Virus record (IMG/VR): IMGVR_UViG_3300008117_000001
DNA from: a virus
DNA: 64,000 bases
Direction: 5' to 3' (one strand)
Made by a program: the position numbers and the translations under genes. Positions 1-64,000 of the stretch are shown here, piece after piece (positions within the stretch are counted from its first letter, which is position 1; each line of letters starts with the position of its first letter). The notes beneath the pieces were generated by a model, which was not told where the DNA came from, did not search any database, and saw nothing but the letters and a program-made list of their open reading frames with translations.

Positions 1-1100
1 ACCGTGAAGGTATACTCAGTGCCAAGACCACCAGTTCCCTCAAATAGTGAATAGCCAAGAAATATCTCGGTATTTAATGCGCTTGCATCGCCAACATTTC
101 CGGTTGCAACGCCCCATCCAGCAGAGCCAGTGCTCCATGAGATTGCATACCGCTCTGGAGAAACTCCAGTATCGTCGTTTGCCACTTCCCAGTCAACAAG
201 TACACCCTCACCGGTGTCTGTGACAGTAACGCTCTGGGGAACTCCAAGAAAGTTGGGTATAGTTGTTGTAGTTGTAGGTGTTTCGCCGGAAGTACCAAGA
301 ATACGAATGTAATACCCGCACCAGTTACTTCCCCAGTCATAGGTTGAGACGCCATTTGCAGTACTACCTACATAGGATGGGTAGTTGTCTACCAGATATG
401 GTTCAATGATCGCGGTTTCGCCAACGTCAATTAAACCAGCGTGAACAGCAGCTGAAGAAAACGTTGAGTCATCTGTGTAGGGATTGGAACCCCAGATTGC
501 GCCACCAGAAGTTCCAGTGACAGTAAAGGCTTGATATGGACCGCAGCCATTATTTCCAGGAGTAAAAGGCAGTGGTGCTGGAGTGATAGATAAATTTACA
601 TTATCAATGCTCGGACCGTAGTGCCCAGCCCAGTATCCATTGTCTATACCACTAAAGGTTATTGTAGCGGTTGTTGCTCCCTCAGGAATGGTAATGGACA
701 AACTGAAGTTTTCCAGGTTATGGGAAATAGATCTAGTGACCGTAGCTGAAGCGGGAGAGGGGGAGTCTGAGGATAGAGTTGCTGTCCAGGTGTCTGACAC
801 AGCACCTTGGCCTATGCTATTCGTCGTACTATTATTAACCACAAATGAAAAATTTATAATCTCTCCTGGTGTGACAGGAATAGATTGAAAAACTTCGCCC
901 GTTTCATAAGAAAATTGCAAAGAGCCATTGAATAAAACTCCAGAGCCTCCGTTCTGGGAGACAGTCCATCCGGAGGATCCATTAAAGTCTCCATTGACAA
1001 AAGTGTTACTTGCTTGCGCACTGGATAGTGGTGCAAAAAATCCTACAACAGCTATACTTACCGTTGATAATCTAAATAAATTACTTATAAAATTCCGCAT
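1..1100 (-). CDS. Secreted/surface protein, truncated by the window edge: signal peptide, beta-sandwich domain, LCCL-like domain, Thr linker, Fn3-like domain
   Basis: Not in the ORF track. Manual translation from ATG at 1100 (MRNFISNLFRLSTVSIAVVGFFAPLSSAQA...) stays open to base 1 and contains the LCCL-like IWGSNPYTDDSTFSSAAVHAGLI, then TPTTTTT and PQSVTVTDTGEGVLVDW. Confidence 0.75.
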   Translation of the reverse strand, partial: MRNFISNLFRLSTVSIAVVGFFAPLSSAQASNTFVNGDFNGSSGWTVSQNGGSGVLFNGSLQFSYETGEVFQSIPVTPGEIINFSFVVNNSTTNSIGQGAVSDTWTATLSSDSPSPASATVTRSISHNLENFSLSITIPEGATTATITFSGIDNGYWAGHYGPSIDNVNLSITPAPLPFTPGNNGCGPYQAFTVTGTSGGAIWGSNPYTDDSTFSSAAVHAGLIDVGETAIIEPYLVDNYPSYVGSTANGVSTYDWGSNWCGYYIRILGTSGETPTTTTTIPNFLGVPQSVTVTDTGEGVLVDWEVANDDTGVSPERYAISWSTGSAGWGVATGNVGDASALNTEIFLGYSLFEGTGGLGTEYTFT

Positions 1101-1182
1101 AAAGACTCCCATCCTCTTGTGCAATAGTAAGACTAAACTCCTTGAATCAAATTGACTTTAACTAGCGCAAAGCTGAAAAATA

Positions 1183-1191
1183 TGTTACTAT
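1183..1191 (+). promoter_or_regulatory. Extended -10 element (TGTTACTAT) upstream of the collagen fibre gene
   Basis: TGn-TACTAT about 45 nt before the ATG at 1237, in a divergent intergenic region. Confidence 0.4.
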
Positions 1192-1236
1192 TGTTCTATA
1201 AAGCGCTTACTTTATCTATTTTTATAGAGGTTTTTA

Positions 1237-4200
1237 ATGGCCAATACCCTTGTTATAAAAAATTCAGGTACTTCTACGTCCGTACCCTCTGCTCTGACTC
1301 ATGGTGAAGTAGCAATCAATTATGCAGACGGTAAAATATTTTATAAAAACGCATCTAATACTATCGTTGCTTCTAAATTAATTACTGCAATTACTGGAAC
1401 AACAGATCAAATAAATGTAACTGAAACATCTGGTTCTTTTGCAATTAGCTTACCATCCTCTATATCAGTTACCAATAATGTAACTGCTGGAGGCTATCTT
1501 ATTTCTAACAACTCATCTGGTGATGAGGGTGGTGAAATATTCCTAAAGAAAGCTGTTACAAATACCACTCTGACTGGTGGTGTTACCATTGATGTCTATC
1601 AAAACAGGCTTCGTTTTTTTGAGCAGGGGGGGACAGCCAGGGGTTTTTATATTGACATAAGTACTGGAGGCAATGGTGCCAGTACGGACATTCTTGCTGG
1701 CGTACAGGGCCCCCAAGGTGCCCAAGGCCCCCAAGGTGCAACTGGATCACAAGGCGCTACCGGCCCTCAGGGTACACAAGGCCCCCAAGGTGCTACGGGT
1801 TCCCAGGGTTCACAAGGGCCACAGGGGGACATTGGCCCCCAAGGTGCCACAGGTCCCCAAGGTTCTACTGGGCCACAAGGTTCTACCGGTCCCCAGGGAG
1901 ATGTGGGTCCACAGGGTGCACAAGGAGCAACAGGATCTCAAGGCCCGCAAGGGGCAGTAGGAGCACAGGGAGCTACTGGGCCCCAAGGTTCAACTGGAGC
2001 ACAAGGCGCTACGGGTCCACAAGGAGACGCTGGACCCCAAGGCGCAACTGGCCCCCAAGGTTCTACGGGAGCACAAGGGGCAACTGGAGCACAAGGACCA
2101 CAGGGTGATATTGGTCCACAGGGGGCAACTGGACCACAAGGTGCACAGGGAGATGTTGGTTCACAAGGGGCTACTGGCCCCCAAGGTGCTCAAGGTGCCA
2201 CAGGCGCGCAAGGCCCACAAGGCGCTACTGGCCCCCAAGGTGCCACTGGACCTCAGGGTTCAACTGGAGCACAAGGCGCTCAGGGTCCAGTTGGTGGAGA
2301 TGGTCCACAGGGTGACGTTGGCCCTCAAGGCGCTACTGGCCCTCAGGGAGCAACAGGGGCTCAGGGTCCACAGGGGGCTACCGGAGCACAAGGCTCAACG
2401 GGAGCCCAAGGAGCTACAGGCGCCCAAGGACCGCAAGGTCCTCAAGGAGATATAGGTCCTCAGGGAGCTACTGGTGCCCAGGGAGCTACTGGTGCCCAAG
2501 GAGCCACGGGGGCACAAGGTGACACTGGACCACAGGGTTCGACTGGACCACAAGGAGATGTGGGTCCTCAAGGTGCAGTTGGCTCACAGGGAGCTCAAGG
2601 TGCAACGGGCCCCCAAGGTGCTACTGGCCCCCAAGGTTCTACTGGTCCTCAGGGGCCACAGGGCCCACAAGGAGATACTGGCCCGCAAGGTGCAACAGGT
2701 GCACAGGGTGCCACAGGCGCCCAAGGACCGCAAGGAGCTACTGGTTCTCAAGGCGCACAAGGAGTCCAGGGTTCACAAGGGCCACAAGGCCCAGTCGGAA
2801 ACCTTAACTCACACGAATCAGTAAGAACCGCTACAAATGCAGCCCTTCCCAACTCTCCTACATATACTGCTGGTACTGCTGATGACAATAACGGAACTGG
2901 CGATGGCGCGTATCTTCAAGCATCAACATTTGGTGCTCTTGTTGTTGACTCACGTACTGTTGTTGCCAACGACAGAGTTCTCGTTAAAAACCAAATTAAC
3001 CAAATCCATAACGGTATCTATGTTGTAACAACAGTTGGCGACGGCTCTACATATTGGCGACTAACTCGTACCTCCGACTTTGACAATACCGATGGTACAG
3101 AAGTTCAAAACGGTGACTATGTTTTTGTTTCACTAGGAACAGCAAATACGGGTACATCTTGGATGATGAACTCAATCGGTACGAATCCAGACAATTCAAT
3201 AATTATCGGAACAGACGGAATGAACTGGGTTAATGTTGGTGGTGCTGGTCCACAAGGCGCTCAAGGACCGCAAGGTGCTGGTGGAACAATTGCATACTGG
3301 GGTTCATTTTGGTCAAATCAAGATCAAACCGCAGTAGCTGCAAATACAGCTTATGCAATAACTTATGATAATTATGATTCTAATAATTTTGGAGTAACAC
3401 TTTCTAATAATTCAAGAATTAATTTCGGTTATGCTGGCGTATATTCTTTGACTTTCTCAGTCCAATGGGCAAACAGTGATAGTCAGATTCATGATGCAAA
3501 TATCTGGTTTAAGAAGAATGGTTCTAATATTCCTGACTCAGATAGCCGATGGAGCGTTGTTGAAAGCCATGGCGGAACAGATGGTAGAGCCATAGGTACA
3601 GTTAACCTGGTCTTAAGCCTCAATGCTAATGACTATATTGAGTTGTTTTGGCAAACAACAAATACTGGTATATCACTTGATTATTTTCCAGCAGTTTCTC
3701 CAGCACCAGCAATTCCTTCTATTATATTTACCGCTGTTCAGGTTACCTATACACAAGTTGGACCTCAAGGGCCCCAAGGTGCAACGGGTTCTCAGGGGGC
3801 AACTGGACCCCAGGGCGCTACAGGCGCTCAAGGTGCTACTGGAGCGCAAGGGTCACAAGGTGCTACTGGAGCTCAGGGAGCCACAGGTGCCCAAGGAGAT
3901 ACAGGACCGCAAGGTTCAACAGGCGCTCAAGGTCCAATAGGACCTCAGGGTGACACTGGACCTCAGGGCCCTCAGGGATCTGTTGGCCCTCAAGGAGCCA
4001 CTGGTCCTCAAGGAGCCACAGGTCCCCAAGGTGCAACTGGCCCACAAGGAGATGTCGGGCCCCAAGGTGCTACAGGTGCCCAGGGTGCAACCGGACCACA
4101 GGGGGCACAGGGAGCCACAGGTCCTCAGGGCGCAACAGGCGCCCAAGGTGCTACTGGCGCTCAAGGAGATGTTGGTCCACAGGGTTCCGTGGGTCCACAG

Positions 4201-5493
4201 GGACCACAAGGTTCTATTGGACCTCAAGGTGAAACGGGGTCACAGGGTGCAACTGGTCCACAAGGTGCTACTGGTGCCCAAGGTGCTACAGGAGCCCAAG
4301 GCGATACTGGTCCCCAAGGTTCAACTGGACCACAGGGACCACAGGGTGACACAGGTCCTCAAGGTTCAACTGGTGCTACTGGCCCCCAAGGAGCTACCGG
4401 TGCTCAAGGTGCTACTGGCCCTCAAGGCGCCACTGGCCCTCAAGGCGCCACTGGCCCACAAGGTGATATCGGTCCTCAGGGTGCCCAAGGAGCCACAGGC
4501 CCTCAAGGAGCTACAGGCGCTCAAGGAGCTACCGGTCCTCAAGGTGCTACAGGTCCCCAGGGAGACATGGGACCGCAAGGATCAACAGGTCCACAAGGGC
4601 CCCAAGGTGCAACTGGAGCACAAGGTGCTACTGGTCCAGTAGCTGGTTCTGCTAATCAAGTTGTCTATAAAGATGGTTCTAATGCAGCTGCTGGCAGCGC
4701 AAACCTTACCTTTGACGGAACACGCCTAACAGCAGCAGCCTTAACGGTTGATACAAATACTCTTTATGTTGATGCAACTAATAATCGTGTTGGTGTTGGC
4801 ACTTCTTCACCATCTGTTGAGCTCGATGTTCTTGGAACTCAAGTTATTCGTGTGGCATCCACGCAAGATGGTATTCAGTTGGCCGGTCGTGCTGGCGGAA
4901 CTGGATCATTGTCTACAAAATTTATACCAACTACGTTGACCGCAAACAGAACATTAACTTTACCAAATAAATCTGGAACTGTTGCTACAACAGCTGATAT
5001 TGGTCTTGTTTACTTGTCAAGTGGCACATTCTCTGGCGCAACAGTAGTCAACTTGCAGTCAATATTTTCGTCTACTTATGATAATTATCGTCTTGTATTA
5101 ACAAACTTGCAAGCAGCAAGCGGAGACTTTTATCTCTTCTATATCAATATGCTTTCTGGTGGCACAGCAGCAGCAACAGCTTACTACTACGCTATGCAGG
5201 GACTTACATTTGGCGGAGTCGCAGACAATTATACTGGGCAAAATTCAAGCATAGGAGTATGTGGTGGAATATCTAACTCGGATATTCATATTGTTATGGA
5301 TATATCTCGCCCATTTGTTGCAGATAGAACAATTATTTCAGCGCACTGTGCGTCGGCATGGGGTAACTATACATCCACTGTTCAACATACAACGGCATCG
5401 TCTTATGATGGAATACAGCTTAACAATTTCAGATTAGGAGCAAGCACTGTCAATCTTTCTGGAACATGGAAACTTTATGGATATACAAACTAA
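1237..5493 (+). CDS. Collagen-like (Gly-X-Y) tail fibre/virion appendage protein
   Basis: 1418 aa with two long GXY tracts ([15 protein letters not shown]) separated by globular domains; phage-fibre-like N-terminus ([19 protein letters not shown]) and [10 protein letters not shown] motif. Confidence 0.9.
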
Positions 5494-5505
5494 TAGGAGA
5501 TTAAA

Positions 5506-5691
5506 ATGCCACGTGTGAAATACACATATGATGGTTCAACTGAAACGGAAACGACAGCAAACTTTTCTGGAGCAGAAGAAACCGCTCAGGATGCACTGGA
5601 TGCATCGAATCAGTCTGATTACAATACAAACTCTAAACAAGTTAGTAGAGATATAGCCGATAATCGTCGGTTTATAATGGAGGTCATCTAA
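5506..5691 (+). CDS. Small hypothetical protein in the fibre operon
   Basis: 61-aa ORF, AGGAG RBS, abuts the next gene. Confidence 0.7.
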   Translation: MPRVKYTYDGSTETETTANFSGAEETAQDALDASNQSDYNTNSKQVSRDIADNRRFIMEVI

Positions 5692-6065
5692 TGGCGTTGC
5701 AAATGAAAAGGCTATCTGGTCCAGAAAATTTTGCTGTAGCAGACACCGCAGAAGATTTATATACAGTTCCAAGAAATACTGGTTATACTACAACTGCTGT
5801 TATTAAAGAGATTATATTATGTAATACCGCAGCATCTAGTGCAACAGTGACGCTTTGGTTAAAGCCTAAGAATGTTACGGTAGGCACCGATCATATTTTT
5901 ATCAATTCATTAACACTTGCTGCAAACGAAACTGTTACACTGTCAACATCCTTAGTTTTAACTAATTCTGATAATACAGCTGGTGATACTTATTCTGATA
6001 AAATAAGAGGTAAAGCTAGCACTACTACGGTTAATTATATGATCAATGGATATGAAGAATACTGA
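5691..6065 (+). CDS. Putative virion structural protein
   Basis: 124 aa, beta-rich and Thr-rich, inside the fibre operon. Confidence 0.6.
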   Translation: MALQMKRLSGPENFAVADTAEDLYTVPRNTGYTTTAVIKEIILCNTAASSATVTLWLKPKNVTVGTDHIFINSLTLAANETVTLSTSLVLTNSDNTAGDTYSDKIRGKASTTTVNYMINGYEEY

Positions 6066-6070
6066 TAATT

Positions 6071-6847
6071 ATGGGAAAGTTTATTAGAGTTAACAATACT
6101 ACAACTGGTGTGAGTTTTGTTGGTGGCACTTCGTCTACATACTCTGATTTACTAACATTGGGTAACCTAGTTGACGTTGCTGATCAAATATACGGATCAG
6201 GAGCCGATGGTTCTGTTACCTTTGATGGTTCAAGTACCGTCTTATCAATGGCCCCATCAACTTCAGTATACACTATGACAAGGGATATATATTGCTATAA
6301 TTTAACTTTGTCAGCAAACGTTCGTTTAAATCCAGCTGGATATAGAATATTTGTACAAAATAGTTTAACTTTTGGTAGTGGTTCTACTATAGGTTTCACA
6401 ACAGGCTTTTCTACTGCCGGATCAATTCAGCAAGGGGGCGCAAACAATACTGCTGTCACCCATAGTCTTGGTGGTTCTAGCGCTACTCAAACTGCAACTG
6501 CACCGACAGCTGCAACTGGTGGCACTGATTATTATAAGCAGTCGTTCCAAGCTGTCCGAGGCTACTCCATAACAGGGTCCTCAACTACTCCAACCTTTTT
6601 GCGTGGTGGAGCTGGTGGCGTTTCTGGAGCTGGTGGTGGCGTTGTAATACTCGCAGCAAGATTTATCACTGTTTCAAGTGGCACTGGTTATATTAAGGCA
6701 CCAGGTACAAGCGGTTCTGGTGGCGGTGGTGGCGGAGCAATTATTGTCATATCTTCATCCGCAGCTTTAAATAGTGGAATAACAACTGACGTTACTGGTG
6801 GAACCAGCTGCGCTGCCGGAAATGTTATTTATTGTCAGGTAGCTTAA
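6071..6847 (+). CDS. Gly-rich virion/fibre protein
   Basis: 258 aa with GGAGGVSGAGGG and GSGGGGGG motifs; N-terminal part is paralogous to the next gene. Confidence 0.7.
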   Translation: MGKFIRVNNTTTGVSFVGGTSSTYSDLLTLGNLVDVADQIYGSGADGSVTFDGSSTVLSMAPSTSVYTMTRDIYCYNLTLSANVRLNPAGYRIFVQNSLTFGSGSTIGFTTGFSTAGSIQQGGANNTAVTHSLGGSSATQTATAPTAATGGTDYYKQSFQAVRGYSITGSSTTPTFLRGGAGGVSGAGGGVVILAARFITVSSGTGYIKAPGTSGSGGGGGGAIIVISSSAALNSGITTDVTGGTSCAAGNVIYCQVA

Positions 6848-6849
6848 TT

Positions 6850-8640
6850 ATGAGTAACCGTATTCGTAGACTTAATCAAACTAAAACTCAACGTGATGAT
6901 TCTATTTTTGGCGAAGGAACAGACGGTGATGTAACCATAACTAGTGGAACTACATATTTAACTAAAGATATGTATTACACTAATTTAACAGTTGATTCTG
7001 GAGCAACATTATTTACGAATGGATTTCGTATATTTGTTAACGGAACACTTACAAATAATGGCACCTTAGGTATGCCCGCGGCAACTTTGTCAAATATTTC
7101 CGATGGATCAGGCACAGTATCTGGTAGACAGAACGCATTAAACCCAGCAAGCGCCTGGGGCACAAGTAATACAACAATTGATCCCACAGTCCTGCATGAT
7201 TTAGACGATTCAATTTCTGGCTGGCTTATAACAAGCGCTGGAACAATAACAAAAATTGGTGGCGGTTCTCTTGGCACTTCCGGTACATCGGGAAACGTTA
7301 CAGCAGCAACAGGACCATTTGCTGGGAACGCTGGTAACTTTATCGGAGCAACTGTTGGTCAAGCTGGTGGTGCCGGAAATGCTGGCACTGCGGGAAATGC
7401 TGCTACTGCTGGAACGGGCGGAGTTGGCGGGCCTGGTGGAGGGCTGGTAATAATTATTGCAAAAACTATAGCTGGATCTGGAACAATAGTTAGTTATGGT
7501 TATGCAGGCGGCGCAGGCAATCCAGCAACCCAAGGTAATCCCGGTTCAGCTGGAAACCCCGCACCAAATATAACTGGATATCATAATTCTGGTAACTTTC
7601 CACATAATGCTGGTGGTACTATTGTTAATCCAACTTCTGGTACTCCACACCCTTCTGGGCATAATGCTGGATCACACCCCCATCCATCTGGAGCGCATCC
7701 GCATCCAGATGGCGGCCCTCATGCTAACCCTCATAATGCGGTTCTTCATACCGCAACCGGGCACCATAATGCATCGAACACACATATCCACGCGCCCCAT
7801 GGGCACAATGCCGTAACACATCGATCTGCCCCATATGTAACATATGTTTTAGGTCATAATGGTGGTTCCGCTCATAACTCTGGTCACGGCAGTCATCCCC
7901 ATGGTGTTAATGGACATAGAGTTTCTGGTCATAATGGAAACTCAAATGCATCTCATGGCTCCCATGCATCAGGAATTAGTGTTAACTCAATTGGCTTCAG
8001 CAACCATAATGGAACGGTAAACAAAAACTCAACAATTAATTCTGGTCATGGCCATCACGCTGGCAATCATAACGCTGGCAATCATCCATATTCTCATCCA
8101 TCAGGATCATTTCCTAATAACCCAGCTTCTCACCACAATGGACACGTTTACACGAATGCAGGACATGGTCACCACCATGTCGCTGCTGCATCGCACCCCG
8201 CTACAAATGCTCCGCATACTAACATTCCTAGCGTTGGATTAAACTCTGGCCACAATGGCGTCCAGCACCACCACGCAGGGCATCATCCACACCCTGCTGG
8301 ATCACATCCGCACCCTGCTGGTAGTACAGGGCCATCTCCCCATAGTGGCACACCTCATCCTTCTGGCCACAACGCTGGTAGTCATCCCCACAGTGCTGCT
8401 ACCGTTAATGTAATAACAGGAGCTGTAACCAGTAATAGAACTAGTGCCCCAAGTCATAACGCTACAAATGTTAACTTTAGTGGTGGTACTGGTGGAGCAG
8501 CTGGAGCAGCAGGTGCTGCCAATGCAGGAAATCCAGGAAATCAAGGTAGTACAGGTGGAATAATTGTGGTTACAAGAAATCCTGGAAATGTTTCACCACA
8601 AATAGGCCATTCAAATTATTCAAAAATAATAGATATTTAA
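6850..8640 (+). CDS. Gly-rich virion protein with a His/Pro/Asn-rich insert
   Basis: N-terminus (IFGEGTDGDVT...GFRIFVNGTLT) resembles the previous gene (IYGSGADGSVT...GYRIFVQNSLT). Central ~300 aa hold ~58 His. Probable start is ATG 6850. Confidence 0.8.
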   Translation: MSNRIRRLNQTKTQRDDSIFGEGTDGDVTITSGTTYLTKDMYYTNLTVDSGATLFTNGFRIFVNGTLTNNGTLGMPAATLSNISDGSGTVSGRQNALNPASAWGTSNTTIDPTVLHDLDDSISGWLITSAGTITKIGGGSLGTSGTSGNVTAATGPFAGNAGNFIGATVGQAGGAGNAGTAGNAATAGTGGVGGPGGGLVIIIAKTIAGSGTIVSYGYAGGAGNPATQGNPGSAGNPAPNITGYHNSGNFPHNAGGTIVNPTSGTPHPSGHNAGSHPHPSGAHPHPDGGPHANPHNAVLHTATGHHNASNTHIHAPHGHNAVTHRSAPYVTYVLGHNGGSAHNSGHGSHPHGVNGHRVSGHNGNSNASHGSHASGISVNSIGFSNHNGTVNKNSTINSGHGHHAGNHNAGNHPYSHPSGSFPNNPASHHNGHVYTNAGHGHHHVAAASHPATNAPHTNIPSVGLNSGHNGVQHHHAGHHPHPAGSHPHPAGSTGPSPHSGTPHPSGHNAGSHPHSAATVNVITGAVTSNRTSAPSHNATNVNFSGGTGGAAGAAGAANAGNPGNQGSTGGIIVVTRNPGNVSPQIGHSNYSKIIDI

Positions 8641-8648
8641 CACAAATA

Positions 8649-8657
8649 TGGTATAAT
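8649..8657 (+). promoter_or_regulatory. Extended -10 promoter (TGGTATAAT) for the tailoring-enzyme cassette
   Basis: Perfect TGnTATAAT followed by an AAGGAG RBS and ATG 8680. Confidence 0.6.
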
Positions 8658-8679
8658 ATAAGGAAAACAAGGAGTAAAA

Positions 8680-8928
8680 ATGACATTTTTTAATTCAATT
8701 ACAAATGAACGCAAAATCCAAATTCTTACTTTAAGAATATCCTCTCTTAAAGAGCAACTATGGATGATTCTAATAGACGCTGGTTTAATTCCAGAAGAAT
8801 TAGATATGGCTGCATTTGATCCTGAAACAGATATTTCAGAGGAAAATGCACATTATAGAATACAAGTATCTCAAACATTAGATCTAATTAATAAAACTGA
8901 ATTAATTAAGTCTGGAATTACGGTTTGA
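8680..8928 (+). CDS. Small acidic protein (paralogue family with 9665 and 12881)
   Basis: 82 aa, strong RBS, motif ILIDAGLIPEEL. Confidence 0.75.
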   Translation: MTFFNSITNERKIQILTLRISSLKEQLWMILIDAGLIPEELDMAAFDPETDISEENAHYRIQVSQTLDLINKTELIKSGITV

Positions 8929-8929
8929 T

Positions 8930-9520
8930 ATGAAATTTGTTGAGCACGCTCCGTGCATTGTTCAGTATGATAATATTTTTAAAGCAGAAAAGTTTTTAGA
9001 ATTATTAGAATCTGAGTGCAATGAATCATGGGGCTATCTAAGCTGGCAACGTTCAACTGTCGGCACTGGTGAAGTCTCAGATATGCGTACATCTTTTGGC
9101 TGCGAACTTTCTCCTCTAAGTGTAGATAACATTGAAGTTGATAGAGTCAAGCCTCTTGTTGAAGAGTGGAGAAATTTGTGGTCCAAAATAGACCCAATTG
9201 TTTGGGATTATAGAAATAATTTTGAATTAGACCTAGAAGCTGATGAGGGCTATAGAGTGCTCAAATACAATGGTGGCGCAGAATATAAAGCTCACCATGA
9301 TCATTTTAGGACAAACGAAAGAAGTTTAAGCCTAGTTGCATTTCTTAATGATAATTATACGGGTGGTAATTTAGTCTTTCCAAAATTTAACGTATCAATA
9401 AAACCAAAAGCCGGAAGTGTAATACTATTTCCTTCCAACTTTCCGTATACCCATATAGCTGAACCTGTTGGTAAAAGCGACAATTCAATTAAATACTCTT
9501 TAGTGACGTGGTTTAGATGA
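8930..9520 (+). CDS. 2OG-Fe(II) oxygenase, prolyl-4-hydroxylase-like
   Basis: YKAHHD (HxD), SLVAFLNDNYTGGNLVF, FPYTHIAEPV (distal His), KYSLVTW. Confidence 0.9.
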   Translation: MKFVEHAPCIVQYDNIFKAEKFLELLESECNESWGYLSWQRSTVGTGEVSDMRTSFGCELSPLSVDNIEVDRVKPLVEEWRNLWSKIDPIVWDYRNNFELDLEADEGYRVLKYNGGAEYKAHHDHFRTNERSLSLVAFLNDNYTGGNLVFPKFNVSIKPKAGSVILFPSNFPYTHIAEPVGKSDNSIKYSLVTWFR

Positions 9521-9675
9521 ATCCAGAAGACGAATATCCAAATATTGAATCTTTTCCAGAAACCAACTTTGATCATACATCTGGTAGATACATAACTGAT
9601 AATGAAATTATTAACTGCACTATGTTAGATGCTTCTTTTATATTTAACCTGGAGAATGAAGAAGATGGGATATAA
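9517..9675 (+). CDS. Small acidic hypothetical protein (52 aa)
   Basis: Manual translation MNPEDEYPNIESF...ENEEDGI*; ATGA overlap with the upstream stop codon. Confidence 0.55.
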   Translation: MNPEDEYPNIESFPETNFDHTSGRYITDNEIINCTMLDASFIFNLENEEDGI

Positions 9676-9934
9676 TTTACAAAATGATTTTGATTACGTT
9701 AGCAACACATTGCTAACAATGGCATCCGTTGTTGGGGTTGACATTAATAATCTTTCCGATGTTACTCTCAATGATTTAATGGAGGCATGTGCTAATACAT
9801 TTGGTAGCGCAGAACATAATCAAGATTCCCCAATTGCATCGGCTCAGTATGCAGAATTAAGAAGATATCAGGCCTCCTTTAAAAGATTTTGGTATATGTA
9901 TAGTGTTTTAAATTGGAGAATAAATAATGCTTAA
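9665..9934 (+). CDS. Small hypothetical protein (paralogue family)
   Basis: Track ORF 9629-9934; probable start MGYNLQ; motif TMASVVGVDINNL. Confidence 0.65.
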   Translation: MGYNLQNDFDYVSNTLLTMASVVGVDINNLSDVTLNDLMEACANTFGSAEHNQDSPIASAQYAELRRYQASFKRFWYMYSVLNWRINNA

Positions 9935-10622
9935 TAATTATGATTTGTTTAAATTGACAAATATTCTTTCTCACACCACGTCATCAGATATTAATCCCAT
10001 TGATATTGCCAACAATAATTCTATTATTATCCAAGATGAAATTAATACTGGAGTAGATAGAAGTAGAAATGCTATTGGATATTCTGTTCAGTTAAATTGG
10101 TTAGATCAAATAAGTGATCCATCAAGTTCCGCTATGGATATAGAGATATTATCTCGGTCGATGATAGAAATTATTATTAGAATAAAAAATTCTTCAAAAC
10201 TATTATTTTTAGGCATGAATTATATTTTAGGTTCTACACTTAAATCTATTGTAGATAATGTCGACTATGCGAATATAATGAACTTAAAATATATGGAAGA
10301 CTATATTAATGAACCTATTGATGAATCTAATGTCATATCTATGCAAGACATAGAACAGGGTAACATAGATCTAGATTACGATACTGTATTTTTAGATACA
10401 GAATTAGTTAGTCATGATTTTAATATCGTAGATAATATTTGGGAAAAACTATCTAGCGGTGCACTTTTAATTTTAAATACAGTAAATGATTTTGGATTTC
10501 TTTATTCATCCAAAAATCAGCATCCTTACTTCGAATACTTGTCACGTTTAACGCAAGACGAAGATAAACATGTGTTTCATATTCCAGTAGCAACCGGTTT
10601 TACCTTAGTGGTTAAAAAATGA
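9927..10622 (+). CDS. Hypothetical protein, possible methyltransferase-like fold
   Basis: C-terminal YDTVFLD...WEKLSSGALLIL resembles late class I methyltransferase motifs; no clear SAM-binding motif I. Confidence 0.35.
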   Translation: MLNNYDLFKLTNILSHTTSSDINPIDIANNNSIIIQDEINTGVDRSRNAIGYSVQLNWLDQISDPSSSAMDIEILSRSMIEIIIRIKNSSKLLFLGMNYILGSTLKSIVDNVDYANIMNLKYMEDYINEPIDESNVISMQDIEQGNIDLDYDTVFLDTELVSHDFNIVDNIWEKLSSGALLILNTVNDFGFLYSSKNQHPYFEYLSRLTQDEDKHVFHIPVATGFTLVVKK

Positions 10623-12094
10623 ATCAAAAAAAAATAGTTATTGTTGGATCTGGAACAGCGGGACTTGTTACTGGATTAACAATTAAAAGTTATTTTAAAA
10701 ATTATGATGTAACAATAATATCATCCAGCAAGATGGGGATAGTTGGTGTTGGCGAAGGTTCTACGGAACATTGGCGCTTGTTTCAGGAGATGGTCGGCAT
10801 AGACGTCCATGATATGATCAAGAACGCAGACATCACTCATAAATATGGGATACGTTATGAAAACTGGACCAATCATACTCCAGATTATTTCCATAGTGTA
10901 GGAGAAATTGGGTTAACCATTGGTGGCTTTTGGGCAGGGTATGCTACAGCCCTAGAGAATAATCGTTTGTTAACAAACACATATTCTTGGCGCGGATTAA
11001 TAGAAAATAAAATAATTGATCAGGGTGACAAAACACATTATGGAACAAACCAGTACCATTTTGATACTTTTAAGTTAAATAAATATTTGGTAGAAGTATC
11101 AAAAAATAAAGGTATTTTGTTTATAGATGATGAAGTGACAAACGTTCAAGTAGATGAAGACGGATTTATAGAATCGGTTTTTCTTTCTGAATTAAAAAAA
11201 GATATTGCAGCTGATTTTTTTATTGATGCAACAGGATTCCATAGGCAGCTCTTAAGCAAGATAGGCGATCAAACATTCATAGATTATAGAAAGTATTTAC
11301 CGTGTAATACGGCAATTGCGTTTCCAACTGAATCGGACCCTTCTGGTCAAATAAGACCATACACAAGGGCTAGAGCTCTTAAGAATGGTTGGATGTGGGA
11401 AATACCCACTCAAAAAAGACGTGGAAACGGATATGTATTTTCGTCTGATTTCTGTACCGTAGACCAAGCTATAGCTGAAGCTTCTGAAGTGCATGGCTTT
11501 GAAGTTGTGCCAGCAAAAGTGATTAATTTTAAGGCAGGATATTTTAAAGAAACATGGAAAAATAATTGCATTGCAGTGGGGTTAGCGGCTTCTTTTGTTG
11601 AGCCATTAGAAGCTACGTCCATATCTACTTCAATTCAACAGGCAAAATTAATCTGTTCCTATCTTCCTACTTTCGATAAAAATAGAAATTATGGGATCAA
11701 AGAGTATCACCGTATTATGGATTCCATGATGAATAATATTCTGTGCATGATATCTTTGCATTATATTTCGGATAGAAATGACACTGAAATGTGGGCTGCA
11801 CAGCAAAAAGCAGATAAGCCTGAACTATTGGAACACTTACTGCAACTGTGGAATGTACGCTGTCCAGAATTTTCAGATATCCCTTCAACTGGATTTGAGC
11901 TTTTTGGATCAGCTCATTTATGGCATGTTGCCCAGGGTCAGGGTGTTTTAAATCCAGAAATGGCGTCATTGCAACTAGACGCTTATGGTTCTCGAAAAAA
12001 TGTGATAGAATTCATTGCAAATTTTTCTAAGCAATTAGTTACTCAAAGATTGGTAGATCATGCGCAAGCACTCGCAGCAACTGCAAATAGTTAG
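10619..12094 (+). CDS. Tryptophan halogenase-like flavin-dependent enzyme
   Basis: GSGTAG FAD motif, GVGEGS, FFIDATGF, GWMWEIP (WxWxIP), FVEPLEATSI. Confidence 0.9.
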   Translation: MNQKKIVIVGSGTAGLVTGLTIKSYFKNYDVTIISSSKMGIVGVGEGSTEHWRLFQEMVGIDVHDMIKNADITHKYGIRYENWTNHTPDYFHSVGEIGLTIGGFWAGYATALENNRLLTNTYSWRGLIENKIIDQGDKTHYGTNQYHFDTFKLNKYLVEVSKNKGILFIDDEVTNVQVDEDGFIESVFLSELKKDIAADFFIDATGFHRQLLSKIGDQTFIDYRKYLPCNTAIAFPTESDPSGQIRPYTRARALKNGWMWEIPTQKRRGNGYVFSSDFCTVDQAIAEASEVHGFEVVPAKVINFKAGYFKETWKNNCIAVGLAASFVEPLEATSISTSIQQAKLICSYLPTFDKNRNYGIKEYHRIMDSMMNNILCMISLHYISDRNDTEMWAAQQKADKPELLEHLLQLWNVRCPEFSDIPSTGFELFGSAHLWHVAQGQGVLNPEMASLQLDAYGSRKNVIEFIANFSKQLVTQRLVDHAQALAATANS

Positions 12095-12881
12095 TCCAAA
12101 AATTTTCAATGATATCCCTAAGCTTAAAGAAGGTCAGATTTTTTTAGCTCCACAATCATTATTTTTGATGGATGATTTGTGTAGACCTTTTCTTAATTTA
12201 GGCAATTGGCCAGATTGGTGGAGAAATCTTACTGGTGAAGAGGGCAGCATAAAAAGATGTTCGGGAACATCAGACTATATATCAACAGGCTTTACAATTC
12301 CTTTGTGGACAAAGCTAATGTTTCGCCCATCTATGGATCATCGTTCATGGGATGTTAAGTTCGATCTAACTAATGAGATTGGTGATTTTGGCATAGAGGG
12401 CTTTTCTTTTGCGCAAACTGGCGAATGTCCAGTAACGAAAGCTAGAAAAATACAAAACGCTAATTATGTTAAAGTTATTAATCCATGGTTAATAAAAACT
12501 CCACCTGGATGGTCTAGTCTATTTTTGCCCCCATTATGGGATCCAAATCCAAATTACACTATGCTACCAGCTGTAGTGAATACGGATTACTATCACAATG
12601 CGCATATGGTTATTAATGTTTTAACAGATCAACCATTTGAGCTAGAGGCAGGGAGACCTATGTGGCACGTCATACCGTTCCCTAGAACAAAATCTAAAGA
12701 TATAATATGGGGAGACGAGAACGCATATTCATTATTGCGTTGGCGTGGTTTCGGTGGTCCATTCATGCCTAAAAAACAAAAAAGTAAATATAAGAAAATG
12801 GAACGAGAAACAGATGAAAATCTTTCTGTGGAAAAGAAGTCATTTTTTAGTAAACTATTCAAATCAAACAAGGGGTCATAA
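12060..12881 (+). CDS. Conserved phage hypothetical protein (beta-rich)
   Basis: 273 aa; NPWLIKTPPGWSSLFLPP...LPAVVNTD...GRPMWHVIPF pattern typical of proteins found near phage oxygenases. Confidence 0.6.
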   Translation: MRKHSQQLQIVSPKIFNDIPKLKEGQIFLAPQSLFLMDDLCRPFLNLGNWPDWWRNLTGEEGSIKRCSGTSDYISTGFTIPLWTKLMFRPSMDHRSWDVKFDLTNEIGDFGIEGFSFAQTGECPVTKARKIQNANYVKVINPWLIKTPPGWSSLFLPPLWDPNPNYTMLPAVVNTDYYHNAHMVINVLTDQPFELEAGRPMWHVIPFPRTKSKDIIWGDENAYSLLRWRGFGGPFMPKKQKSKYKKMERETDENLSVEKKSFFSKLFKSNKGS

Positions 12882-13117
12882 TGGATTTTGTAATATCAGA
12901 AAATCAAAAAAAATTAATTAAAGACTCTGCTAAAAAGAAGCTAGAGTTAGAGATTTACTCTGCGGCTATTGTAGCCGGTATAGATCCTGAATCATTGGAA
13001 TTATCAAATGGTATTTTTACATGGACACCATCAACTACTGATGATTCTTGGATTTCTCAAGCTGAAAAACACCTGCGTCAAGTATTAGACGTATATGAAA
13101 ACTTTTTGGCGCACTAA
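12881..13117 (+). CDS. Small acidic protein (paralogue family)
   Basis: 78 aa; motif SAAIVAGIDPESL. Confidence 0.7.
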   Translation: MDFVISENQKKLIKDSAKKKLELEIYSAAIVAGIDPESLELSNGIFTWTPSTTDDSWISQAEKHLRQVLDVYENFLAH

Positions 13118-13132
13118 CACTGGATATTTTAA

Positions 13133-13825
13133 ATGAGTGAAATTAAATTTTCTTGGCCAGCTGGAAAAAGTTCTGCAATATTTTTGGCTGAAAATATAAT
13201 AGATGAAAATACATGTTCAAATGTACTTACGGAATGCAAAAAGTATTATCAAACATTTTTTTCTCCTGGCCCAACCCTTGGTGGAATAGATTCATCTGTA
13301 AAAAATAGCATGGATATGAGTTGGTCCTATCAGGCTTTGCTTGACGCCGAAGTGCCCACAGAACCATTGACTACATATGAAAATATAATAACTCAAAAAC
13401 TTTTTCAAACTATAGAAATTTACAGAGAAGCCTTTAGGTGGCTTTGGACCTGGACTAACATATCTGATACTGGATTTAGAGTTCAGGAATACAGAAAAGG
13501 CATAGGGTTCTATAGGGAGCATATCGATGGCGGAATAGGCCCTCAAGAGGCTAGCAATAGAATTTTGGCTGCAATTATATATTTAAATACAGTTGAAGTT
13601 GGTGGGGGAACCTTTTTTAGAGAACATGATTTAATGGTTCCGGCAAGAGCAGGATCTATTTGCCTGTTCCCAACAAACTGGACTCATCCGCATCAAGGTT
13701 GTGTTCCAATATCTGATGATAAGTGGATTATTAGTACGTTTATAGTGCCCACTCCAGTGTCAGTCGATTCTAAGGAAATTATACTTAGCTCTACACCAAT
13801 GCCAAATGACAACAAAAAATCTTGA
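13133..13825 (+). CDS. 2OG-Fe(II) oxygenase, prolyl-4-hydroxylase-like
   Basis: YREHID (HxD), IIYLNTVEVGGGTFF, FPTNWTHPH, KWIISTF. Confidence 0.9.
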   Translation: MSEIKFSWPAGKSSAIFLAENIIDENTCSNVLTECKKYYQTFFSPGPTLGGIDSSVKNSMDMSWSYQALLDAEVPTEPLTTYENIITQKLFQTIEIYREAFRWLWTWTNISDTGFRVQEYRKGIGFYREHIDGGIGPQEASNRILAAIIYLNTVEVGGGTFFREHDLMVPARAGSICLFPTNWTHPHQGCVPISDDKWIISTFIVPTPVSVDSKEIILSSTPMPNDNKKS

Positions 13826-14429
13826 TACCTATTACGATCCATTAACTAATAGGACGTTATTTGTTAGGCCAAAACCTTTTTTGTTGAAAAATGTTTTTTC
13901 TGATGAAGATTTTTTAAATATTAAAAATAAAATTCAGTTTGAAAAAGATAACAGCATTCTACAATACGCAAAGTTCTTGGGAAGATTTTCTATTATCAAA
14001 GAAAATTTTCTTCAAGATGAACATAATATTCTTTTGGAAAAGGCAAGGGGGATATTTTCTAAAGACCTTCTACCAACTTACTGCGCATATGGCTTGTATA
14101 AAGGATTTAGAGCTAATCTACCCAAACACGTAGATGATAATGGTTGCACTTATACGATTGATCTATGTGTGTCTTATAAAACTCGCTGGCCCATTTTTGT
14201 AGAAGGCCAAGAATTTGATCCACAAGAAAATGAGGCTGTATGCTATTATGGTGAGGATCAATATCATTGGAGAAATGAATTTACTGATCCATCAAATAAT
14301 GAGGTTGAAATGATTTTTTTCCACTTTGCAGAACCAGAACATTGGTATTTTACGATTGGTCCAAATCATAAAGAAGAAATTGTAAGATTAAGAATTGAGC
14401 ACGAGAATAAGATTGGAAAAATAAAATGA
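13806..14429 (+). CDS. 2OG-Fe(II) oxygenase-like protein
   Basis: LPKHVD (HxD), YGEDQYHWR (distal His), MIFFHF. Confidence 0.7.
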   Translation: MTTKNLDTYYDPLTNRTLFVRPKPFLLKNVFSDEDFLNIKNKIQFEKDNSILQYAKFLGRFSIIKENFLQDEHNILLEKARGIFSKDLLPTYCAYGLYKGFRANLPKHVDDNGCTYTIDLCVSYKTRWPIFVEGQEFDPQENEAVCYYGEDQYHWRNEFTDPSNNEVEMIFFHFAEPEHWYFTIGPNHKEEIVRLRIEHENKIGKIK

Positions 14430-14713
14430 AAATTCTATTTAATAAGATCCTTGCAGCATTAAAAACTGCTAGTAGCAGATCTTACTGGAACAAGGTTAAT
14501 ACTGTAGAAGCGTGGGGGTTTGCGACTAAGATCGCTATTATTTTCCCAGGACTTTTATTTGGCTATCAATGGTGGTGGCTGTATATTTTCGCAATTGCAT
14601 CAAGCCTATCTTTAATCTGGACATCAACAGAAAAGACTCTGCCAACTATTATTTTGTTCAATGTGTTGTGGGTTATTTTGGCAACAACGGCGATTGTTAG
14701 GCACTTCGTATGA
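14426..14713 (+). CDS. Small membrane protein
   Basis: 95 aa with two to three hydrophobic segments. Confidence 0.7.
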   Translation: MKILFNKILAALKTASSRSYWNKVNTVEAWGFATKIAIIFPGLLFGYQWWWLYIFAIASSLSLIWTSTEKTLPTIILFNVLWVILATTAIVRHFV

Positions 14714-15483
14714 TCTCAATTATAACACCTACATATAACACAGATAAAAGTGTTCTTGCTCGAACCTGGGCGTCTTTAAAAGCTCAAACATATACGGATT
14801 GGGAATGGGTCATTATAGACGACTCTACTAATGAAAATGTCTGGCATCAGGTATATGGCTTTGCTTCCGACGAAAGATATAAAATTCAAATGCACAAGAG
14901 TCATGTCCACTCTGGAAACATAGGCCTGAATAAAAGACGTGGATTTATGCTTGCAGAGGGGCAAATACTTGTTGAGCTAGATCATGACGATGTGCTTACT
15001 GCAGACGCTCTACAGGAGATTTACGAGGCATTCCAGGCCAATCCTGAGGTAGGCTTTGTCTATTCTGATTGGTGCGAGATTTTGCCTGATGGACAATCTG
15101 GAGTTTATCCTAAAGGTTGGGCTTTTGGATATGGCTCAGAGTACTGGTCTGAGGAGCATGGCGTTTGGGTTATGTCTTCCCCGGAAATAAATCCAACTAC
15201 CATGAAGCATATTGTTTCTGCGCCCAACCATGTTAGAGCCTGGAGATCAAGCCTGTACCACCAGCTGGGTGGCCATAATCCAGACTACGAAGTTGCCGAT
15301 GACTATGAATTAATTGTTAGAACGTTTTTAGCAACTAAGTTTTATCATATTAAAAAACTACTGTATAAACAGTACATCAGCCCCGCTACTGCGCAAAGAC
15401 AAAAGAATGATTTGATTCAAAAATATGTAGCTGACATTTCAGCTAGGTACTCTGATGATATAGATAAGGTTTTCCAGATTTAA
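14710..15483 (+). CDS. Glycosyltransferase family 2
   Basis: MISIITPTYN, WVIIDDS, VELDHDD (DxD), ADDYEL. Confidence 0.9.
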   Translation: MISIITPTYNTDKSVLARTWASLKAQTYTDWEWVIIDDSTNENVWHQVYGFASDERYKIQMHKSHVHSGNIGLNKRRGFMLAEGQILVELDHDDVLTADALQEIYEAFQANPEVGFVYSDWCEILPDGQSGVYPKGWAFGYGSEYWSEEHGVWVMSSPEINPTTMKHIVSAPNHVRAWRSSLYHQLGGHNPDYEVADDYELIVRTFLATKFYHIKKLLYKQYISPATAQRQKNDLIQKYVADISARYSDDIDKVFQI

Positions 15484-15546
15484 AAGTTTTTTTAAAAAGG
15501 AAAAAGGGCTTCAAAATTTTTTTCTGATTTTACCCTATATAGGACT

Positions 15547-15873
15547 TCAGTCCATGGGTGGTCTGCGTATTTGCAAAGAGCTACTACGACCACCTAGCCC
15601 AAAAAGACCTTTTCTTGTGTCTGTTTTAAGGAAGTTTGGATTATCATAAGTTGTAGTAGAACCAAACATTCCGCCACGACCACGTGGACTTCTAGTAACC
15701 ATTGTGCTTGGGCTCATTGGGGCTCTTGGCATTCTCCTGGCCTGACCAGCGGTTTGACCCATGAAATCGTTAATAGCCCTTCCTCCGCCACCACCAGGCG
15801 ACATAACGTCTTGAAATGCTCCCATCATTCTCATTCCAGCTCTTGATAATCTACTGTTTCCAAAACCAGGCAT
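15547..15873 (-). CDS. Gly/Arg/Met-rich low-complexity protein
   Basis: 108 aa, AAGGAG-like RBS, RGRGG and poly-Gly segments. Confidence 0.7.
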   Translation of the reverse strand: MPGFGNSRLSRAGMRMMGAFQDVMSPGGGGGRAINDFMGQTAGQARRMPRAPMSPSTMVTRSPRGRGGMFGSTTTYDNPNFLKTDTRKGLFGLGGRSSSLQIRRPPMD

Positions 15874-15889
15874 TTCTTGTTCTCCTTGA

Positions 15890-16234
15890 CTAATACTTAT
15901 TTATAACATAATCTATAGTAACGATATTTCCGTCAGTAAACTTTGCTATAAAGTCTATAATATGAATAGTATCGTCATTTTTATATGTTGTATAGAAATT
16001 GAGAAATCCGTGAAAATCCACATCTTTATATGGAGACAACTCCATGCTGCGCTTATCTGACCAGCTAAGTTCTCTGTATAAAAGTCTTCCTGAAGTAGAT
16101 ATTAAGTAACTGTCCATCATACAATGGAGATCTTTGCTCTGGAATTCGTGCCCGGGCGAAAATGACAATTCCTGGTCATTTACAATGATTTTAGGAAGAT
16201 CATATTGTACATATATTGAATCAAACATTCCCAT
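15890..16234 (-). CDS. Phage hypothetical protein
   Basis: 114-aa ORF starting MGMFDSI. Confidence 0.7.
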   Translation of the reverse strand: MGMFDSIYVQYDLPKIIVNDQELSFSPGHEFQSKDLHCMMDSYLISTSGRLLYRELSWSDKRSMELSPYKDVDFHGFLNFYTTYKNDDTIHIIDFIAKFTDGNIVTIDYVINKY

Positions 16235-16566
16235 TTGGGGCCCCGATCTTAGGTCTATTCTTTTTTTAATAATTAATAATTAGACTTATCTTTTTTGTAT
16301 GTATAATAAAGAAATTAATTTTTTCCAAAGAAAAAGGAAGAAATAAAAATAAGACTTGTAGCTAGTAATAGGCCAGTAATAAGGTCAATCATTTTTGTCT
16401 ATTTTCTGTTGATTTTCAATTTCTTTTCTGAACACAGAAGCTAAAGTTTTTATAAGTATAGTTGAGGAAAAAAGAATAGCTAAGAAAGTTAAAGTCATGC
16501 TAAATATATTGGGGGCTTGTTGAGCTATCATAATACCATCCTTTATATAAAGATAGTAATATTATA

Positions 16567-16833
16567 TCATAAATACAAAGTATGAGTTTGATGAGCTATT
16601 GTTTCTTCGTCATCAATCATCTCAAATTTGTCAATACCGGGTATAATTCCCAAACGATGACCGTCATCCCAGTCAACATGAAGTGTGTCAAAATCGTCTA
16701 TAAACGCTATGGTCCCAGTGGCACCTGATTGTATATCGGTGTAAAGATCCTCAATTTTAATTGCCCGAATTCTCTGGCCAATCTTGTAATTCTTTGAACG
16801 CTTCATTTTCTTTGGAAATAGCTTTCGCATCAT
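16567..16833 (-). CDS. DUF4314-like (SH3-like) protein
   Basis: IGQRIRAI...GATGTIAFIDDFDTLHVDWDDGHRLGIIPGIDKFE. Confidence 0.7.
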   Translation of the reverse strand: MMRKLFPKKMKRSKNYKIGQRIRAIKIEDLYTDIQSGATGTIAFIDDFDTLHVDWDDGHRLGIIPGIDKFEMIDDEETIAHQTHTLYL

Positions 16834-16963
16834 GGTTAATATATTCTATACCGGTAATGTGGTCTGGATAAGCTGTCGCATACAAGGACATCGTTGTAGC
16901 CTCCCCCTCGGAGTCCGCTTCTACAACGAGTGTCCTTGTAATACGAACAATATATTTAGCCAT
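16757..16963 (-). CDS. Hypothetical protein
   Basis: 68-aa ORF with a GGGAAG RBS. Confidence 0.6.
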   Translation of the reverse strand: MAKYIVRITRTLVVEADSEGEATTMSLYATAYPDHITGIEYINHDAKAISKENEAFKELQDWPENSGN

Positions 16964-17017
16964 AAATATCTTCCCTAAATTAGAGATTCAAGAAAGATAG
17001 TAACGGCAAATACATAA

Positions 17018-17359
17018 TCAGCCAAGCATGACCCAAAGATCAAACATCTTTGTTGTCTCGTTGTAAAGAGAAGATGATGAAATGGTCAAGTTGTCTTTTT
17101 TGGCGCGCGTATACAAAGATACACGAAGCGAAGCAAGCTGCTGCTTTGAGGTAATCGGAATGTTCACATGGAACCATTCGTTACGATTAGTGATCAGTTC
17201 ATTATAGATGGTGCTGATTACAGGATTGCGACGACGACCCTTACCGCTATTCATGGGGGGCTCACCTTTAATCCTGGTGAGAAGCTTTGTAGGCTCTGAG
17301 ATTCCAAACTTACGGGGGTTTGACTCTATCTGAGTCTCAACGCTAGGCTGAATGGCCAT
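17018..17359 (-). CDS. Hypothetical basic protein
   Basis: 113 aa with an AAGGAG RBS. Confidence 0.75.
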   Translation of the reverse strand: MAIQPSVETQIESNPRKFGISEPTKLLTRIKGEPPMNSGKGRRRNPVISTIYNELITNRNEWFHVNIPITSKQQLASLRVSLYTRAKKDNLTISSSSLYNETTKMFDLWVMLG

Positions 17360-17626
17360 GGTGATTTCTCCTTGTTAAGGTTTTTTCCTGTATCTTTTAT
17401 TGGACAATAGGTTGTTAATTAGGACTTATTGATTTGGGTAATCAACTGCTTTAAAAGCCCTTTAATTTCTTTAAGCTCCTCAACTACATCTGAAAGTAAG
17501 TCAGACTGGTTTTGGGAAGCTATTGCCTGAGAGCGATGACGCAACTCTTCATTTGCAGCTTTGGCATTTTCTGTGCCAATGTCTCTCCATGTTCTCATGA
17601 AGTCTCCTTATGTTGAATGTTTATTT

Positions 17627-18094
17627 TTAACAAAACCATTTTTTAATATAAGGTGTCACTTCGGCATCGATTCCATTGACAACACTTAACATTTGTGGAG
17701 TGGGATTTGGATTATTAAATTCCGCAAAACGCTTTGGAACATAATAAGTTATTTCTCCACTAACATCAACATACCAAGTTACAGATTGCAATTCAGTACT
17801 TGAGCAGTTTATTGGCAGAGACCAAAAAGCAGATATGGCAGTAAGTCCTTGGCCAAGAAACTCAGTTTTATTTTTATAGTCCCAAGAAACAAGAATGTCA
17901 ATTGTATTAGGCTGAAAAGATTGACTGACTACGCAAAATGTGTGTTCATTTTCATAGCCAACGTTTCGTTCTTCGCAATAATTATATGAATCTGGTTTTT
18001 CTGTGCAGGAAAAAAGAAATAAAGAAAAAAACAATATAATTAATATTTTAAATTTTTTAATAGGTTTGATAATTAAGTTCATAATAAGTATCAT
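17627..18094 (-). CDS. Putative lipoprotein
   Basis: Basic N-terminus, hydrophobic stretch and lipobox-like LFSC. Confidence 0.6.
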   Translation of the reverse strand: MILIMNLIIKPIKKFKILIILFFSLFLFSCTEKPDSYNYCEERNVGYENEHTFCVVSQSFQPNTIDILVSWDYKNKTEFLGQGLTAISAFWSLPINCSSTELQSVTWYVDVSGEITYYVPKRFAEFNNPNPTPQMLSVVNGIDAEVTPYIKKWFC

Positions 18095-18750
18095 TTTTTT
18101 TTAATGTTTAAATTAGCAATGTTATCGTCTTCAAAAATTTGATCTAAAGAACCTTTAACTTTAGCTAAATTAATTTGATGATTATTCTGTTGTGCAATCA
18201 ATGGCATGACAGCGTCAAGTATGTTTTTGCCGTTTTGAGCATCTATTTTTTGTTGAGCTAAAATAAATCCACGTTCATCTTGGAGTTGAGTATATTCATA
18301 GTCGCGAGTTTCCTTAAGTAGAGAAAAATTAATTTTTTCCATTTCTTCAACATGAACATTGTCAATTTTAGATTTTTCTAAAACTTCTAGTTTATATTTT
18401 TCAGTTTCAATCTTATGTTGAAGTTCAAGATTTTTTAATTTACGATTGTATGAAGTATGTCTTATATAGACAAATAATGTTACAAGAGTTAGGACCAATA
18501 AGGAAACTGACCATATAAGTATTAAGGTATCATTATCGTTATTGTTATTCACGGGAATTCTTTCTATAATCACTGAAGGTGTAGTTGTTGATGGAATAGG
18601 TGGCGAGGTTGTAGATACGGGTACAACTGGCTTTGGAGGAGTAGTGCTATTTATGATTTCATCAGCCCATGGCGGTAGTGTGCGAGGTGTGATTGGAGTA
18701 GTGTTATTTACTCGGTCATCCAGCCAAGGAAGCAGTGTGCGAGGTGTCAT
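18091..18750 (-). CDS. Membrane protein with a Pro/Thr-rich N-terminus and coiled coil
   Basis: Repeated TPRTLxPW, one TM segment (LILIWSVSLLVLTLVTLFVYI). Confidence 0.7.
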   Translation of the reverse strand: MTPRTLLPWLDDRVNNTTPITPRTLPPWADEIINSTTPPKPVVPVSTTSPPIPSTTTPSVIIERIPVNNNNDNDTLILIWSVSLLVLTLVTLFVYIRHTSYNRKLKNLELQHKIETEKYKLEVLEKSKIDNVHVEEMEKINFSLLKETRDYEYTQLQDERGFILAQQKIDAQNGKNILDAVMPLIAQQNNHQINLAKVKGSLDQIFEDDNIANLNIKKK

Positions 18751-19235
18751 TATTTATTCTTAATCCATCGTATTATCAAGAATAAATTCCATAATATTAA
18801 TGAGAAAATAGCAATAAAAGGATAAGGAGCTGCGTCAAGGTTGTGGCCAAGACTATCTCCAATAAAAAACACTGGTAGCCAAACAAAAAGTTGTGGAGGC
18901 AAAATACAGATACACATAAAAGCCATAAAAAAGGGAATAGATAAAAGAATTGGAAGAATAATACTAAGATAAAATCCTGACTTTAAATAGGTTTCAAAAG
19001 AACTACAATCTTGAAAAAGGTTAGCTTCTTTTAAATTTATTTCCTGCCAAAGATCTTGACTTGGAATGCAGGATACTTGAGAGGTAAGCATAAAATTAGA
19101 TTTAGTGTTATACAAAAACGCAACAGGTACATGAATAAAGTATAGATAATAAAGAAAAAATAAAGATATTTTTCCTAAAGGTTTTTGAACAAATGGTTTT
19201 ATATCATCTTTCCAAATTTCGTTAAGAATATTCAT
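18750..19235 (-). CDS. Multi-pass membrane protein
   Basis: Three to four hydrophobic segments; probable start MNILNE. Confidence 0.65.
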   Translation of the reverse strand: MNILNEIWKDDIKPFVQKPLGKISLFFLYYLYFIHVPVAFLYNTKSNFMLTSQVSCIPSQDLWQEINLKEANLFQDCSSFETYLKSGFYLSIILPILLSIPFFMAFMCICILPPQLFVWLPVFFIGDSLGHNLDAAPYPFIAIFSLILWNLFLIIRWIKNK

Positions 19236-19252
19236 AATAAATACTTTCCATA

Positions 19253-19900
19253 TTAAATGTTTCTTCTTTCCCATTCTTCAAGACTAATTACAAGTGGTTT
19301 GTCAATGTAATAATCGTCTTCGGGAAAGTAATAACCATGTTTAATAATTACTGCAGGAGTACCTTGTGGATGATCAGAGTCGTGACAAGCGTGATCTACG
19401 GAAACTTGTTCGCCAAATGTCCCGACTGATTCAATGCCCAATCTCTTTAAACCATGATCATAAAAAGTAATGTGCTCACGATAGATATCTTCAAAGAGAT
19501 CACCTTTGCCGGGGTTGTCTTTGATTATCTCCAAGCCCATCTCTAAATTCTGATGCTGCTTAATGATAAAACGAATAACATCCCAACGAGCGACTCTGCA
19601 TTCTGACTCAATATTTCGTCGTTCCCTTACAACTAAATCGATAACAGCATTTTTTAATTTTTGTATTTGCTGCTCTTGATTTTTTATTTGATCATTTGTA
19701 GAATCCAAAGCTTCAGATAAAAAAGTATTTCGTTCTATAATTTCAGCGGTGTTGTCTGAGATAGCTGTAGTTGGATATTTTGGAAAAACCATTGCTTGGG
19801 CATCTTTTACACAAGAATCATTTGTGCAATAGCGATAAAGACGCTCTGGGTGAATATTGGGTTTACCACAGTAAACACAAGTAAGATATGTTTCAGTCAT
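19253..19900 (-). CDS. Zn-finger + coiled coil + GrpE-like C-terminal head protein
   Basis: CxxC...CxxxxC at the N-terminus; C-terminal GEQVSVDHACHD...IIKHGYYF...KPLV resembles the GrpE head. Confidence 0.45.
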   Translation of the reverse strand: MTETYLTCVYCGKPNIHPERLYRYCTNDSCVKDAQAMVFPKYPTTAISDNTAEIIERNTFLSEALDSTNDQIKNQEQQIQKLKNAVIDLVVRERRNIESECRVARWDVIRFIIKQHQNLEMGLEIIKDNPGKGDLFEDIYREHITFYDHGLKRLGIESVGTFGEQVSVDHACHDSDHPQGTPAVIIKHGYYFPEDDYYIDKPLVISLEEWERRNI

Positions 19901-19901
19901 A

Positions 19902-20099
19902 TTAGGAATTAATAGCCTCTGCGTATAATACATTATACTGATTAGCTAGCTTGATTATTTCTTCTTGCGGAGCATTAGAAGCAACAGCCATAGCTAGTTG
20001 GGATCCAAGAACACCAATCCTTTGCCATTTTTTGACTAAAAAATCAGGAGGTATTGGTTTTGGCTTTTCATATTTTGAAGGATATCTACTGTAGGCCAT
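19902..20099 (-). CDS. Hypothetical protein
   Basis: 65-aa ORF in a tightly packed run. Confidence 0.6.
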   Translation of the reverse strand: MAYSRYPSKYEKPKPIPPDFLVKKWQRIGVLGSQLAMAVASNAPQEEIIKLANQYNVLYAEAINS

Positions 20100-20317
20100 C
20101 AGTTATCTTCAAAATTTTCTTTGTAAAAAAGAGCCATTTCATGGTCGATCTGCTTTCTGGTAACTTGCATGTCACGAGCATCAATATACCAAAGTTTAAA
20201 ATATTCTTCAGCAACAAATCTCCAACGATTAGCTTCTCTTTCCCAATATTTTACATCTTCTTGAGCACGAGAAACTGAAACTTGAAGATCTTGAATTATT
20301 GCGTGAGACTCATCCAT
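20099..20317 (-). CDS. Hypothetical protein
   Basis: 72-aa ORF abutting the next gene. Confidence 0.65.
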   Translation of the reverse strand: MDESHAIIQDLQVSVSRAQEDVKYWEREANRWRFVAEEYFKLWYIDARDMQVTRKQIDHEMALFYKENFEDN

Positions 20318-20414
20318 TACTTGCTCTTATCAAGAAAGTTTTTGATAACAAATATATTACCTAAAATAAGAGTTGTTGCAAAAAAGAATCCGGTAAAAAA
20401 ATTCATGTTAACTC

Positions 20415-20744
20415 CTAACCAAAGTTAATGTGATCTATACTATCTATTATAACACGCAAAGCTTCATCTTCTAAAGCTTGCCAAGCGTTTTGCCAATCTT
20501 GCCTTAAAAGAATAGCATTATTAGGGTCATTATCCCAAGCTTGAGAATAATGGTTTTCTATTTCACAATAATCACTTATTACCTTGCGAATGCGCTGAAG
20601 TTCAAGGTTTTCTGCAGCTAATTGTTGTTTAAGCTGCTGAATTTCCGCAATGGCGTCAATACATGCAGTAGGGATAATATTTCCAGCCATTGGTCCACGT
20701 AAAGAAGCAATGTCTTCTAGCCGTTTTATAATATGATCACTCAT
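20415..20744 (-). CDS. Hypothetical protein
   Basis: 109 aa, D-I-x-x-R-L...AEIQQL pattern. Confidence 0.65.
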   Translation of the reverse strand: MSDHIIKRLEDIASLRGPMAGNIIPTACIDAIAEIQQLKQQLAAENLELQRIRKVISDYCEIENHYSQAWDNDPNNAILLRQDWQNAWQALEDEALRVIIDSIDHINFG

Positions 20745-20919
20745 CGCGCAACTCCGTCCATGCGTCTAGCGCATCATCCCATTTGCCTGTACGAATGCCA
20801 TGAGCGAGGGCATCGCCTGCTTTCCGTAACCGTTCAATCTCGTCGGCGGCTTGCTTCTTCAACTTGTCCATATGCTCATACTTACGGAGTAGACCAAGCA
20901 CATCTAGGTCGTCACTCAC
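20737..20919 (-). CDS. Hypothetical protein (ADEIERLR family)
   Basis: Probable GTG start at 20919. Confidence 0.6.
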   Translation of the reverse strand: MSDDLDVLGLLRKYEHMDKLKKQAADEIERLRKAGDALAHGIRTGKWDDALDAWTELRDE

Positions 20920-21145
20920 CACGCACCGCCTTTTCGTAGGCAAGGTTGCATTTGTCCCATGCGCCGTCCAACCCAAGCCGATGGCGGTGTGTCGTTGCGA
21001 AGTCGTCGGCAATTATGCGCCATTTTGCGACTGCTTCCCGCAGTCGTTCAATCTCTTTAGCAGATGCTGTAAGTAAATGGTTTGGCCACGTAGATTCAGC
21101 GGCTGAACGCAACATATCTACAATGTCATCTTGATCGTCAGTCAT
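20912..21145 (-). CDS. Hypothetical protein (AKEIERLR family)
   Basis: Probable start MTDDQDDIV. Confidence 0.6.
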   Translation of the reverse strand: MTDDQDDIVDMLRSAAESTWPNHLLTASAKEIERLREAVAKWRIIADDFATTHRHRLGLDGAWDKCNLAYEKAVRGE

Positions 21146-21377
21146 TGCAGAGCTCCCAGTCTCCACACCACTCGTTACTTTCAACATGTGGCCACTTTGT
21201 ACCTAGGCCTACGACAATAATTGGGGCATGCCTACGACATTCGTTTAACTTCTGTGCAGAATACGTTTCGTAATAAATGCAGTTAGAACAAGTGTTATTA
21301 ACTGTGATTAATTGATTTTCATATTCTGGTTCTTCAATTGGTTCGCGAAACAAAAGTTCTCCTTTATAATGATTCAT
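21138..21377 (-). CDS. Small Cys-rich protein
   Basis: CSNC...CRRHAP...WCGDW. Confidence 0.65.
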   Translation of the reverse strand: MNHYKGELLFREPIEEPEYENQLITVNNTCSNCIYYETYSAQKLNECRRHAPIIVVGLGTKWPHVESNEWCGDWELCND

Positions 21378-21382
21378 AATTA

Positions 21383-21694
21383 TCAGTCATTATATTCGCT
21401 AACTAATTTAATAATCTGATTATGAAGATCAGCGACTTTTTCTACAGTAGATAAATCATTAGCATATCTAATGTAAATGTCTAAAACCTGACGACAATAA
21501 GCTATATCTCCAAGAGTTGGCGTAGTATTGGCATCAAAAGAAGTTAACCATATTTGCAACGCATCAGCGAGTGCATTCATGATGATGTTAGAATCTTCTA
21601 TTTGTATAAAATAGTTTTTGTTGTTTTCTTCCAAAATAGAAACCTTATGGGTAAGAGCATTAATCATAGCTTGTTTCATGGCAATATGGTCCAC
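21383..21694 (-). CDS. Hypothetical protein
   Basis: 103-aa ORF. Confidence 0.6.
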   Translation of the reverse strand: MDHIAMKQAMINALTHKVSILEENNKNYFIQIEDSNIIMNALADALQIWLTSFDANTTPTLGDIAYCRQVLDIYIRYANDLSTVEKVADLHNQIIKLVSEYND

Positions 21695-21790
21695 TAGTAG
21701 TCCTTAACGGTAGCAATGATGCGAGCAACAACAGTTATTGTCATTAAACAAAAAACTGCTAAAAGAGAAGTAATATAAAAGTTTGATTTT

Positions 21791-22048
21791 TTATTGATGC
21801 TCATAAAGCTCATTCATTTTGATACGAGTTTGCCAACGATCATATGCGTTGCGGACAGCAGGATGATCATAGATTACAATTGGCCATTGATCCAAATTAA
21901 TAAGAGCTACTATAGCTTCCTCTGTACCGCAATCAGAACATATTTCTGTTTTATTATCTATACGAGAAATTGCTCCTGGATACTCTCCGGCAAAAGCATT
22001 GCTGGGTATAAATCCTAAACAACGAGGACAAACTGGTTTATCTAACAT
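21791..22048 (-). CDS. Small Zn-finger protein
   Basis: CPRC...GAISRIDNKTEICSDCGTEEA. Confidence 0.65.
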   Translation of the reverse strand: MLDKPVCPRCLGFIPSNAFAGEYPGAISRIDNKTEICSDCGTEEAIVALINLDQWPIVIYDHPAVRNAYDRWQTRIKMNELYEHQ

Positions 22049-22536
22049 ATTTGAAAACCGCCACAATCAAGTAAAAACTCTGAAAAGTTTGATATATTAT
22101 CTAAAGTAAGATGATATGATGTTTGAAAGTTAGGAATATTACCAGTACCTTTGCATGAATGGCATTCCGGATTAGGATCTTTAGGTTGAGTTTTGGGAAA
22201 TGGTATTTCTCCATCGTGAACAAAAGACTCTAAAAGAGAAACGCCAGTACAATGACACGGCTGATTGGAAAGATTATCCAAATAATCCTGACGTTTATCT
22301 ATGTATTCTTGAGCTTCACCAGACTCTATTGATTTGCGCAAAGCAAAACCAAGCTTGCGAGAATTAACAGAATTAAGACCATCACCATCATTACTGTGAG
22401 CGTACTTAACTTTATTGGCTATATCAGGAAGAACATGAATACAGTAATCCCACAAAGGGTGCCAATACCAAACATTGTTACGAAAATAGGATCCTTTTTC
22501 TGTTTTTGGATTCTTTCCGAAAACATCCATTCCCAT
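22042..22536 (-). CDS. Phage hypothetical protein with a Cys cluster
   Basis: 164 aa, RBS GGAGG, CHC...CHSC. Confidence 0.7.
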   Translation of the reverse strand: MGMDVFGKNPKTEKGSYFRNNVWYWHPLWDYCIHVLPDIANKVKYAHSNDGDGLNSVNSRKLGFALRKSIESGEAQEYIDKRQDYLDNLSNQPCHCTGVSLLESFVHDGEIPFPKTQPKDPNPECHSCKGTGNIPNFQTSYHLTLDNISNFSEFLLDCGGFQIC

Positions 22537-22555
22537 GGTTACCTCCAGTGTTTTG

Positions 22556-22628
22556 CTCCGAGAGCAGGGCTCGAACCTGCGACCCGCTGATTAACAGTCA
22601 GCTGCTCTGCCAACTGAGCTATCTCGGA
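22556..22628 (-). tRNA. tRNA-Asn(GTT)
   Basis: Cloverleaf TCCGAGATAGCTCAG...CTGTTAA...GGTTCGAGCCC...TCTCGGAG; CCA not encoded. Confidence 0.95.
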
Positions 22629-22826
22629 TAGGGTTTATAATCAAGTTCAGCTGTATGAAAAAGAAATTTTCTTACGAGTAATATAAAACATTATTATGGA
22701 GATAAGAGTCTCCATAAGTTTAAGTATAGACTGAAACTCTTTAATACTTTTCATCAATTTAATCAAAAATAATTTAAGCTTTGACGAAAAGTCTTTGAGC
22801 ATCTTTTTTCCTTTGTGAGGTTGTGT

Positions 22827-23219
22827 CTATTCAATTCTTTCCATAAGTTTAAGAGTAACCATATTTGGAGTGCATCTATGGGTTGGAACATCACTAATTC
22901 CAACAAGCATAGTGAGAATAGATCCGCATCCTGGACATTTCCATTTAGAACCTTTTTTGGTAGATTCTAACATATCTTGATAGTTGACTGGTTTAGGGTG
23001 CAGCATGCTATGAACTTTAGAAACTGAAAGATCAGAAAGTTCAGAAGAGTTATTTTTGGGTGCAACTTGTGGTTCAGATATTTTTACTTCTGGCGAAGCA
23101 AGCTTTATGACTGTGCTTTCCAAAGAAGTACAGGCAGGGCAAAGTAGCGGTTTTCTTCCACGGAGTCTAGTTCTTTTCCAAGTGGAAGAGCAAGAAGTGC
23201 AAGTGAGTTCTTCCTCCAT
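22827..23219 (-). CDS. Zn-ribbon protein
   Basis: Three CxxC pairs. Confidence 0.65.
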   Translation of the reverse strand: MEEELTCTSCSSTWKRTRLRGRKPLLCPACTSLESTVIKLASPEVKISEPQVAPKNNSSELSDLSVSKVHSMLHPKPVNYQDMLESTKKGSKWKCPGCGSILTMLVGISDVPTHRCTPNMVTLKLMERIE

Positions 23220-23232
23220 AAGAATCCTTTAA

Positions 23233-23598
23233 TTAACGAGAAAAGTTTATTTTTTCCTTTGATATTACCATAGCTTTAGGTATATTTATGACCATACAAA
23301 AGTAATTATCTATAGTAACAGTAGAAGCTATAGTGTAATAATTTGATTTTCCATTGTCAGAAATAAGATAGCCTACAGTATGACAAATGTAGTCTTCTCT
23401 TTCTATGGAAGAACAATCATGCCACTCATCAGTCTCGGAAAAAGCATCTCTCCAAATAATATGGTAAACAGGGGCATCTTTTGTTAGTGATTTAATTTTA
23501 TCTTTTTTAATAAAAGATTTTACTTTTTTTTCACTAACTTGCTCGATAGGTAATATATTTTCTGCGGATTGCTGAGGCTCTTCAATTCTCTTTGACAT
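23233..23598 (-). CDS. Phage hypothetical protein
   Basis: 121 aa, GGAG RBS. Confidence 0.7.
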   Translation of the reverse strand: MSKRIEEPQQSAENILPIEQVSEKKVKSFIKKDKIKSLTKDAPVYHIIWRDAFSETDEWHDCSSIEREDYICHTVGYLISDNGKSNYYTIASTVTIDNYFCMVINIPKAMVISKEKINFSR

Positions 23599-23633
23599 AT
23601 TAGTCTCCTAGGATAATATAGCTATTAATGTAT

Positions 23634-23642
23634 ATTATACCA
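23634..23642 (-). promoter_or_regulatory. Extended -10 promoter (TGGTATAAT)
   Basis: Located ~35 nt upstream of the ATG at 23598. Confidence 0.55.
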
Positions 23643-23771
23643 AAAAACTAATTAGTTTTGGTCAAAGAATCATAATTTACATAATAAGTTGTACCAAAGA
23701 CAATTTTGGCTATATTATGGATTTCATCAGAGTTGCTGCAATAATCACTGGGAGTTAAAAATAAAGTGTTT

Positions 23772-24062
23772 TTATGTCTGGCTTTGTTCTTGCTTTTTCG
23801 TCTCTTGCTCAATGTTCACCGGTCCAGACTGTTCGGATGCAAAAGATATTCTTTCAGAAGAATAAGTGTCTCTTATTGTGAGATTAAAATAATTACCCAC
23901 AGAAGGGGCTGATATAAGAGATTCATAAACTTTTTTAGGAACTCTATGATAAGCCCAAATGGAGCCACTCTTAAATTCTATGACTAATGTCATAGCAAGC
24001 GAGCTCCATCCAATAGACTTTATAAAAGAACTATCTTTAGGTTCATTTATATAAATTGACAT
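23772..24062 (-). CDS. KTSC domain protein
   Basis: SSFIKSIGW...LVIEFKSGSIWAYHRVPKKVYESLISAPSVGNYFN. Confidence 0.85.
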   Translation of the reverse strand: MSIYINEPKDSSFIKSIGWSSLAMTLVIEFKSGSIWAYHRVPKKVYESLISAPSVGNYFNLTIRDTYSSERISFASEQSGPVNIEQETKKQEQSQT

Positions 24063-24070
24063 TAAGAATC

Positions 24071-24538
24071 CTATGGGTAGTTGTGCACAGTTTTGGTAGT
24101 ATGATCAACGTAGATTACTCTTTGATATATCTCAAATGGAGAAATATACTCACCATTAATAACTTTTACATCTTGACGAACTTGATATGTCAAACCATTA
24201 GACCAAGAAAAACCTTCAACAACATACCCTTGCTTTCTTCTCACCGCATAATATGGTGATGGAGAACCATCTTCCAACATTAAATAGCGGAAAGTAAAAA
24301 GAGGTATTGGAGAAAATAGATATTGACCAGTTTTGTCTTGAACTTTGCCAAAAAAGAGACAAAATTCAGACGACATTTTATCAATCTCATCAAAGGTATA
24401 TATATCTGGAGCACTATATCTGTAGTGTAAATAGTTATTAAGATAGTTGTGCTGAAGATATAGGTATGATTCCTCTTCGTCTATATCAGACTCAACAAGA
24501 TGCACGGTATGCAATGTTTTTATAAGAGGATCTATCAT
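24071..24538 (-). CDS. Hypothetical protein
   Basis: 155-aa ORF. Confidence 0.65.
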   Translation of the reverse strand: MIDPLIKTLHTVHLVESDIDEEESYLYLQHNYLNNYLHYRYSAPDIYTFDEIDKMSSEFCLFFGKVQDKTGQYLFSPIPLFTFRYLMLEDGSPSPYYAVRRKQGYVVEGFSWSNGLTYQVRQDVKVINGEYISPFEIYQRVIYVDHTTKTVHNYP

Positions 24539-24542
24539 AATA

Positions 24543-24914
24543 TCACTCAGATGAAATAATGAGTTTTACATATAAAGTTTTACGTTCAATAGCAGTAAGA
24601 AATTTTATAGCATTGTTGCGCCATTGATTTTCTTCAATAATATATTCTTCGATTTGATCTTGGGAAGCATAGTTATCACGCATATTTTTGATTTCAGCTT
24701 TAGTGTTTGCTTTGAATTGAGTAAGCTGAAGCTCTAGTTCCTTGCGAAGATTGCGAAGACAAAAAAGCCAAAGATCAAGATTATTAAAAAGTATAGTTTT
24801 TTCTTCAGAAGTGCAAGGCTTATTTTTTACGTCACGCAAAACTATATCTTGAAAAGATTTAAGATCACTATCGGTTAATTCAGATATGTGAGAAGTGCTC
24901 CATATATCAGTCAT
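24543..24914 (-). CDS. Hypothetical protein
   Basis: 123-aa ORF. Confidence 0.65.
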   Translation of the reverse strand: MTDIWSTSHISELTDSDLKSFQDIVLRDVKNKPCTSEEKTILFNNLDLWLFCLRNLRKELELQLTQFKANTKAEIKNMRDNYASQDQIEEYIIEENQWRNNAIKFLTAIERKTLYVKLIISSE

Positions 24915-24922
24915 TTTTTACC

Positions 24923-25657
24923 TTACCGCTTATGAATAAAATCATAAGCTTGTTTTATGTCAATAGAAAAATGCTCTGGTGTATTACCACCAGACTTTAG
25001 TATATACATTGGGGAATATGTAACAAGTATTGGCCAATAGCCAAGCCACATTATATTTCCGCGAGTCTCTTTAATTTTTATTTGGGAACCAAAAAGAACA
25101 GATGCCGGAGTGGCGCCAAGGCAAAGAATCAACTTTGGATTTAACAATTGCAGTTCAAGATGAAGGTATGGAGAACAATTAATAACTTCCTGTTCTTCAT
25201 ACTTTCTTCTTACTGGACATCTATTGACATAAGTTAAGCAAAGTTGATCTGAAGAAAATCCAGCTTCCTTAAAAGCATTAACCATTAAGGTTATTGCTTC
25301 AGGGGATATAGAAGGAGAATCAACAACTATAACTACATCTGGATTTTCCACATTCCATTTTGGTAGCTCAGGAACACTATCAATCTTGCATTTTCTACAA
25401 TTTTTAGTTACGGTATGTAAATCTTTAATATTTGTAGAAATTTTTCTAGATAAAATATCAACACGAATATCATGAAAAAGTTGAGTAATTTCAGATATTG
25501 CCATTCTATTTTCTAGCCTAGAATAGATAAGAGATAAAATATCTGTTTCAGCAAAACCTAAATATGCTTCTGAGCTACCAAATGGATGATGATCTTCTTT
25601 TTGGGATAGGGCATTTTCGATAAGCTTTTGAAGATCTAGCTCATCGAAATCTTCCAT
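24923..25657 (-). CDS. Uracil-DNA glycosylase family 4-like Fe-S protein with degenerate catalytic motifs
   Basis: CRKC, YVNRCP, EVINCSPYLHLELQLLNPKLILCLG; motif A reads VDSPS instead of GEAPG and motif B reads YSP instead of HP. Confidence 0.75.
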   Translation of the reverse strand: MEDFDELDLQKLIENALSQKEDHHPFGSSEAYLGFAETDILSLIYSRLENRMAISEITQLFHDIRVDILSRKISTNIKDLHTVTKNCRKCKIDSVPELPKWNVENPDVVIVVDSPSISPEAITLMVNAFKEAGFSSDQLCLTYVNRCPVRRKYEEQEVINCSPYLHLELQLLNPKLILCLGATPASVLFGSQIKIKETRGNIMWLGYWPILVTYSPMYILKSGGNTPEHFSIDIKQAYDFIHKR

Positions 25658-26082
25658 CAGAAGCTCGAAGGAATAGAAGCGCTAGACTGAGGAGCTGAAG
25701 CCTTTGTAGCGCCATCGGCAGCTGGCTTTGCGGCTCTACCAGAATAGGTAAGGTGCTCAGCAACAATGACGATTCTGGAACGGGCCTGATCGTCCTGCTT
25801 CCAGCGCTCCTGAACAAGGCGTCCTACAATAGAAATTGTAGAGCCCTTCTTGAGCTTCGACTGGTCAATCTGAGTGCCAACAAAAGTGGCGTTCTTGCTG
25901 ACAAATCCAGAGCTGTCCTTGAGGTAGTAAACTACATCGAAATAGCCAGAGTTATTGTCAGTATCCTTATCGGAACCAGAATAATCAACCCCTATTCTGA
26001 GCTTCAGTATCTTTCCGTTAACGAGTTCTGGATCTGCAACCAGTCCTCCTGTAATATTAATTAGGTTATTAGGGTCTATCAT
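25657..26082 (-). CDS. ssb: Single-stranded DNA-binding protein
   Basis: NLINITGGLVADPEL...KGSTISIVGRLVQERWKQDDQARSRIVIVAEHL, with a flexible tail ending in F. Confidence 0.85.
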   Translation of the reverse strand: MIDPNNLINITGGLVADPELVNGKILKLRIGVDYSGSDKDTDNNSGYFDVVYYLKDSSGFVSKNATFVGTQIDQSKLKKGSTISIVGRLVQERWKQDDQARSRIVIVAEHLTYSGRAAKPAADGATKASAPQSSASIPSSF

Positions 26083-26315
26083 GGTTTCTCCTGTTCATTG
26101 GTTTCTATTGCTTTCTCAAAATGATCTACAATCTCTTTGAGATAATTAACTGATATTACTACAGCTTTTTCTGGACCATGTTCCATAATATTATGGTTGA
26201 TCATGGAAACAAATAAATTGTAGATACCAGATTTAAGATCCATAATTATATCAGTAGGAATATAGTCTGGTTGTTCATCTATGAGAGAATATTTCTCATC
26301 TTCATTATTTTGCAT
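26079..26315 (-). CDS. Hypothetical protein
   Basis: 78-aa ORF with overlapping start and stop codons. Confidence 0.65.
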   Translation of the reverse strand: MQNNEDEKYSLIDEQPDYIPTDIIMDLKSGIYNLFVSMINHNIMEHGPEKAVVISVNYLKEIVDHFEKAIETNEQEKP

Positions 26316-26611
26316 TATTTAACTCTCTTTGATAGTGCGGTGTCAATCATCTGACCTAAAGCTTTAATATCATTATAACCTTTATCGTATAATATGGAAA
26401 TGATAGGTTTAGGGTCAATATGATTGTATGTAATTAATTGAAGATTAAAAACATCGTTGAGAGTATAAATTCTATAATTGTTTAAATCTCTACGAGGAGC
26501 AGGATACTTTTGGTTTTTTTCTCTGTTTGATACGGTGAGCGTAGTAACATTGAGAATTTGAGCAACCTCAGATCTTGTAAAGATTGGTTCTGAAGTGTAT
26601 GTTTTAGTCAA
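26315..26611 (-). CDS. MerR-like HTH DNA-binding protein
   Basis: FTRSEVAQILNVTTLTVSNRE...PRRDLNNYRIYTLNDV. Confidence 0.8.
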   Translation of the reverse strand: MTKTYTSEPIFTRSEVAQILNVTTLTVSNREKNQKYPAPRRDLNNYRIYTLNDVFNLQLITYNHIDPKPIISILYDKGYNDIKALGQMIDTALSKRVK

Positions 26612-26675
26612 ATTTTTCTACCTTTATTTATGTTTATATAAATATATAGTAGCAAAAAATAAGAGATAATTCAAG

Positions 26676-27815
26676 TCAAATGAGAGAAGAAAGAGAAACA
26701 AAAACGTCAGAAATAACTTTATCTATTGAAGAATGATTCTGAAAAGTTGTTTCAGAGTTATTAATAAAGTTCTTAACGGCTTCATCAAAATACAAAGGTG
26801 GAGACTGAAGAGAACGAAGATACTTGTAGTATCTATTCTCATTATAGTCATATAGATTTCCAGAATCTTCGGACTCTTCATGGGAAAGGCGAACATCATC
26901 AGGATCAATTCCGTAATGGTCAAAATAATCAAGAATTCTTGATGTGCCAATTTCTTGAATAGTTGAATGAACTCTTTCAGAGGTACAAGGATTCGGCCAA
27001 GGAATGGAAGATATATCATTAAGAGATATTTTTTCCCAAGCAGAAAAGACATGAGATATAAAAGAATAATCTATATAAAAAGTAAAAGGACTAATCGGTG
27101 AAGCGAGAGGATAAAATGGGTTAGCCGAAAATTCAGAGCGACGGTTAATTTGAAAAATGCATTCAGCAATGTTCATTGTAAGATCAAGATTTGATCCAGA
27201 GTTCCATATCCAATTATATGCTGCGTTAACAACGCCAGAAACGCTATTATCATAGCGATTTATTTCTTCCATGCTATCAAACATAGGATTGCACAAAGTG
27301 GCATTATTATAAAAATTAAGAAGTGGTGGCAAATAAAGTCTTGAAGAAGAAAAGTCAGCACCCTGTAAAGAATGAGACATGAAGTACATAGCTATTTGAT
27401 TGGGATAATGTACTCCATTAAAAACGGAATATGAAACAAAATAAACAGTCCAAGGAATTGGAAGTCTGTATATATAATTTTTAGAATTATCATAATCAAT
27501 ATTGTCAATAACAGCAGGAATTACTTGTATGTTATTATACGTAGGAGGACGTTCAAAGATAACAACTTTGTTATCAATATGAATTAATCCCGGAGGAAGT
27601 ATTCCGGTATCAAAATGAAGTAAAGAGTTATCATTTGATTTGTTTAGATAGTTGATAACAGGAGATATTAATTCGGGGGAAATATCTACAAAAAGAGAAT
27701 TAACAGACAAACTATTGCGATAACAATCGTAGCCTATAGTATCTTCATAGTTGGGGTGATTAAAAGAAAAGCTTCTATAAGAAGAAGAAATGTAATTAAA
27801 GTTTGACATATTCAT
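26676..27815 (-). CDS. Prokaryotic E2-like protein (Prok-E2 family D / PRTRC-B-like), paralogue 3
   Basis: VIFERPP...LPIPWTVYF...RLYLPPLLNFYNNATLCNP; the Cys follows the P-x-x-N motif. Confidence 0.55.
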   Translation of the reverse strand: MNMSNFNYISSSYRSFSFNHPNYEDTIGYDCYRNSLSVNSLFVDISPELISPVINYLNKSNDNSLLHFDTGILPPGLIHIDNKVVIFERPPTYNNIQVIPAVIDNIDYDNSKNYIYRLPIPWTVYFVSYSVFNGVHYPNQIAMYFMSHSLQGADFSSSRLYLPPLLNFYNNATLCNPMFDSMEEINRYDNSVSGVVNAAYNWIWNSGSNLDLTMNIAECIFQINRRSEFSANPFYPLASPISPFTFYIDYSFISHVFSAWEKISLNDISSIPWPNPCTSERVHSTIQEIGTSRILDYFDHYGIDPDDVRLSHEESEDSGNLYDYNENRYYKYLRSLQSPPLYFDEAVKNFINNSETTFQNHSSIDKVISDVFVSLSSLI

Positions 27816-29424
27816 CCTTAGAAACTACATCATACAATGCGGTTGATTGACAAGGGAAATAAAAATCGTTTTCAATATAAACTTTTAACATCTCCAAATA
27901 AAGATCATGAAGAGTCATATCGGAAGAAGAAGGATTAATAAAATAGATTTTAGAATCTTCAAAATTATAAATAGGAATAGAAGAATTTTGAAGAGAATCT
28001 AAAACAGACTTATTAATATTAATAGGAATATCTCCATTACTTAAGTGGTTGTTAAGATAGTTCATAGGACTGTAAGCAACTGGAGAATTGACTAAAATAA
28101 TATTAGTAGTACTGGAGTCATATTCCGCATAAGACATGTTTTTAGCGGAAATAGAACTGATTAAATTACGAATGTAAGAACTATCTAGGGTACGATAATT
28201 TCTATGTTGAGACGTAATAGACTCAAAAGAAATAGGCTTAAAAGCAGAAGAATTGTGATGATTTGATGCAAATATAGAATTGTCTTTATTCTTATCTATA
28301 TCTTGATACATAAAATCTATTTCTTCAAGAAGAGCTAAAACCTCAGAAAGTGTAAAAGTAGAAATTATAGACAATATTGCATAATGAGAATAATCATGAG
28401 GCAGATTAGCAAAAAACTTAGAAGGAGCAGATTTATATACGGAATATATCTTAGAGATTTTATTTAACCCTGCTTTTTCCATAGTTTCTTCATCTGGAGA
28501 AAAAAGTTTAATTAGATTAGGAATAGAAGAAAGAAATTTAGGATTAGGATTTTTAGCGTTAAGTTGATGATAAAATTTAGAAGTATAAAGATATAGCCAA
28601 GCATTAGTAAGATCTGCGTTCCAAGAACCAGCAAAAAACTCGTTGATCATATAGGCATACAATGAAGCAGGAGTTGTATTGGCGTTTTCCAATGGAAGGT
28701 CAGAGAGACTGCCGGAATAGCATATTCTTGAATCAGGATAAGTATTTGGAAGATATGTCGGATAGTAGTTATCGGACATTGAAGTCAAAGACTTATGAGA
28801 AAAATACATGTACTGAGATCCACCAGGATAATTTGGATTAAAGACATAGATTGTCCAAGGTATCCAAACAGTTTTTGGTGGAAGCTTTTTTTTATACGCA
28901 GAAGCACCACCGGGCTTATAATCTACTATGGCTTGAAAAGGAGGACGCTCAACAAATATAGTGCCGTCAGAAGAAATGTATCTTGTTGCTATTGGATAAG
29001 CAGATTTAGGAATAAAAGATTGAAAAGACTCGTTATAATATTTAGTTAAATCTTCGGTTGGAATTGAACACAACCGAGAAATCTGAGCTTGTACTAAAGA
29101 AGGAGGAGAAAGAGGTGTTGAATTATTATCCTTTTTTAGTTTATTAAATTTAACTTTATCTAAAGGATAAGCAGGAGAGAATATGTTATCTACTTCTTCA
29201 AGCAGATGAGACTGAGTTATGTACTGTAACTTAAAAGATTCTACAGTACAATAAACTGCAGCTCTATAACCAGTAATATTAGCAGCATGAACGTATGCAT
29301 AGGAGGAGCTAATACTGGCACTAGAAGAACTAGGATTATTATTATAATGAATCTCGTAAGAAGAGATATCTTCAGAATTAACTACTGAATAAAAAGAACT
29401 GCAAGATTGAGATTGGAAAGACAT
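27796..29424 (-). CDS. Prokaryotic E2-like protein, paralogue 2
   Basis: IFVERPP...VWIPWTIYVF...PTYLPNTYPDSRICYSG. Confidence 0.55.
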   Translation of the reverse strand: MSFQSQSCSSFYSVVNSEDISSYEIHYNNNPSSSSASISSSYAYVHAANITGYRAAVYCTVESFKLQYITQSHLLEEVDNIFSPAYPLDKVKFNKLKKDNNSTPLSPPSLVQAQISRLCSIPTEDLTKYYNESFQSFIPKSAYPIATRYISSDGTIFVERPPFQAIVDYKPGGASAYKKKLPPKTVWIPWTIYVFNPNYPGGSQYMYFSHKSLTSMSDNYYPTYLPNTYPDSRICYSGSLSDLPLENANTTPASLYAYMINEFFAGSWNADLTNAWLYLYTSKFYHQLNAKNPNPKFLSSIPNLIKLFSPDEETMEKAGLNKISKIYSVYKSAPSKFFANLPHDYSHYAILSIISTFTLSEVLALLEEIDFMYQDIDKNKDNSIFASNHHNSSAFKPISFESITSQHRNYRTLDSSYIRNLISSISAKNMSYAEYDSSTTNIILVNSPVAYSPMNYLNNHLSNGDIPININKSVLDSLQNSSIPIYNFEDSKIYFINPSSSDMTLHDLYLEMLKVYIENDFYFPCQSTALYDVVSKDEYVKL

Positions 29425-29425
29425 T

Positions 29426-30532
29426 TTAACCTGCCAATAGTGAAGTAATATAACTTTCTTTTTCTACATCTTTGTTTGAATCAGAAATTTCACTTTTTTC
29501 ATTTTCAGAAATAGAATGAGAAGTAGATAGATAAGGATCAATATATTGGGTGTATATTGAAGTAGCTTCTTGTAGACACTCATCATAAGAAAGAGTTGAT
29601 GGATAATTTAAAGTATTAATAGACTGATTAAGTGTATCATTATTAATAATAAATACATGATTACCTGCAGCTGTTAATGAATGAGTTAAGGAAAAGTTAA
29701 TAGAAGAGGAAGAGTGAGAAGAAGCTATAGTATTTGAAAGTATCTCAGTCTTGATAGGAGAATAAAGTGGGCAAGAAGAAAAGGAACTAAAACTGCCACA
29801 AGAAGTAAAAGATTGAGTAGCAAGTTTTGGATGGGAGCAAGAATGAAAATCGCTAATAGTATTAGCATATTTATAGTGAGAAGATATAACTACAGGAACT
29901 GAATTATCTGAAGATCTATGTGAATAATATTCACAAAGTGGAACATCTTGAGCAATAGTAGTGTAGTTAAAAAATGTAATTGTAGGAAATGACCAAGCTA
30001 TAGAATTTGGATTAGTCGGAGATTTACATACAGTAGCAAAAGATAAAGTGGAGTGTGAATAGCCAATGGGAAGTTCGGTATTGGCAAAATCACCTTTGCC
30101 TAAATGGCGAGCATAAAGTTTGTTTAGGCTATTTGTAGCTTCAATCAAATTAACAAGAGAAAGGTTGCAGTATAATTCTCCGGAATTAAAATAATCTATA
30201 ACAAAAGTTCCACCAGGTATAGATGAGTCATGATTAATAAAAAGATTAAGATCTAAAGGAGTATTTTCTGGAGAAATGTAAGGCTGTATAACAGCTTTGT
30301 ATACATTGTTAGAATGGTGAGTAACGGGATAATTAGACATTGGTAAGCTCGCCTTTAGTGGTGAATTAGTAATAGTTTTAAAAGCTTTTTTAAAAGCTGA
30401 ATCATCTATATCAACATTTGAAGGATTAAGAATAGCAGAAATGAGATTTTCTAAAGCTGTAGATTCTGATTTAATAGCAGAAAATTTATCAGAAAAAGAA
30501 ATAAATTCATCAGACATAAATATCAGTACCAA
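29426..30532 (-). CDS. Hypothetical protein with a Cys/His cluster
   Basis: 368 aa; HSCSHP...CGSF...CPLY. Confidence 0.7.
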   Translation of the reverse strand: MVLIFMSDEFISFSDKFSAIKSESTALENLISAILNPSNVDIDDSAFKKAFKTITNSPLKASLPMSNYPVTHHSNNVYKAVIQPYISPENTPLDLNLFINHDSSIPGGTFVIDYFNSGELYCNLSLVNLIEATNSLNKLYARHLGKGDFANTELPIGYSHSTLSFATVCKSPTNPNSIAWSFPTITFFNYTTIAQDVPLCEYYSHRSSDNSVPVVISSHYKYANTISDFHSCSHPKLATQSFTSCGSFSSFSSCPLYSPIKTEILSNTIASSHSSSSINFSLTHSLTAAGNHVFIINNDTLNQSINTLNYPSTLSYDECLQEATSIYTQYIDPYLSTSHSISENEKSEISDSNKDVEKESYITSLLAG

Positions 30533-31065
30533 GTAATAAGTTTGGAGTTTTGAATCTGCATAAGTAAATCTTCATTCTGCTGCTGAAGCTCGGAGCATTT
30601 AAGCTCTAAGGATTTAATGTAATCAATATAATACTGATTATCAGCAGAAGCATTAGAGAAGTTATCTATAACTTGATTAAGTATTTTAATATTATCTAAA
30701 TTAGAAGCATTGTCGATGGAATTAAATAGTTCTTCAGTAAATGGTATATGATGTATAAGAACTATTGAGCCAGAAGCTTCACGAATAACATTAAATATTT
30801 TTAAGTTGTTATAAAATCTTTTGTAAAGAACATTGGGCAAAAAGGGATGAACTGTTTTGCGATAAGATGTTTTAGAACAAGTATAAAGATAAAAAGAATA
30901 AGAAGACTGAGATACTTCATTAATAATAGATGAATGAAGAGAATAAGTCTCAGCATAGAGTTGAACATTATCTGATGTAAGTTTTATTGGATTACTTGAA
31001 AAAATAGATGATTCAAAGTAATTAGATAAATGAGTCAAATCATTAAAACGATGTATTACGGTCAT
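30523..31065 (-). CDS. Hypothetical protein
   Basis: 180 aa with a C-terminal coiled coil. Confidence 0.65.
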   Translation of the reverse strand: MTVIHRFNDLTHLSNYFESSIFSSNPIKLTSDNVQLYAETYSLHSSIINEVSQSSYSFYLYTCSKTSYRKTVHPFLPNVLYKRFYNNLKIFNVIREASGSIVLIHHIPFTEELFNSIDNASNLDNIKILNQVIDNFSNASADNQYYIDYIKSLELKCSELQQQNEDLLMQIQNSKLITWY

Positions 31066-31349
31066 GAGATTACCTCTATGGAGTATAGTTCAACTTTGCC
31101 AGTTTTTATGAACTCTTGAAGAGTAGTTGAAGCTACGTGCAAAGACGTTATTGTTGGATAAATAGACTTAGCTAAAGGATATATTTGACTAAGATAAGTT
31201 ATGTTTTGTAAGAGAAGTTTGGAATAACTATCTACAAACAATACGCAAGAAGAATCAGGCGTCTGAATTAGATAGCTTTTCTTCAGCCAAGTTGTTAACG
31301 GCTGAGGCAACTCTAGGATTTTCGTCAGCCAAGATTCCTTTTGATGCAT
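31062..31349 (-). CDS. Hypothetical protein
   Basis: 95-aa ORF. Confidence 0.5.
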   Translation of the reverse strand: MHQKESWLTKILELPQPLTTWLKKSYLIQTPDSSCVLFVDSYSKLLLQNITYLSQIYPLAKSIYPTITSLHVASTTLQEFIKTGKVELYSIEVIS

Positions 31350-31641
31350 TTTGCATTACCTCTAGCATTTGTTTGCGCGATTGCTGCAAAGTTTCATGAA
31401 AAGCTTTACGAGCTTCGTCAGTAGCAAAAGCAAGTTGCCCAACTAAAGCTTCAGTAAAAACTGCCTGCTCACCATAGCTAATAACAAGTGTAGCCACTTG
31501 CTTTTCAATGGATTCGACAGATGTTTCAAGAGTTTTGAGACGGTCTTCAACCTGAGCTGCTAGACCATTAATAATATCTTGAAAGAATTTTGTAAGAAAC
31601 TCAGCTGTTGTTTTATCAAGGTATTCGTTGTTGTCTGTCAT
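31255..31641 (-). CDS. Coiled-coil hypothetical protein
   Basis: 128-aa ORF. Confidence 0.7.
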   Translation of the reverse strand: MTDNNEYLDKTTAEFLTKFFQDIINGLAAQVEDRLKTLETSVESIEKQVATLVISYGEQAVFTEALVGQLAFATDEARKAFHETLQQSRKQMLEVMQNASKGILADENPRVASAVNNLAEEKLSNSDA

Positions 31642-32279
31642 ATTTCATACCAATCTTGATTATTAGTGACATAAGAAGTCAAGGATAAATCCATAAGATA
31701 TGAGATAGAACAAATATCTTGACGAGTTACCTTGATTTGATCTACAGATAAAGGAGATTTCATATCAGGAATAAAAGCACCGCTGTCACTCTTGCGGGCA
31801 GCAAAGTGCCCACACTTCCAAACAAATGAAGTGGAATCATAAGATTCGCTGGACTGCCAGTAATGTGCTTTAAATATTCTAGATATGGGCTTGCCATCGA
31901 TAACGGCGCCACCATAAGAAACAAAGCCTTCGTTAGTAGGAACGCCCATCTTTTCGTTTTGAGGATAATTGGTTACAGCATTTCCGGTAGTAATAGACTT
32001 AAGGTAAGCAGCGAAGTCTATAGCATCTACGAAAACAGCGGTGCTGCTAATAAGCTTACCTTCAGGAGAAGTTTTGCCAATATCAAGTTTCATTTTAAGA
32101 GCTTGATGCCATGGACGAATAGCTAGAAAACCAGACTGAGTTTTAGATCTAAACCACTTTTTGTATAGCTCTTGATTAAACTCTTTATTATCAGAGTTCT
32201 TAATGGTATCAGATGGTGAACCATCGTCATCAAGAGAGGATAAAAAATCCTCAACATTGCTGTAAACATTATCAGTCAT
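31638..32279 (-). CDS. Hypothetical protein
   Basis: 213 aa, AAGGAG RBS. Confidence 0.75.
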   Translation of the reverse strand: MTDNVYSNVEDFLSSLDDDGSPSDTIKNSDNKEFNQELYKKWFRSKTQSGFLAIRPWHQALKMKLDIGKTSPEGKLISSTAVFVDAIDFAAYLKSITTGNAVTNYPQNEKMGVPTNEGFVSYGGAVIDGKPISRIFKAHYWQSSESYDSTSFVWKCGHFAARKSDSGAFIPDMKSPLSVDQIKVTRQDICSISYLMDLSLTSYVTNNQDWYEI

Positions 32280-32291
32280 TGTTTCTCCTTT

Positions 32292-33896
32292 TTATTTCCA
32301 TGTCACTGATGCTGGTTGCTTTTGCGTTGAAGTCTTAGAGAGCATTAGTATAGCATCATCCATCTGTTCTGTGGATGCCCAATCCCACTGCTCAAGAGCA
32401 TATTTATACATAGATACAACTGTCTCATGGTGCTTCATCCAAATAATATTCTTCATCTTTGGAGCATAAGTAAGAATATCATTTGTTTCAATTGGGCGAA
32501 GGGAATCGGAAACAACATAAAACTTAGTCTCTCTAATCAAAGAAACTATCTCTGCACCAGTCATATACTGAGTGGATTGAGCAAGAGCGTCGTAATCATA
32601 AGAGTGATCGGTATCAATCTTAGAAAGATGTATCTGGAAGATGTGTTTGCGCTCCTCATAAGAAGGAAGACCAACAAACATAATCTTATCAAAGCGGTCG
32701 GCACGCAACATCTCTGGTCTCAAAGAATCAAGAGAGTTAGCTGCACAAAGAAGGAAAGTATCCTCTGGCAATTCCTGAAGACCAGTTAGGAACTCTCCAT
32801 GCACACGATCAGTGGTGCCACCATCAACATGGGAAGAGCTGGAGCCACCACTAAGATCTCGACCAAACTCGTCAATCCAAACGCACAAAGGAGACATAGC
32901 GCGAATCTGCTTAAAGACTGCACGCATGTTAGCCTCCGATTGGCCAATGAAAGAATTCATAACCTGACTGATACCAGTACGAGCAAGATCAAGATCAAGC
33001 TCTTTGGCGGTTGCCTGACAAATAGCAGACTTGCCAGTACCAGGAACGCCAACCATCAACAGTCTTCTAATTGGAGTGACGCCGAAAGAAGCAGTGCGCT
33101 GCTGGTCTTTGCGAAGAATGGCAGTACGGCGAATGATATCTTTAATATTATCAAGACCACCAATATCAGAAAAAGATATTGCAGGCTTAACTATTTCAAG
33201 AATACCATTCTTCTTTATATTTGCCATCTTGACGTCATAAATATACTTGGGATCAATTGTAGAGTTATTAACAACAGACATCAAGCAGAGATCAATAAAC
33301 TGCGACTCACATAGACCAATGCCAGCATTGACAACATCTTTTACAGAAACATTATTAAGAAGTCGATCATGAGAAGCGGTATTGATATGATTGACTATTG
33401 TTGCTAGCTCTTGAGGTGTTGGAATAGAATCCTCTAAAACATTGAAAAGATGGAGAAAATCCTCAGGGCACTCAAGAGAAGAAACGAAAATAAATTGAAG
33501 CGGCATAGCTGCAATATCATCAGACCAAAAAGCTGAACGGTAAGCAGACTTGAAGTGAGAAAGAATAGAAGAGTATGGAGAGATTGCATCTGCCGGAGAA
33601 GAAGCAATATTTACAATATAAGTAGAACGAGTAAGAGATTTCTCAGTAGTAAGATAGTGAAGAGCTATCTGAGGATCGAAAGTTACAATATGACTTTCTG
33701 AGCTCATCTCTGGATAAGTAGGATTTTCAACAAGAATAGGCTTCCATTTGCCATCAACAAATTTAGAAAAGCCATTGAGAAAATCTATAGTATAAAAATT
33801 TCGAGAAATAGTAGAAGTAATGATATCGGTAACCCTAGAAGGATCAGATGACTGAACCCAAAGGTTAGGATATCCGAGTTTAATTTTATCAAACAT
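32292..33896 (-). CDS. AAA+ ATPase (Ycf46/Cdc48-like single C-terminal AAA module)
   Basis: FSDIGGLDNIK, Walker A GVPGTGKS, Walker B VWIDE, SRH LRPEMLRADRFD. Confidence 0.9.
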   Translation of the reverse strand: MFDKIKLGYPNLWVQSSDPSRVTDIITSTISRNFYTIDFLNGFSKFVDGKWKPILVENPTYPEMSSESHIVTFDPQIALHYLTTEKSLTRSTYIVNIASSPADAISPYSSILSHFKSAYRSAFWSDDIAAMPLQFIFVSSLECPEDFLHLFNVLEDSIPTPQELATIVNHINTASHDRLLNNVSVKDVVNAGIGLCESQFIDLCLMSVVNNSTIDPKYIYDVKMANIKKNGILEIVKPAISFSDIGGLDNIKDIIRRTAILRKDQQRTASFGVTPIRRLLMVGVPGTGKSAICQATAKELDLDLARTGISQVMNSFIGQSEANMRAVFKQIRAMSPLCVWIDEFGRDLSGGSSSSHVDGGTTDRVHGEFLTGLQELPEDTFLLCAANSLDSLRPEMLRADRFDKIMFVGLPSYEERKHIFQIHLSKIDTDHSYDYDALAQSTQYMTGAEIVSLIRETKFYVVSDSLRPIETNDILTYAPKMKNIIWMKHHETVVSMYKYALEQWDWASTEQMDDAILMLSKTSTQKQPASVTWK

Positions 33897-33947
33897 TGTG
33901 GTATCACCGTAATACTAGTTGTAGGCTTTTCAAAAAATATAGGGGGT

Positions 33948-33983
33948 GGGGGGAGGGCACTCATAAAGAGTAACCCTCCCCCC
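33948..33983 (-). terminator. Intrinsic terminator-like hairpin downstream of the Ubl gene
   Basis: GGGGGGAGGG/CCCTCCCCCC 10-bp stem, with a T-run downstream on the - strand. Confidence 0.6.
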
Positions 33984-34022
33984 GCCGAACAGTGTTAAAA
34001 ACAACTGTTCGTAAGTGGGCAA

Positions 34023-34277
34023 TCAGCCCTTCTCGCCAGCACGACGATGGAACTCGACGTTCTGGCCAGGCTGGATTACCGCGTTCTCATCAAGCTTGTC
34101 CTTGCCACAGTAGGCAACAGCGTCAGTGGGGATGCCCCAGATCTTGCTGAACTGCTCACGGACTTCTTTAACGCTCTTGCCAGCAATGTTGCTAGGCTGG
34201 TTGTAAACACCATAACGGATGTTTGCCATTCCAGTGGAACGGTTTGGCTGAGCGCCGGAATTGTTGGAAGTTTCCAT
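34023..34277 (-). CDS. Ubiquitin-like (beta-grasp) modifier protein
   Basis: 84 aa; SVKEVREQFSKIWGIP...LDENAVIQPGQNVEFHRRAGEKG; ends in Gly like PRTRC-C/BubA-type Ubls; directly follows the E1. Confidence 0.8.
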   Translation of the reverse strand: METSNNSGAQPNRSTGMANIRYGVYNQPSNIAGKSVKEVREQFSKIWGIPTDAVAYCGKDKLDENAVIQPGQNVEFHRRAGEKG

Positions 34278-34299
34278 TGTGTATTATCTCCTATTTATA

Positions 34300-35064
34300 T
34301 TATGCGTTAACTGGTTGATTTAAAGATGAGTGCATTCTGTCGTATGGTTCAGACTTGCCAATACCAAGATCGAAGAAGATCTCTGTCTCTTCTGGACTCT
34401 GATTGGACACTATTGTTTTCTGAACTCTACCTAGAATAAACGATGCAACCGCCATGTTAGTGGCAAGAAGCTGGGTTCCACCTTCAATCTCAGAACGCTC
34501 TTGACAGCTAAGTTCACCAGGATTCTTATCCGGAGGATTATGATACTCTGGATGAAACTCAGCTGGATGGGCTGTTATCTCAACGCCATCGCGTTTCTGA
34601 TAATGATATATGGAACCGAAAAGAGCATCGTCATTACCGCCAGTGAAGACGTCAACGTTGTTCAACTTTGAAGCAGCGTCGAAAATAATTTTTCTTGCAG
34701 CAAAGTTGTCAACAACAGCAAAGACAACATCATTGTCTCTAATAAGATCACTTGCTTTGATCTTGGGACTTTCTTCGTCTGTAACGCCAGAAAAGTTATC
34801 GTCAACAACCCACTTAGCCACTGGAATTATAGTGGTCTTAGGAAACTGAGGAACTAGCTCAGTAGCTTTAACGACAGCTTTGTTACCAAGTTTAGTGAAG
34901 TCTTGACGCTCTTTATTTTTTTCCTCATAGGTATCGCCGTCAACAATAATAAGAGCAGATCCAGGGAACTTCCACTCAAGAAGACGAACGAGACCAGCAG
35001 CAAGCCATGTACCAATGCCGCCGGCTCCAACAAGAATAAAACGTTTAGAATCATTCGGATTCAT
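34300..35064 (-). CDS. ThiF/E1-like activating enzyme
   Basis: VGAGGIG, VDGDTYEEKNKERQ, GNKA, VVDNFAAR, candidate catalytic Cys in ELSCQE. Confidence 0.9.
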   Translation of the reverse strand: MNPNDSKRFILVGAGGIGTWLAAGLVRLLEWKFPGSALIIVDGDTYEEKNKERQDFTKLGNKAVVKATELVPQFPKTTIIPVAKWVVDDNFSGVTDEESPKIKASDLIRDNDVVFAVVDNFAARKIIFDAASKLNNVDVFTGGNDDALFGSIYHYQKRDGVEITAHPAEFHPEYHNPPDKNPGELSCQERSEIEGGTQLLATNMAVASFILGRVQKTIVSNQSPEETEIFFDLGIGKSEPYDRMHSSLNQPVNA

Positions 35065-36751
35065 ATATATCTCTTTCTGTAAAATATTCAGAATATAAAT
35101 TACACCCATCGGAAGTTATGGTATCAGCATAGTTTTCCGGCTCTTTGTCTTTGGGTGAAGATATAAAATTGATTATTGTAGATGAATATCTTGGGCACAT
35201 GGTTGTGTAATAATGTTCGCATTTATGGCATTCAGATTGCGAAGCATAAACGTCAAATTTGCCCATAAAATTATCAAAGTCAAAAGCATCCAAGCTAGTT
35301 ACTTGCACTTGACAGTAACAGTCGATGATTTTTTGATTACAACAAAGTGTAAGATTTTCATCTGAGAGAGATATGTCAGATGATTTCCACTGAGAATCAA
35401 GATAGGTGCTTATGAGATCTGGAGTCAGTCTAAGTAGCAAATAGTTGTTTTCAACATCTTTACCCAACATGTATAAAGCTACATCTTGAGAGATGTTTCT
35501 TTGACGGCAATATTCGGCAACATCGTAAACAACTTGATCTACTGGCGTGTCCGGCTCACATAAGGGAATATCACAAATAGCGCAGCAGTGGTCAACATAG
35601 ATAGAATTAATAGGGAGATACGAAAAGCAAGATGGGCAGGAGAATTTGCCTTTTTCAATAGTGGAGCTTGCTTCGCAGACAAGAATAGCTTGCTGTTCAT
35701 ATCCTATTGCTTCCTCTATAATATCAAGAATATGGGGTGAATAGTTAACAAAATTAGTTAACTGAGTGTTATTGGGTCCAGCCGCCGTAGTAGGCTGAGT
35801 AGGAATTTGGGTTTGTGGATGAGGCTGTCCAAGATTGGCCGTGCGAGTACCCCCCATATTGGGGGGGCTGACTTTTTTTACTTTATCAGTCCACCCTACA
35901 ACTTCGGGATCTGGAGCTCTTTCTATGGTATAGCCCTCAAAAACATCTTCTGGATCAAGCTTGTAAGCTTTACCGGCCATCTGCATTTCGATATAATACT
36001 GAGTTGCTCCATTGTTGACAGACTTCTGCCAACCAAATGTGATATGGATGCCATCGAAGTCAGCTTGGTCAGCATGATCAGTGCCTGAAGCGTAAGCGCT
36101 CATTCCTGGATGACTGTGAACTGAGCCAACGATAATAACATTGTCAGGCTTCACCTGAGCAATGCTGTCGGGATCATAATTACAGTGAACAGAAGTATTA
36201 ACTTGGTCAGGAACTAAGATTCCCCAACCATCAGAACCTTCTTTGTCCTGGTCAAAAGTAAGCATGACAATAGATTCAGTGCCATGCTGAGCATCGACCA
36301 ATCTAAAGAACTGATCAAGCTTTTCAATAAGCAAATGAGGAATGGGAGGCATATTATAAATAGCCTCTTCTTCAAGACTGATGAATTCGGCGCTTAGTTC
36401 TGGGCGAACAGCCGATACGGAACGACCAACAAAGTTGTTAACAACTCTATAGATCTGAGAAGATTTTACAATAACAGGAGGTGGCGCTATAGCAGCAGTT
36501 TTGTTAGTGTTATTGTAAGTGACAGTACCAGACTTAGGGGCAGATGTATTTGTTGGTTTAATTTCAGTTTCTTGGTTTGCAATCAAATAATAAATATTGA
36601 AACCAAAAGATTCAACACACTCACAAATATCATCTCTATCAGCGATAAAAGTAGGAAGACCATCGTTAGTGATCCAAAGAGGATTGAGATCTTCTAGAGT
36701 AAGATAGTCTTCTTCTTCCTGATCAAAAGGAAGAGTTTGCTGTTCGGACAT
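35051..36751 (-). CDS. JAB/MPN+ (JAMM) isopeptidase with a C-terminal Cys-rich region
   Basis: E...HSHPGMSAYASGTD is an exact H-x-H-x7-S-x2-D JAMM motif; several CxxC pairs follow. Confidence 0.9.
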   Translation of the reverse strand: MSEQQTLPFDQEEEDYLTLEDLNPLWITNDGLPTFIADRDDICECVESFGFNIYYLIANQETEIKPTNTSAPKSGTVTYNNTNKTAAIAPPPVIVKSSQIYRVVNNFVGRSVSAVRPELSAEFISLEEEAIYNMPPIPHLLIEKLDQFFRLVDAQHGTESIVMLTFDQDKEGSDGWGILVPDQVNTSVHCNYDPDSIAQVKPDNVIIVGSVHSHPGMSAYASGTDHADQADFDGIHITFGWQKSVNNGATQYYIEMQMAGKAYKLDPEDVFEGYTIERAPDPEVVGWTDKVKKVSPPNMGGTRTANLGQPHPQTQIPTQPTTAAGPNNTQLTNFVNYSPHILDIIEEAIGYEQQAILVCEASSTIEKGKFSCPSCFSYLPINSIYVDHCCAICDIPLCEPDTPVDQVVYDVAEYCRQRNISQDVALYMLGKDVENNYLLLRLTPDLISTYLDSQWKSSDISLSDENLTLCCNQKIIDCYCQVQVTSLDAFDFDNFMGKFDVYASQSECHKCEHYYTTMCPRYSSTIINFISSPKDKEPENYADTITSDGCNLYSEYFTERDIYESE

Positions 36752-36805
36752 TATTTCTCCTTAATATTAATATTTCTAGTTATTTGTATGTGTGTAATAA
36801 ATATA

Positions 36806-38194
36806 TTAAAAAGGTGATTCTTCAATAAATTGAGGAGAATCGGGCGATTGTTCAACTGGAAATTCAGGAGTGGAGCAGTTGAGACAATAGCCATCGTCAT
36901 TTAAAATAAATGAATCAAACATAGGATGAGTATGCCAAATGCCATTATCGCATTCACCGCAATACTTATATTGCAAAGAAGTAGCAACAGTTAATGATAT
37001 CCAACAATCAGACTTGTTCAAATACAGAATATCACCATAGTCAGGATGGTGGTAATTTTCTGTATTTATACAGTAGACATATTCTTCAAAGCAGCCGTCG
37101 CATATGAAAGCTGAATTATTTGTGGTATTGGGAGAGGAGTTATCGGAATAATACTCTTCACAACCATCGCACATCCAGCTATCGTCATCTTCTTCTTCTT
37201 CCTGAGAAAAGACAGGAGCGGCTATACTCTGATTAATTTTTACAGCTTCAGAGTTTGCGATAACATTGATAACAGGAGGTTGATTAGTAGAGGCATTGTA
37301 AGCCTGCTTGAACCAATCAAAAACTTTTTTGTCGGGCAAAGTGTAATCAGAACGAAGTATTTGATTAACAGGTTTTGGAATAGTTGTATCAGTATAGTAT
37401 GCCTGATAATTACCGGTTATAGCGTCTGCTACAGTCAAAGGTTGACCATTAGGATAGTGTTTATCCTGATTGTCTCGATCCTTAACTAAAACAGGTATCC
37501 ACAACTCTGGATCAAGAGTCCACTCATATCCATTGTCGGCAGAGTATGACTGCCACTCGGAAGGATCGTAAAGATAAGATGGCTTTTTATGAGAAGAGTA
37601 AAAACGAGGACCATCAGTCTCTGACATATTTTGATCGTTGTAAGCTTCGGTTCCAGAGCATCGGTCTAAAATTTTAGCGAGCTTTTCACCGAAAGGATAA
37701 GAAGATATGTCTTCGTTGTGATACAAGCAGATCCAGCCAACACCATTTCCGCGGTAACCCTTACAATTAATATTAGGAAGGTTTACGTGGTAAAGCGGAG
37801 CAGCGGGATAAGTTATGGGAACAGGAGAATAAAATGTTCTAGCTCCATAAATGTTGCCGTCCATAAGATCGGCAATAACAATTCTGTAGGGCTGAGCAAC
37901 GTAATACTTAACAGCAGAACGATCTCCTTCGTATTGGCCCCAGTTGATATAATACATGCCAGGCTTATGCTGATAAACAACTTGAGTATGATTTCCAGCA
38001 GAACGAAGGGCAAGTAAACCAGAACCATCAACAGGCATTAAGCCAGTGTCGACATAAGAATACGAAGAAAATGAAGTATAAAAAGATGTCATGTCTTTAT
38101 CGGTGACATGATCTAAACCAAAAGAGTTAACAGAAGAACGAAAAGTTAGATTTCCGTCTTCGGTGTTAACGAATGAATATTGAACGTTGCTCAT
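36806..38194 (-). CDS. Prokaryotic E2-like protein with C-terminal Zn fingers, paralogue 1
   Basis: YYVAQPYRIVI...APLYHVNLPNINCKG...VGWICLY; CDGC repeats; first gene of the JAB-E1-Ubl run. Confidence 0.65.
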   Translation of the reverse strand: MSNVQYSFVNTEDGNLTFRSSVNSFGLDHVTDKDMTSFYTSFSSYSYVDTGLMPVDGSGLLALRSAGNHTQVVYQHKPGMYYINWGQYEGDRSAVKYYVAQPYRIVIADLMDGNIYGARTFYSPVPITYPAAPLYHVNLPNINCKGYRGNGVGWICLYHNEDISSYPFGEKLAKILDRCSGTEAYNDQNMSETDGPRFYSSHKKPSYLYDPSEWQSYSADNGYEWTLDPELWIPVLVKDRDNQDKHYPNGQPLTVADAITGNYQAYYTDTTIPKPVNQILRSDYTLPDKKVFDWFKQAYNASTNQPPVINVIANSEAVKINQSIAAPVFSQEEEEDDDSWMCDGCEEYYSDNSSPNTTNNSAFICDGCFEEYVYCINTENYHHPDYGDILYLNKSDCWISLTVATSLQYKYCGECDNGIWHTHPMFDSFILNDDGYCLNCSTPEFPVEQSPDSPQFIEESPF

Positions 38195-38215
38195 TATAAA
38201 ATCCTTAAATATAGT

Positions 38216-38620
38216 TTATTCTTCTATTTCTTTGAAGATGCTGTCGATGCCTTCGTCAACGTCTTTAGAAAAATCACCAAAAGCCCAAGCAAACCAGTGG
38301 GGATCATCGTTAATTATTTTAACGACATTCAATTTAGTTTCGAGTTGATCATGGGCTTCGACTAGATCAGACAAACGAGAAAGTGCTTTGGAAAGTTTTT
38401 TAAGATCATTTTTATTTGCACCTAGCATAAGAATATTTCTTAGTACTGGAATGCCAGAAACGTAAAACTTTTCTGATTCAATTATGGCATTTATTCTTTC
38501 GTCCAAGGTATCATAAGAGTTTTGTATTTCAGCTTTAACCTTGTTTGCCATAGAAAAAGAAAAGTTGAAATTATCCATAGCGATTTTAGATGCGGGGGGC
38601 AAATTATCTGGGTGCGTCAC
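38216..38620 (-). CDS. Hypothetical protein
   Basis: 134-aa ORF. Confidence 0.65.
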   Translation of the reverse strand: MTHPDNLPPASKIAMDNFNFSFSMANKVKAEIQNSYDTLDERINAIIESEKFYVSGIPVLRNILMLGANKNDLKKLSKALSRLSDLVEAHDQLETKLNVVKIINDDPHWFAWAFGDFSKDVDEGIDSIFKEIEE

Positions 38621-38882
38621 GCTTAACTCCTTTGCTTAGCTTGCGTAAGATAATAAAATCTTTAACTTCAAGTATCGACCACCATACGGTAGCTGAACCT
38701 ATCGCTAGCTTTGTAAGAACTCTAGCCAAGTACTGTTCATCCATAGAAGAAGCGGAACCTGGCGTAAGTCCTTGAACATCAAAATAAGAATCTTCTAAAA
38801 GATCAGATATTTTGGTACGTAATTGTTCCTTCTTCTGTTGACGTTGTAAATTCATCTTTGATGTCTTCATTAAATTCCCCAA
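38604..38882 (-). CDS. Hypothetical protein
   Basis: 92-aa ORF. Confidence 0.5.
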   Translation of the reverse strand: MGNLMKTSKMNLQRQQKKEQLRTKISDLLEDSYFDVQGLTPGSASSMDEQYLARVLTKLAIGSATVWWSILEVKDFIILRKLSKGVKRDAPR

Positions 38883-39021
38883 AGTGTTGTGGTGTTACTG
38901 TCGTGAAAAAACTAGCTAGTATAATGTCAATCTGTTTTTCGGGGGTTTTATTCTTCAGTCTATTATTAAAAACTTTAGCAGATAAACCTGCTAAGACAAA
39001 TGGAAGAATTAAGAGGTGCAT
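38803..39021 (-). CDS. Hypothetical protein
   Basis: 72-aa ORF. Confidence 0.5.
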   Translation of the reverse strand: MHLLILPFVLAGLSAKVFNNRLKNKTPEKQIDIILASFFTTVTPQHFGEFNEDIKDEFTTSTEEGTITYQNI

Positions 39022-39470
39022 AATGCAATATTCCTTTTTGCGGAGCGGTATTTTGCGCCATCAGTTCCTACAAAATTCAATAAGAGTTCACTGACGGCAA
39101 GAACACCGAGACCGAGTGATGTTGTGAAGTTAAAAATAATATTTAAAAGGAATAATATAAAAGCAGTAAGTGAGCCTACAATAGGACCCGATAAAGCAAC
39201 TTTTAGTTTTGACTCATTGGATAAACCTGGAGCACGAATAAATGCTATAGCAAATAGTGGAAGAGGAATAAAAATTGGCAATGAAGCTTTTGAACCAAGT
39301 TTTCTGGCCATAAAATAATGAGATATTTCATGAGCAAAAAGAACTAGGAGAGCAAAGAAAACAAATGGACTATGTATAATAGAATAATTAACTGCAGCTA
39401 CCGCAGAAGCTGTAGCTATAGTCCAAGTTATCTTTGGTATTTTGGAAAAGAAAGCTTTTATTTTTTTCAT
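39009..39470 (-). CDS. Minimal site-2 protease (peptidase M50)-like membrane protein
   Basis: HEISH (HExxH) within a TM segment, VALSGP, and NFVGTDG resembling the NxxPxxxxDG motif. Confidence 0.75.
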   Translation of the reverse strand: MKKIKAFFSKIPKITWTIATASAVAAVNYSIIHSPFVFFALLVLFAHEISHYFMARKLGSKASLPIFIPLPLFAIAFIRAPGLSNESKLKVALSGPIVGSLTAFILFLLNIIFNFTTSLGLGVLAVSELLLNFVGTDGAKYRSAKRNIALCTS

Positions 39471-40237
39471 GTGTTAACCACGAGATCAAATGGAACATTA
39501 TAAATTTCTGAAAGATCTTTGAGTAAGCCTTCATTTGCCATAGCGGAAAATAGAAAAGCATAACTTTCAGAAACATAATCATTGTCAACCGGATCATTGA
39601 GCTGATCAAAGTATTTATCGCCATCTTGAATATGGCTATCGTCAAGCAAATACTCCTTTACGGGGAGATTAAGCTGCTTACCTAAATGCTTGTAGATAGC
39701 TCTATCAAGGTTTAGGCAAAACATAGAAATGTTTGCACTTGACAAATAAAAAGTTTGAACATGTTCTAAAGAATATTCTATCTTAAGAAGATCAAATAAT
39801 TCTTTAACGACATTCTCATCTGCGTCAGCATTAATAAAGACTTTGTTCATCATAGAAAGATAGCGAAGTCTTTGAATAATTAAGGCTTCCTTATGATTAA
39901 ACATTTGTATCTTAGCGAAATCACCATTAGTAAGAGTATTAAGAGTGATAGAAATAGCTTTGATATAGGAAGGAGTTTGTACCTTTTGATAATAAGCAGA
40001 TGTTGCTGCATGAAAACTAGCGGCAAGCTTTACTTTTTCTTCATCAATAGGAGAGTTCTCATCAGAAGAAATTTCATCAACAAGCTGCTTAGCAGAAGAA
40101 ATGAAGTCTTCTATAGTTTTATTTTTATTGGAGGAAGATGGCGAATAAGCTTCAGATTGAAGAGCAGCAGAAGAATCTTCTGCATCTACCTCTGGATCAT
40201 ATTCGAAGAGATCATCATCATTCTGGGAGTAGGTCAT
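39467..40237 (-). CDS. Acidic hypothetical protein
   Basis: Track ORF 39467-40333; probable start MTYSQND. Confidence 0.65.
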   Translation of the reverse strand: MTYSQNDDDLFEYDPEVDAEDSSAALQSEAYSPSSSNKNKTIEDFISSAKQLVDEISSDENSPIDEEKVKLAASFHAATSAYYQKVQTPSYIKAISITLNTLTNGDFAKIQMFNHKEALIIQRLRYLSMMNKVFINADADENVVKELFDLLKIEYSLEHVQTFYLSSANISMFCLNLDRAIYKHLGKQLNLPVKEYLLDDSHIQDGDKYFDQLNDPVDNDYVSESYAFLFSAMANEGLLKDLSEIYNVPFDLVVNT

Positions 40238-40682
40238 TTTTGGTGGTAGTCTTTCTGCGGTATTTGCGTTTAGGACTGGTAATTCTAAGATTTTCAATCT
40301 TGGCCATTTGAACAAACTGTTTAGCTTTTTCAATGGTTAAGTTGAGAAGGTCGTTATTAAGATATTGCCTAATAAAATATAAGCGTTGACGATATATGGT
40401 TCCGCCCCAAACACCATCATAATTATATTTAATAGCTTCATGTAAACACTCTACTTGTACAGGACAAGCAGAACACATGCTTATAGCTTTGGCTGCAGAG
40501 GATGCAGATTTATTGTCGCTGTTAATAGAAAAGAAATGATCTGTCGATAAAGATCCGTTTCTACAAAGAGCTTTTTCTCTCCATAGAGAACCTAAATCGT
40601 CAAAGCACTCATAAAGATTAGCAACGTTTTTGGGAGAACCTCTACGAGAAGTAATGGGAGAAGTGGGATTAGAATCCATCAA
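40218..40682 (-). CDS. whiB: WhiB-family Fe-S transcription factor
   Basis: WREKALC...C-x2-CPVQVEC...GVWGG, with a basic C-terminal tail. Confidence 0.9.
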   Translation of the reverse strand: MMDSNPTSPITSRRGSPKNVANLYECFDDLGSLWREKALCRNGSLSTDHFFSINSDNKSASSAAKAISMCSACPVQVECLHEAIKYNYDGVWGGTIYRQRLYFIRQYLNNDLLNLTIEKAKQFVQMAKIENLRITSPKRKYRRKTTTKNDLLPE

Positions 40683-40950
40683 GTTCCGATCTAAAAACTA
40701 TTGAAGATTTTATTTTTTGCACAGAAGATAGAATTTCAGAAGATAGAGATGAAAGAACAGAGAGATCATCTAAAAACTGAGAAACTTCTTCAACAGACAG
40801 CTTGTTATTTTTATCTACAGTTCTCATTCTTTTTTGTATGCTCTGTATCTTAGAGTAAATATCATGAGATTGAAGAAGGATAGATTGGATAGAGTTTAGT
40901 GATTTTTCAAATGAAGAGTATTCTTCATCAAAATATTGAAGTGGATTCAT
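40669..40950 (-). CDS. Hypothetical protein
   Basis: 93-aa ORF. Confidence 0.6.
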   Translation of the reverse strand: MNPLQYFDEEYSSFEKSLNSIQSILLQSHDIYSKIQSIQKRMRTVDKNNKLSVEEVSQFLDDLSVLSSLSSEILSSVQKIKSSIVFRSELDGF

Positions 40951-41024
40951 GGTACCCCCGGGTGGAATCGAACCACCTTTGAGACTTTATAAGAGTCTTG
41001 TCCTAACCAGTAGACGACGAGGGC
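40950..41024 (-). tRNA. tRNA-Ile(TAT)
   Basis: GCCCTCG...AGACT-CTTATAA-AGTCT...GGTTCGATTCC...CGGGGGTACCA; CCA is encoded. Confidence 0.9.
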
Positions 41025-41036
41025 TAGCAAATAAAA

Positions 41037-41294
41037 TTAAATGCTAGCCTCGGATATTCGATCATCAGTAAAATAGATTGCAGTAACATCATTAACAGGA
41101 TAACCGCATCTGTAATTGTCTGCTTTACGCCAGACAAAATAATATGGAGCTTCTTCAGCGGGCCATTCTAAACTTTCTTCAAAATAAAGAAGTTCATCAA
41201 AAGGTACAATTTCGCCACTAGCAAACTTCATATAGCCTTTGCTTTTGTGGGAAAGAATAGAAGGATGATTTGGTTTATCGGTAATAAGAATCAT
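41037..41294 (-). CDS. Hypothetical protein
   Basis: 85-aa ORF. Confidence 0.6.
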   Translation of the reverse strand: MILITDKPNHPSILSHKSKGYMKFASGEIVPFDELLYFEESLEWPAEEAPYYFVWRKADNYRCGYPVNDVTAIYFTDDRISEASI

Positions 41295-41503
41295 GAAGAA
41301 ATACTTTCTTTAGCTGTAGCTAAGAATGAGCCGTATAAATATCTATTGTCAAGAAGAACACATTTAACATAATAGTTTTTCTCTTGCTTCAGTATAGACA
41401 TAATACTGCGGAAATGCAAATCGGCTGAAGGATTGTTTTGAATATACTGAGTTAACCACTCAATAGTTAATTTATATGGTGTAGATTGAAGAAGGTTTTC
41501 CAT
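41291..41503 (-). CDS. Hypothetical protein
   Basis: 70-aa ORF. Confidence 0.55.
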   Translation of the reverse strand: MENLLQSTPYKLTIEWLTQYIQNNPSADLHFRSIMSILKQEKNYYVKCVLLDNRYLYGSFLATAKESISS

Positions 41504-41952
41504 CAGAAATCAGGGTTAGGGCAAAAATATAAAACAGCTGATGCAACAATTGCGCGTTGAAGTGCAGCGTCTTCGTTGTCGATTGCGCCTTCGTTAATGC
41601 GCTCTTCGACATCGGAAGATTTCATTCCAAGATTAATTGCATCGCACCAGAGTAGTCCGTATCCGACAATGTCTTGATCAGATAATGGAATAAAGGCACT
41701 GCCGTAAATTTGTTTAGTTTTTGCGAGAAAATAAATTTGAAGATCTTTTTGAGAAATACCTATTGGTAAATCATCTAGAGATGGAATTGAAGTGGTAGTT
41801 GAATTAGAAGTTGAACTACTTAAAGGTGAAAGTTGAGTAGTTGAAGGAGAAGAAGTTACAACTGCATCTACAGAAGTATAAATTAATAAAGTAATTATTA
41901 AAACTAATGTAGCTGCACTGGACAGTAAAATAGGTGTAATATATTTTTTCAA
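41503..41952 (-). CDS. DUF732-like exported protein
   Basis: TM/signal segment, Ser/Thr linker, GLLWCDAINLG...SAVLYFCP; probable TTG start. Confidence 0.7.
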   Translation of the reverse strand: MKKYITPILLSSAATLVLIITLLIYTSVDAVVTSSPSTTQLSPLSSSTSNSTTTSIPSLDDLPIGISQKDLQIYFLAKTKQIYGSAFIPLSDQDIVGYGLLWCDAINLGMKSSDVEERINEGAIDNEDAALQRAIVASAVLYFCPNPDF

Positions 41953-41962
41953 AAGTTTATCC

Positions 41963-42391
41963 TTAAAGAGCTTTATTAGTATTTTGTTGATTGACAAAAT
42001 CTCTAGCGCGATTAACATATTTTAATGCAGCATCTATAAGATTTCCAGAAGGATCATCTTGGATAAATAATTCTGTCTCATCTTTTACCTGCATACAGGT
42101 TACAAAATTTTCACCTTCAAGATGAATACAAACTCTTACTCTCTTCTTTTCTGGATGTTTTGAAGGAGTATGTGAATCATCTATTGGGGCAGCCCAACCA
42201 TGAGTGACAAGAATTGCTCTTTTTAAATATCCATAAGCAGCAAACGAAATCATTAACTCATAAGCATCTTCGGATTCTTCTATTGATTCCCAATTGTTTC
42301 CATTTAACACCCAAAGACTAGAAGAACTATTCCAATCATTAGTAGTCTCATAGTCTTTTTGGAATTTATTAAATAAAACTTCATAGGACAT
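41963..42391 (-). CDS. Hypothetical protein
   Basis: 142 aa, GGAG RBS. Confidence 0.7.
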   Translation of the reverse strand: MSYEVLFNKFQKDYETTNDWNSSSSLWVLNGNNWESIEESEDAYELMISFAAYGYLKRAILVTHGWAAPIDDSHTPSKHPEKKRVRVCIHLEGENFVTCMQVKDETELFIQDDPSGNLIDAALKYVNRARDFVNQQNTNKAL

Positions 42392-42411
42392 AAATTCTCC
42401 AATAGAATATT

Positions 42412-42828
42412 TTAGGAAACAGGATAATTAAGAGATATATACTCCGCATTTTGTATGTGCTGTCTACACAAAACAGTGGTAGAAGCTATAGCTATAGCAA
42501 ACTGAAGTTGACGATCAGGTCCGTTAGTTCCAGATTCATTTATACGTTCAACTATATCTACATCTGTCATTCCTTCGTCCATTAAAGTACAAAGAAGATA
42601 TCCAGTTTCTAATGCAGTTTGCTTGTATGTTTCAGAAACAAATCCATAATAATATTCAACATCATCAAAGAAAGCATACTCTAAAGGAGTATAAGTGATT
42701 TCTTCAGCAGGGAGAGTCTGCTGTGTGAATGATGTTGAAGATTGGGGAACAATGGTTCCCTCCTCGCTGGTTGCCCCCGACGAGCAACCAACGAGGAAGA
42801 GAGCTATAACAGAAAAAGTTAAACGCAT
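42412..42828 (-). CDS. DUF732-like lipoprotein
   Basis: Lipobox LVGC; TGYLLCTLMDEG...TTVLCRQH. Confidence 0.75.
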   Translation of the reverse strand: MRLTFSVIALFLVGCSSGATSEEGTIVPQSSTSFTQQTLPAEEITYTPLEYAFFDDVEYYYGFVSETYKQTALETGYLLCTLMDEGMTDVDIVERINESGTNGPDRQLQFAIAIASTTVLCRQHIQNAEYISLNYPVS

Positions 42829-43244
42829 CAGAGTCCATCAAATTTATAAACTTGACTGGGACAGAAGTTTGCTACTGCAGACAAAGCTACTAACTGAACA
42901 AACTCAAGGTCTCCACCAGCGTTTTCAATAGCCCATACCACTTCTTGTCCAGACATTCCATTAAGGAGATAATCGCAAACAATTCTACCAGTCTCAATCA
43001 TTTGAGAACGAGTAACATAGATTGTTCTGGGGTAGTTACTTTCAATGTCGTAGATGAACTCATCTTCTTCTGTCCACGGAGCTTGAGTGGTAGGAGCGGG
43101 AGTTGCAACTGGTGCATCTGTAGTCTTAACAACAGTTTTTTCAGGACTGTTTGGTACTTCGGTATCTGTAACGTATACAGTCTTAGTGCCACCACATGCT
43201 GTTAATGCAATAAGTGCACATGCGCCAATAATAATCTTTTTCAT
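42828..43244 (-). CDS. DUF732-like lipoprotein
   Basis: Lipobox LTAC; GRIVCDYLLNG...SAVANFCP. Confidence 0.8.
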   Translation of the reverse strand: MKKIIIGACALIALTACGGTKTVYVTDTEVPNSPEKTVVKTTDAPVATPAPTTQAPWTEEDEFIYDIESNYPRTIYVTRSQMIETGRIVCDYLLNGMSGQEVVWAIENAGGDLEFVQLVALSAVANFCPSQVYKFDGL

Positions 43245-43361
43245 TTTTATTTTATCCTTTCAAGGTAAAGTAGTAGTCGTGCGGAGAATATGTGTCCACC
43301 AACAGTATACACGATTTAGTCGTTCCCACCCGTACGGGTAGAGGATGTTGGCTACTACTAG

Positions 43362-43433
43362 AGCCGGATCTCAGGATTGAACTGAGGACCTACCGCTTAC
43401 AAGGCGGTTGCTCTACCACTGAGCTAATCCGGC
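43362..43433 (-). tRNA. tRNA-Thr(TGT)
   Basis: GCCGGATTAGCTCAG...ACCGC-CTTGTAA-GCGGT...GTTCAATCC...ATCCGGCT. Confidence 0.95.
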
Positions 43434-43861
43434 TAGGAGCCTATTTATCATCTTGTTGCTTATTGTCAGTATTGTCGGGAGAAACCTTCGGTGAAGGGGT
43501 AGATGGCTTCTTGTGGCCTTTAAATACTTTTCTAAATTTTGCAAGTGACATATAATCTCCTAAAGTTTAGCTATTACAAAAATACTGCAGGTATTCTATC
43601 CTACGTACTTCGCCACTGCTTTTCCGTAATATATAAAAGACTTTACGTATTAAGTAATAGCTAGGAAATATTGTTAAAGTCTTTCGGACACTATTGATTA
43701 ATCTTCTTAAAAAGAAGAAAAATCTCAGACGTACTCGCACTTTGAATATTTCCAAAATGAAGGATGCTGTTATAACGCGAGCGCCCCGTAGTAGGCTCAA
43801 CAGACAATAGTAGTTGTTTTTACTTGCGCTCTTATTTTTTTGGTATTATAACAGCATCCAG

Positions 43862-43935
43862 TGGGACGAGCAGGAATTGAACCCGCGACCCGGGGATTAT
43901 GAGTCCCATGCTCTAACCAACTGAGCTATCGTCCC
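43862..43935 (-). tRNA. tRNA with CAT anticodon (elongator Met or lysidine-modified Ile2)
   Basis: GGGACGATAGCTCAG...GGGA-CTCATAA-TCCC...; the G1-C72 pair argues against an initiator tRNA. Confidence 0.9.
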
Positions 43936-44076
43936 ATATCGTCTCTCCGACTGTCACGCCTTCATAGGGGCACTTCGCTTGACGTTTAGCTACTGCATGG
44001 AGGACACGCAAACCGAAACCTCTCCCCAAGATACAAGATAGATTCCATGTCTCTGCATGAGATTAATCTATATAAA

Positions 44077-44265
44077 TCAAAGTCCTTGTAGCATGTCTGC
44101 AAAATGCTCTGTCTGAGTTTTAAAAACCTGTATTTCAGAATTAATAAATTCTTTAATTTCAGAAGAAAGATTATCAAGAGCAGAACAAATGTTATCAGCC
44201 ATAATGCGAATCTGAACAAGTTGCTCTTTTTCTTGGTCGCTAATAAATAACATTGAATGAGTCAT
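44077..44265 (-). CDS. Hypothetical protein
   Basis: 62-aa ORF. Confidence 0.55.
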   Translation of the reverse strand: MTHSMLFISDQEKEQLVQIRIMADNICSALDNLSSEIKEFINSEIQVFKTQTEHFADMLQGL

Positions 44266-44474
44266 GTTGGAATTCTCCCGGTTAAAACTTTGTAGGTACG
44301 TAGAGTTAAGTCATCAATAATTAAATATTCAGAGCCTTCTTCAAGTTCATCAGAGTGAACTCCGACATAAAGCATATCTCGTAAGGCTTGATCTATAACG
44401 TCAACAGCTTGAAAATCATTTTGAAGCTCACCAGGAATGTGCATGATAAGCTCAACATTTACTTTAACTTTCAT
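44262..44474 (-). CDS. Small hypothetical protein (tandem paralogue A)
   Basis: MKVKVNVELIMHIP...VIDQALRDMLYVGV. Confidence 0.65.
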   Translation of the reverse strand: MKVKVNVELIMHIPGELQNDFQAVDVIDQALRDMLYVGVHSDELEEGSEYLIIDDLTLRTYKVLTGRIPT

Positions 44475-44489
44475 AGATTAATTCCTTAA

Positions 44490-44699
44490 TTAAATATTAG
44501 GAGAATCAATTGGCATTTGTTTTGAAGATACAATTGTAATTTCTTCAACGTTGAAAAAATCAAATGGTTCTTCAGGATCAAATACGCCTACAGCGAGCTG
44601 CTCACGAAAAAGAGCATCAATTACTTTAACAGGAATTTTGTCACTAGAAAATTCATCGGGGACATGCATAAAGACGTCCAATGTTAGCTTAATTTTCAT
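44490..44699 (-). CDS. Small hypothetical protein (tandem paralogue B)
   Basis: MKIKLTLDVFMHVP...VIDALFREQLAVGV. Confidence 0.65.
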   Translation of the reverse strand: MKIKLTLDVFMHVPDEFSSDKIPVKVIDALFREQLAVGVFDPEEPFDFFNVEEITIVSSKQMPIDSPNI

Positions 44700-44875
44700 A
44701 CGTTTAAATCCTTTGAAGATTCTTGATCAATCATGATATGTAAACGAATATCTAATAATAGATCTGTCATTTCTTCTGTAGATACAAGTTTTCTACCAGA
44801 AATATCATTGATAGCTTTGTCAACTAAATTGGTAATTTGTTGAATGGTTTCAGTTTTCATATTGATAATCCTTAG

Positions 44876-45271
44876 TTAACGTTTTGGAAACATATTGGAA
44901 ACAAGACGAGCTCTATAATTTAGAGCTTCAGAAAGAAGATCCTCAGGAAGGACTTCTTCTTTCTTGTCATTAATAGTGGAACACAACCAACGTAAAGCGT
45001 CTATGCAATCAGTTAAGTAAGGATCTTCAACGTGGTCAGAATTAATATAATGCTTAACATAATAAGAAAGATTACTCATTCTCATGGTATACATGTTTGC
45101 AAGTATCTTAATCATAAGATCACCGAAAGCATGAGTATACTGTAAAAGCTCTTCGTTGTTTTCAAGATATTCTTGAATATTTAATTCTTGTGAATTAGAT
45201 TCAGAATTATATTCTTCGTTGATAATTAGTTGAAGAGAAGGTTTATTAGAGTCTTCGTTATGAGTGTTCAT
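44876..45271 (-). CDS. Hypothetical protein
   Basis: 131-aa ORF. Confidence 0.65.
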   Translation of the reverse strand: MNTHNEDSNKPSLQLIINEEYNSESNSQELNIQEYLENNEELLQYTHAFGDLMIKILANMYTMRMSNLSYYVKHYINSDHVEDPYLTDCIDALRWLCSTINDKKEEVLPEDLLSEALNYRARLVSNMFPKR

Positions 45272-45292
45272 AAAATTCCTTAGAAGAATTAG

Positions 45293-45475
45293 TTAGGATT
45301 CTTGATACCATTCAGAAGCAAGTTCAATTGCTGGAGCATAGTTGTCCCAAGTATCATCGTCACCGGATTGAATTCCATGTGGAACTAATCCTTGTGAACA
45401 AAGATAATTGAAAGCTTCTTTAATAAGATCAAGTTGTTTATCTTGTGGCAGATCAATAAATTCTTTATTAGACAT
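45293..45475 (-). CDS. Hypothetical protein
   Basis: Probable start MSNKEF; the track's N-terminal extension runs through tRNA genes. Confidence 0.6.
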   Translation of the reverse strand: MSNKEFIDLPQDKQLDLIKEAFNYLCSQGLVPHGIQSGDDDTWDNYAPAIELASEWYQES

Positions 45476-45477
45476 AG

Positions 45478-45550
45478 TGCCCCCTGCAGGGCTCGAACCT
45501 GCGACCAATGGATTAAAAGTCCACTGCTCTACCAACTGAGCTAAAAGGGC
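45478..45550 (-). tRNA. tRNA-Lys(TTT)
   Basis: GCCCTTTTAGCTCAG...TGGA-CTTTTAA-TCCA...GGTTCGAGCCC. Confidence 0.95.
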
Positions 45551-45595
45551 AAGGCGGGCAGCGAAGCCAGAAAGGAGTAGAACTTCGCTGCCCTG

Positions 45596-45668
45596 TGGGC
45601 CTGGTGGGTTTCGAACCCACACTGGAAGGATTTTAAGTCCTCTGCCTCTGCCGTTGGGCTACAGGCCC
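45596..45668 (-). tRNA. tRNA-Leu(TAA) with a short variable arm
   Basis: GGGCCTGTAGCCCAA...GAGGA-CTTAAAA-TCCTT...GGTTCGAAACC; 73 nt. Confidence 0.9.
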
Positions 45669-45689
45669 GAGGCCCTTGAAACCATTAAA

Positions 45690-45914
45690 TTATTCTTCGT
45701 AAGAAGGAAACGAAGCGGGATCAGTAAGAATATTGTGGATACCAGTATACCAGGTGATAATATTATCTAGCTTTTCAGAGTCAATATTTTCATGATCTGG
45801 CATTGAGAGAACACTGTCGGAAACAATGTTCTTAGTGAACTTTAGAAGTTCTATGGTGTTTTTGATGTTGTTGATGTCTTCAATTTCGGAACCAATGATT
45901 ACTGAAAGTGACAT
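45690..45914 (-). CDS. Hypothetical protein
   Basis: 74 aa, AAGG RBS. Confidence 0.6.
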   Translation of the reverse strand: MSLSVIIGSEIEDINNIKNTIELLKFTKNIVSDSVLSMPDHENIDSEKLDNIITWYTGIHNILTDPASFPSYEE

Positions 45915-46112
45915 GATGTTTTTTCCTTATTGTTATTTTGTTTTGATATCCCCCTCTCTTGTCTTTGAATATACTAATTGATATTTTTATCTTGGCGAAT
46001 TTGGCTAAGAAGATTGGCAGTTAGACAATCAAGACAAAGATTTTTTTTAAATCTATTAGAATGATAAACATCCTTACTTTTCAAAGAACAATCAGAACAT
46101 TTAAGAGATTTG

Positions 46113-46568
46113 TTAAATGTCCTTGATGTATTCTGAGGAGTTTTCATATATTTTTGTTACCTGTTCAACTATGTGATATGGAATAGAATGAAAATGTTCA
46201 TCGTGCATACTTGTTTTATAATTGTAAGAACCAAATATAAGAACATCTCCATAAACAGCATCGGTAACAGTTGCACCAAAGTATGTAGAGAAAGAATGTC
46301 TTAACAACTGTGTTGCAACATGATTAGCATAGAATATCGAATATTGTAAAAGAGGATCAAAACAGATTAAGAAATCTGGATGTGGATGAATTATTTTGAT
46401 CTCATTAGTAGAAAATACATATGATATAGCATTTTCGTATGTGTCATGTATGACTGTGGGAGTGCGATTTATAGATGGAGATATATGTAATGATTTTATT
46501 TTTCCAGAACTATCATAAAGCTCTGGAGAAATAATAGGATGATAATTATTATAGAGCACAAGAATCAC
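46113..46568 (-). CDS. Hypothetical protein
   Basis: 151-aa ORF. Confidence 0.6.
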   Translation of the reverse strand: MILVLYNNYHPIISPELYDSSGKIKSLHISPSINRTPTVIHDTYENAISYVFSTNEIKIIHPHPDFLICFDPLLQYSIFYANHVATQLLRHSFSTYFGATVTDAVYGDVLIFGSYNYKTSMHDEHFHSIPYHIVEQVTKIYENSSEYIKDI

Positions 46569-46968
46569 ATAGAGTTTTGCGCCAAGAAGAATTAGTAAGT
46601 TTCCCTAATTGTCCACAGTTTTCACAGATAGAAAAAGACTGAGATTCGGCATGGTTGATAAGCACTTCAATAATATGACGTGCGGTATCTTGACCTTGAT
46701 GAATGGATAGGTCTACATAGTATCTTAATCCACCGAATTTTTCTTTGACTTGAGCAATCTTATAATGAGGATCAATATAAGATATGTCTGTGTTAAGCTG
46801 GGCAATAAGATGGATCCAACCTGGACCTACATCTAAATGTGTAGGAAAGTTGGGATTAAATCTTGATAGCAAATCAAGAATAGAAGGAGTGCTTAAAAGA
46901 ACTTGTTGACGCAAGGTAGTAGAGTTAATTTTAGATAAATAAGACTGCCAATATTCTTCGTTAGTCAC
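46549..46968 (-). CDS. Conserved phage hypothetical protein
   Basis: GPGWIHLI...QVKEKFGGLRYY...ICENCG...TLCDSC. Confidence 0.7.
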   Translation of the reverse strand: MTNEEYWQSYLSKINSTTLRQQVLLSTPSILDLLSRFNPNFPTHLDVGPGWIHLIAQLNTDISYIDPHYKIAQVKEKFGGLRYYVDLSIHQGQDTARHIIEVLINHAESQSFSICENCGQLGKLTNSSWRKTLCDSCAL

Positions 46969-47440
46969 TATTGGTGTCCTTCCATGTAATCATGTCAGTA
47001 TAGAATGATGAGCCTATTTCATCGTTTGTAGTAAAAACAACTCTTGATATTCCGGCATCGATAATCTCTTGCATACACCATGAACATGGTCTAGCTAAAG
47101 CAGGAATATCTTTTGAACGTAGACGAGCAACATAGAGAGTTGCTCCTCGTACGTTACGGGTGTTTTTAAGAACGCGAACTTCGGCATGTGTGCTCACTCT
47201 ATTAGGAGGTGTACTAGGAGATATTTTTGGCATGTTTACATCAGCGCCAAGAACTCTACCTGATTTGACAACCATTGCTGCAATACGAAAACGATATTGA
47301 GAAGTGGTAGCGATCTTAGCTGTAGCTGATAAAAAAGAAACATCATTATTGCTAAGAGTATCTTGAACAAAAATATAATCAGTATAAGGATTATTGACTT
47401 GACGAGAATAGTAATTAGTAAACCTTGACATGGGTTCCAT
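46961..47440 (-). CDS. Zn-dependent cytidine/dCMP deaminase-like protein
   Basis: HAE...GATLYVAR...PCSWC...AGISRVVF. Confidence 0.85.
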   Translation of the reverse strand: MEPMSRFTNYYSRQVNNPYTDYIFVQDTLSNNDVSFLSATAKIATTSQYRFRIAAMVVKSGRVLGADVNMPKISPSTPPNRVSTHAEVRVLKNTRNVRGATLYVARLRSKDIPALARPCSWCMQEIIDAGISRVVFTTNDEIGSSFYTDMITWKDTNSD

Positions 47441-47449
47441 TATATCAGA

Positions 47450-49123
47450 TTACCACTTAGATCGTGAATATTTAATTTTGTTATCCAACCAAGCAGGTCT
47501 TGGATTGGCTTCATAATATTTAGAAATAATTTGACTGGCAGTTCCTTTAGTCATATCAGAAGTAACGGGAACACCAATTCTTTTAAGAAGTTTTTTCTGT
47601 GCGTCAGTTGGACCATCAGATCGCCAAGCTGCATCAGAATCAATAAGCTTTGTGTCAAATCTTTTCATGATCCATTTGTCGCTACGAACAAAAGCATCTC
47701 GCATATCTTCAGGATAACCTAAGAATGTAGTTTTTAATCCTTCAGATGTACGATGCCTATGTTCAACGGTCCATCTTCCTAAAGTATCAACATATATTCT
47801 AAGAGAATTATTATTATCTATACCAAGATGATAATCATTTTCTGCTACTTCAGCCCAAACAAAACGAGAATATTGTTGAACAAATTCGTTTGGTGGGGGC
47901 GGCATAAAAAGATTAATACGCTTATAAGCTAGTTCTATATCATCGGGTGCTAATACCCTAACGGCTTCACCTGGACAATAGTCTTCGAGCTCTTTATATT
48001 TATTCGCTACGTCTGTTAATGATTGGCCTTGTAAATCGAATTCTGGGGGTAGACCGAGAAGAGATGGAAGGCCAATAGGTTTGCGACCCTTTGTGGTGTC
48101 GGCAAAATCTAAAATGGTGCAATGAGGTTTTCCTTCATATAGTCTTGTGCCTCTACCAACAATTTGGGTATATAACAGAGTAGATCTAGTAGGTCTAGCA
48201 AGTAAAATTGCTTCTACGGATGGTTCGTCGAATCCTTCCGTAAGAACTCCAACATTGATGAGGACTCGCGTTTCACCGCTAGCAAAACGCGCCAGAATAT
48301 CTCTACGATCATCTGTACTAGAAACACCTAATATTACCTCATTTGTTATTTGCGCTTGCCCAAAGGATAGGGCCAGGTTTTGGGCATGTCTGACTCCGGC
48401 AGCGAAAACAAGGGCTTTCGCATTAGGGACCAGATCATTATAAGCAGCAACAATGGTAGCATTGCGCTGAGGATTATCAATAACATCTTCAAGTTGTGAC
48501 TGGTTGTAGTCTCCATCATTTGTTTCTACTCCTGAAATATCTGTGTCTGTTTTAATTCTATATCCTACCAGAGGAGATAGATATCCGTCTTGTATAAGAT
48601 CTTGAATTGTTTTATAATATACTATTTCTTGAAAAACATCAGTAAGACGAACACTGTCACTACGTTGTGGAGTAGCTGTTACTCCAAGTAGAAACGACGG
48701 ATTGAAGTAATCCAGGATACGACGATACGTAGGAGCCGCTGCATGATGTGCCTCATCTATAACTATGCTATTAAAGTAGTCAGGTGGATACTTTTGTATT
48801 CGAGTTGATTGAGCTCTACCAAGAGTTGGAACACTAGCTACAACAACATCTACATGTCCAGCATGGTTTTCGCCTTGTTCAATCTCTACAGTTAAATCAG
48901 GATTAGACCAAGATATTTTTTGTTTTGCCTGATGAAGAAGTTCTTCTCTGTGAGCTAGAACAAGCATAGGTAGGCTTTTTTGTTTGAACTGTGGAAGGTG
49001 GGAAAAGATAACAGTTTTCCCTGCACCAGTAGGGAGGACAACAAGTTGACGGACTATACCCTTTTCAGAAAAAGATACAACAGAATCTAAAGCTTCTTGT
49101 TGGTATGGTCTGAGTTGCAACAT
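47450..49123 (-). CDS. SF2 DEAD/DEAH-box helicase
   Basis: LRPYQ, PTGAGKT, DEAH, TATP, EGFD, QIVGRGTR. Confidence 0.95.
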   Translation of the reverse strand: MLQLRPYQQEALDSVVSFSEKGIVRQLVVLPTGAGKTVIFSHLPQFKQKSLPMLVLAHREELLHQAKQKISWSNPDLTVEIEQGENHAGHVDVVVASVPTLGRAQSTRIQKYPPDYFNSIVIDEAHHAAAPTYRRILDYFNPSFLLGVTATPQRSDSVRLTDVFQEIVYYKTIQDLIQDGYLSPLVGYRIKTDTDISGVETNDGDYNQSQLEDVIDNPQRNATIVAAYNDLVPNAKALVFAAGVRHAQNLALSFGQAQITNEVILGVSSTDDRRDILARFASGETRVLINVGVLTEGFDEPSVEAILLARPTRSTLLYTQIVGRGTRLYEGKPHCTILDFADTTKGRKPIGLPSLLGLPPEFDLQGQSLTDVANKYKELEDYCPGEAVRVLAPDDIELAYKRINLFMPPPPNEFVQQYSRFVWAEVAENDYHLGIDNNNSLRIYVDTLGRWTVEHRHRTSEGLKTTFLGYPEDMRDAFVRSDKWIMKRFDTKLIDSDAAWRSDGPTDAQKKLLKRIGVPVTSDMTKGTASQIISKYYEANPRPAWLDNKIKYSRSKW

Positions 49124-49327
49124 GATGTCCCCCCTAACGGTTTAGTTGAATTCAAGTTCTGTTAAATAATATTCAGAGTCCATAAGACGTCTGATGTTTT
49201 GTTCAAACTCCTCATCTGACATAACATATGATTTTACCATATGGGGAGTTTGATATTTGTTTGCGCTACAGTTGGTAACAGCAATGTATTTAATTTCTTT
49301 GTCTTGCATTATTATTCATTTTCTATG

Positions 49328-49924
49328 TTACTGATGAATTGCACTATAGTATGCAATTTTAAGGGAATCAAATATCTGAAGCGAAGCTCCAGAATAACTA
49401 AGATACGAAAGACATTCGTGAACAGTATAGGGCGAGGAATCTAAGTGAGTGAACATAAAAAAAAGATTAATCATATCTTTTGTGGGACCTTCAAAGTTTG
49501 TGTCAAGAAGGTTCTGAGTAGTAAACTGATCAGAGTGCCAAGTGATAGTTTTATCTTGATTTTTTGTATATGGAAGCTGAATTATATATCCTCGGTATTC
49601 TGAAATAAGAAAAAGTTGCAGACAATCAATTTCTTGATTATCAGAATTTTTAATAATAGAATCCAAGGAAATTAAAGCACAGCTAGAATCTAAACAAGGA
49701 TAAAGATAAAGTGCTTCAGCGAGCTTAGATAGAGTATTGGAAAAAGACTGCTGAGGAGCAGGAGTGACAACTACTTGACGAGTTCTTTCATTCTTAAAAA
49801 ATGTTATCATAGGATGATACTTAGCATCACGAGATGCTGTATCCATCAAAACATTTTGAAGAATATTAATTTCCTCATCAATAATTGCACATTCTTCTTT
49901 AATTTTTTCTAGATCGTATGTCAT
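49328..49924 (-). CDS. Hypothetical protein
   Basis: 198-aa ORF. Confidence 0.7.
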   Translation of the reverse strand: MTYDLEKIKEECAIIDEEINILQNVLMDTASRDAKYHPMITFFKNERTRQVVVTPAPQQSFSNTLSKLAEALYLYPCLDSSCALISLDSIIKNSDNQEIDCLQLFLISEYRGYIIQLPYTKNQDKTITWHSDQFTTQNLLDTNFEGPTKDMINLFFMFTHLDSSPYTVHECLSYLSYSGASLQIFDSLKIAYYSAIHQ

Positions 49925-49931
49925 ATCTGTC

Positions 49932-58837: not shown

Positions 58838-59034
58838 CTGGTTCATGTGTTTATATGAACCAGGGCTGTCGGTCAGTCCCCGCTTGCTAAAAGCAAAATG
58901 GTCTTCGTAAAAGGAGGCTAAACTCCGACCATGATCATTCTCACTGGGGGCAATGGAGAACGCTCACGGAGACCAACCGACATCTGTTATGTCAGAAGCT
59001 AGTCTCTGCTAGAATGCTGGGAGCATTCAAGCGG
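58838..59034. ncRNA. Putative structured ncRNA or leader, family unknown
   Basis: ORF-free ~200 nt with many stems (see findings). Confidence 0.45.
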
Positions 59035-59174
59035 ATCGTAGTGTTGACATTGACCTTAAATGTTGCTAGAAATTTTGACATGCAAATCTCCTGGTTATAG
59101 TAGTTAATATAATGTTATAGAATTATGAATTGGCGTGTAGTACACCTTATTTTTATTTGTACATTGTGGTATAG

Positions 59175-59248
<74 letters not shown>

Positions 59249-59257
59249 ATCCGGTAT

Positions 59258-59266
59258 ATTATACCA
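59258..59266 (-). promoter_or_regulatory. Extended -10 promoter (TGGTATAAT) of tRNA-Arg
   Basis: Ends 9 nt upstream of the tRNA 5' end. Confidence 0.65.
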
Positions 59267-59280
59267 GATTTAGAAGAATT

Positions 59281-59544
59281 TCAGAAGGGAGATTCTTCAA
59301 TTTTCGGCAGAGATTCACCGTTTATCAGGCAATCACCGATATGGTAAGTTGCCTGATTGATGACGGGAATAAGGGAATTAATGAACTCTGCGAGTTGCTC
59401 AGTGTCAGTGAAGAAATACGTGGTATTGCTATCTGACACATTGATGGTAATTGTAGAGAACTTTACGGGTTCATCATAGGTGGTGAATGATGAACGAATG
59501 TTGGAAGAGTTATGTGAGGGATGTACGTTAATTGTGGTGCTCAT
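59281..59544 (-). CDS. Hypothetical protein
   Basis: 87 aa, AAAGGA RBS. Confidence 0.65.
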   Translation of the reverse strand: MSTTINVHPSHNSSNIRSSFTTYDEPVKFSTITINVSDSNTTYFFTDTEQLAEFINSLIPVINQATYHIGDCLINGESLPKIEESPF

Positions 59545-59691
59545 CGTGGGATTCCTTTAGGTAAGTAGGGGGGAGTGTGTTGGTGGAAGAACATTTGGAT
59601 TTATCTCTGGCAGGATGCCAAGAAATATCGCAGGCTATGCAGCGACGTTTGTCATCGAAGTTAGCCCAAATGTGTGATGTTTGTTTGGGGT

Positions 59692-60027
59692 TCATGATGT
59701 GGGATTTTGTTTAAGATTTAGTAGGTCTAAACTTTTGATCATACCGGGAGTAAGATCCCGATATCCGACGATCATTAGTCCAGCGTAGCTTTCTTGAAGT
59801 ACTGTTTCACATTGCTCAAGAGTGCCACGGTAAAGGACAAAATCGTCTGCGTGATCAATGACAAAGTATTGTCGCATGCTATGCTCCTTAATGATGGTGC
59901 GTGTACGATCATATGTCAGACCATATTTCCGAGAAATCTTGATGATAGATCTCCCAGAAATATAGTCTTGGAATATGGCGTGGTTACGATGGACTTTTTG
60001 ATTGAGTGTCATTGAATATTTAGGCAT
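59692..60027 (-). CDS. Hypothetical protein with an N-terminal HTH-like segment
   Basis: RNHAIFQDYISGRSIIKISRKYGLTYDRTRTII. Confidence 0.55.
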   Translation of the reverse strand: MPKYSMTLNQKVHRNHAIFQDYISGRSIIKISRKYGLTYDRTRTIIKEHSMRQYFVIDHADDFVLYRGTLEQCETVLQESYAGLMIVGYRDLTPGMIKSLDLLNLKQNPTS

Positions 60028-60342
60028 TTAGCACCAGGAGTAATGGCAGCCATCAGGATGGGTGTCAGATTGTGCTCTGCAGGTTTCGACTGGATGTCCG
60101 CCGGCAAAGAAATTGTCTTTGAATTCCTGCGGAAACATATCGATAACCTTAATAGAGCAATCATGACATAGACAGATGGATGTTAAAGCTTGAAAAGAAG
60201 CTTCGTCCATTGGATCTGTCATCATGCCATAGCCTGTATGAATAGCTAAATGGAGTCCGCCTGAAGGCTGAATATTTGCATTGTGTTCTTGAAACTCGTT
60301 ATGAACTGGGTTTTCGCACATAGTGCAAATTAAAGTAGTCAT
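60028..60342 (-). CDS. Small Cys-rich protein
   Basis: CTMC...CLCHDC. Confidence 0.65.
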   Translation of the reverse strand: MTTLICTMCENPVHNEFQEHNANIQPSGGLHLAIHTGYGMMTDPMDEASFQALTSICLCHDCSIKVIDMFPQEFKDNFFAGGHPVETCRAQSDTHPDGCHYSWC

Positions 60343-60421
60343 GTTTTAACCTTTGAATGAAATGCGGAGAATAAGATATACCATCAGAATGAATGATAAG
60401 GTATTGAATAACTCTAGCAAG

Positions 60422-60643
60422 TCAGTCCCCTACGTAATCCCAAAGATTAGCGTAACGGGTACGAGCATAGTCGTACATGTCGTTATCGATGATTCCAGCT
60501 CTGAGAGCTGATCCCCAATAAGTTGCACGACTATTGTAGGCGTATTGGTCAGGAACATTGTTTTTGGCCCACTCGTCAACTGTGTTGCGTGTGTGGTCCC
60601 AATGTTCTTGTTCTGCCAAAGTGAGTTGTTTCTTAGAAATCAA
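60422..60643 (-). CDS. Hypothetical protein
   Basis: TTG start after AAGGAG. Confidence 0.65.
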   Translation of the reverse strand: MISKKQLTLAEQEHWDHTRNTVDEWAKNNVPDQYAYNSRATYWGSALRAGIIDNDMYDYARTRYANLWDYVGD

Positions 60644-60654
60644 GGGATGTCTCC

Positions 60655-60957
60655 TTATTCTTGTTCTTCGTCTTCGAGCTTTTCAAGCTCTTCGAACATG
60701 TTGATAGTGTTATTCATGAGGGATTTCATGAGATTCTTGATACCATCCATCTGAAGCTGGGCAATCTGCTCTGGAGTTTCCAAAGCAAAGATGTGATGAT
60801 TGGTGCTAAGGATAACCTTAGTGAAGGGCATTTCAACGCCTTCTTCAGGTTCGTATGTGTCTCGCTTCATGAAAGCGATGAAAGCGGGATTGAGTTCGAT
60901 CTTGTCTGCGTCAAGATCTGTAAGGGTGATGAAGTTTACCATGTTGTTTTGGGACAT
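60655..60957 (-). CDS. Acidic hypothetical protein
   Basis: 100 aa, AAGGA RBS. Confidence 0.7.
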   Translation of the reverse strand: MSQNNMVNFITLTDLDADKIELNPAFIAFMKRDTYEPEEGVEMPFTKVILSTNHHIFALETPEQIAQLQMDGIKNLMKSLMNNTINMFEELEKLEDEEQE

Positions 60958-61301
60958 GTTTTTATCCTTTAGTTTAGGGTTGGTAGATAGTGTATAGGTG
61001 TAGGGTTAGGGGTTGTAAGAGAGGGCAAAAACAAAATGATATATATTGTATAGAGATAATATATATAGACAGAATAAACAAGACATCCCCCTAACGGGGG
61101 ATGATGAGTCTACTGTTTTGTATGTACAATACTTCGATAATTATAATATGATTATTTTACAGATAATACAGATAATACAGATAATATATGGGTTCCCCCA
61201 TGAGAGGTCTGATTTTTTTCTGTTGTGAAACAAAAATGCTAGAGGCCACGGTAGGGACACCACCTGAACCCTACCGTGACTCTCCAGTTGGTAGGAGAAT
61301 C

Positions 61302-61517
61302 CTACACGGTCAACTCGACATTATAGAGTCTCTTGAAGTCTCTTCTCATGGGGTGGATTGCGGATTCCGTTCCATGAGTTGTGTACATAGGTCCTTGTAT
61401 CGTGGAGGGAGGGTAGATACTGTAGGATCCGGACTTCTTATGTATTACATTGAATCCTAGTCTTTCAAGTTCTTTGAAGACTTGTTTCATTGTTTTTGAT
61501 TGATGCTGTCTAGGCAT
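61302..61517 (-). CDS. HicA-like small protein
   Basis: KELERLGFNVIHKKSGSYSIYPP...YTTHG; AAGGAG RBS before MPRQ. Confidence 0.5.
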   Translation of the reverse strand: MPRQHQSKTMKQVFKELERLGFNVIHKKSGSYSIYPPSTIQGPMYTTHGTESAIHPMRRDFKRLYNVELTV

Positions 61518-61970
61518 CTTGTTTGTACTCCTTCGAGATGTGTATTGGATTTTCCTTCCGGGCATCCAGTATATCATCTCTCTATAGAAATGCAACCTAT
61601 CTTCGTAGGTTTTTTTCTGGGATAAGGTATTGGATTTTATAGTTGGGCGCCGGCGAAAAAGACTCAAGTTTAGTCTTATATACAGATGCTCCATACTGAG
61701 AGTAGAATGGACCATGTACGACTACACTTTCCTTATCTTTTTCTACGATTACCCAAATCATAAAAATCCCGCTTGCAGCTATAGGTCTATTTGTTATTTT
61801 TTTTTACACAAATAGCCATTGCTACTGCGCTTATAATATCTTATCATATGGGTCCCCCCCGGCTTCGCCGGGTCCCCCCCAAAAGTCTATTAAGATATTT
61901 TTTATTATACACATACAGAGGAGTATACAGATACCATAAGGTACCCATATACTCCTCTGATAGATATTTG

Positions 61971-62186
61971 TCATGCGAACATCTTCTTCCAGCATTCGGG
62001 ATGAATGCCTGTGAGAAGTTGCTCGCGTTGGTCACTGCTGAGAGTTGGGAAGGCGTCTTGAATAAGGGCACCTTCTTGACTCTTTTTGATGCCGGCGAAC
62101 CAGATTTCTGTGGGGATCTCCAGTTCACCTTCTTTGCCACACTGGAAACACCTGGGTGTGGGGATTTTGCTGAGCTTAGTTGTCAC
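61971..62186 (-). CDS. Small CxxC phage protein
   Basis: PRCFQCGKEG...LIQDAFPTLSSDQREQLLTGIHPECW. Confidence 0.65.
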   Translation of the reverse strand: MTTKLSKIPTPRCFQCGKEGELEIPTEIWFAGIKKSQEGALIQDAFPTLSSDQREQLLTGIHPECWKKMFA

Positions 62187-62353
62187 TTCCAGCCTCCTGT
62201 ACGGGAATCGTAGTTACGGAACGATGAGCCTTCATCTGGCGAGTGCGTGAAGCAATACGGTTCGTCATGATACAGGATCATGTTATCGCAGCCTTCTTGT
62301 TCACATTTGTGCCGACAGGGCTCTGTTTCGCAGAGATGCATTTCGTATGTCAT
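62183..62353 (-). CDS. Small Cys/His-rich protein (56 aa)
   Basis: Manual translation MTYEMHLCETEPCRHKCEQEGC...CFTH; AGGAG RBS. Confidence 0.55.
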   Translation of the reverse strand: MTYEMHLCETEPCRHKCEQEGCDNMILYHDEPYCFTHSPDEGSSFRNYDSRTGGWK

Positions 62354-62361
62354 GTTTACTC

Positions 62362-62580
62362 CTATGCGTAGACAAACTTGATGTTGGTGATGCCCTTATC
62401 AGCAAAGTGCTGACGGGCGCTGTCTTCAGTGAAGGGATTCAGTACAATGTCTTTGTCTGAATCTTTGTTGTCGGAGTCAACGAAATCGTATATTTCGATG
62501 GTTCCATCGGGATGAGTGAGATCGCCGTCCATGAAGCCGGACCACGTCTCAAAGTAGCAGAGATACTTGTATTCGGGCAT
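62362..62580 (-). CDS. Hypothetical protein
   Basis: 72 aa, AAGGA RBS. Confidence 0.65.
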   Translation of the reverse strand: MPEYKYLCYFETWSGFMDGDLTHPDGTIEIYDFVDSDNKDSDKDIVLNPFTEDSARQHFADKGITNIKFVYA

Positions 62581-62630
62581 GATGATTCCTTTTCTCTTTT
62601 GTATGAACTATTAAGAAATATTTTTTTTAG

Positions 62631-62760
62631 TGGAGCCAGAGGAATCGAACCTCTCTGAAATGGTTTTGCACGGAGACACGGTGTCCATAATATACAATGT
62701 AATCTAAAGATTAGACCATTGCATTATGCTTTAAACCAGATACTTGTAACCATTAGCCCC
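62631..62760 (-). ncRNA. tRNA-Ala/tmRNA-like element of 130 nt
   Basis: 5' GGGGCT pairs with 3' GGCTCC-A giving G3.U70; canonical T-arm AGAGG-TTCGATT-CCTCT; no D-arm. Confidence 0.6.
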
Positions 62761-62809
62761 AAGGGGTGTCCGTTTTTGGCGAGAACGGACAAACTCGTCT
62801 AACTGGGGG

Positions 62810-63829
62810 TCAGAAGGGGTCGGGATCCGAACCGTTGTCGCTAGAGCCAACCGTCGTATTCGACGTATTGGCACGAGCGGAGTTCGTCCACAGGTCGACT
62901 TCAACAGGATTGTTGTCGACGAGCATAGTAAAACGCCCACACGGAGCGTTTACGGGATCCCAAACATTCTGAGTTTCCTGCTTGCCATTAGACTGGACAA
63001 CGATACGCTGCTGCGCACCAGACCAGTTCGACACCCACTGACGGCTCATTGCCGAAAGAAGATCAGCATGCTCACGAGCCTTCTGAGTCTTCTCCTGCGA
63101 CCAACCAGTAGCAGTGTCCACCTTCACGCGGAGAAGCTTGCTCTCCTTACGAAGCTGAACAACACGCTCAAAGTTGGCGACAGTTGCGTCAATGAGGTTC
63201 AAGAAGCCCTGCTTGGTACGTGACTTCTCACGATCCACAGTGCCAACTTCGAAAGCAGTGACGGGAACACCATCGTTGTGCTGATACGCAGCTTCGATGC
63301 GACCAGGATTATTCATCGAACCGATGACATCCTTGGCGCCAGCAGCTACGAAAGCCTCACGAGCCTTCGTCCAACCGTCGATGCTAGCACCGAACTGCTG
63401 GAAGAAGTACGGCATACCATCCGTGAGGTTCAGACCAATCTTGCGAGCGGTTTCCAAGAACTGCTCACGAGTGATCTTGTTCATGGACTTCTCGTTGATT
63501 GCAGCAGTGAGAACATCGATGATATTCATCTTCTCACCGTCCAACGTCACAAACAAGTCCATACGCACAGGACGCATGATGCCGGTAACCAGGAAGTATT
63601 CCTTGCCAGTGTTCGGGCTGATCTGCTTGAGAAGGGTCAGGCGAGTCAGCTTGGCATCGTGAAGAACAGCCGAAGCCGGCACTTCAATGCCATTGATGCT
63701 GCCCTTGAAGGAAATCTCGCGTCCAACACGAAGCGTGTTTGTCTTGCCAGTTGACTCGAACATTTCCGGGGTGTCGGCCACGGCAGAGAACAAGTCAAAA
63801 TCAATATTGAAATCAGTAAAGATACTCAT
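62810..63829 (-). CDS. Hypothetical protein (339 aa)
   Basis: Long clean ORF, AAGGA RBS, C-ending codon bias like the RNAP-like gene. Confidence 0.85.
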   Translation of the reverse strand: MSIFTDFNIDFDLFSAVADTPEMFESTGKTNTLRVGREISFKGSINGIEVPASAVLHDAKLTRLTLLKQISPNTGKEYFLVTGIMRPVRMDLFVTLDGEKMNIIDVLTAAINEKSMNKITREQFLETARKIGLNLTDGMPYFFQQFGASIDGWTKAREAFVAAGAKDVIGSMNNPGRIEAAYQHNDGVPVTAFEVGTVDREKSRTKQGFLNLIDATVANFERVVQLRKESKLLRVKVDTATGWSQEKTQKAREHADLLSAMSRQWVSNWSGAQQRIVVQSNGKQETQNVWDPVNAPCGRFTMLVDNNPVEVDLWTNSARANTSNTTVGSSDNGSDPDPF

Positions 63830-64000
63830 AGTGTGTTTGTTTCCTTTTGCTAAGTTTACTTACAGTGTTTTTCTAAAGGGACTATTTGATTTTATTTATT
63901 TGTTGAAACCTGGAGAAGGGCCTGTGATAGACCCAACTCCAGGTTTCTGTATGTTCAGCTGTCCGACGAGACGCCGGCGTTGAACCCATTCTTGAACTGG

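Follow-up and report, generated by a model that had tools for sequence, protein, structure and literature searches.

The locus

The window analysed here is a 64,000-nucleotide stretch (IMG/VR record IMGVR_UViG_3300008117_000001) of an uncultured, lake-derived phage with a genome of roughly 200 kb. Within it, four closely spaced ORFs, all on the - strand, form a cassette that encodes an E2-like protein, a JAB/JAMM protein, a ThiF-type E1, and a small ubiquitin-like protein (Ubl) (Table 1). A sequence-only reading had described four consecutive - strand genes of a virus, ending at a terminator, and this description holds. The ORFs are present at their coordinates; each of the motifs quoted for the four proteins is found and is invariant or nearly so among homologues; and the viral setting is borne out by related IMG/VR contigs of up to 268 kb, several of which have terminal repeats. 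The terminator is also real. Although a simple pattern scan at the cassette end missed the element at 33931-34010, it folds with a dG of -48.5 kcal/mol (z -5.4), and 0 of 200 shuffled sequences fold equally well. Of 10 relatives folded, 9 have a GC-rich hairpin and U-run 3' of the Ubl gene, with differing loop and inner-stem sequences. The only RNA evidence for the cassette comes from contigs of metatranscriptome libraries, which possibly contain DNA. At the other end, in 44 loci g134 directly precedes the E2-like gene, with which it probably shares a transcription unit; no family match was found for its product.

Table 1. Features of the cassette and its surroundings (window positions; aa, residues of the protein)
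Feature	Position	Strand	Size or residues	Remarks
Paralogous genes (two)	26676..29424	-	379 and 542 aa	each with LYxxPxxN...C motif
g213	31638..32279	-	213 aa	always after AAA+ gene
AAA+ ATPase	32292..33896	-	534 aa	classic clade, Cdc48/PAN/FtsH-like; 230-aa N-domain
Intrinsic terminator	33931..34010 (about)	-		two hairpins, second GC-rich, then T-run
Ubl gene	34023..34277	-	84 aa	
Ubl N-terminus			aa 1-15	disordered, Ser/Asn-rich
Ubl core			aa 16-77	beta-grasp
E1 gene	34300..35064	-	about 254 aa	longest ORF to 35109, 269 aa
JAB/JAMM gene	35051..36751	-	566 aa	
JAB domain	36032-36316	-	aa 146-240	Pfam Prok-JAB
Cys-rich C-terminal half of JAB protein			aa 372-550	
E2-like gene	36806..38194	-	462 aa	
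Zinc ribbons of E2-like protein	36875-37171	-	aa 342-440	two CxxC...CxxC
Cys156 of E2-like protein	37727-37729	-	codon 156	candidate thioester residue
UBC-like core of E2-like protein	37499-38092	-	aa ~35-232	predicted structure
g134	38216..38620	-	134 aa	21 nt upstream of E2-like gene

Conservation among related phages

Of 46 related phage contigs in IMG/VR, 42 contain the complete four-gene set, and the 4 without it are truncated. The best conserved members of the block are E1 and Ubl, with median identities of 76% and 75%, respectively, compared with 26-44% for the flanks. As judged from sequence comparison, freshwater phages of 170-270 kb form a clade in which the cassette is a core module, located among early and replication genes.

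This pattern bears on the idea that the cassette mainly neutralises defences of the host, be they Ubl immunity (Bil, Bub, type II CBASS) or others, with JAB stripping host tags or the phage Ubl serving as a competing substrate or as a poisoning one. Genes for counter-defence are as a rule patchily distributed and quick to evolve. The present set, however, is syntenic in every related locus of sufficient length, with E1 and Ubl evolving most slowly within the block, and such strict conservation makes a dispensable accessory for counter-defence somewhat less likely. Phages are indeed attacked by Ubl systems of their hosts; in CBASS, Cap2 conjugation has a priming effect that Cap3 reverses (10.1101/2023.09.04.556158; PMC10097602; PMC11601603). 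A phage that carries a JAB together with a complete conjugation set would fit a response to such systems, but tag stripping would need a deubiquitinase only, and no part of the cassette matches defence-system models, apart from weak generic matches to E1. Counter-defence as the main function is thus regarded as improbable.

The Ubl

The last gene had been read as encoding an 84-aa beta-grasp protein ending in RRAGEKG, and both the fold and the tail are confirmed. The AF2 model (pLDDT 79.6) has a bb-a-bbb topology, and a Foldseek comparison with the PDB matches it to ubiquitin, SUMO1, and NEDD8 with a probability of 1.0 and TM values of 0.6-0.68. The flexible tail, ...EFHRRAGEKG, is followed directly by the stop codon, and within 25-30 homologues the C-terminal EFHR.GEKG, including the final Gly, is invariant. 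Homologues in metagenomes make up 370 clusters, none of which has a Pfam domain. The Ubl therefore fits one feature of membership in prokaryotic E1/E2/JAB/Ubl conjugation operons of the class 6d kind (see below), a small protein of beta-grasp fold whose C-terminal Gly is free.

The E1

Homologues indicate that the real start of E1 is Met16 of the 269-aa ORF, at 35064. The protein contains a GxGGxG nucleotide loop (GAGGIG), DGD, NxERQ (NKERQ), VVDNF, and NPGELSCQ; the last of these holds its single Cys, and neither the motifs nor the Cys vary among 23 sequences. Pfam ThiF is matched above the cut-off (2.9e-12). Together with the motifs, this upholds the original call of a ThiF/E1 with GAGGIG, NKERQ, and SC, and satisfies a second membership feature, namely an adenylation domain of the ThiF/E1 kind that has both a nucleotide loop and a conserved Cys. 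The best NCBIfam match is PRTRC_ThiF (3.4e-7; 29.8 bits, where the cut-off is 144.75), while the nearest solved relatives, at an E of about 2e-3, are UBA5, MccB, TcdA, and ATG7.

E1 also weakly matches MoeB, ThiF, and MoeZ models, and tRNAs and an atypical UDG are encoded nearby, making nucleic-acid modification conceivable. These observations are what can be said for a sulfur carrier, in which E1 would thiocarboxylate the Ubl, as happens with ThiS, MoaD, or TtuB, and the sulfur would go to a cofactor, tRNA, or DNA base. ThiS/MoaD-type carriers end in GG, are served by an E1 that has rhodanese or zinc motifs, and come with genes for a partner synthase or thiolase. In contrast, the phage Ubl ends in KG (EKG) and not GG; inspection of the one-Cys E1 sequence reveals none of the CxxC zinc motifs that MoeB and ThiF possess; and there is no rhodanese domain on or near E1. 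The earlier statement that no sulfur-transfer or cofactor genes adjoin the cassette also stands: rhodanese, PP-loop thiolase (or PP-loop ATPase), and cofactor-synthase genes are missing from the neighbours scanned and from four near-complete related genomes. Finally, the Ubl shows strict co-conservation with a JAMM peptidase and with a UBC-like protein that bears a Cys. The ThiS/MoaD type was consequently rejected, and a sulfur-carrier role is considered highly improbable.

The JAB/JAMM protein

In the 566-aa protein, the JAB domain is preceded by a conserved N-terminal region and followed by a low-complexity linker and then a C-terminal half rich in Cys. It had been singled out for an exact HxHx7Sx2D motif, and E159 and H212-x-H214-x7-S222-x2-D225 are indeed invariant in 25 sequences. 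The match to Pfam Prok-JAB (2.8e-5, 24.4 bits) falls just below the cut-off of 25, and that to PRTRC_A of NCBIfam is weak (18.1 bits against a cut-off of 101.8). Alignment with Rpn11 is limited to the JAMM motif (E 0.23). A third feature of membership, a JAB/JAMM peptidase with E...HxHx7Sx2D, is thus met.

The E2-like protein

The 462-aa protein belongs to an unnamed family, and its assignment as an E2 is the weakest of the four. It has no family match in Pfam, PHROG, NCBIfam, PADLOC, or PDB sequences. Thirty family members and 10 divergent members leave the Pfam E2 families (UQ_con, Prok-E2_A to E) unmatched at E values up to 10, and profile-profile comparison (hhalign) with real PRTRC_B/Prok-E2_D sequences gives a probability of 0.2%. 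The AF2 model of residues 1-330 (pLDDT 87.2, pTM 0.85) has no Foldseek match in the PDB. With VIA-align, its top rows are mostly UBC/E2, UEV, or RWD chains at Z 3.0-3.9, although all Z-scores are below 4, a range that the tool calls unreliable. Neighbours in the ESM Atlas are viral clusters in which PF14460 (Prok-E2_D) is present on 13-20% of members. Beyond the zinc ribbons, the protein ends in [DE]xPF.

One of its Cys residues is invariant. The segment PLYHVNLPN...GWIC occupies residues 133-156, and among 263 homologues Cys156 is invariant (263/263), compared with 242/263 for Cys144 and 172/263 for Cys179; upstream, N141 (263/263) and N143 (262/263) are similarly constrained. An invariant Cys156 among variable core Cys residues argues for chemistry rather than for structure or zinc binding. 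In the AF2 model Cys156 lies about 12 residues ahead of the post-loop helix, and the active-site Cys of an E2 lies in the corresponding place in the UBC fold.

These data have to be weighed against E2-independent tagging, in which E1 alone would activate the Ubl and transfer it to targets, as in archaeal SAMP/UbaA and Thermus TtuB/TtuC, and the 462-aa protein, instead of carrying a thioester, would act as a zinc-ribbon adaptor, a substrate, or a regulator, its likeness to a UBC/UEV fold being no more than a resemblance. The lack of any significant sequence or profile match to an E2 family, the low fold scores (Z <=3.9), and the non-catalytic UEV and RWD proteins among the fold matches would all accommodate this arrangement. 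However, it leaves unexplained the strict retention of Cys156 at the typical E2 position, as well as a gene order like that of PRTRC-like clusters, which include a true Prok-E2_D. E2-independent tagging is thus judged unlikely. The assignment as an E2, which rests on the invariant Cys in an HxN...GxxIC-like motif, the weak UBC/E2-dominated fold matches, the Prok-E2_D-bearing language-model neighbours, and the PRTRC-like gene order, is probable but not proven. The original E2-like claim therefore survives in its motif, its Cys, and the general character of its fold matches, but gains no support from a reliable Z-score or a significant HMM or profile-profile match. Overall, the four-part assignment is supported by independent tests for three proteins, E1, JAB, and Ubl.

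Relationship to known systems

In the literature as searchable, Ubl-tagging chemistry is described only from cells, plasmids, and anti-phage defence, and no paper on this phage cassette was found. Sequence similarity points to PRTRC-type cassettes (ParB-Related, ThiF-Related Cassette) as its nearest known relatives; to our knowledge, no PRTRC function has been established. The best NCBIfam matches of the phage E1 and JAB are PRTRC_ThiF (TIGR03736) and PRTRC_A (TIGR03735), both types of cassette are found on mobile elements, and both have an E1 without zinc motifs. A divergent PRTRC-like cluster on the Butyrivibrio plasmid pNP144 has the same order of E2-like, JAB, and ThiF genes, and its ThiF is the best plasmid match of the phage E1. 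However, neither PRTRC_B (TIGR03737, which is Pfam Prok-E2_D) nor PRTRC_C is matched by the phage E2-like protein or Ubl; the E2-like protein is double the length and carries zinc ribbons; and the host element is a phage of roughly 200 kb. ParB (ParB_N) is lacking both in the neighbours scanned and in five records from related phages, of which four are >=92% complete. Membership in PRTRC itself was rejected on the absence of ParB and on the scores for ThiF (29.8 vs 144.75 bits) and PRTRC_A (18.1 vs 101.8).

The same four parts occur as separate genes, Ubl, JAB, E1-like, and E2-like, in class 6d of the operons of Iyer, Burroughs, and Aravind (2006), whose E2-like protein deviates from the classical HPN motif, but that class was described from bacterial chromosomes (PMC1779556). 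The sole phage example in that work is the tail-assembly pair of lambda/T1, TAPI (Ubl) and TAPK (JAB), without E1 or E2 (PMC1779556). Bil (BilABCD) also combines a Ubl having an obligatory C-terminal Gly with a separate E1, E2, and JAB; it carries out real protein conjugation and serves the host as a defence by tagging tail proteins of phages (10.1101/2023.09.04.556158; PMC10557695; PMC11601603). Type I Bil Ubls, however, have two beta-grasp domains where the phage Ubl has one, and the gene order differs. Both Bil and type II CBASS Cap2-Cap3 were rejected: PADLOC yields weak, partial E1-E2 (Cap2) matches to E1 only (best 3.1e-5) and no match to Ubl, JAB, or the E2-like protein. No CD-NTase was found among the neighbours scanned, and the phage E1 and E2 are separate genes, unlike the CBASS fusion. 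Bub (6E/DUF6527) operons contain the DUF6527 serine protease (BubE) and Ubl-E2 or E2-E1 fusions (PMC11601603); this assignment was rejected as well, given that there are no fusions and that a Pfam search of 27 neighbouring ORFs reveals no DUF6527. Another prokaryotic virus with ThiF/E1-like genes, the Asgard-archaeal virus Nidhogg, has E1 homologues only and is proposed to hijack host Ubl and E2 (10.1101/2021.07.29.454249), whereas the phage here has the whole set.

Proposed mechanism and role

The reading preferred here, with a probability of roughly 0.65 and in the absence of biochemical data, is that the cassette is a self-contained, phage-encoded Ubl conjugation system. Its steps are inferred wholly from the families involved. 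E1 would adenylate Gly84 of the Ubl and then hold the Ubl as a thioester on its sole Cys; the Ubl would be handed to Cys156 of the 462-aa UBC-like protein, whose zinc-ribbon tail probably picks targets; and it would then be attached to lysines of phage or host proteins. The JAMM peptidase would strip or edit the tag; it is not required for maturation of the Ubl, since this already terminates in Gly. The roles put forward in the first reading, namely remodelling of tagged proteins, counteraction of host defences, and sabotage of co-infecting phages, are conjectural.

What would become of tagged proteins is a more tentative matter. The neighbouring AAA+ protein matches Pfam AAA (2.2e-23), phrog_8638 (2.2e-64), and, below threshold, the NCBIfam models CDC48 (2.5e-35) and PAN (1.2e-33). 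Its Walker A and B motifs are invariant, and its pore loop, F-I-G, is of the aromatic-hydrophobic-Gly type. The gene is next after the Ubl gene in every locus reaching that far. Nevertheless, the link between it and the cassette is weak because it lies beyond the terminator and because its family is present in cultured phages in which no E1 or E2-like homologue was found. Delivery of tagged proteins to this Cdc48-like unfoldase is still the preferred role, although the odds are against it.

Archaeal SAMP/UbaA/HvJAMM1 and Urm1-proteasome pathways have a small Ubl, E1, and JAMM, as in the phage, and are functionally tied to AAA+ unfoldases and a proteasome-type protease (PMC4895103, PMC4569737). 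The phage block resembles them in its adjoining AAA+ gene and in an HslV/proteasome-beta-like gene that lies ~15 kb downstream in most relatives. The archaeal pathways, however, are cellular and lack an E2, and no proteasome-type gene was found in this phage lineage, neither in this window nor in the closest relatives. A complete tag-and-unfold pathway in this phage, in which the Ubl would label proteins of host or phage for the AAA+ ATPase, extended to tag-unfold-degrade in most relatives where the peptidase is present, is doubtful. If it exists, a virus would supply a counterpart of the ubiquitin-proteasome system inside a bacterium, one resting on a previously unnamed E2-like family.

Other neighbouring genes

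The g213 product, with a median identity of 63% (40 loci), has no match in Pfam, NCBIfam, PHROG, or the PDB. Farther downstream, the 379- and 542-aa proteins have no Pfam match and no significant profile match to PRTRC_B. They are mutually paralogous (hhalign 97.6-98.6%), their ESM Atlas neighbours include clusters carrying PF14460, and they may be further E2-like proteins.

Organization and conservation of the cassette

Four consecutive minus-strand genes encode an E2-like protein, a JAMM metallopeptidase protein (JAB), a ThiF-type enzyme (E1), and a ubiquitin-like protein (Ubl); a sequence-only reading of this DNA had placed them correctly (see table). The upstream gene g134, of unknown function, is spaced 21 nt from the E2-like gene, which is separated by 54 nt from the JAB gene; the JAB and E1 genes overlap, and 22 nt lie between E1 and Ubl. 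Homologues place the most likely E1 start codon at Met16 (window 35064) rather than at the start of the longest ORF. Two hairpins and a T-run (dG -48.5 kcal/mol, z -5.4) lie 3' of the Ubl stop codon, an element that a simple terminator scan does not pick up. In 9 of the 10 relatives that were folded, the Ubl gene is followed by a GC-rich hairpin (GUGGGGGA...UCCCCCAC) and then a U-run; the inner sequences vary. Thus, the terminator-closed four-gene unit first proposed from the sequence is a conserved feature. The G+C content of the cassette and the adjacent AAA+ gene is 0.39-0.42, above that of the flanking early-gene region (0.31-0.35).

A survey of the locus across related phages, which the sequence-only reading had suggested as a check, recovered 46 IMG/VR loci by means of the E2-like family. 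The contigs bearing them reach 268 kb; several have direct terminal repeats and 90-100% completeness by CheckV, and one locus (L001) represents the window's own phage. The complete four-gene set is present in 42 of the 46, and the remaining four contigs end too early. Throughout, the order g134, E2-like, JAB, E1, Ubl, AAA+, g213, g128, and two paralogous E2-like candidates is kept, and median identities to the window proteins are listed in the table with those of the flanking genes. Such a pattern is that of a core module under strong constraint rather than of accessory genes with a patchy distribution, and the cassette ranks with the best-conserved modules in this widespread clade of lake jumbo phages. 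The most divergent loci have an extra 2.3 kb, containing unrelated ORFs, between the Ubl and AAA+ genes.

Among 50,697 deposited phage genomes, no E2-like homologue is present, and E1 has a single match (28% identity), in Bacillus phage vB_BceM_WH1. No other cultured phage has an E1 relative; in this one a JAB-like gene adjoins the E1 gene, and no E2-like homologue was detected. In its 230 kb genome, a 460-aa protein that matches Prok-JAB weakly is encoded directly upstream of ThiF, which is followed by NADAR. A separate record, IMGVR_UViG_3300042868_009074 (267,766 bp), contains two non-identical copies of the whole block (L012 and L035) about 215 kb apart, together with two HslV-like genes; although scored as 100% complete, this record probably combines two related phages in a chimeric or concatenated assembly.

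Positions of the features discussed, with median identities of related proteins to those of the window
Feature	Record	Position	Strand	Median identity
E2-like paralogues (379 and 542 aa)	window	26676-29424		
g213 (function unknown)	window	31638..32279		63%
Region of higher G+C	window	32001-38000		
AAA+ (Cdc48-like ATPase)	window	32292..33896	-	56%
AAA+ C-terminal tail	window	32292-32330		
Terminator hairpins and T-run	window	~33931-34010		
Ubl (84 aa)	window	34023..34277	-	75%
E1	window	34300..35064	-	76%
JAB (566 aa)	window	35051..36751	-	43%
E2-like (462 aa)	window	36806..38194	-	52%
E2-like C-terminal motif	window	36806-36820		
E2-like aa 1-46	window	38057-38194		
g134 (function unknown)	window	38216..38620		
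M50-like membrane protein	window	39009-39470		
WhiB-family gene	window	40218-40682		
Flanking genes				26-44%
HslV-like ORF	L049	1099-1713		
HslV-like ORF	L048	1081-1683		
HslV-like ORF	L051	1075-1677		
HslV-like ORF	L050		-	
JAB-like gene, ThiF, NADAR	vB_BceM_WH1 (L047)	182508-185319		
PRTRC-like cluster	pNP144 (L053)	67340-74165		

Ubl, E1, and JAB

Ubl has no family match in Pfam, NCBIfam, or PHROG. An AlphaFold model built from 25 homologues (pLDDT 79.6) has the beta-grasp topology that had been read from the sequence, and Foldseek matches it in the PDB to ubiquitin, SUMO1, NEDD8, and FAT10 with a probability of 1.0 and a TM of 0.6-0.68. An invariant tail, EFHR(R)(A)GEKG, is the end of the protein in every homologue, so that the glycine is exposed without processing.

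With a Pfam ThiF match at 2.9e-12, E1 is a bona fide ThiF-domain protein, as first proposed. The nucleotide loop, DGD, NxERQ, VVDNF, and the sole cysteine (Cys187 in 254-aa numbering, within NPGELSCQ) are invariant; CxxC zinc motifs, which MoeB and ThiF have, are lacking. The closest solved structures are those of the non-canonical E1s UBA5 and ATG7, along with MccB. In JAB the JAMM motif is exact, as the initial reading had it, and invariant among homologues, and the C-terminal half of the protein is cysteine-rich. A relationship between the JAB N-terminus and E1 was rejected: the hhalign score on a cleaned alignment is no better than that of column shuffles, and an earlier 97% match was an artefact.

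The E2-like protein

The identity of the 462-aa protein is the least certain. No match to it was found among Pfam, PHROG, NCBIfam, PADLOC, or PDB sequence models, and sequence and profile searches of the PDB returned only zinc-finger noise. In an exhaustive profile search, the family forms a closed set of 228 representative clusters with no connection to any named family. Alignment to true PRTRC_B/Prok-E2_D (PF14460) by hhalign gives 0.2% for the family and 0.1-2.3% when the two paralogous E2-like candidates are included, none of which is significant; yet these alignments are collinear on an LYxxPxxN...C motif, and that of the 462-aa family pairs KYYVAQPYRIVI with KHYHVPFPxLIF and LYHVNLPNIN with LYQYPFGNVS.

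Structure and conservation supply the positive evidence. The model of residues 1-330 is confident (pLDDT 87.2, pTM 0.85), and its elements follow the order of a UBC fold: a helix, a beta-meander, a long loop bearing the conserved motif, and helices. Foldseek finds zero PDB matches to it; the best-ranked chains of an exhaustive structural aligner are mostly E2, UEV, or RWD, a bacterial CdnG-associated E2 among them, with Z-scores all between 3.0 and 3.9, values that the tool itself warns are unreliable on their own. The closest clusters in the ESM Atlas (score 0.95) represent viral families, and 13-20% of their members have Prok-E2_D. Cys156, within G-W-I-C-L-Y, is invariant in 263 of 263 homologues, as is Asn141 upstream of it; Asn143 is present in 262. 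A four-ligand zinc site formed by C144, C156, H159, and C179 was ruled out, since Cys144 (242 of 263), His159 (199), and Cys179 (172) vary and only a single universal cysteine remains. Taken together, the protein is likely, at roughly four chances in five, to be E2-like: the original call is supported by the universal cysteine and the UBC-like model, and lacks support from any family match, from Foldseek, from hhalign, or from strong Z-scores.

The paralogues of 379 and 542 aa have in common FERPP, IPWT(V/I)Y, LYxxPxxN...C, and (F)FxGxWNxDL-like motifs, which are similar to the LYQYPFGNVSxxGxIC and FFLGKTNND of PRTRC_B; they may be further E2-like carriers for the same Ubl. Residues 1-46 of the E2-like protein, modelled as three strands and a helix, align with the single-strand nucleic-acid-binding repeats of PC4, Pur-alpha, and Sub1 (Z about 3, rmsd 1.6-3 A over 43-46 residues). 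Most homologues end in [DE]xPF, and nearly all AAA+ homologues carry an aromatic residue (W/F) in their last four residues after a variable linker (VTWK, AWKI, FKW...); both tails look like short C-terminal docking peptides.

Proposed pathway

The presence and conservation of E1, JAB, and Ubl, their fold class, the universal cysteine in a UBC-like core, the operon, and the phage setting are computed results. The reactions are inferred. Gly84 of Ubl would be adenylated and form a thioester on the E1 cysteine, then be passed to Cys156 of the E2-like protein and joined by an isopeptide bond to targets picked by a zinc-ribbon tail. JAB would reverse the tag, and tagged proteins might be handed over to the AAA+ ATPase. 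Alternatively, Ubl and E1 could serve as a sulfur carrier system. This reading is weak because the Ubl tail ends in KG, because JAB and the UBC-like protein with its cysteine are strictly co-conserved, and because the phage genomes lack sulfur-transfer partners: in line with what had been noted beside the cassette, no rhodanese or PP-loop ATPase gene was found in the related genomes examined. Conjugation, the interpretation offered by the sequence-only reading, is supported as a prediction, and the finding behind it is real; the target and role are still unidentified.

Relationship to known systems

Judged by sequence matches, the closest named family of the phage cassette is PRTRC (ParB-Related, ThiF-Related Cassette). 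The best NCBIfam match of E1 is PRTRC_ThiF, and that of JAB is PRTRC_A. The best plasmid match of E1 falls within a divergent PRTRC-like cluster of Butyrivibrio plasmid pNP144; the phage gene order is matched there by a true Prok-E2_D (UniRef 'PRTRC system protein B'), a JAB protein of 558 aa, and ThiF. Membership in PRTRC was rejected: scores are far under the cut-offs, the E2-like protein and Ubl are unmatched, and ParB genes are absent from the related genomes examined. The pNP144 cluster (B. hungatei) is split by a Rad52/Rad22 gene and adjoins helicase and DNA polymerase III delta genes, suggesting that the plasmid may be phage-like.

Recent work has shown that bacteria use Ubl conjugation as a weapon against phages in Bil and type II CBASS (10.1101/2023.09.04.556158; PMC11601603). 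PADLOC gives only weak, generic Cap2-type matches, to E1, and no E1-E2 fusion, CD-NTase, or DUF6527 is present among the ORFs scanned; by the definitions in PMC11601603, this excludes the cassette from Bil, CBASS, and Bub. Opposite to Bil and CBASS, the complete machinery here is on the side of the virus. It fits the general kind of class 6d of Iyer et al. 2006 (PMC1779556), whose sole phage case is a tail-assembly Ubl-JAB pair without E1 or E2. In other prokaryotic viruses, only E1-like genes were found reported, in the Asgard virus Nidhogg (10.1101/2021.07.29.454249). Full-text literature searches turned up no account of a phage carrying the complete cassette.

If conjugation is true, Ubl tagging would be used by phages too. 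Ubiquitin is exploited by eukaryotic viruses. Conjugation would also mean that a new E2-like family, with a single invariant cysteine and zinc-ribbon tails, is open to study, and would offer a compact system of only four genes, perhaps linked to an unfoldase, in which to test Ubl tagging in a cell without a ubiquitin-proteasome system.

The AAA+ ATPase and an HslV-like gene

The AAA+ ATPase belongs to the classic clade, with sub-threshold matches to CDC48, PAN, and FtsH. Its Walker motifs are invariant and its pore loop is F-I-G; it is plausibly a protein unfoldase. Its gene lies beyond the cassette terminator, and members of its family, phrog_8638, are also encoded by cultured Agrobacterium, Rhizobium, Rhodobacter, and Mycobacterium phages, to which E1 and the E2-like protein have no matches. 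A link between AAA+ and Ubl is thus suggestive only. The next gene, g213, has no detectable relatives of known function in searches that included Pfam, NCBIfam, PHROG, and the PDB.

An HslV/proteasome-beta-like ORF of 204-224 aa, starting MTTII... and carrying a GTGS motif, is present in 17 of 27 related records, some 15 kb downstream from the E2-like gene and on its strand; of the 11 records at least 90% complete, 9 have it. It matches NCBIfam HslV at 4e-7 (sub-threshold), PDB HslV at 1e-3, and BPH, the beta-proteobacterial proteasome homologue, at 0.015. The related genomes examined have no ClpP gene. No such gene was found in the window or in its closest near-complete relatives (G003 and G008), so a tag-unfold-degrade pathway cannot be claimed from the phage's own genes.

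Environment, host, and expression

Sequences of the phage turn up repeatedly in about 15 lake and freshwater metagenome studies (2019-2025). Two metatranscriptome studies include contigs overlapping the block, with the Ubl gene deepest; this is weak evidence of expression, as such contigs are no proof of transcription. A WhiB-family gene, syntenic in many relatives, lies just upstream of the cassette; from what is established for this family, it is a hint of an actinobacterial host. NCBI labels one related 193-kb contig Flavobacterium sp., which conflicts with that hint and leaves the host unsettled. Also upstream, and again syntenic in many relatives, is a gene for a membrane protein of 153 aa that has an HExxH segment resembling M50 (Pfam 4.2e-5, sub-threshold).
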